A program made the translations under genes and the position numbers. From positions 65,236 through 92,760 of the IMG/VR virus record IMGVR_UViG_2974615235_000001: a stretch of 27,525 bases of DNA. One strand, given 5' to 3'. This DNA comes from a virus (taxonomy: Duplodnaviria; Heunggongvirae; Uroviricota; Caudoviricetes). Positions 1-27,525 of this stretch are shown here, piece after piece (within the stretch, counting starts at the first letter, position 1; the number at the start of each line of letters is the position of its first letter). Under the pieces are notes generated by a model. It searched no databases. It had not been told where the DNA came from and worked only from the letters and a program-made list of their open reading frames with translations.

Positions 1-2
1 TT

Positions 3-251
3 TGTAGAACTTTTTACACTTTTTGCCTATCTGATGACATCCTTTTAAACGAACTTGTAAATCATGATGGGGGTAGTACAGGGCACAATCTGGCTTTACA
101 GATGTTAGGGCATGGTGTAGTATTCTGGGAAAATGAAAACACTAAATTACTTGATCAATTACTTGCCCTATTGTTAGATAAAAAAGTTGTAAAACCTTTT
201 CGTTTATTCTACTGTGACCAATGGGATCACCTAGAATGGGACAGCATTTAA
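3..251 (+). CDS. 5'-truncated hypothetical protein (C-terminal 82 aa)
   Basis: Open frame from position 3 (CRTFYTFCLSDDILLNELVNHDGG...WDSI) to TAA at 249-251, which overlaps the next ATG (TAATG). Confidence 0.7.
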   Translation, partial: CRTFYTFCLSDDILLNELVNHDGGSTGHNLALQMLGHGVVFWENENTKLLDQLLALLLDKKVVKPFRLFYCDQWDHLEWDSI

Positions 252-343
252 TGAAACTTGAAAAAATTTTAAACATACTGCTTTACATTGGTTTTGTCTG
301 TGGTATGGTTATGACTCTTCACTTAGTTTTAAAAACTATTTGA
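251..343 (+). CDS. Small single-pass membrane peptide (30 aa)
   Basis: Hand-translated MKLEKILNILLYIGFVCGMVMTLHLVLKTI; TAATG coupling; one hydrophobic stretch; below the ORF-track cutoff. Confidence 0.6.
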   Translation: MKLEKILNILLYIGFVCGMVMTLHLVLKTI

Positions 344-363
344 AAATAAACCCTAAAAACCTA

Positions 364-392
364 TTGACAGTGTGAAAACTATAAAGTAACCT
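364..392 (+). promoter_or_regulatory. sigma70-type early promoter
   Basis: TTGACA-N17-TAACCT with AT-rich upstream tract. Confidence 0.7.
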
Positions 393-443
393 TTGCACTG
401 TCATCTCAACAAACAAATTTAATTTTTAAAAAGGTAACAAATT

Positions 444-818
444 ATGTACCCAGCGGATTTAAAAGCAGACCAATTTTTTAAAAGTATCATTTTACAAGTT
501 TGCGATAATGAAAGTTACAATGATCAAGTGTTAACAACTGAAGCGGAAAAAATTCAGTTCCTTAAAGATACGTTTTACAGTGAACTTGGTTGGAGTGTTG
601 AACGTGTAGGGTTACGCCAAGCTTGTCAAAATTGGCTTCAGGGGCTTGCATCCGCTTGTACAGTACCGTTTTACAATGGTGAAATAATAGAGCTATACGA
701 GGCCAGCTTAGGACGTAAGTTATTAGAGCGTGAAGAAGATAGAATTTTATTTTCTGATACGCACAGCTACTGGTACTATATGGGATTGACTCTTGCGGGA
801 ATGTTTAAAAATAATTAA
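444..818 (+). CDS. Hypothetical early protein (124 aa)
   Basis: ORF track; AAGGT SD after AT-rich enhancer; own promoter. Confidence 0.85.
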   Translation: MYPADLKADQFFKSIILQVCDNESYNDQVLTTEAEKIQFLKDTFYSELGWSVERVGLRQACQNWLQGLASACTVPFYNGEIIELYEASLGRKLLEREEDRILFSDTHSYWYYMGLTLAGMFKNN

Positions 819-826
819 ATAAACAG

Positions 827-856
827 TTGACGCGGTTAAAAGATTAATGTTACAGT
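827..856 (+). promoter_or_regulatory. sigma70-type early promoter
   Basis: TTGACG-N18-TACAGT with TGn extension. Confidence 0.7.
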
Positions 857-898
857 TGCCGCGTCTTTTACCAAAACTTAAATTTTAAAGGTTACAAA

Positions 899-1153
899 AT
901 GAAAACTTTTCACGGCTACAAAAACACAACTTCTCACGCGGGTTCACCTAGCCAGCATACGATTGATGTAAACGAGATCGACTGTATTAAATGCTGGTTT
1001 AATTTCTATGGCAACCCTTCTTATGTGTTCCATATGTCTAATGATGACATGTATTATTTAGTTGATGACTACGGCGCAATGAATGGGATAAGTCACCTAT
1101 CGCGTATATGCGTTAAACGTAAGAAAGACATGTTTTTAAAGTGGGGGGCGTAA
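899..1153 (+). CDS. Hypothetical early protein (84 aa)
   Basis: ORF track; AAATTTTAAAGGTT leader before the ATG. Confidence 0.8.
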   Translation: MKTFHGYKNTTSHAGSPSQHTIDVNEIDCIKCWFNFYGNPSYVFHMSNDDMYYLVDDYGAMNGISHLSRICVKRKKDMFLKWGA

Positions 1154-1154
1154 A

Positions 1155-1277
1155 ATGTATAATTCAAAAAGCTTTGACCGCAAAAGTGACAGCAAGCCAA
1201 GTAAAGCGGAACGTAAACAGATTAAACAGGAACGCAACAAAAGGAAAAGTAAATTTAACAGATATGACATAGCATAG
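1155..1277 (+). CDS. Small Lys/Arg-rich peptide (40 aa)
   Basis: Hand-translated MYNSKSFDRKSDSKPSKAERKQIKQERNKRKSKFNRYDIA; starts 1 nt after the previous stop; G-rich SD-like run upstream. Confidence 0.65.
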   Translation: MYNSKSFDRKSDSKPSKAERKQIKQERNKRKSKFNRYDIA

Positions 1278-1296
1278 AGGTTTTAACACTAGGCTA

Positions 1297-1326
1297 TTGA
1301 CTTCTTAAAGGTTGATAGCTTAGAAT
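1297..1326 (+). promoter_or_regulatory. sigma70-type early promoter
   Basis: TTGACT-N18-TAGAAT. Confidence 0.7.
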
Positions 1327-1378
1327 TAAGATTCTTTATCAATTGGCAATAATGCCACAATGAAACAATGGTGAAAAT

Positions 1379-1600
1379 ATGGTTACAATTCTATTTACTA
1401 ATTGTGCAATAACAGTAAGGTCGGATATAAATGGTTGGACGTATTCCAGTTTAATCAACACCCTTGATAAATTAATAGGTTTAACTGATCTTACTGACCC
1501 CGTACTAATGGTAAAGTGTGGCAACATTAAAACATTGACACGTAAGTTAATGGAACAGGGCTTAGTAGTTAACGAACGCCCCAGAAAATGCATTTATTAA
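1379..1600 (+). CDS. Hypothetical early protein (73 aa)
   Basis: ORF track; downstream of a promoter; GGTG SD. Confidence 0.7.
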   Translation: MVTILFTNCAITVRSDINGWTYSSLINTLDKLIGLTDLTDPVLMVKCGNIKTLTRKLMEQGLVVNERPRKCIY

Positions 1601-1663
1601 TAGGATTGTCAAAAGATGAAAACTTTACAAACTGATTTAGATTACATTTAAGAGGCGTAACCA

Positions 1664-1948
1664 ATGTTTAAACTAATCAAAAAGATCAAAGCTGAAAATG
1701 AAATAAACGCTATTAAGAAAGAATGTAAAAACAATTGTGATAACCTACGTTTTAAAATGGCGTTGGTAGATACTTTACACTACATGTATTCGGACAATGT
1801 AGGGGACTCGATGATCAAGAATAATTTTACCCAGTTGTGCGCTTTTTTAGATGTTGGTGTATATACGTTTATTCACTTAGAAGTGGAGGTTTACTTGCAC
1901 AGTGACGGTTCAAAAAGTGCAAGGATTATTAGGGAGGAAAAACTTTAA
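1664..1948 (+). CDS. Hypothetical early protein (94 aa)
   Basis: ORF track; AGAGG SD. Confidence 0.8.
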   Translation: MFKLIKKIKAENEINAIKKECKNNCDNLRFKMALVDTLHYMYSDNVGDSMIKNNFTQLCAFLDVGVYTFIHLEVEVYLHSDGSKSARIIREEKL

Positions 1949-1967
1949 AATAAATTGGTTTTAAGTG

Positions 1968-1996
1968 TTGACATAGTGAAAAGTATTCTCTAATAT
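1968..1996 (+). promoter_or_regulatory. sigma70-type early promoter
   Basis: TTGACA-N17-TAATAT. Confidence 0.8.
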
Positions 1997-2053
1997 TCAC
2001 TACATCGAGTCAGGGCAATGGTGCAACGGCTCAAATTTTAAAGGTTGATTATT

Positions 2054-2386
2054 ATGTCTTCATTATGTCAAGGTTGTGAACTACAATTCCTCAACGCAAA
2101 GCTTTCTTCAGATTTTGGATTAAACCTTTTAAAAAGAAAATTCCCTGATAATTTTGAAGAAATATTAAAGGAGGTAGGTGTCTATACTAAAGGTAAAAAC
2201 CAAGGTAAATACAGGGGGGCTATTTTTTGGGTAAAATGCGTTAAAGGCGGATGGGACTACGAGTATAAAACAGGTGTCGTACGTCGTGGAAGTTTCGCGT
2301 ATAAAGTGGTTAAAGATGCTTATGACATTCACTCAACTTGCCTAGTTGATGACGGACACGTAATACACTCTAAAATGATGTGGTAA
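2054..2386 (+). CDS. Hypothetical early protein (110 aa; start moved to ATG 2054)
   Basis: ORF track 2045-2386; AAGGT SD spacing fits ATG 2054. Confidence 0.8.
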   Translation: MSSLCQGCELQFLNAKLSSDFGLNLLKRKFPDNFEEILKEVGVYTKGKNQGKYRGAIFWVKCVKGGWDYEYKTGVVRRGSFAYKVVKDAYDIHSTCLVDDGHVIHSKMMW

Positions 2387-2397
2387 ACCACTGATAG

Positions 2398-2426
2398 TTG
2401 ACATACAAAAAGAGTGTCTGTATTGT
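2398..2426 (+). promoter_or_regulatory. sigma70-type early promoter
   Basis: TTGACA-N17-TATTGT. Confidence 0.75.
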
Positions 2427-2457
2427 GGGCACTCAATCAATAAATAAGGTAATGAAA

Positions 2458-2658
2458 ATGTTTAAAACAATTCCAGATTTACAAAAACAACTTGAAACTT
2501 TAAATGCTATTGATTTGGAAGCGCTTGAAAATGCCGCTATCGCAATGGAAAAAGCAGGGCTTAATGCTGATGCAATTTGGGAAAAGATAGTAGATACTGA
2601 AGAAGAGGAAAGAGATATTGCACTGGCAATGCAAGAAATAAAAGATTCTAACTTTTAA
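2458..2658 (+). CDS. Small acidic helical protein (66 aa; start moved to ATG 2458)
   Basis: The track start (TTG 2398) is the -35 box; AAGGT SD lies 7 nt before ATG 2458. Confidence 0.75.
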   Translation: MFKTIPDLQKQLETLNAIDLEALENAAIAMEKAGLNADAIWEKIVDTEEEERDIALAMQEIKDSNF

Positions 2659-2661
2659 TAG

Positions 2662-2691
2662 TTGACTTTTCTAAATGGGTTCGCTTACACT
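2662..2691 (+). promoter_or_regulatory. sigma70-type early promoter
   Basis: TTGACT-N18-TACACT. Confidence 0.65.
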
Positions 2692-2736
2692 ACGGACTCA
2701 TTCAAAAAGTTAATTATTTCTAACAGGGTAACAAGT

Positions 2737-3126
2737 ATGAGCAATTCACAACTATTCAAAGAAGCGCATCGGGTAGCACGTAATACAGTAGAGCAAGTTG
2801 GAGATTATCAGATCGCTTTCACTCTGGCTTTACGTGAATTGATAGCAGAACAAAGAAAGCCTAAAGAAACTTTTATTCTCAATAAAGGCTTTGAAGGTGA
2901 GATTATTCTTATGTTACTGGTATTCGCTTGTATGATTGTTGCGGCTGTAGTAGGTGTAACGGTATCGCCTTTTCACATGGTAGCGGTTTTAATTGTTGGT
3001 ATTATGGGTTCTTTTGTTATCACTGGTATTATGTGGGCAGGTTATATGATTCATGTGTATTTTATGAAAAGCTTATACAACGTTACTTTTGAAACATGTT
3101 ATGAAGTATGGCTACAAGCTAAGTAA
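2737..3126 (+). CDS. Membrane protein, soluble N-terminus plus two TM helices (129 aa; start moved to ATG 2737)
   Basis: AGGGT SD before ATG 2737; hydrophobic stretches IILMLLVFACMIVAAVVGVTV and MVAVLIVGIMGSFVITGIMWAGYMI. Confidence 0.8.
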   Translation: MSNSQLFKEAHRVARNTVEQVGDYQIAFTLALRELIAEQRKPKETFILNKGFEGEIILMLLVFACMIVAAVVGVTVSPFHMVAVLIVGIMGSFVITGIMWAGYMIHVYFMKSLYNVTFETCYEVWLQAK

Positions 3127-3137
3127 TGTGGTATTTA

Positions 3138-3234
3138 AAAGCCTTGTAACGCTCTACAGGGCTTTATATTACAAAAGTAGTACCATTATACTAAATCACC
3201 CTGTTAACGCCTTACAATGGCTTATAGGGCGTTA
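3138..3234 (+). other. Two tandem RNA hairpins (terminator or RNase processing sites)
   Basis: AAAGCCTTGTA/TACAGGGCTTT (3138-3165) and TAACGCCTTA/TAGGGCGTTA (3205-3234), each with one G-U pair. Confidence 0.55.
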
Positions 3235-3264
3235 GAATTATTTTAAATTATTTTCTTTTATAGC

Positions 3265-3292
3265 TTGTAATCTGTGAAAGAATGTCTATACT
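3265..3292 (+). promoter_or_regulatory. sigma70-type early promoter
   Basis: TTGTAA-N16-TATACT; near-duplicate of the promoter at 3789. Confidence 0.65.
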
Positions 3293-3350
3293 ATAGAGTA
3301 TCGGTTGATTAATAGTAATCAATCATTAATTAGTAAATAAGGTTTATATT

Positions 3351-3713
3351 ATGGGTATGACAACAAAGCAACTAATTCAAGTCCTGAATATGGCTGAAAA
3401 GAAAATAAATGGGGCGCTGTCATTAGATAAAGAGGTAATAACTTACAAGTTAGATATAGAAAATAAGAAGGTTATCGTACAAAAGATTGAACTCGTTTAC
3501 AAAGATGTGATCAGATGTGGGCACATTGGAAGCGGAAGACAATGGAAAACTAAATCATGGGTGAAAGATGAGAATACACGGTCTACAATTTTCGAAGGTA
3601 CTGCAAAAGATACTATTGCTTTTCTGGCAGACTACCAACGAAAAGTTTTAAAGAAAGTGGATGTAAATGCTAAAAAAGATGATGACGATTTTTTAGGTCA
3701 TTTTGGCTTCTAA
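3351..3713 (+). CDS. Hypothetical early protein (120 aa)
   Basis: ORF track; AAGGT SD. Confidence 0.85.
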   Translation: MGMTTKQLIQVLNMAEKKINGALSLDKEVITYKLDIENKKVIVQKIELVYKDVIRCGHIGSGRQWKTKSWVKDENTRSTIFEGTAKDTIAFLADYQRKVLKKVDVNAKKDDDDFLGHFGF

Positions 3714-3788
3714 AAGAAACACTATGCGCTCTACGGGGCGCTATTCCAGCCAGTTAAGTACAACGTATAAATTATTTTGTTTTAATAC

Positions 3789-3816
3789 TTGTAATCTGTA
3801 AAAATGTCTCTATACT
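3789..3816 (+). promoter_or_regulatory. sigma70-type early promoter
   Basis: TTGTAA-N16-TATACT. Confidence 0.65.
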
Positions 3817-3869
3817 TGTAAACAAGTCGAGGCAATACAGCAACGGCAAATTTTAGTAAGGTTAATCAC

Positions 3870-4130
3870 ATGAAACTACACATTGAATCACAAGGTAACA
3901 ATTCTCACTTAGGCGGCATCCTGTTTAAAAACACATCTGAAGAAAAAGCTAATGTAATCGTAGATAAATTTGTTGATTACTTAAATGATGAAGGTGTAGA
4001 CGCTTATAACGATTGTATCTGTGATATAGAAACTGATAATAGTTTTTGGTTATCGTTTTCTGTAGATAGGCAAGATGCTACACAGGCAGAGCTTAGGAAG
4101 TATTGGTCTACATTTAAAAAATCACTGTAG
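3870..4130 (+). CDS. Hypothetical acidic early protein (86 aa)
   Basis: ORF track; AAGGT SD. Confidence 0.85.
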   Translation: MKLHIESQGNNSHLGGILFKNTSEEKANVIVDKFVDYLNDEGVDAYNDCICDIETDNSFWLSFSVDRQDATQAELRKYWSTFKKSL

Positions 4131-4147
4131 TAATAACACTCTAAAAC

Positions 4148-4173
4148 AAAGCCCCTTCTACAGGGGCTTTTTT
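4148..4173 (+). terminator. Rho-independent terminator, probably bidirectional
   Basis: AAAGCCCCT-TCTAC-AGGGGCTTT followed by TTT; A-rich run (AAAACAAA) on the other side. Confidence 0.85.
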
Positions 4174-4561
4174 ATTGCTTGCAATAAGAGGGCATCTTTA
4201 AAGATTCCATCTACTAAGATTAAACACCACCGTATAGCGGCATAGGAGCCCCGCTACGGCTTTAAAAACTTATCCCTAACACAATGTACACCTTAACGTT
4301 TAAAACGTTACTACGGGCTTTATACAACGTATAAACACTATGTTTGTGTTGTAGTGTTAACCTCTAAAGATTGGTTCTTATTAACGTAGTTAATAGGGTA
4401 CATCTTATTAATTACATTAATAGATTAAGACCCTAACAATTAATTGTTAAAGTATACCTTTGTAGTTTTGTAACCTTCATACCCTGCTACTATCTGTTAG
4501 TTATTTTTTGTTAGCTTGCTAACTGTTTATTACTTCATACGTAAGTATATAGATTGTCCCT

Positions 4562-4577
4562 TATCAACTAGTTGATA
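4562..4577. promoter_or_regulatory. 16-bp perfect palindrome matching the IHF core consensus on both strands
   Basis: TATCAACTAGTTGATA; WATCAA-N4-TTR is matched by TATCAACTAGTTG. Confidence 0.45.
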
Positions 4578-4652
4578 GATTGTGCCCTACTAACCCTGCT
4601 ACTACTTACCAGTTATTTTGCCCGAAGTGGCAACCAATTCCACCCTCCCCCT

Positions 4653-5029
4653 TGCAAGTACCTTGCCAACTTTGTACCTCTAAAGTATTGCCCCCTAATA
4701 ACTACGTTATTAAAAAATATCCTTTTATATATATTAAACTAGAAATTCTCTATTAGAAGGTGTCAAAAAGGTATCATTTGCTACCTTAAATAATTATTCA
4801 CTAATAATGCATAAGTATTCCTAGCATTAATCATACCAACTTTTTGCACACTAATGGTGCAATTTTCCAATTTATAGAGTTCTCCTAAAAGATGACCTAC
4901 GGCATAGGGTAGTACCTAAATGAGCTTAGAATGCCATACAGGAGCTTTTAGAAGGGGTCACACTATTGGCATATACCTTGCTTAAAGAAATATATGGCAT
5001 GAAGTATGCTATAGCAAGTACCTTGCCAG
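4653..5029. promoter_or_regulatory. Cluster of five sigma54-like -24/-12 (GG-N10-GC) elements
   Basis: Minus: TTGGCAAGGTACTTGCA (4653-4669), TTGGTATGATTAATGCT (4823-4839), CTGGCAAGGTACTTGCT (5013-5029). Plus: TTGGCATATACCTTGCT (4966-4982), ATGGCATGAAGTATGCT (4994-5010). Confidence 0.6.
4845..4861. promoter_or_regulatory. NtrC-like enhancer palindrome
   Basis: TGCACACTAATGGTGCA versus NtrC consensus TGCACCA-W3-TGGTGCA (15/17). Confidence 0.4.
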
Positions 5030-5340
5030 AGTGTCACATTTTGAAAGATTATTCTTTTATATGTATATAAGAAGAAAAAGGTATCATCAGGGTGTCAAAA
5101 AGGTGTCATTTTCAGAGAGGAATAATTATGAGGATATATTGCATATTCATGCAAGGGTTCAAAGTTGCACAGGTATGCATGTTAAGCGGGTAATTATTCA
5201 TATTACTTTTTGTTAGGTTGTTATTCTACATAGATATTTTACTTTTATGAGAAAGTGTGGTATGGGAGAGTGGTCTAGGTTCAACACCCAATCTAAAGAA
5301 CCTCAATCACATGAACCTACATATTTGGTAGATTTAAACT

Positions 5341-5540
5341 TAGTAAAGGGGTTAATTTAGTAAAGGGTATATTTTGGAGAAAATAAATATAAGAAAAATA
5401 CTTCTTTGGTAGGATATTTTATATGAAGGATATTTCTAAGAAAGGGTATATATTTCAAAGGTATACACTAAGAAAGGGGATATTTTAAGAAAGGTAGATA
5501 TTTTATAAGGTATTGTTTTGTAAGGAAATGTATATTTTGG
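5341..5540 (+). repeat. Degenerate tandem array of about 7 AGG-N(0-5)-ATATTT units
   Basis: aaagggtatatttt, aggatatttt, aaggatatttc, aaagggtatatatttc, aaaggggatatttt, aaaggtagatatttt, aaggaaatgtatatttt. Confidence 0.65.
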
Positions 5541-5683
5541 TAGTTATTTGGTGTTTTTAGTAGGTTTTATGAAGATACTGTCGTGGTAAGGTATCTAGGA
5601 GGGTAGATAATGCTGTAGGACGCTCTGTAAGGGCCTCTGGGAGGAGTTCTCTATAAAGTTACCCTGTTGGGTAGGGTGATACT

Positions 5684-5713
5684 AAAAAGCTCCCTAAATT
5701 GATTAGAGAGCTT
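5684..5713 (-). terminator. Rho-independent terminator of the leftward array
   Basis: Minus strand AAGCTCTCTAA-TCAAT-TTAGGGAGCTT (one G-U) followed by a T-run, about 40 nt after the last stop. Confidence 0.75.
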
Positions 5714-5751
5714 CTCAGAGAGAGGGAGGGTTTCTTATGAGGGAAGTGGTA

Positions 5752-6282
5752 TTAGAGGGTAACACTATCATATTCAAAAGAGGTGTACTTATCACATTTA
5801 CTAGCTGCCCTTATTGCGTCTTCCGAAGGTACTCCTGCTTTTATAGCTCCGTATGCGTAGTTACCTCCTGAACCAAAAGTTATGAAATTATCTGTACCTT
5901 GTATTAATTGTAAATCCCATTTAGGGGAATTCCAAAAGTGTTTTCCTTTCTGTGCATCATAGAGTTCTACAAAGAGTCCTTCTCCCTTACGTCTCACTAC
6001 TGCTATAGTAACGTCTTCTTCCTTAGGAGGAGGTATGTAACCTTTATACTCGTAGTGTTCTACTAATCGTAAAATCTCACTTCTATTACCTGCCCCTGCT
6101 AAAACTACATCACCTATTCTGTGTATCTTGTCATTACTTTGTATAGCAAAAGATTCCTCATTAATGGGGATATTGTCTGAAAGCATGTACCTTATAGGAG
6201 ATACTTCCTTATAGAATGTTTGTGTAGTCTGTTTATCTGCTAAGACTTTTCTTTCTTTAAAATCTATGATTACTGTTGTCAC
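5752..6282 (-). CDS. HslV/proteasome-beta-like Ntn-hydrolase (Thr protease) homolog
   Basis: N-terminal (M)TT, ADKQTT (HslV GDGQAT), KIHRIGDVVLAGAG, FGSGGNYAYGA (HslV GSGGxYA), terminal DKYT; GTGA coupling. Confidence 0.65.
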   Translation of the reverse strand: MTTVIIDFKERKVLADKQTTQTFYKEVSPIRYMLSDNIPINEESFAIQSNDKIHRIGDVVLAGAGNRSEILRLVEHYEYKGYIPPPKEEDVTIAVVRRKGEGLFVELYDAQKGKHFWNSPKWDLQLIQGTDNFITFGSGGNYAYGAIKAGVPSEDAIRAASKCDKYTSFEYDSVTL

Positions 6283-6572
6283 TCTACTTCCTCCCTAAGA
6301 CTATCCTCAAGTATCTCCTCTAAACTCCCTCCTCCATTGTAGTGCATCGTGTGGAAGTAATAAGTATCACTGGTGGAGTACGGACATTTTTCTATCTCTA
6401 CAAAATAACTACAATCTTCCTCTGATTCTACTTCATATTCTACACTGTAGTACTTATCATTTAGTCTCATGTAACCTGTGTTATACAGATCGTTTAGGTC
6501 TAAACCAAGGTTTAATAACTGTAAAGCAGTTACCTCTCTTAGTGTACCTTTATTTCTTTCCACTGTGCTCAT
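6279..6572 (-). CDS. Hypothetical acidic protein (97 aa)
   Basis: ORF track; AGGAG SD; coupled to neighbours. Confidence 0.8.
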   Translation of the reverse strand: MSTVERNKGTLREVTALQLLNLGLDLNDLYNTGYMRLNDKYYSVEYEVESEEDCSYFVEIEKCPYSTSDTYYFHTMHYNGGGSLEEILEDSLREEVE

Positions 6573-6574
6573 AA

Positions 6575-6922
6575 TTATTCTCCTGTCTTAAAATTTATCT
6601 CTGTACTATATACATCCCCTAGTTTGTAAGAGGAATGCTTCTCAAACGTAATACTACAAACATTTTCAAGTTCTTTCTTAAAGAGTTGGAAAGTGTTTTC
6701 ATTGCAATATATTTTATTTCCTGCCACTATAGTCTTGTCATCTTGTAAAAGCTGTCGATACTCTTCTACCTCTTTATATTTGTTGAAAGGGTTGAAAAAG
6801 AAGAGTTCATCTTTACTAACAGACAATCTCTCTTTCCATGTACGTAATACTTTCTTTCTTACAGTAGTGGGAGGGATACAATGTATCTCACAACCTCCGA
6901 ATATTAAAGGTACTTCTGTCAT
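6575..6922 (-). CDS. Hypothetical protein (115 aa; start moved to ATG 6922)
   Basis: ORF track; GGAG SD before ATG 6922. Confidence 0.75.
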   Translation of the reverse strand: MTEVPLIFGGCEIHCIPPTTVRKKVLRTWKERLSVSKDELFFFNPFNKYKEVEEYRQLLQDDKTIVAGNKIYCNENTFQLFKKELENVCSITFEKHSSYKLGDVYSTEINFKTGE

Positions 6923-6924
6923 AA

Positions 6925-7452
6925 TCACTCTCCCCACATCTTATCATAAAGAGATGTCTCTCTATCTATATACATATTACTATCCTCTGTAAGTTCCTCT
7001 AACAAGGCTTTACTATTCTTTATCTGTGACAGCACATGTTCGATAGAACGCTCTTTATCACGTATCTCTCTTTGTAGGACTCTCTTCATTTTATTAAGAT
7101 TCTTCTTAGCCCCTTTACGAACGTAGAAGTTACCACTACTACTGTTAGGATGGTTAAGGTCTACACAATCCTCATCTAAGTAGTATGCCCTTTGTCTAGG
7201 GTCTGCTTTTATTAAGTCACTCATGTTACCTACATAGGTGAGGTCTAACATATCTAGGGCTTTCTCTTTAGAGAAGAACTCATTATTACTTGAGTTTGAC
7301 CAGTATGTATCTACAAGGTGGTCCTCATTAACAATACCTATACGACTACGACACCAGTAGAGTGTACCAGACCTTACTTCATGTTGTCTCTTGTCATATT
7401 CATTATCATTCCAAGACCACCAGTATATGTCACCGTTGTTCCAACTAATCAT
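6925..7452 (-). CDS. Hypothetical phage protein with C-terminal coiled coil (175 aa)
   Basis: ORF track; GGAGG SD. Confidence 0.85.
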   Translation of the reverse strand: MISWNNGDIYWWSWNDNEYDKRQHEVRSGTLYWCRSRIGIVNEDHLVDTYWSNSSNNEFFSKEKALDMLDLTYVGNMSDLIKADPRQRAYYLDEDCVDLNHPNSSSGNFYVRKGAKKNLNKMKRVLQREIRDKERSIEHVLSQIKNSKALLEELTEDSNMYIDRETSLYDKMWGE

Positions 7453-7705
7453 TAATATCCTCCCCTTTAACTATCTCCCTAGTAAGCCTGTCTAACATAG
7501 TGTTTGCTAATACATGGGATTCCATACCATGTTCTAAATAAGGTTCAAGGCTATTGGGATAACTAGTACCATACTTAATATTATTATGAATGACTTCTAC
7601 CCAAGATTCAACCCCATTACTGTATTCCTCTGCATTAGGAAACACCTTCTTAATGTGATTGAGGATTTCCTGCTTGTACATGTGAATGTCTAAGATTGTT
7701 GCCAT
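7445..7705 (-). CDS. Hypothetical protein (86 aa)
   Basis: ORF track; TAATG coupling. Confidence 0.8.
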   Translation of the reverse strand: MATILDIHMYKQEILNHIKKVFPNAEEYSNGVESWVEVIHNNIKYGTSYPNSLEPYLEHGMESHVLANTMLDRLTREIVKGEDIND

Positions 7706-7956
7706 TAATACCCCCTCTTACGTCTTTCCATTTCATATTCTTCTTGTTGTTTTACTCGCTTATTACGATAATCCCTTAACCCCTCATCAACATGTGATAG
7801 AAAATTATCTGCGTAGTATTTATCTACTCTAATAGCGTCTTTTTTAGTTGCCAGATGGCAGAATACATTTCCATATTCATTTACGTATACATTTGTGACT
7901 TGAATGAGGTTTATGACTTTAGCTTCTCCCACTCTACAAAACATATATAAACTCAT
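7705..7956 (-). CDS. Hypothetical protein (83 aa)
   Basis: ORF track; ATGA coupling; GGAGG SD. Confidence 0.8.
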   Translation of the reverse strand: MSLYMFCRVGEAKVINLIQVTNVYVNEYGNVFCHLATKKDAIRVDKYYADNFLSHVDEGLRDYRNKRVKQQEEYEMERRKRGY

Positions 7957-8159
7957 AACACCTCCACTTCTTTAATCATTAAATGCGCAACTCCTTTACC
8001 AGCAAGTTCGTTGTGTAGTCCCTCTTGATAGTGCATAACTAACTGACCTGCATCATCGAAGCTATGATAACGTTCTACTAGTTTATCCTCACTCTCAGAT
8101 ACACATACTAAATACTCCCACTCATAGTGGTCATAACTATAACTAAATAAACCTTTCAT
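7953..8159 (-). CDS. Hypothetical protein (68 aa)
   Basis: ORF track; GGAGG SD. Confidence 0.8.
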   Translation of the reverse strand: MKGLFSYSYDHYEWEYLVCVSESEDKLVERYHSFDDAGQLVMHYQEGLHNELAGKGVAHLMIKEVEVL

Positions 8160-8162
8160 ATT

Positions 8163-8552
8163 CTAACCCCTCCAAATGTTATTCTCACCAACATCAATAC
8201 CTTTAAGCTTATACACCTCATCTTGAAGTTGTTCTATACGTAAATCTTTAGATTCTAAAGCCCTCTCAAGCTCCTCTATACGCATCTTAGCTTGTATTGA
8301 TGCTCCTACCTCAATCATCTTCTTTCTAAATGCTTGTAGAGGGGTACTGCCATTCCATGAACAACCTATACTGCCATGACAGAAGTTATCTTGCGTGTAT
8401 CCCTCAAACACTTGTTGCATTACATACTCGATCACTTCATCTCTACATGCTAAGGCTTCATAGAACGCTAACACTTCCTCTCTCGACATAGGGTAGAATA
8501 GTTCGTGAGGGTCGTCAATAGTTATTGTTACTTTTGCGTCATGTATTTTCAC
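8163..8552 (-). CDS. Hypothetical protein with C-terminal coiled coil (129 aa)
   Basis: ORF track; GAGGAG SD before the GTG. Confidence 0.8.
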   Translation of the reverse strand: MKIHDAKVTITIDDPHELFYPMSREEVLAFYEALACRDEVIEYVMQQVFEGYTQDNFCHGSIGCSWNGSTPLQAFRKKMIEVGASIQAKMRIEELERALESKDLRIEQLQDEVYKLKGIDVGENNIWRG

Positions 8553-8667
8553 CAGTCTTCTCCTCTTTATGGTATAAAGTAATCAATCCTAGAGTAACAG
8601 CTTTCCATAATTTACTCTTTTGCATCTTCCTATTGTGTTGTACAGGTTTTACAGGAAATCCTTTCAT
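8539..8667 (-). CDS. Small basic protein (42 aa)
   Basis: Hand-translated MKGFPVKPVQHNRKMQKSKLWKAVTLGLITLYHKEEKTGENT; GAGGAGG SD; fills the gap exactly. Confidence 0.65.
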   Translation of the reverse strand: MKGFPVKPVQHNRKMQKSKLWKAVTLGLITLYHKEEKTGENT

Positions 8668-8669
8668 AA

Positions 8670-8852
8670 TTAATCCTCCTCTTCAGGTGGCTCGGGTAAT
8701 GGCATCCAGTGTGTAATAAAACTATTAGAGTTGTTCCACTTATTGCCATACCAAGTTGCTGTGTAAATAGTGTTGTAGTGGCTGTAAGGATTGTAGACTG
8801 TGTAGTCTTTGGATTCTTCAGGCAATTTATCTTTAACACTAATCCATTTCAT
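8670..8852 (-). CDS. DUF551-family protein
   Basis: MKWISVKDKLPE...ITHWMPLPEPP signature. Confidence 0.85.
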   Translation of the reverse strand: MKWISVKDKLPEESKDYTVYNPYSHYNTIYTATWYGNKWNNSNSFITHWMPLPEPPEEED

Positions 8853-9043
8853 TTTGATTGTTCCTCTTTAAGTTCCTTCCAATTATTACCCTCTTTATAT
8901 GACAGATATTGGTAGTTGCCATCCTCATCTGCAATACTGTAAGAGAAGTTGCACCTACCTACACTATGAGATCTAAAGGTAAGACTAAAGAATGTCTTAA
9001 ATATAAACCACAGAATCTTTCTTCTACTTGGGTAAGTTGTCAT
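8849..9043 (-). CDS. Hypothetical protein (64 aa; start moved to ATG 9043)
   Basis: In-frame ATG with AAGG SD near the upstream stop. Confidence 0.65.
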   Translation of the reverse strand: MTTYPSRRKILWFIFKTFFSLTFRSHSVGRCNFSYSIADEDGNYQYLSYKEGNNWKELKEEQSK

Positions 9044-9482
9044 CGCCTTGATCCTTGCGTAGTTGCATGCCAAAAGCGCAGATTGCTTCACCCACAGCAC
9101 CAAAAGAGTAGTCACCTTTAAAATCATATTCGTTTAAAAGGAAGTGGTTTAGGGCATCCACCGCTTTAATTTGCTGCTCTAGGGCGAATTTGTTTAGTAA
9201 CTGTTTTGTCTCGTCGCAAACTTCACTCCAACCCTCAACAAAGCCAACACCGTCTACGTATCCAGTTTCGTCAGCGTGGGTTATGGCAACAATAAGTAGT
9301 TCCAACTCCTTAACACGCTCATTAGCCTTTGCTAGTTGTTCTGTTATCTGCTCAATTTCCTCTCTCATACAGAGAGTATCTTCATGCAGGTTATATATGA
9401 CGCAGGTGTATGAGTCCGTAGCAGCTATATCCATAATGTCTTCTTCACTTTTCCCGTCACTCCAGTATGTTTTATTGTCCAT
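9024..9482 (-). CDS. Coiled-coil hypothetical protein (152 aa)
   Basis: ORF track; heptads EIEQITEQLAKANERVKELE. Confidence 0.8.
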   Translation of the reverse strand: MDNKTYWSDGKSEEDIMDIAATDSYTCVIYNLHEDTLCMREEIEQITEQLAKANERVKELELLIVAITHADETGYVDGVGFVEGWSEVCDETKQLLNKFALEQQIKAVDALNHFLLNEYDFKGDYSFGAVGEAICAFGMQLRKDQGDDNLPK

Positions 9483-10287
9483 TCTCTTTCTCCCATCTCT
9501 TAATCGTTGATAAACTAACCCCTAGCATATCAGCCACTACCTTCTGTGTAAAGTTTTTACTACGTAGTAGTTTAGCTTTCTCTTTATTAGGGAGTTCTTC
9601 CATGCCAGTGATTTCTTTAAGTGTAGATATGTCACTACTCTGTAACTCTACCTTACCTTCTAAGTATATGCTATTGTTTTCTAGGATGTCAACCTTTTCT
9701 TCTAACCCTGTCAAAGTTTCGTGAAGAGTGACTCCTTTAGAGAGTTCATTGAGTTGATTATTGAGTGTAGAGGCTTTCTTGAGGGCTGTTCTGGGCAATG
9801 TACCTTTCTTAGACATGTCTTTTTGTTTATTGTGTAGCTCAGTGTGCTCTTCTTGAGATATACCCTTAGAGAGCCTCACAGGGGCGATATCATCGAAGTG
9901 TTTCACTACATCCTTACTATAATAATACCCTCTACTAGCCATATCTCTAATATCCTCCACTTTCTCTCCGTGAATAGGTGCAATTTCTGTGTAGGCATCA
10001 ATAGGTTTACCCCCTTGCCCTAAGATATAGGCGTAGGCACTCTTAGCTAAGTCTAATGTGATGTACCTCTTAGGTTCGTACCCTTCCTTAGATTGTTCTA
10101 CTGCTTGTACACGTTTCCTATTAACCTTAGCTTGAGCTTCAATGTCATTCCTTGTGTAGAATCCATAGTGTATCATTAACTCTGTGAATTTATCTCCTAT
10201 GATTTTCATTCTAAGGGAGTGGTCTATGTCCGTAGATACAAGGGAACATGCTTCTTTGTATATGTCGTCTGATGTTTTGTCTGTCAC
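9472..10287 (-). CDS. DNA-binding protein with coiled coil and C-terminal helix-turn-helix
   Basis: C-terminal KAKLLRSKNFTQKVVADMLGVSLSTIKRWEK is a classic HTH. Confidence 0.75.
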   Translation of the reverse strand: MTDKTSDDIYKEACSLVSTDIDHSLRMKIIGDKFTELMIHYGFYTRNDIEAQAKVNRKRVQAVEQSKEGYEPKRYITLDLAKSAYAYILGQGGKPIDAYTEIAPIHGEKVEDIRDMASRGYYYSKDVVKHFDDIAPVRLSKGISQEEHTELHNKQKDMSKKGTLPRTALKKASTLNNQLNELSKGVTLHETLTGLEEKVDILENNSIYLEGKVELQSSDISTLKEITGMEELPNKEKAKLLRSKNFTQKVVADMLGVSLSTIKRWEKENGQ

Positions 10288-10478
10288 ATTATTACCTTTA
10301 AGTTTTTAAAGTTTACTAAAAGAGTTTTCCAACCTAAGCCTGTTTGTACTTTTACTTGAACCCTTTTATCACTACTAAGTGGGTGGGAGACTACGTAACA
10401 AACAGGAATACAAGACAGTCCTTTGTATTTACCAGTTAACAGTGTTACTCTTTTACTCACATTAAATATGTCTGTCAC
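10284..10478 (-). CDS. Hypothetical protein (64 aa; probable GTG start at 10478)
   Basis: ORF track 10284-10499; GGAGG SD 5 nt before GTG 10478; GTGA coupling. Confidence 0.65.
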   Translation of the reverse strand: MTDIFNVSKRVTLLTGKYKGLSCIPVCYVVSHPLSSDKRVQVKVQTGLGWKTLLVNFKNLKVIM

Positions 10479-10654
10479 CATGACCTCCCATGTATGCACA
10501 CTTTACCTTCGGTAATCTTTCTTTTCCCATACTCAATACTTTCAATCTCATGGGAGAATGTCCCATTACGAGTACCTTTAACAATTACAATATCCGTAGG
10601 TTTAAATTTAGATAAAGCTTCTATTAGTTCTTCTACTGTGTACTCTCTGCTCAC
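10475..10654 (-). CDS. Small hypothetical protein (59 aa)
   Basis: Hand-translated MSREYTVEELIEALSKFKPTDIVIVKG...GRSW; GTGA overlap at both ends; GGAG SD. Confidence 0.7.
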   Translation of the reverse strand: MSREYTVEELIEALSKFKPTDIVIVKGTRNGTFSHEIESIEYGKRKITEGKVCIHGRSW

Positions 10655-11181
10655 TTATTAATCTCCTTCCAAGTTTGTCTTAGTACATCCTCATAGCCTT
10701 CTAGGTACATATTTATACAAGGTATGCCATTTTTTCGTGCCAACTCTACCGCAGTACGCGTTCCTCCTGATACACCACTCTGGGTTTCCTTTGCGTAGAA
10801 TATGATTAGCTTACTAGGGGTCTTTAAATCGCTACCCAAAACTTGGTATACATTCCTTGCATGTAACGCTTTAGTACCTCTACTGCACTTATCCCATGCA
10901 GGGTGAATTTCAGACGCTATACTTTGTGCCTCTTCCCATGTGTCAAATACTGAGGAGATTATGGGGTTATCTGAATGTTTGGCAAACCCTTTCCAAGGGA
11001 TGTATATGTCACAAGATTTTCCTAGTAACACTCCTCTCTCAAAAGCTCTGTCTGCACCTTCTGCACCCCCTGAACGTAATACCCAATCTATCTCAGACAG
11101 GAAGCCTGCGTACTTAGTCATTCTACCTAAGATATGGGCAGGGGTCTGCCTACTACCTATTCCTGTGTAGTAATTTGTCAC
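10651..11181 (-). CDS. DprA/SMF-like (SLOG Rossmann-fold) protein
   Basis: YTGIGSRQTP, LRSGGAEGADRAFERG, HARNVYQVLG, SGGTRTAVELARKNGIPCIN. Confidence 0.8.
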   Translation of the reverse strand: MTNYYTGIGSRQTPAHILGRMTKYAGFLSEIDWVLRSGGAEGADRAFERGVLLGKSCDIYIPWKGFAKHSDNPIISSVFDTWEEAQSIASEIHPAWDKCSRGTKALHARNVYQVLGSDLKTPSKLIIFYAKETQSGVSGGTRTAVELARKNGIPCINMYLEGYEDVLRQTWKEINK

Positions 11182-11339
11182 TCTATTACCTCCTTAATAA
11201 TAAACGTCTCATAAGGGTCTAAGCTAAATTGATTCTCTAAAGTAACTACCTTGTACTCAGCATCCTCTAAGGAGTCATACTCTTCTACAAATTTGTCTTG
11301 TGTGTAAAGCGATTTACACCACACTTCGTATTTAGTCAT
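11178..11339 (-). CDS. Small acidic protein (53 aa)
   Basis: Hand-translated MTKYEVWCKSLYTQDKFVEEYDSLEDAEY...KEVIE; ATGA and GTGA overlaps. Confidence 0.7.
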   Translation of the reverse strand: MTKYEVWCKSLYTQDKFVEEYDSLEDAEYKVVTLENQFSLDPYETFIIKEVIE

Positions 11340-11530
11340 ATAAATTCCCCATTCTCGTCTTTAGGTTCATAAAATCCATAAGACCAATAATCCCTATGTC
11401 CACAATTGGTGCAGTAGGTTTCTATCTCACTAGGATGTCCTTCAACAGAATCTATTACCTTACAGTCATTTTGACCTTCGCAGAGAGGGCATATATGTTC
11501 ATTGTCGTAACTAACAGCAGACAGTTTCAT
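11336..11530 (-). CDS. Small zinc-ribbon protein (64 aa)
   Basis: CPLC...CTNC pairs. Confidence 0.75.
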   Translation of the reverse strand: MKLSAVSYDNEHICPLCEGQNDCKVIDSVEGHPSEIETYCTNCGHRDYWSYGFYEPKDENGEFI

Positions 11531-11721
11531 ACTTTATCCTCCTCTAATGGATGTTTCAAACCTGTAATTCCTATCTTAGCACGTTCTATTGAAATAGCAT
11601 CTGCCACAAAATCACATGATTGCCAATCTCTCATTTCCATACACTGTATGTATACCTCTTTTAGTTCCTCTATACGTTTTAGTATCTTACTTTCATTTTC
11701 CTTTTGCATGTAGTACGTCAT
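11527..11721 (-). CDS. Hypothetical protein (64 aa; start moved to ATG 11721)
   Basis: GGAGG SD; ATGA overlap. Confidence 0.75.
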   Translation of the reverse strand: MTYYMQKENESKILKRIEELKEVYIQCMEMRDWQSCDFVADAISIERAKIGITGLKHPLEEDKV

Positions 11722-11996
11722 AGTACCTCCTCCAAAACTAGCCCTCTGCGATTGCAAGCTTCTTTAAGTTCCTCTAATGTAAAACCCTCATAAGGGTTGA
11801 AATCTGGCAAGGATTGCACCTCACCATCTACAATGTCGTCAAGAAGTATTTGTGAGTACAGGTCGAACATATCCAAGGCACTTCCATTCTGACTCCACCC
11901 TACCGCATTGTAGCACTCAAAGAGTACCCCACTACAACAAGGGCAATCTTCATGTCCGTCATACCAAGAATCATCTGTGTATTTGTACACTTTCAT
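11718..11996 (-). CDS. Hypothetical protein with CPCC motif (92 aa)
   Basis: ORF track; GGAGGAG SD. Confidence 0.8.
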   Translation of the reverse strand: MKVYKYTDDSWYDGHEDCPCCSGVLFECYNAVGWSQNGSALDMFDLYSQILLDDIVDGEVQSLPDFNPYEGFTLEELKEACNRRGLVLEEVL

Positions 11997-12228
11997 AATT
12001 CATCTCCTCCCATACGGTGAAGTCTCTAATATTAGCCCATTCCTTAGCTTCCTCCGCTTTAATACGCAGGCTTTCAGAAATAGTGTAGTCTTTGTTAGTG
12101 TCAAGCCATAAAATGTATTCAGGGTCTAAGTCAGCCACTTCTCCGCAGGTTTTACCTTTATGTTTGCCAAAGTGCAACAGAGAATATTCATTTAAATGTG
12201 TTTGTCTTTTAAATTTCTTGAAAGCCAT
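11971..12228 (-). CDS. Protein with ExoX C-terminal/DUF3820-like FGKHKG domain
   Basis: LHFGKHKGKT...DPEYILWL motif. Confidence 0.7.
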   Translation of the reverse strand: MAFKKFKRQTHLNEYSLLHFGKHKGKTCGEVADLDPEYILWLDTNKDYTISESLRIKAEEAKEWANIRDFTVWEEMNYESVQIHR

Positions 12229-12238
12229 TGTATTCTCC

Positions 12239-12439
12239 TTATTTTAAAGATTCAGAATAAGCTTTTAGTGCATTTACTGTTTCCTTTAAAGAGGTAGATG
12301 CTCTTACAATATTTGCCCCTGTTTCATCCCATGCAATATATAAGTACACTTCACCTAACGCAGCATTTACCTCAATAGGTATTACTGTTATATGCTTATC
12401 CATCCAACTGTCGTAACCTCTAAAATCATTTAGTTTCAT
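12239..12439 (-). CDS. Hypothetical protein (66 aa; start moved to ATG 12439)
   Basis: AGGAG SD before ATG 12439. Confidence 0.75.
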   Translation of the reverse strand: MKLNDFRGYDSWMDKHITVIPIEVNAALGEVYLYIAWDETGANIVRASTSLKETVNALKAYSESLK

Positions 12440-13697
12440 TTCGCAAACTCCTATAAAATTGTTTAACATCTTTATGTACAATAACGTCATCATACGTAGG
12501 CTCTTTTACAAATGCAATACTTTTTAAATCCTTCACTCTGGAGAGAGCTACATAAAGTTGTCCATGTGAAAAGCAGCCCCTCCCTATATCAATAGCAACA
12601 TTATTCAAAGTTTGCCCTTGACTAACATGTACAGACTGCGCATAAGCTAATTCTAAAGGTATTTGTGTAAACTTACTAACGACTTCCTTCTCTAAGTTGC
12701 CAAGCTTGTTACGATAGTTATATTTTTCCCATGTGTTAGGCAGCACTGTAACTTCCCTACCACTCTGCTTCTTAACACGTACCATGACGTTATCTACATA
12801 AGTGACGATCCCCTTTTCCCCATTGACGTACTCCCCGTTCTCATCGTTAGCCTTGAACATTACCCTCGCTCCTTCTCGGAGTTCCACCTTATGCCCTACC
12901 GTAGAGTCAGTCCACTTATCTTCTGTCAATACATCCTCAATACGCGCTTGATAGGTGAATATAGGAGTCTCTAACCTTTTAAAGTATTTCCTGTTGTACT
13001 TCCTCACGTCTGCCTTGTAGTTACATAACACAGTAACATCCTCATTAGGTACGTAAGGCGTGGACTCTTTAATTATTGTATCAAGTGCAAATTTGTAATT
13101 TTTATCTTTTTGACGAATACTTGAGAGCATTTTAGCTTGTCTTTCATCTTGCTGCCTAAATACTTTAGTAAGCTCTACTAGCTCAAACTGAAAAGCCTCA
13201 CTCTTAAAACAGAAAGGGGATGAATATTCACTGTAATAGGCTTCTTCCTCATAAGACGTGATTACGGGGTCGATCTGGAAGAAGTCCCCAACGACGATCA
13301 TCTGTAGACCACCAAAAATTTTTTTATTGCCCCTAATCATTTGCAATTTGGAATTTATGAGTTCAAACATGTCCATACGTAGGCAACTGATTTCATCTAT
13401 TACTATACGTTTTGCAGGGGAATACACTCCAAACAAGTCTTTAGCCTTACGTGAAGCACTCATGAAGTCCTGTGCGGTAGGTACGCCTAGTGGGAGTCCA
13501 AACGTCCTATGGCATGTAGCCCCTTTAATGTTTAACGCAGCTATACCTGTGGGGGCACACAAAATTGTATTAGGGTCTAATATATGATCTATCACTACCG
13601 ACTTTCCACAACCTGCCTCAGCAGTTAATAATACGTTCTTCCCCTCCCTAATTTTACTTAATGCCAACTCTTGTTCTTGTGAAAGTGTAATCCCCAC
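12426..13697 (-). CDS. Pif1-like SF1B DNA helicase
   Basis: AEAGCGKS (Walker A), VIDEIS (Walker B), FGGLQMIVVGDFFQIDPV, LTKVFRQ, QIPLELAYAQSVHVSQGQT, GQLYVALSRV. Confidence 0.93.
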   Translation of the reverse strand: MGITLSQEQELALSKIREGKNVLLTAEAGCGKSVVIDHILDPNTILCAPTGIAALNIKGATCHRTFGLPLGVPTAQDFMSASRKAKDLFGVYSPAKRIVIDEISCLRMDMFELINSKLQMIRGNKKIFGGLQMIVVGDFFQIDPVITSYEEEAYYSEYSSPFCFKSEAFQFELVELTKVFRQQDERQAKMLSSIRQKDKNYKFALDTIIKESTPYVPNEDVTVLCNYKADVRKYNRKYFKRLETPIFTYQARIEDVLTEDKWTDSTVGHKVELREGARVMFKANDENGEYVNGEKGIVTYVDNVMVRVKKQSGREVTVLPNTWEKYNYRNKLGNLEKEVVSKFTQIPLELAYAQSVHVSQGQTLNNVAIDIGRGCFSHGQLYVALSRVKDLKSIAFVKEPTYDDVIVHKDVKQFYRSLRNETK

Positions 13698-13707
13698 AAT
13701 ATCCTCC

Positions 13708-13848
13708 TTACAACTGTTTATCTTTATTAAATACTCCTTTCCAGAAGTAATCCCACTTATCCTTCACTATGTAATACGCGCCTACACAATTACCTACAAT
13801 ACAAGCTAAGAATATAACTCCTACAACACACCACACTACATTGTCCAT
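13708..13848 (-). CDS. Small single-pass membrane protein (46 aa)
   Basis: Hand-translated MDNVVWCVVGVIFLACIVGNCVGAYYIVKDKWDYFWKGVFNKDKQL; TAATG coupling. Confidence 0.65.
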   Translation of the reverse strand: MDNVVWCVVGVIFLACIVGNCVGAYYIVKDKWDYFWKGVFNKDKQL

Positions 13849-13994
13849 TATAACTCATCCTCAAAATTCATAATAAACTCATCAATTTCATCAAAAATAT
13901 GCTGTTCCTTAGGAGTAAGGTTATCATAGTCCATGTGTTCCATCAACCTCTCCCTTAACTTGTTTAATATTACTCTAGCTTTATTCTTGTTCAT
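13848..13994 (-). CDS. Small hypothetical protein (48 aa)
   Basis: Hand-translated MNKNKARVILNKLRERLMEHMDYDNLTPKEQHIFDEIDEFIMNFEDEL; ATGA overlap. Confidence 0.7.
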   Translation of the reverse strand: MNKNKARVILNKLRERLMEHMDYDNLTPKEQHIFDEIDEFIMNFEDEL

Positions 13995-14485
13995 AAGTTT
14001 TTCTCTATTAGGGTGTTAACTTTGTCAATGTTATCTACAATCCAATCCCTTGCAAAATCAGTTTCCTCTGTCATCCACTCATAAACAGTGTCTATATTCC
14101 ATTGTTTGAAACAAGGGTAATATTTAACTAAGGCATTTGCATGTTGCAATCTTTTAAGGTGTTGTTCCTCTGGAGGGTAAAATTGCACAGTAATTTCATG
14201 TCCAAGGATTTCCATCTCACGTTCTTTATGTTCATCTCCTATTAATAGTTTAAATAGATTAATAAGGTTGTGTTTAAACGTAGATTCATAATACTCTTGA
14301 GCGATAACTCCGTGAAGGTTCTCTTGGTCAGGGTCTGCCTTGATACGAAACACTGTATTACGTGCTGTAACTCCTTCTGGGAGGTCTTTAGTGAATTTTA
14401 ATACAGGACAAAAGACTCTTACTAAAATGTACCCTAGCCCCCATGTAGAAAACCCTACGAGGTATCCTAACTCTTGTTCAGTCAT
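13991..14485 (-). CDS. Hypothetical protein with N-terminal membrane anchor (164 aa)
   Basis: ORF track; hydrophobic LGYLVGFSTWGLGYILVRVFC. Confidence 0.8.
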   Translation of the reverse strand: MTEQELGYLVGFSTWGLGYILVRVFCPVLKFTKDLPEGVTARNTVFRIKADPDQENLHGVIAQEYYESTFKHNLINLFKLLIGDEHKEREMEILGHEITVQFYPPEEQHLKRLQHANALVKYYPCFKQWNIDTVYEWMTEETDFARDWIVDNIDKVNTLIEKNL

Positions 14486-14670
14486 TAGTAGGCATCCTCT
14501 TTTAAATCTTTAATCTCGTCCTTCAATTCCTCAATTTCTTGTTCAAGTTCGTCTATCTTATTTTGTAGTTCTTCTTCTTTTTCCTCTTTAGCTTCGTCAA
14601 TCTGGTCATCGATAAACTGTTGTAGTTCGTAAACTAAATCACTTACATCTGTAAAACGGTATGTTGGCAT
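14485..14670 (-). CDS. Small acidic coiled-coil protein (61 aa)
   Basis: ORF track; AAGGAG SD. Confidence 0.8.
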   Translation of the reverse strand: MPTYRFTDVSDLVYELQQFIDDQIDEAKEEKEEELQNKIDELEQEIEELKDEIKDLKEDAY

Positions 14671-14681
14671 ATTGTCTCCTT

Positions 14682-14706
14682 AAAAGAGAGAGGGCTTTCG
14701 CCCTCT
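14682..14706 (-). terminator. GAAA-tetraloop hairpin, probable leaky terminator or processing site
   Basis: Minus strand AGAGGGC-GAAA-GCCCTCT followed by CTCTTTT. Confidence 0.65.
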
Positions 14707-14714
14707 ATAAATAA

Positions 14715-15866
14715 TTATTCGTAGAAAGTTACTACACGTTCTTTAGGGAAAACCTCGTAGATATCTTCCATATCAAGATTTTCGTAACCCACGTAGCTGT
14801 AGTAGCTGTAGTAGTTGTAGTCTACACGATAGTATCTACCTTTCCAAGAGAACACAGCGTAACAATCTTCCGACCCACCTTCACCTCCCCCGTCTTGAGT
14901 GATATGCTTCGCATCTTTTGGTAGGCCACCCCAATTATCTACTAGGTTTTCAACAAACAACTCGTTTAAGTCCATATCCTCTGAAAAATATTCTAAACCT
15001 TCTGCAACACCTGCATCTGCAATTTCCTGTAACAATGCTTTTGCTTTTTCTTCACCTAAAAATTTACTCATATATTTCTCCTCTAAATTTAACAGTTTTA
15101 CTACTTTATAAAAATCCTCTTTACGAGGTCTTACAAAATGTTCTAAGTTTAAGACAATAAAATCGGTAGCCCATCCCTTAGTCAAATTTGTAATCGTTTT
15201 CTGTAGGGCAAGTGAATATGCTTTCATCCAAGTCATACCTCTATCAAACCAGTATTGTTTAAGATACCAACGTTCTAAAGCGATAGCGGTTATTTCCTCT
15301 CTGAACATACTTACTTGTTCTACAAAATCTAGTTTATCAAACTTACTCTTATCAATCAACACCTGTTTACCATCTTTCAAACATTTCGTATAAGTAGGTG
15401 GTTTTGGGTGTGTGATTAACTCATGGAGTAAGTCATGGTCGTACTCATATTCTACAAAGTCATTAAAGAACATTTCTTTAGACTTGTCAAGATTTAAAAA
15501 TGATTTATCCCCTAAATCTTCTTTCCACCAGTCTACTAATGATAGGTATAATGGGTAAATCAGTTTACAACCTTTCTCTTTTAAGATAAGAATATCTTTT
15601 TTATGTTTCTGCCACGAAGGATTACTCCAACCTAAATGAGAACACTTAATGGTGTATACCATATCAGGGGTAGCGTAAGGTGTAGTAGATGTTATGTATT
15701 TACACATAATCTTGTATGTAACGTCATTTATAGGTACAATATCATAACCTTTTTTAATAGCCAAATTCATATTGTCAGAATCTTCTGTTATCATTACGTC
15801 TACGTCTTTACTCTGCCTTAATACGACACCATGTTTAGCTAGTGCTGCTGTACCTATAATTATCAT
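14715..15866 (-). CDS. Two-domain protein: N-terminal Pol-beta-type nucleotidyltransferase-like domain plus acidic C-terminal domain
   Basis: IIGTAAL...KDVDV fits hG[GS]-x(9-13)-DhDh; C-terminal part begins at in-frame ATG 15071 with its own GAGGAG SD. Confidence 0.6.
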   Translation of the reverse strand: MIIIGTAALAKHGVVLRQSKDVDVMITEDSDNMNLAIKKGYDIVPINDVTYKIMCKYITSTTPYATPDMVYTIKCSHLGWSNPSWQKHKKDILILKEKGCKLIYPLYLSLVDWWKEDLGDKSFLNLDKSKEMFFNDFVEYEYDHDLLHELITHPKPPTYTKCLKDGKQVLIDKSKFDKLDFVEQVSMFREEITAIALERWYLKQYWFDRGMTWMKAYSLALQKTITNLTKGWATDFIVLNLEHFVRPRKEDFYKVVKLLNLEEKYMSKFLGEEKAKALLQEIADAGVAEGLEYFSEDMDLNELFVENLVDNWGGLPKDAKHITQDGGGEGGSEDCYAVFSWKGRYYRVDYNYYSYYSYVGYENLDMEDIYEVFPKERVVTFYE

Positions 15867-15877
15867 ACACTTTTCCC

Positions 15878-16144
15878 TCAGTTAATCGGCTTCTGGTTCA
15901 TATCCTCGTTCATATCCCTAGCTACGTCCCAATACACATTACCTTTCCTATCTACAAATACATCAAAAGATTGTGCCTCAAAAGGATTAGCTGGATTCAT
16001 AATATCATACCTGTAGAGGCTGTCAAATCTTTTTGTACCTAATTGTCTAATTTGTACTGCCACTTGTTGCCCTGTCTTAGAGGCTATGTCATTTTGTAGG
16101 GAATACCTCATGGAGATTAATTTGTCTTGCATGTTATTGTCCAT
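15878..16144 (-). CDS. Hypothetical protein (about 88 aa; start uncertain)
   Basis: ORF track 15878-16162; ATG 16144 lies nearest the upstream stop. Confidence 0.7.
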   Translation of the reverse strand: MDNNMQDKLISMRYSLQNDIASKTGQQVAVQIRQLGTKRFDSLYRYDIMNPANPFEAQSFDVFVDRKGNVYWDVARDMNEDMNQKPIN

Positions 16145-16655
16145 AGGGCACTTTAACCTCACCGATCTCCCTGAAAGAATTATAGAATCTTTCTACATTA
16201 TCTCCTATGTAAGTTACTACACTCCCCTTAGTGACTCCCTTCTTAACTGTACCGTCTGGAAGTCTGTAATTTGTACGCTTGTACAAGAAACATTGAGGGA
16301 ACTTTAGTGCCTTTCTAAACCAACCTTCGCTTGTGCTTGCGTATGTTATTAAACATATTTGATCAGCATTACCTAATTCATATTCCTTAATAGCTTTAGG
16401 AAAAATCAGAGGGTTGTTTACTCTACTGAAAGGGTGGTTTACAAATATGTTCCCGTACCAATTCATACTGAAACCGTCATCCTCTTCTGTAAATATCGTA
16501 TCAGCCTTTACTGTCTTGTTAGCAATTTCACTGCTGAAAGGGTCTAAGTGTATACCTCCCATCGCCAACCTTGCCCTTTCTACAATATCACTTGGTGTAT
16601 AGTATTCAAAGTTACCACTGTCTGCATTGATCAGTTGTGAGTTATTCTTTTTCAA
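16134..16655 (-). CDS. Phage DNA N6-adenine methyltransferase (compact Dam-like family)
   Basis: EYYTP, LDPFSS (SAM binding), DGFSMNW, FVNHPF (NPPF/Y-like catalytic motif). Confidence 0.8.
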   Translation of the reverse strand: MKKNNSQLINADSGNFEYYTPSDIVERARLAMGGIHLDPFSSEIANKTVKADTIFTEEDDGFSMNWYGNIFVNHPFSRVNNPLIFPKAIKEYELGNADQICLITYASTSEGWFRKALKFPQCFLYKRTNYRLPDGTVKKGVTKGSVVTYIGDNVERFYNSFREIGEVKVPYGQ

Positions 16656-17022
16656 TAGAAGTCTCCCTCATATAAATCTCTTTCATCTTGTCCCTAATCC
16701 CCATTCCCCTTGTAAGAGCATTCTCGTACCAAGGGTTAAAATTCTCTACAAGGGAAGCTTGCCCAGAGGCAGTATATACATAACCTCTCGTCCCTACAAT
16801 AGCTATGTTATTCTCTTCCATATGTTTCAACACCGCGATAAGTCCTTTACGGCAAGTCTTGGCTTGAATCTGGTCGTAGTATGCTTGTGTAATTTCTTCG
16901 CTTACAGGGTTCAGCATATAGGAGCACTCCTCCATACGATACCCTTCCTTATCAGGAGTACCTCCCCAAACAAGTTTAACATCGTCAGTCAGTAAGTCTA
17001 AAGGTCTATGTTCGTTAACCAT
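16642..17022 (-). CDS. Hypothetical protein (126 aa; start moved to ATG 17022)
   Basis: AGAGGAG SD before ATG 17022. Confidence 0.8.
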   Translation of the reverse strand: MVNEHRPLDLLTDDVKLVWGGTPDKEGYRMEECSYMLNPVSEEITQAYYDQIQAKTCRKGLIAVLKHMEENNIAIVGTRGYVYTASGQASLVENFNPWYENALTRGMGIRDKMKEIYMRETSIEKE

Positions 17023-17431
17023 TTTTATTCTCCTCTGTGTCGATAATAATTTTATCAAAGCTTGCCCACAACCTATCTTGGCTACCAAAACCTCCTGTAC
17101 ACTGGTATACACTCCCTGACCAAGATAAATCCTTTTCCATCATCATATTGAGGTAGAACATGTCATTAAGGTCTTCTTCCCAATTATCTTCTAAGTCTTT
17201 TAAGAGTTTACCTACCTCAGACATCTTAATCTCGGATAGTGTAAGCTGTCCATGACCATTGTGGAACTGTGTCTGATTTAGCACTTGTTTCCATAAGGGG
17301 GTAGGTTCTTGATAGATACCTTCTTCTAGGATTTTTAACTTCCTATCTATCTCTGCTAGATGCTCGTCTACCTGCTTTCTTAGATAGAGTACGTCTTCAG
17401 CTAAGTCTTGTCTTGTAGTATCTGCCATCAT
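17015..17431 (-). CDS. Hypothetical protein (138 aa)
   Basis: ORF track; ATGA overlap. Confidence 0.8.
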   Translation of the reverse strand: MMADTTRQDLAEDVLYLRKQVDEHLAEIDRKLKILEEGIYQEPTPLWKQVLNQTQFHNGHGQLTLSEIKMSEVGKLLKDLEDNWEEDLNDMFYLNMMMEKDLSWSGSVYQCTGGFGSQDRLWASFDKIIIDTEENKNG

Positions 17432-17640
17432 AATTCAATCTCCTCAATCTTAAGTACATGACAAGGGAAGTCATCCTCTAAGTCTAATGGAAAGAATTTA
17501 ATTTCACAAGTATCTTCTTCAAAATGTTTCTCTTGTCTCATTCGAGACATAAACCACTCCTCCTCCTCTGGGTCGTCAAAGTTGCACCATAGGTCATCGT
17601 CAACTTCTATTAGTATTTCTGCTTTAAGATATTTAGTCAT
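17428..17640 (-). CDS. Small acidic protein (70 aa)
   Basis: ORF track; ATGA overlap. Confidence 0.8.
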   Translation of the reverse strand: MTKYLKAEILIEVDDDLWCNFDDPEEEEWFMSRMRQEKHFEEDTCEIKFFPLDLEDDFPCHVLKIEEIEL

Positions 17641-18161
17641 CCTTGTTGCTCCTCTATTAATTGATCAAAAGTTATAGGCTTGTAGTTAGTGTGTTCTACA
17701 CAGGCATTCAGATACTCCCAGTCTTCTACGTATGGCTCAGGGACAAGATAATCTACCATAACTTTTTTACTATGTATGTGGCCATGTACGCATCCTAGCC
17801 TACCTCTCATCTCCTGAGGGTGAATAGGGCAGTGACTTATCCAATATTTACGTTTACTAGTAAGAGCTACTACGTCATCATATACATCTACTAAGTGTTT
17901 CATCTTGATACCACGTTCTGTGTCATGATTTCCACATACTAGCAGTTTATGACGACAATTAATACTCTTAATTTTCTCTAACCATCCAAATGTAAAAGCT
18001 ACATCACCTAATAGATATAGAGTATCCCTCTTACGAATATTTGTAGCTAAGTTCTCAAATATAGTATTGTCGTGTTCCTCTGGCGTAGAAAACTGTGACC
18101 TATACTTGCAAATATTCTTATGCCCAAGGTGAAGGTCCGACATTAACATTAGCCTACTCAT
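17637..18161 (-). CDS. Calcineurin-like metallophosphoesterase
   Basis: SDLHLGH, LGDVA, GNHD, SHCP, HGHIH motifs. Confidence 0.92.
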   Translation of the reverse strand: MSRLMLMSDLHLGHKNICKYRSQFSTPEEHDNTIFENLATNIRKRDTLYLLGDVAFTFGWLEKIKSINCRHKLLVCGNHDTERGIKMKHLVDVYDDVVALTSKRKYWISHCPIHPQEMRGRLGCVHGHIHSKKVMVDYLVPEPYVEDWEYLNACVEHTNYKPITFDQLIEEQQG

Positions 18162-18349
18162 TCATCCAATTCCTTCAATAGTGCGTCTGCTGCGGCTACA
18201 GCTTCTTTTGCAATCCCTCCGATAGAAAGGTGTCTTTGCGTACCTACTAAGCCCTGTATTGCCATAGCTGCAAAGTATTCTCTCTTGGATAGCCCGTGTT
18301 GATTAACCACCGCGTAGTTGTGCGGGAAAGCTGATAAGTTGTCGCTCAT
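18158..18349 (-). CDS. Small conserved-type phage protein (63 aa; start moved to ATG 18349)
   Basis: AFP...GLSKREYFAAMAIQG...ADALL pattern; GAGGAG SD. Confidence 0.8.
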   Translation of the reverse strand: MSDNLSAFPHNYAVVNQHGLSKREYFAAMAIQGLVGTQRHLSIGGIAKEAVAAADALLKELDE

Positions 18350-18397
18350 TTTTCTTCTCCTCATAAAATTAAAGTCTGTAAAGCACCACCTTTTAAA

Positions 18398-18426
18398 ATG
18401 ATACCTTACAGACTTTGTGTTGTCAA
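18398..18426 (-). promoter_or_regulatory. sigma70-type internal promoter of the leftward array
   Basis: TTGACA (18426-18421)-N17-TATCAT (18403-18398). Confidence 0.8.
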
Positions 18427-18430
18427 CTAA

Positions 18431-19183
18431 TTATTTTATTTTACCATATTTATTTTCATATTTCTCGAAAGCCATCCCCCATGCTTTAGCTTCCTCAGAA
18501 CGTACACAATATTTCCAATCGTTAAAATCTACTAAAGATACTGGAACTTCAAATTCTTCACTTACTTTAAGTAACAACTGTAATCCACTGTGCGATTTTA
18601 AGTCTTGCTGGTTGATATCCCCCGTAATAACAGTAGTTGTATTAGTTCCTTGTCTCCCCACAAGACTCTTAGCTACAGTAGGTTCTAAATCTTCTGCTTC
18701 ATCTATTAAGATAAATGCATCGTCCCATGATCTGCCTTTAACTTGCTCCAGTACAAGAAGTTCAATCCTTCCGTTCTCTACCATAGCTTCGTAATGCCCG
18801 ATACCCATACGTTGTTTGAGGTTATCAATGATAGGTAGACACCACGGAGTCATCTTCTCGTCGAAACTGCCTTTTCCGAACCCCACCGACTTACCTTTCC
18901 CCTCTGTAGGGCGGGCAATAACAATTTTCTCAATCTTCTTTGATACCAATAAATCTGCTGCAATAATGGAAGGGATGTAGGTTTTAGAACTACCCCACAC
19001 ACCAGTGCATATTGTTATAGGGCTACTCTTTACAGCCTCGATATATTCAGCTTGTTTTTGATTTAGTGGTTGCAGAGGGGGTCTACTGTTATTAGCTGCC
19101 AAATCACTTTTCACCTTCTTAGTTTTGTTACGGATAGGTTTGTCTGTCTTAGCTTGTCGATTACACTTTCTCTCAATTGTCAT
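18431..19183 (-). CDS. phoH: PhoH-family ATPase
   Basis: PLNQKQAEY, TGVWGSSKTY, IVIARP, KMTPWCLPIIDNL, QVKGRSWDDAFILIDEAEDL, GDINQQDL. Confidence 0.93.
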   Translation of the reverse strand: MTIERKCNRQAKTDKPIRNKTKKVKSDLAANNSRPPLQPLNQKQAEYIEAVKSSPITICTGVWGSSKTYIPSIIAADLLVSKKIEKIVIARPTEGKGKSVGFGKGSFDEKMTPWCLPIIDNLKQRMGIGHYEAMVENGRIELLVLEQVKGRSWDDAFILIDEAEDLEPTVAKSLVGRQGTNTTTVITGDINQQDLKSHSGLQLLLKVSEEFEVPVSLVDFNDWKYCVRSEEAKAWGMAFEKYENKYGKIK

Positions 19184-19185
19184 TA

Positions 19186-19857
19186 TTACCTGCCCCCTTC
19201 TTCATCTTCACCTACCATCATTGCAACTAACTCTTTCTTAGTCTTCTTAAGTAAGTCTTCTTTAGTAGGTAATCCTTGTGATTGTTCTTCTTGAAATTCC
19301 TCTTGTAAGGATTTACGGTATTCAAAGAGCCTCTCTAACCTTTCATGGTGTTCATCGTCATACACGTATAAAGGTTGGCCTTTCAAGACGTCCTCTAACT
19401 CTTCCTCTGTAAGGAATCCTGTGTACACTTGTTTATAGAAATCTCTTAATGCAGTGTCATGGTTGTCTACACCACCTTTAATCTCAGGAAGCTTGTCAGG
19501 ATATTTTCCTAATGTAGATGTGTGTATCATAGTGGTTGAAAAAGGTGAGTACCCTATCTGATCCCCTGCTAGGAGTAATATACTTCCACCAGAAGCCGCT
19601 GAATTTTGATTAATAGTTAACACCGTAGCTTCTGTGTGCATTAGAGCATTGTAGACACGAGTAGTCACATCAAATCTCCCCCCGTTACACATCACATTGA
19701 GGATAATAACCTCGTCTTGATGAGCTTCCTCGCATACGTCTATCAACTGTTGAAACTGTGACAAATGTTCAATATACTCTGGTGTGTCAAAAACATGCTT
19801 ATCCCCTAAAGATTGTTTCTTATAACCACATTTTTCAAATTGCATAATTTCACTCAT
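19186..19857 (-). CDS. ClpP-like serine protease subunit
   Basis: NVMCNGG, AASGGS (nucleophile elbow), TMIH; ATG 19857 fits AAGGAG SD (track start TTG 19863). Confidence 0.8.
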   Translation of the reverse strand: MSEIMQFEKCGYKKQSLGDKHVFDTPEYIEHLSQFQQLIDVCEEAHQDEVIILNVMCNGGRFDVTTRVYNALMHTEATVLTINQNSAASGGSILLLAGDQIGYSPFSTTMIHTSTLGKYPDKLPEIKGGVDNHDTALRDFYKQVYTGFLTEEELEDVLKGQPLYVYDDEHHERLERLFEYRKSLQEEFQEEQSQGLPTKEDLLKKTKKELVAMMVGEDEEGGR

Positions 19858-19990
19858 ATCCAAAACTCCTTGTTTTAACCAAATGTTCTACTTCCTCTCT
19901 AGGAGAGAGTTTACTTGTACCACAATACTCCTCTATATAATAACATGCTTCCTCGTGTGTGTAACCTTCTTCAATCAATATCTTGTACAA
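19850..19990 (-). CDS. Small hypothetical protein (46 aa, TTG start)
   Basis: Hand-translated MYKILIEEGYTHEEACYYIEEYCGTSKLSPREEVEHLVKTRSFGYE; AGGAG SD 6 nt upstream; fills the gap. Confidence 0.55.
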   Translation of the reverse strand: MYKILIEEGYTHEEACYYIEEYCGTSKLSPREEVEHLVKTRSFGYE

Positions 19991-20336
19991 TTTTATCTCC
20001 TGACACCACCACCTCAAAGAATTTACCCTCTAAACATTCCTCTAATGTGACAATTCTAACTGAATCAGGGTAAGTCTTTAATAAACCATTAAGCGTACCC
20101 ATGTTATAAGCTCCTGTAACGCCCTCAGACAAGAGATTACATTTATAAGTACTACCACTAGCCCCTATGAAAGAAATCGTCTCAGAATCGCATACAGCTC
20201 GTTCTATGCCGCTATTCATCCTCCAACTATCACTACTTAAGTAACCTCCTGCCCAAGAACCAAATACTTTGTATATAATTTCATCTTCGTATTTAATCTC
20301 TAGGAGGGTAAACTTGTCTGGATTGTATATTGACAT
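19971..20336 (-). CDS. Hypothetical phage protein (121 aa)
   Basis: ORF track; TAATG coupling. Confidence 0.85.
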   Translation of the reverse strand: MSIYNPDKFTLLEIKYEDEIIYKVFGSWAGGYLSSDSWRMNSGIERAVCDSETISFIGASGSTYKCNLLSEGVTGAYNMGTLNGLLKTYPDSVRIVTLEECLEGKFFEVVVSGDKIVQDID

Positions 20337-20641
20337 TAGAAGTCTCCTTCCAGTAGTTCTGGATTTTCGTAAGTGTTTCCTATGATTTCAAAGTCCCCGT
20401 CAAGTAAGGTATATTGCATATTATCATAAATTACACTGTGATAATCTGCCCTTACAATATCCCCCCAGTGTAAGTACAAATCACCCTCATAAAGCTCTAC
20501 ACCGTTTTTGTCTTTGAGTCCAGTGTATTGCATAACACAGGGCATTGGGTCAACCATCCCCTCTGCGACACCTATGTCATCTAAGCCGAAATATTCCATG
20601 CCAAGTTTTCCAGTGTATTGTCTAAATTTAATCTCTCTCAT
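20336..20641 (-). CDS. YopX-family protein
   Basis: MREIKFR...MQYTGLKDKNGVELYEGD...EIIGNTYENPELL. Confidence 0.9.
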   Translation of the reverse strand: MREIKFRQYTGKLGMEYFGLDDIGVAEGMVDPMPCVMQYTGLKDKNGVELYEGDLYLHWGDIVRADYHSVIYDNMQYTLLDGDFEIIGNTYENPELLEGDF

Positions 20642-20991
20642 AAGTACTCCTCTACATAAATATTATTTTCTCTACGGTGAGCCATCTCTCTACAGAAAGC
20701 TACATGCACATAAGGTTCATAGTCTGAAACAGTCCACATGATTAATGATTCTAAATGCCCATCAGAAATATTGCAAAGTTTAATTCTCTGAGGGACATCT
20801 AAATAGTTCCCTTCTTTATCAAGGACACGCCCCCATGTGAACTCCTGCCGGTAGTTCTCCCAATCATTGTACATCTTGTCAGCTTCTCTCTGATTTAACC
20901 TTACAACGGCTTCTAGCTCGTCATAGGAGGTGTCTAGTGTTACTTGTGCATACTTATTGTATAACGCTAAAAGGTTTCCTGTGTGATGCAT
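20638..20991 (-). CDS. Hypothetical phage protein (117 aa), first gene of the leftward array
   Basis: ORF track; GAGGA SD. Confidence 0.85.
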   Translation of the reverse strand: MHHTGNLLALYNKYAQVTLDTSYDELEAVVRLNQREADKMYNDWENYRQEFTWGRVLDKEGNYLDVPQRIKLCNISDGHLESLIMWTVSDYEPYVHVAFCREMAHRRENNIYVEEYL

Positions 20992-21026
20992 TAGTTTTCT
21001 CCTCTAATCTCCCTACCTAAGAACAT

Positions 21027-21054
21027 ATTCTACCACAGGTTTGTTCCCTGTCAA
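21027..21054 (-). promoter_or_regulatory. Leftward sigma70 promoter of a divergent pair
   Basis: TTGACA (21054-21049)-N16-TAGAAT with TGn extension. Confidence 0.8.
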
Positions 21055-21121
21055 CTGTTTATTTTCAATTATTTTATTTCAAGGGTTTAGGAATTATTTT
21101 AGGTTTATTTGAAAATAGGGG

Positions 21122-21149
21122 TTGACATTGTTTTATTTTCAGGTATAAT
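21122..21149 (+). promoter_or_regulatory. Rightward consensus sigma70 promoter of a divergent pair
   Basis: TTGACA-N16-TATAAT; AT-rich tract between the two promoters. Confidence 0.85.
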
Positions 21150-21154
21150 TGCTC

Positions 21155-21720
21155 TTGTACGGTAAAGAAATGTTTTTGTGTAAAGTCTTTCGACATTTCG
21201 CCTTAGCGGGTCGTTCCACTAGAAAGCGTCAGTGGATAGCAGCAGGACAGAAGACGGTCACTGTAGCCTAATCATCATATTAGGTCAATACACCTCTTAG
21301 GGAGTAGTTGCGATAGCCTGTAACGTGCTTAGACGTTATGAAAAGTACTCCTTTCCAGATAACTTAGCAGAGTCTGGCTAACAAGCCCATACCCTAATGT
21401 GTATGGTGGAAACCTCAAAATCTTGAACTCAAGAAGATAATCATATCTTTTTATATTCAAATTTTATGATGGCAGAACTAGTCCCTAAGCTTCACGTAAA
21501 ACCTATTATACGGTTTCCTTTTTAAGGTTGTGTTGCTTAGGACAGTTGTATCCTAAAATTTGAATCTAAGAAGATAATCTATAAAGATACAATCTTTTAA
21601 AGATAAGATCTTATAAAGAGACAATCTTTAAAGAGTACTCTTTTAAAAGATATACTCTAACAACTACGTTGTTAAGGTACAATCTACTAATAGTTAGGCA
21701 GCGCTACATGGTAATTAATT
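21155..21720 (+). ncRNA. Putative long structured non-coding RNA or leader (about 570 nt)
   Basis: ORF-free; directly downstream of a consensus promoter; at least 9 stems, including 12-bp ATTCAAATTTTA/TAAAATTTGAAT. Confidence 0.45.
21566..21674. repeat. Tandem short palindromes AAAGA-N(3-5)-TCTT(T) ending in a TAACAAC-TAC-GTTGTTA hairpin
   Basis: taaagatacaatctttt, aaagataagatctt, taaagagacaatcttta, aaagagtactcttt. Confidence 0.7.
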
Positions 21721-21738
21721 AAATATAAGGAGAAATGA

Positions 21739-22533
21739 ATGAATAAGGTAAACGATTTAAAGAAGTTAAGTAGGTATGAAATGGTAAACTTCTTTATTGA
21801 CAGTGGCGTAGAGACTAATGAACAGTTAGCGGAGCTTCTAAATGTGAGTAGACAAAGAGTTCATCAAGTTTTAGTGTCAAAAGGTTTAGAAAAACCATTC
21901 TTACACATAAAGGACTACAATAAATATAAAAACAGTCTGTCAAATAATATAAGTTATGAAACAGACGACATTTGGAAACCTCTACCTTTTAACAAAGAGC
22001 TTAAAAAGTACTACGAGGTTTCTGATAAAGGTGATGTCAGGCAAGTAGTACATGAATCTTACGGGGTATTCACACACACCTATTGTAAGCCAAAGAATAC
22101 GTTTGTTACGGCGTACTCTAAAAAGAAGCCTGAAGGGTATATAGGTACAGATTTAGTTTATAAGGACGGGAGTCGTGTTAGGAACTTTGTTCACAGGTTG
22201 GTAGCTCAAGCCTTTATCCCTAATCCAGACAGACTACCTTGCGTAAATCATATAGATGGAGACAGCCACAATAATTGTGTGGATAATTTAGAGTGGTGTA
22301 CTTACAGTGATAATAGTCGACATTATTGGGATTTCATACATGAAAACTCTGATGATAAGAGGTATGAGTATGAATTAACTACTCCCGATAATCAAAAAAT
22401 TGTAGTACACAATTTACGTAAATGGTGTAGAGAAAATAATATGCAGGAATCTTACCCAAACTTTTTGCAGTGCCTTAAAAGAAAAGGGGGTACTTGTTTA
22501 GATGGATGGAAAATAGATTATTTACCAAAATAG
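21739..22533 (+). CDS. Free-standing NUMOD4-HNH homing endonuclease with extra N-terminal HTH
   Basis: QLAELLNVSRQRVHQ (HTH), DIWKP..YEVSDKGDVR (NUMOD4), VHRLVAQAFIPNP..VNHIDGDSHNNCVDNLEWCTYSDN (HNH). Confidence 0.92.
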   Translation: MNKVNDLKKLSRYEMVNFFIDSGVETNEQLAELLNVSRQRVHQVLVSKGLEKPFLHIKDYNKYKNSLSNNISYETDDIWKPLPFNKELKKYYEVSDKGDVRQVVHESYGVFTHTYCKPKNTFVTAYSKKKPEGYIGTDLVYKDGSRVRNFVHRLVAQAFIPNPDRLPCVNHIDGDSHNNCVDNLEWCTYSDNSRHYWDFIHENSDDKRYEYELTTPDNQKIVVHNLRKWCRENNMQESYPNFLQCLKRKGGTCLDGWKIDYLPK

Positions 22534-22544
22534 TGAAATAGTTC

Positions 22545-22573
22545 TTGACTTGGCATGTAACAGATGATATAAT
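22545..22573 (+). promoter_or_regulatory. sigma70 promoter
   Basis: TTGACT-N17-TATAAT with TGn extension. Confidence 0.85.
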
Positions 22574-22619
22574 GCTCTAGAAGACAATGAAAAATCAATA
22601 AGTAAACGAGGTTAGATAT

Positions 22620-22853
22620 ATGAGATGTGTAAGTTGTAATCGTATGCTAACAGACACTGAACGTATGTCTGTTAAGTATTACATTGACGAAGATACTCCA
22701 GAGTTATTAGTTAAGACAGATATTCCAGAGGACATGTGCCACAAGTGTAGAACACTAAGTTCAGTGACAGATACATACACTGAGAAAGATTATGCCTTTG
22801 AAGGATTAACCTCTGGGTTGTGCCCTTCAGCAGGGTTTAGTGATAATTATTAA
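22620..22853 (+). CDS. Small zinc-binding protein (77 aa)
   Basis: CVSC...CHKC; GAGG SD. Confidence 0.8.
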   Translation: MRCVSCNRMLTDTERMSVKYYIDEDTPELLVKTDIPEDMCHKCRTLSSVTDTYTEKDYAFEGLTSGLCPSAGFSDNY

Positions 22854-22862
22854 GGAATCATT

Positions 22863-23111
22863 ATGAGTAGAGCAGAAACATTCTTACAGTGTAGTGACTG
22901 TTTAGAAAAGCTTAACACTATATGCGATAAGTTAGGCTATGACGATAGCGATAGAGAGATAGTGGCAGAAGTGTTACTGTTCCTTGAGATGGAGAAGCTT
23001 AAAGATAAAGCTACGAAGGTTGACTTCGATAAGATTTTTAGAGAGTACAACCAAGATAACCCTTTATGGAGCAGAGACCGTCTTTGGAATAATTATGAAG
23101 TGACTTGCTAA
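22863..23111 (+). CDS. Hypothetical protein (82 aa)
   Basis: ORF track; AAGGA SD. Confidence 0.8.
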   Translation: MSRAETFLQCSDCLEKLNTICDKLGYDDSDREIVAEVLLFLEMEKLKDKATKVDFDKIFREYNQDNPLWSRDRLWNNYEVTC

Positions 23112-23193
23112 TCATTTTATTAGATTAGGGTTACGTTTCTAAACTAAATTCTCAATTATAACAATGGTTTAATAAAATCGATTAAAAAAGTTG

Positions 23194-23221
23194 TTGCAAA
23201 TCGAAAAACTTGATGTATAAT
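23194..23221 (+). promoter_or_regulatory. sigma70 promoter
   Basis: TTGCAA-N16-TATAAT; A-tract upstream. Confidence 0.7.
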
Positions 23222-23227
23222 ATATAC

Positions 23228-23485
23228 AGACACTATAGAAAACTTAGTGTAAGAAATTTCCCTCTAACGCCACAACGGATTGCACATTTGTAGTCGGGAG
23301 AACCTTAGAGGATTCAATTAGGTAGTGTAAAACTTTAATAAGAACTACCTCCTTCCTAAAGACTCTCTCTTAAAGAGTCTCCCTGTTTAGCAGAGTCCAT
23401 TCCCTCCTTCGGAGGGTAGTGCATAAATCTACCCTAGCTTGTGATGTTTTCCTTCTCCTCCATGCAAGCTGCTCTGCTAACTTTC
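23228..23485 (+). ncRNA. Putative structured leader or small RNA (about 260 nt)
   Basis: Chain of stems, including 9-bp TTAGCAGAG/CTCTGCTAA closing a multibranch loop. Confidence 0.45.
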
Positions 23486-23509
23486 TTTCTACACAAGAGG
23501 AATACGACA

Positions 23510-23851
23510 ATGGCTACTAACCGAGGTGGCAGGCCAAAAGGGTCTAGAAACAAATTAAATGCCTCTGATGAGATTAAGAAAGCTCTCAACAGAGGAACAG
23601 GCTTAGTAGAGCTTAAAGAATTCTTATGGGGTATGATGCAAGACCCTAAAGTATCAGAAATGCAAAAGGCAAAGTTTACACAGATGTATCTGGATGTGAT
23701 GAAGTACATTCACACAGAGAACCTTAAAATAGAGAACCCTAAAGAAGAGGGTACTTCTAAAGAGTCTAAAGAGATTCATAAAGGTGAGAATACAGATAAC
23801 ACTCCTGCAAAGAGTGACAAGGTTGCAAGGTTGTCTTTTGGAAGTAAGTAA
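23510..23851 (+). CDS. Possible terminase small subunit (113 aa; start moved to ATG 23510)
   Basis: N-terminal GGRPKGSRNK motif common in phage small terminases; AAGAGG SD; head of a probable late region. Confidence 0.5.
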   Translation: MATNRGGRPKGSRNKLNASDEIKKALNRGTGLVELKEFLWGMMQDPKVSEMQKAKFTQMYLDVMKYIHTENLKIENPKEEGTSKESKEIHKGENTDNTPAKSDKVARLSFGSK

Positions 23852-23859
23852 TTAAATAG

Positions 23860-23883
23860 AGATTCCTTTTAAGGGGTCTTTTT
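23860..23883 (+). terminator. Probable Rho-independent terminator
   Basis: AGATTCCT/AGGGGTCT stem (two G-U pairs) followed by a T-run. Confidence 0.55.
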
Positions 23884-23925
23884 CAAGAATAATATATTTA
23901 GGGCGCAGTCTGCCCGTTAACTTTT

Positions 23926-26466
23926 ATGGGGGTGGATAGAGTGGCTATTCTTTTTAGAGACACATTTACTGAATCGTCTAACACAAACCTAATAGACCAT
24001 ACGCCAGAGCAGGGTGGGCCGTGGGTTTATGAAGCGGGCGTACCAGATAACGCAGCGATAGTCAGAAGCGAAGACGAGCTTAGGCTGAACGGCTCGATAG
24101 TTGATGGGTTTTATGTGTACGACGGAACTGCAAATGCTGGCGGGTATATAGCCACCACTCCTGCAAGCTCTCTTGTAACACCAGAAAAATATTGCTGTAT
24201 ACGACTTGTCGATAGTAATAATTTTTTTGGAATAGAGTTTAGAGGTACAGGGTCGAGCGGCGTTGGCTTTGTTAAATCTGTCGGCGGGGTGATAACTGAC
24301 CTTTACTCAGAAACACCAGAGGCAGGTGCTGTCTATTACTTAGATGATAATGGTAATAGCTTAGTATTTAAAAAAGACAACGGCGCAACAACAACACTTT
24401 ATACAGAAAACGATTCTGAGTTTTCGACAGAAACTAAAAAGGGTTTTGTTAGTTTGGGGACTGGCAATAGTAACCCGTCAACATACTACGAATCGGGAAC
24501 GCTAGAAGCGCCCACAGGTGTAACGATTAACTCCCTTTCTGATTACAGCGCAAAGCCTCGCGACGCTAATGGGGATGCCACGTTTACAGTTTCGGGTGGG
24601 TGTCCAGACGGAACAAGCGCGATAGAATACAGTTTTGACGAAATAACATGGTTGACACTGGACGCATCGCCGAGCGGGGGTGCTTACAGCGGCACTGTGG
24701 TTGTTAATGGGCAGACTGACATTTTTGTGCGCTCGGCAGATGACAACGCATTAACCGCGAGCGTAGTTGGCATTACTTCAGCTATGCCGATTGTTTTGTG
24801 GGGTCAATCGAATTGTGATGGACGTGGCATAAACAATCAAGCAGTTGCATCAGGCTCAATCGTACCACTGATGTACAAGAGCGGTGCTGTTACTCAAATG
24901 GCAGACCCCACAGGGATTACAGTTGATTCTGCGGGGAGTTTATGGCCTTTGGTTGTTAAATATTTTATTGACCAAGGCATTCCAGTTGTAATGGCTAACG
25001 TGGCGCAGGGTGGCAAGACCGTTGCAGAATTCGAGCCGTCAACCTCTCTCTACTCAAGAATATCTGACTTCGCCGCTAACTTCGGCTCGCCAGAATTGGC
25101 GATAAGTGTAATAGGTGAAGCCGACAGTGGAGGCACTACAAAAGCCGACTTTAAGACGCGATATTTGAATATCGCCCAAACCATGAACACGGATTACGGC
25201 ACAGAGACCTATGCCGTTAAGTTTCCTGTAGGAACAGCGACCAACACGACAACGCAAACAGAAATACGTGAAGCCTACGACGAGTTGATAGATGAAAATG
25301 CATTTATTAAGTTCGGCGGCGACTTGTCTGTCATTGATATTGACAGTGGTATAGGCCACGACAGCTTACACTTAAAAACAGACTCACATTTATCTGAAGG
25401 GGATGTGATAATAAGGTCTGCGTTAGCTGGTATAGTGCCCGATGTGACCAAGCCAGTTATCACACTACTAGGTACTCCATCGGTAGTGATAACAAACGGT
25501 AGTAACTATACGGACGCAGGTGCAACGGCGAGCGATAACATTGACGGAGATATTACCTCCAACATTGTCACTGTAAACCCTGTTAATACGAACGTATCTG
25601 CAACCTACACGGTCACATACAACGTTACAGATTCGGCAGGTAACGCAGCAGACGAGGTAACTAGAACGGTTACAGTTCAAGACGCTGCGTCAGACAACCA
25701 ACCACCAACCTCAAACGCAGGTGCAGACCAAACCAACATCGCAGCAGGCGCAACAGTAACGCTAAACGGCACAGGTTCAACAGATTCAGATGGTACAATT
25801 GTTAGTTACGCGTGGACACAGACAGCGGGTGACATAGTAACGTTAATTAGTGCAACATCGGCTAGCCCTACGTTCACAGCGCCAACGACAGCTAACGCAC
25901 AGACGCTAACATTTGAATTAACTGTTACTGATGATGGTGGATTAACTAGTGCACCTGACTCAGTTGATGTGCAGGTAAATGCCCTTACATTGCCAAGTGT
26001 GTCTATAAGTGCAGTATCTCAGGTCAACACAGGTCAGAGTTTTTCTCCTACAGTGACAGTTTCTGGGTATGACAATCTCTTGTGGGAATGCACTAGTGGA
26101 CAATCCCCTAGTTTCTCTTCTACTACAGCAGAAGCACCTTTCATTACTCTTAATGAAGGGGGCGTACACACTTTCAGACTTACTGCAACTAATATCTCTG
26201 GTAGTGTTAGTGACACCTTCAACATCACAGGAATGGTTCAAGTGGTTGAGTCTGCCTTAAACCTCTCATGGGAAGGTCTTCCTGACGGAACATACACAGT
26301 GTTGTTTATAGACAGAGATAACGATAGTGTACTTTCAAGAAGTGTAACCTCCTCTAATGAAGCAGCTGCAGTGACTTTACCTTTACCAGTTGGAACTAAA
26401 GTAGATTACTATTGGTATAATGAGACCTCTGGAGATGCTGTGTTGAATACAGGAGCCACTGAGTAA
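23926..26466 (+). CDS. Modular SGNH (SASA-type) carbohydrate esterase with DUF5011 Ig-like and PKD-like domains, probably virion-associated (true start may be GTG 23941)
   Basis: GQSN (24802-24813), AQGG, GEAD, DSLH blocks; KPVITLLG..DAGATASD..TYTVTYNVTDSAGN (DUF5011); PTSNAGADQT..VTLNGTGSTD..SYAWTQ..LTFELTVTD (PKD). Confidence 0.8.
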   Translation: MGVDRVAILFRDTFTESSNTNLIDHTPEQGGPWVYEAGVPDNAAIVRSEDELRLNGSIVDGFYVYDGTANAGGYIATTPASSLVTPEKYCCIRLVDSNNFFGIEFRGTGSSGVGFVKSVGGVITDLYSETPEAGAVYYLDDNGNSLVFKKDNGATTTLYTENDSEFSTETKKGFVSLGTGNSNPSTYYESGTLEAPTGVTINSLSDYSAKPRDANGDATFTVSGGCPDGTSAIEYSFDEITWLTLDASPSGGAYSGTVVVNGQTDIFVRSADDNALTASVVGITSAMPIVLWGQSNCDGRGINNQAVASGSIVPLMYKSGAVTQMADPTGITVDSAGSLWPLVVKYFIDQGIPVVMANVAQGGKTVAEFEPSTSLYSRISDFAANFGSPELAISVIGEADSGGTTKADFKTRYLNIAQTMNTDYGTETYAVKFPVGTATNTTTQTEIREAYDELIDENAFIKFGGDLSVIDIDSGIGHDSLHLKTDSHLSEGDVIIRSALAGIVPDVTKPVITLLGTPSVVITNGSNYTDAGATASDNIDGDITSNIVTVNPVNTNVSATYTVTYNVTDSAGNAADEVTRTVTVQDAASDNQPPTSNAGADQTNIAAGATVTLNGTGSTDSDGTIVSYAWTQTAGDIVTLISATSASPTFTAPTTANAQTLTFELTVTDDGGLTSAPDSVDVQVNALTLPSVSISAVSQVNTGQSFSPTVTVSGYDNLLWECTSGQSPSFSSTTAEAPFITLNEGGVHTFRLTATNISGSVSDTFNITGMVQVVESALNLSWEGLPDGTYTVLFIDRDNDSVLSRSVTSSNEAAAVTLPLPVGTKVDYYWYNETSGDAVLNTGATE

Positions 26467-26939
26467 TGCAGTTAGGTGTATTAGGTACATTAGGTGTATA
26501 TGGAGTTGAGGTAATAACGCCTCCTCCTATCACTGATCAAGAACAAGTATTAAGGATTGCCTCTACTCAATTTACTGTAGTTGGTAATGGTCAATACTTC
26601 GGGTATGCCACTAGAGACAACATATCTATTCTTAAATTTAAAGCAGAGAATAATTTTCAAGGAGGTATCAACCTCTCTAATGGTTACTTTGATTTTGAAA
26701 ATAATGGAGTAGATAAAGTTGTCATAGAGGTAGACAACACACCTTACTTTATATCAAGCGAAGATTCCTCTATAACATTCTCTAAAGAGAACCTTATATG
26801 TAGGTTTGGAGACTTAGACATACCACACAACTACACAGGTAAGATTAATGTAATAATCTATGTAGGGAATGACCCTGACGGAATATATATGTCAAGTCAT
26901 TCAGGTAGGTATGTAATGACAGTAAGGTATCAAGCATAG
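26466..26939 (+). CDS. Hypothetical beta-rich protein, possibly structural (157 aa)
   Basis: ORF track; TAATG coupling to the esterase gene. Confidence 0.8.
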   Translation: MQLGVLGTLGVYGVEVITPPPITDQEQVLRIASTQFTVVGNGQYFGYATRDNISILKFKAENNFQGGINLSNGYFDFENNGVDKVVIEVDNTPYFISSEDSSITFSKENLICRFGDLDIPHNYTGKINVIIYVGNDPDGIYMSSHSGRYVMTVRYQA

Positions 26940-26947
26940 GAGAAGAT

Positions 26948-27517
26948 ATGAAAATTAAAAATGAATCTGTATTAGGACTTCCTAAATTCATTAAAGCTTT
27001 CTACCAAGATTGTAAAGCTGGAAAAGCTACAGGTTGGTGGGGAGAGAAATATGGCAGGCGTAGTGAACGTCTTAATGTAGAACACAAAGGTGATAAACTT
27101 GGCAACACATACGATTTAATCAATTATATTAAAGATAACGTAAGTGATATTACTCAAGAAGAAGTAGACGCTTTCGCTAGTAAAGTTAATAGGGCTTACC
27201 CAGTATTGAACTTTCAAAGAGTATTCTACTGGGAAGTATCCTTAGAGGGAACTCCTGTTAAAGAGGAAGAGGTTGTGGAAGAGCCTGTTGAGGAAGAAAC
27301 CCCTGAACAAGAAACTCTTACAGAGGACACCCCTCAAGAAGAACCTCCTAAAGAAGAAAAACCTGAACCAGACTTTGACTTTGCTAAGAAGATTGAAGAC
27401 AAACAAGAGTTGAAAGAATACGCCAAAGGTTTTGGTTTCAAACTTGATAGTCGTAAGTCACTCCCTGATATGATGAAATCTTTCCAAGGCAAATTTCACG
27501 CGACTAAATCTAAGTAG
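26948..27517 (+). CDS. Protein with Glu/Pro-rich linker and C-terminal HeH/Rho-N-like helical domain (189 aa)
   Basis: EEEVVEEPVEEETPEQ...EKPEP linker; KQELKEYAKGFGFKLDSRKS; AGGAG SD. Confidence 0.7.
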   Translation: MKIKNESVLGLPKFIKAFYQDCKAGKATGWWGEKYGRRSERLNVEHKGDKLGNTYDLINYIKDNVSDITQEEVDAFASKVNRAYPVLNFQRVFYWEVSLEGTPVKEEEVVEEPVEEETPEQETLTEDTPQEEPPKEEKPEPDFDFAKKIEDKQELKEYAKGFGFKLDSRKSLPDMMKSFQGKFHATKSK

Positions 27518-27525
27518 GTGTAGGT

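Follow-up and report, generated by a model that had tools for sequence, protein, structure and literature searches.

Why should a phage genome keep a cluster of elements resembling host sigma-54 promoters in a stretch of DNA that holds no gene for them to drive? Alone among bacterial sigma factors, sigma-54 binds DNA tightly yet needs an ATP-driven activator to start transcription, and its enhancer-dependent promoters share the consensus YTGGCACG-N4-TTGCW. The cluster considered here belongs to Alteromonas phage vB_AmeM_PT11-V22 (V22), whose host is A. mediterranea PT11. The window, meaning the whole stretch of 27,525 nucleotides that was analysed, is the final 27.5 kb of the 92,760-bp virus record, and genome coordinates equal window coordinates plus 65,235; positions below refer to the window unless marked as genome positions. 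The gene content of V22 includes proteasome/HslV-like, PhoH-like and Clp protease genes, and its low-G+C region ends at genome 70,988. In the paper that described the V22 genome, neither promoters nor non-coding RNAs were reported.

The sites are located within a 1.6-kb ORF-free gap (4131-5751) between two convergent gene blocks, a rightward block of small genes on the left and a leftward block of DNA-metabolism genes on the right. At the left border, a bidirectional terminator hairpin (4148-4170, both strands; -13.8 and -15.7 kcal/mol, z about -3) closes the rightward block, and a second terminator-like hairpin on the minus strand (4224-4243) is a possible end for leftward transcripts of the gap. 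At the right border, a hairpin followed by a U-run (5688-5712, minus strand; -16.5 kcal/mol, z -3.4) ends the leftward block, which contains the HslV-like gene; this hairpin was overlooked by a simple terminator scan. Because both gene blocks end in terminators, the inner 1.5 kb (4171-5687) is insulated from flanking transcription. Both terminators have counterparts in L003, a sister phage known from a 93.6-kb contig with a 66% identical flanking protein: the left one is conserved at 9638-9684, and the right one corresponds to 8073-8103 on the plus strand, where letters have changed and the pairing of the stem is kept. L003 is the sole close relative that keeps the gap. A profile search of viral contigs for additional relatives returned only two and none further, a comparison of the gap with GenBank phages in near and distant modes gave no DNA similarity, and a metagenome scan yielded a contig identical to L003 (L068) and one unrelated contig sharing a 26-mer.

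Candidate sites were scored against the 13 positions of the sigma-54 consensus, with GG and GC exactly 10 nt apart, and starts were predicted at the usual 12-nt distance from the GC. Four strong sites match TGGCA-N7-TGC and agree with the consensus at 10-12 of 13 positions. Two point rightward on the plus strand, namely P1 (TGGCATATACCTTGC, 4967-4981; 11/13; predicted start about 4993) and P2 (TGGCATGAAGTATGC, 4995-5009; predicted start about 5021), and two point leftward on the minus strand and are identical in sequence, namely P3 (TGGCAAGGTACTTGC, 5028-5014; predicted start about 5002) and P4 (TGGCAAGGTACTTGC, 4668-4654; 12/13; predicted start about 4642). A weak minus-strand site, P5 (TGGTATGATTAATGC, 4838-4824), has the form TGGTA-N7-TGC (TGGTAT...ATGC), matches at 10 of 13 positions and is without an aligned counterpart in L003. 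In both leftward strong sites the sixth position is A, which is rare among other phage sites. An earlier note on this DNA, prepared from its letters alone, had described five such sites, a 15-nt identity between 4654 and 5014, a TGCTATAGCA junction at 5007-5016, palindromes at 4845-4861 and 4562-4577 and a hairpin at 4148, and all of these elements were found where it had placed them.

The bare GG-N10-GC pattern is uninformative, with 251 matches in the genome. The fuller pattern TGGCA-N7-TGC is far more selective: five matches occur in the window against 0.29 +/- 0.62 in shuffled sequence, and none of 100 shuffles reaches five. Four of the five lie within 375 bp, and the whole V22 genome contains eight, half of them in the gap. 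A further minus-strand site with a perfect consensus (TTGGCACACTATTTGCT) was observed at genome 63825-63839, 1.4 kb to the left of the window start, in a separate 835-bp ORF-free gap of the early region; it too is without a downstream gene, and a degenerate opposing half (TTGGCATG...) faces it.

The sister phage allows selection on the sites to be measured. Four of the five TGGCA-N7-TGC sites in the entire L003 genome fall in the homologous gap, while the whole genome of a more distant relative, G002, contains no such site. In the alignment of three V22 sites with three L003 sites, counted as eight core and seven spacer letters per site, 1 of 24 core letters has changed as against 14 of 21 spacer letters (Fisher p = 1.2e-5). 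P1 aligns with TGGTATGTTATATGC, the pair formed by P2 and P3 is aligned and kept at L003 8821-8854, and the positional counterpart of P4 is TGGCACACCTTTTGC (9033-9047), which points the same way and lies about as far from the left terminator. The spacing of the sites is identical in the two phages, and the conservation of the 10-nt spacing in related phages, which the earlier note had put forward as a check, holds in L003, where cores and spacing are kept while spacers diverge. As judged from counts and alignments, these comparisons show that the sites far exceed chance, are of the sigma-54 type and are under purifying selection with fixed spacing.

The most distinctive part of the cluster is the mirror-image pair formed by P2 on the plus strand and P3 on the minus strand (4995-5028). 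In this 34-bp element, TGGCA-N7-TGCTATAGCA-N7-TGCCA, two sites overlap head to head, and their predicted starts point away from each other. Such an element should fit just one polymerase and would then constitute a bidirectional core. The mirror pattern (20 letters) was found in 57 viral contigs that form about 40 independent groups with unrelated flanks and G+C contents of 0.32-0.61, whereas 596 Gb of prokaryote genomes contain two occurrences, about the chance level. Base preferences at the positions that the pattern leaves free were read from 118 half-sites and another 129 sites (independent sites at most 700 bp from mirror elements, in unrelated viral contigs); they are T at positions 0 and 12, Y at 6, R at 7 and W at 16-17. 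Since these preferences reproduce the sigma-54 consensus in about 40 phage lineages, they support the sigma-54 reading, which is well supported by the sequence comparisons as a whole.

Across lineages, head-to-head pairs account for 64% of sites, and the members of a pair are mutually exclusive, with -12 elements 3-8 bp apart. Five complete phage genomes each concentrate their sites in a single locus of 100-600 bp and not before operons, a concentration that fits a binding array as well as a promoter. Unpaired sites show no bias relative to the next gene (28 co-oriented and 23 opposed across lineages, with crude ORF calls). The clusters usually occupy a non-coding gap of 0.4-1.6 kb, often between divergent operons; in at least six other lineages they lie upstream of terminase genes at a distance of a few kb, and in several (e.g., L007/L008, L041 and L034) they stand at the upstream end of their block. 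Such surroundings are compatible with a promoter hub, with an origin-like hub and with a binding array alike. The densest array seen is on L005, a 73-kb viral contig of 52% G+C, where three tandem 34-bp mirror elements with a 49-bp period are accompanied by further sites (1013-1144).

If sigma-54 polymerase does bind here, an activator is needed. Searches of V22, its two relatives and 48 further carrier records, of which 11 are complete, gave no Sigma54_activat or Sigma54_DBD domain above cut-off, and Pfam and PHROG scans of the neighbouring proteins gave nothing relevant. Because the phage encodes no activator, any activation must come from the host; Alteromonas presumably has rpoN and ntrC, as is generally the case in polar-flagellated Gammaproteobacteria. 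NtrC enhancers are TGCACC-N5-GGTGCA dyads, usually present in at least two copies ahead of the sigma-54 promoter. In V22, a palindrome of the NtrC type, TGCAC-N7-GTGCA (4845-4861), agrees with the enteric consensus at 15 of 17 positions, is the sole copy in 92,760 bp and, taken at its centre, precedes the predicted P1 start by about 140 bp. Two other lineages carry a motif of this type at 124-282 bp from their mirror element, as against none in 324 kb of control sequence. The enhancer proposed in the earlier note thus gained from its uniqueness, its position and its recurrence, and lost from its absence from the L003 gap; since the sister phage does not keep it, the NtrC-like site may at best be a V22-specific plug-in, and the link to NtrC is plausible.

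The IHF site proposed in the same note fared worse. The perfect 16-bp palindrome at 4562-4577 carries the IHF core consensus on both strands and is unique in the genome. In the IHF arrangement, WATCAANNNNTTR lies between enhancer and promoter; the palindrome matches that consensus and not that position, being located at +65 to +80 from the predicted start of P4 and about 400 bp from the other sites. Given its position downstream of the nearest promoter and its absence from the L003 gap, an IHF role is rejected as unsupported, and the palindrome is more likely to be an operator for a dimeric protein. Other candidate binding sites are direct repeats on the plus strand. GGTGTCA-N4-GGTATCA (4759-4776), with its halves one helical turn apart over an A tract at about -117 to -134 from the predicted P4 start, is a candidate protein-binding site, either an enhancer or an iteron, and three GGTRTCA repeats with an 11-nt period (5080-5108) lie at about -78 to -106 from the predicted start of P3. 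The orthologous repeat module of L003 has the same architecture in different letters (CGACA-A6-CGACA).

These repeats are part of a larger design, for each of the identical 15-mers at 4654 and 5014 sits in one copy of a duplicated, roughly 160-nt module composed of a site, an A+T-rich tract and GGTRTCA repeats. The two A+T-rich elements (4704-4745 and 5036-5077) are 74% identical; the first belongs to repeat families D2, D5, D8 and D9, with a spacing of 332, and the second to family D2. A conserved block on the plus strand (TTTATAGAGTTCTCC..., 4871-4892) has an inverted degenerate copy at 5636-5657 (repeat family I2), and the motif is related to intergenic cassettes at genome 28,264 and 31,791. 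Farther right, a non-coding block (5120-5743) is 70-72% identical to L003, as high as the adjacent gene, without a conserved reading frame. Within it lies an iteron-like array of co-oriented AAGGKATATTTT-type repeats on the plus strand (5335-5545), with a period of about 17 nt and degenerate copies (69% matches), and L003 retains repeats of this type at 8240-8430. An exact 26-mer of this array also occurs in L069, a 3.9-kb metagenome contig of 47% G+C (3557-3582) that is otherwise without similarity to V22.

No product could be assigned to any of the sites. All ORFs in the gap are of at most 61 aa and none has a frame conserved in the sister phage, which agrees with the earlier observation that no ORF follows any site. 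A six-frame comparison with the L003 gap for a hidden small gene gave short, stop-interrupted matches in all frames and no conserved ORF, and no Rfam family was detected in the gap at E <= 1 except terminator look-alikes; by ORF, frame-conservation and Rfam searches, no gene or known RNA lies downstream of any site. The folding of the two predicted transcripts is modestly above that of shuffled sequences (z about -2) and not decisive. The central claim of the earlier note, that the sites are -24/-12 elements of the sigma-54 type without a gene to drive, is supported by the conserved cores, the conserved spacing and the lack of an ORF.

The explanation preferred here, with a probability of about 0.5, is that the sites are real host sigma-54 promoter elements that fire non-coding transcripts in a terminator-insulated control region. 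We infer that host RNA polymerase carrying sigma-54 (RpoN) would recognise the four strong sites and the weak one, and that a single holoenzyme would load on the mirror pair in either orientation, giving divergent starts about 19 bp apart, at about 5021 rightward and about 5002 leftward. The complexes would stay closed until a host AAA+ activator bound to an enhancer acted on them; NtrC at 4845-4861 would be the best candidate in V22, and a second candidate enhancer would be the GGTRTCA repeats that precede the two leftward sites. The products of firing would be non-coding RNAs of about 0.4-0.85 kb, kept within bounds by the flanking terminators, and the rightward RNA would cross the conserved iteron-like array. 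Promoters not dependent on sigma-54 may also be active in the gap.

In favour of this promoter reading stand the enrichment of sites, the conservation of their cores in L003, the consensus at free positions, the bracketing terminators, the NtrC-type palindromes near the mirror element in three independent lineages (V22 included), the precedent of Pseudomonas phage YuA described below and the clusters near terminase genes in at least six lineages. It has to be set against the absence of a gene or conserved RNA structure downstream, an NtrC-like site that is single and unconserved, the lack of orientation bias, the 64% of sites in exclusive pairs, the absence of an activator domain, the pile-up at one locus and the A at the sixth position of the two leftward strong sites.

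Several of these counter-arguments would be expected if the array instead parked or trapped polymerase, holding sigma-54 holoenzyme in stable closed complexes that seldom, if ever, fire. Replicating phage DNA could then deplete the host's small supply of sigma-54 and silence the flagellar, nitrogen and stress regulons, or the complexes could separate the two convergent gene blocks as protein roadblocks or insulators. A gap with no gene to drive, the missing activator in V22 and the 48 other carrier records, the single dense cluster per genome, the unpaired sites without orientation bias, a mirror design common in phages and at chance level in prokaryote genomes, and the second orphan consensus site of V22 in another ORF-free gap (genome 63825-63839) all agree with a trap. 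However, overlapping mirror pairs should, by the known footprint of the holoenzyme, fit only one, and a halved capacity would be odd for a sponge; NtrC-type palindromes recur at enhancer distance, clusters head late operons in other lineages, and captured holoenzyme would also lock up core polymerase needed by a phage without a polymerase of its own. A trap in this strict sense is considered rather unlikely. Somewhat wider, and still tentative, is the idea that phages of many lineages carry a dedicated array that captures host sigma-54 polymerase on mirror sites independently of any gene; whether the polymerase so captured would be held from host regulons or be poised at a replication or control hub near DnaA and NtrC sites, this version too is put forward only as a possibility. 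An origin of replication is a further option, with iteron-like repeats and A+T-rich tracts as its frame and the sigma-54 sites supplying transcriptional activation or an RNA primer. The co-oriented array with its period of about 17 nt, the two A+T-rich tracts beside direct repeats and the conservation of the non-coding block agree with it, as do the location of clusters in the largest non-coding gaps, usually between divergent operons, and the arrays of two to six perfect DnaA boxes that 5 of 40 other lineages carry at most 300-400 bp from their mirror element, an enrichment of 34- to 64-fold. The V22 gap itself, by contrast, has no good DnaA box and lies between convergent blocks, where departing forks would collide with oncoming transcription; the Pfam and PHROG scans revealed no initiator gene beside it, and its repeats are degenerate. 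For V22, an origin is judged improbable.

The remaining alternative is that the boxes have nothing to do with sigma-54 and are operators for a phage-encoded or other DNA-binding protein whose sites happen to resemble the -24/-12 consensus. Each site does contain the short inverted repeat GCA-N7-TGC, two share GCAAG-TAC-CTTGC, and the neighbouring direct repeats differ between V22 and L003, which may reflect a co-evolving phage protein. Yet the sites are asymmetric at position 12 and at the letter after TGC, the inner GCAAG/CTTGC symmetry is lost in the sister phage, and the motif is common to about 40 unrelated lineages of G+C 0.32-0.61, a distribution better accounted for by a universal host factor than by a single phage protein shared among them. 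This alternative appears very improbable. Its most specific form, in which a phage protein binds GCA-N7-TGC palindromes as a dimer, had been named in the earlier note as an outcome that would overturn the sigma-54 assignment. It was rejected on the asymmetry of the 129 independent sites, in which position 12 is T in 74% of cases where dimer symmetry demands R, and the C that this symmetry requires after TGC is present in only 15%.

DnaA boxes (TTATCCACA) directly beside the mirror element were observed in several unrelated viral contigs, namely L008 (2738-2797), L055 (9931-10055), L038 (341-371) and L056 (2620-2677). They hint that control regions with adjoining DnaA boxes might also be origins or be regulated by DnaA. 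In the V22 gap, a search for DnaA boxes found none of quality. Transcription-activated origins are known from other phages: the T7 primary origin and T4 oriF and oriG rely on promoters for phage or sigma-70 polymerase. Like the V22 gap, they combine promoters with A+T-rich DNA and repeats in a non-coding stretch; in V22, in contrast, the sites are of the sigma-54 type, and an origin role for the gap is a candidate only.

With regard to promoters, the closest textbook counterpart is glnAp2, where NtrC sites lie at about -140 and -108. V22 resembles sigma-54 promoters of this kind in the 10-nt GG/GC spacing, the agreement at 10-12 of 13 consensus positions, the NtrC-type palindrome about 140 bp upstream, and the A+T-rich DNA between the candidate enhancer repeats and two of its sites. 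It differs in having no downstream gene, in its five sites within 375 bp on both strands, in the overlapping mirror pair and the single NtrC-like site, and in being a lytic phage without an activator gene. Among published lytic phages, one case of dependence on host sigma-54 was found, Pseudomonas phage YuA, for which a secondary source credits experimentally shown sigma-54-dependent promoters to earlier work (Ceyssens et al. 2008, as cited in PMC10914365). YuA, too, is a virulent phage that has neither a sigma-54 nor an activator of its own and uses host -24/-12 promoters. According to its annotation (NC_010116), its three promoters are at 38.4, 40.9 and 47.2 kb; they are dispersed, co-oriented with and directly before or inside structural or lysis genes, whereas YuA has no clusters, mirror pairs or orphan sites and none of its promoters matches TGGCA-N7-TGC. 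The statement of the earlier note that no characterised phage system is like this one must therefore be narrowed, as sigma-54 promoters do exist in a phage, but it stands for the arrangement, since those of YuA are dispersed and drive genes. Bidirectional initiation from one short stretch also has a parallel in symmetric sigma-70 promoters, for which Warman et al. (bioRxiv 10.1101/2020.01.31.928960) report that promoter elements of the two strands coincide. In both cases a single short stretch can, or for V22 could, drive divergent transcription; the sigma-70 symmetry, however, is intrinsic to the -10 hexamer, whereas pairs of the V22 type consist of two complete asymmetric sites placed head to head. 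A search of the literature on clustered or mirror-image sigma-54 sites in phages found none, and the design is apparently undescribed.

What is new here is the quantitative test of selection against a sister genome, together with the co-occurrence of NtrC motifs and DnaA boxes with mirror elements. In about 40 lineages, each genome has one dense cluster around overlapping mirror pairs, without a phage-encoded activator. Nitrogen limitation is the normal state of marine hosts. Phage development may be tied to a host signal of this kind, non-coding RNAs may be fired at an origin-like region, or host polymerase may simply be trapped. Each of these outcomes would be new biology. Should the tentative view of a gene-independent capture array prove right, the arrays would represent a new class of host-factor-capturing element, with V22 as its first cultivable model. 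Both V22 and A. mediterranea PT11 grow in the laboratory, which provides a cultured, testable phage-host pair.

Elsewhere in the window, an 846-aa ORF on the plus strand (23926-26466) stands out by its G+C content of 47% in a 37% genome. It contains PKD and Ig-like domains and shows a weak, sub-threshold match to a SASA-type acetylesterase, with no PHROG match, and it may be a recent acquisition with a role in surface binding or receptor modification.
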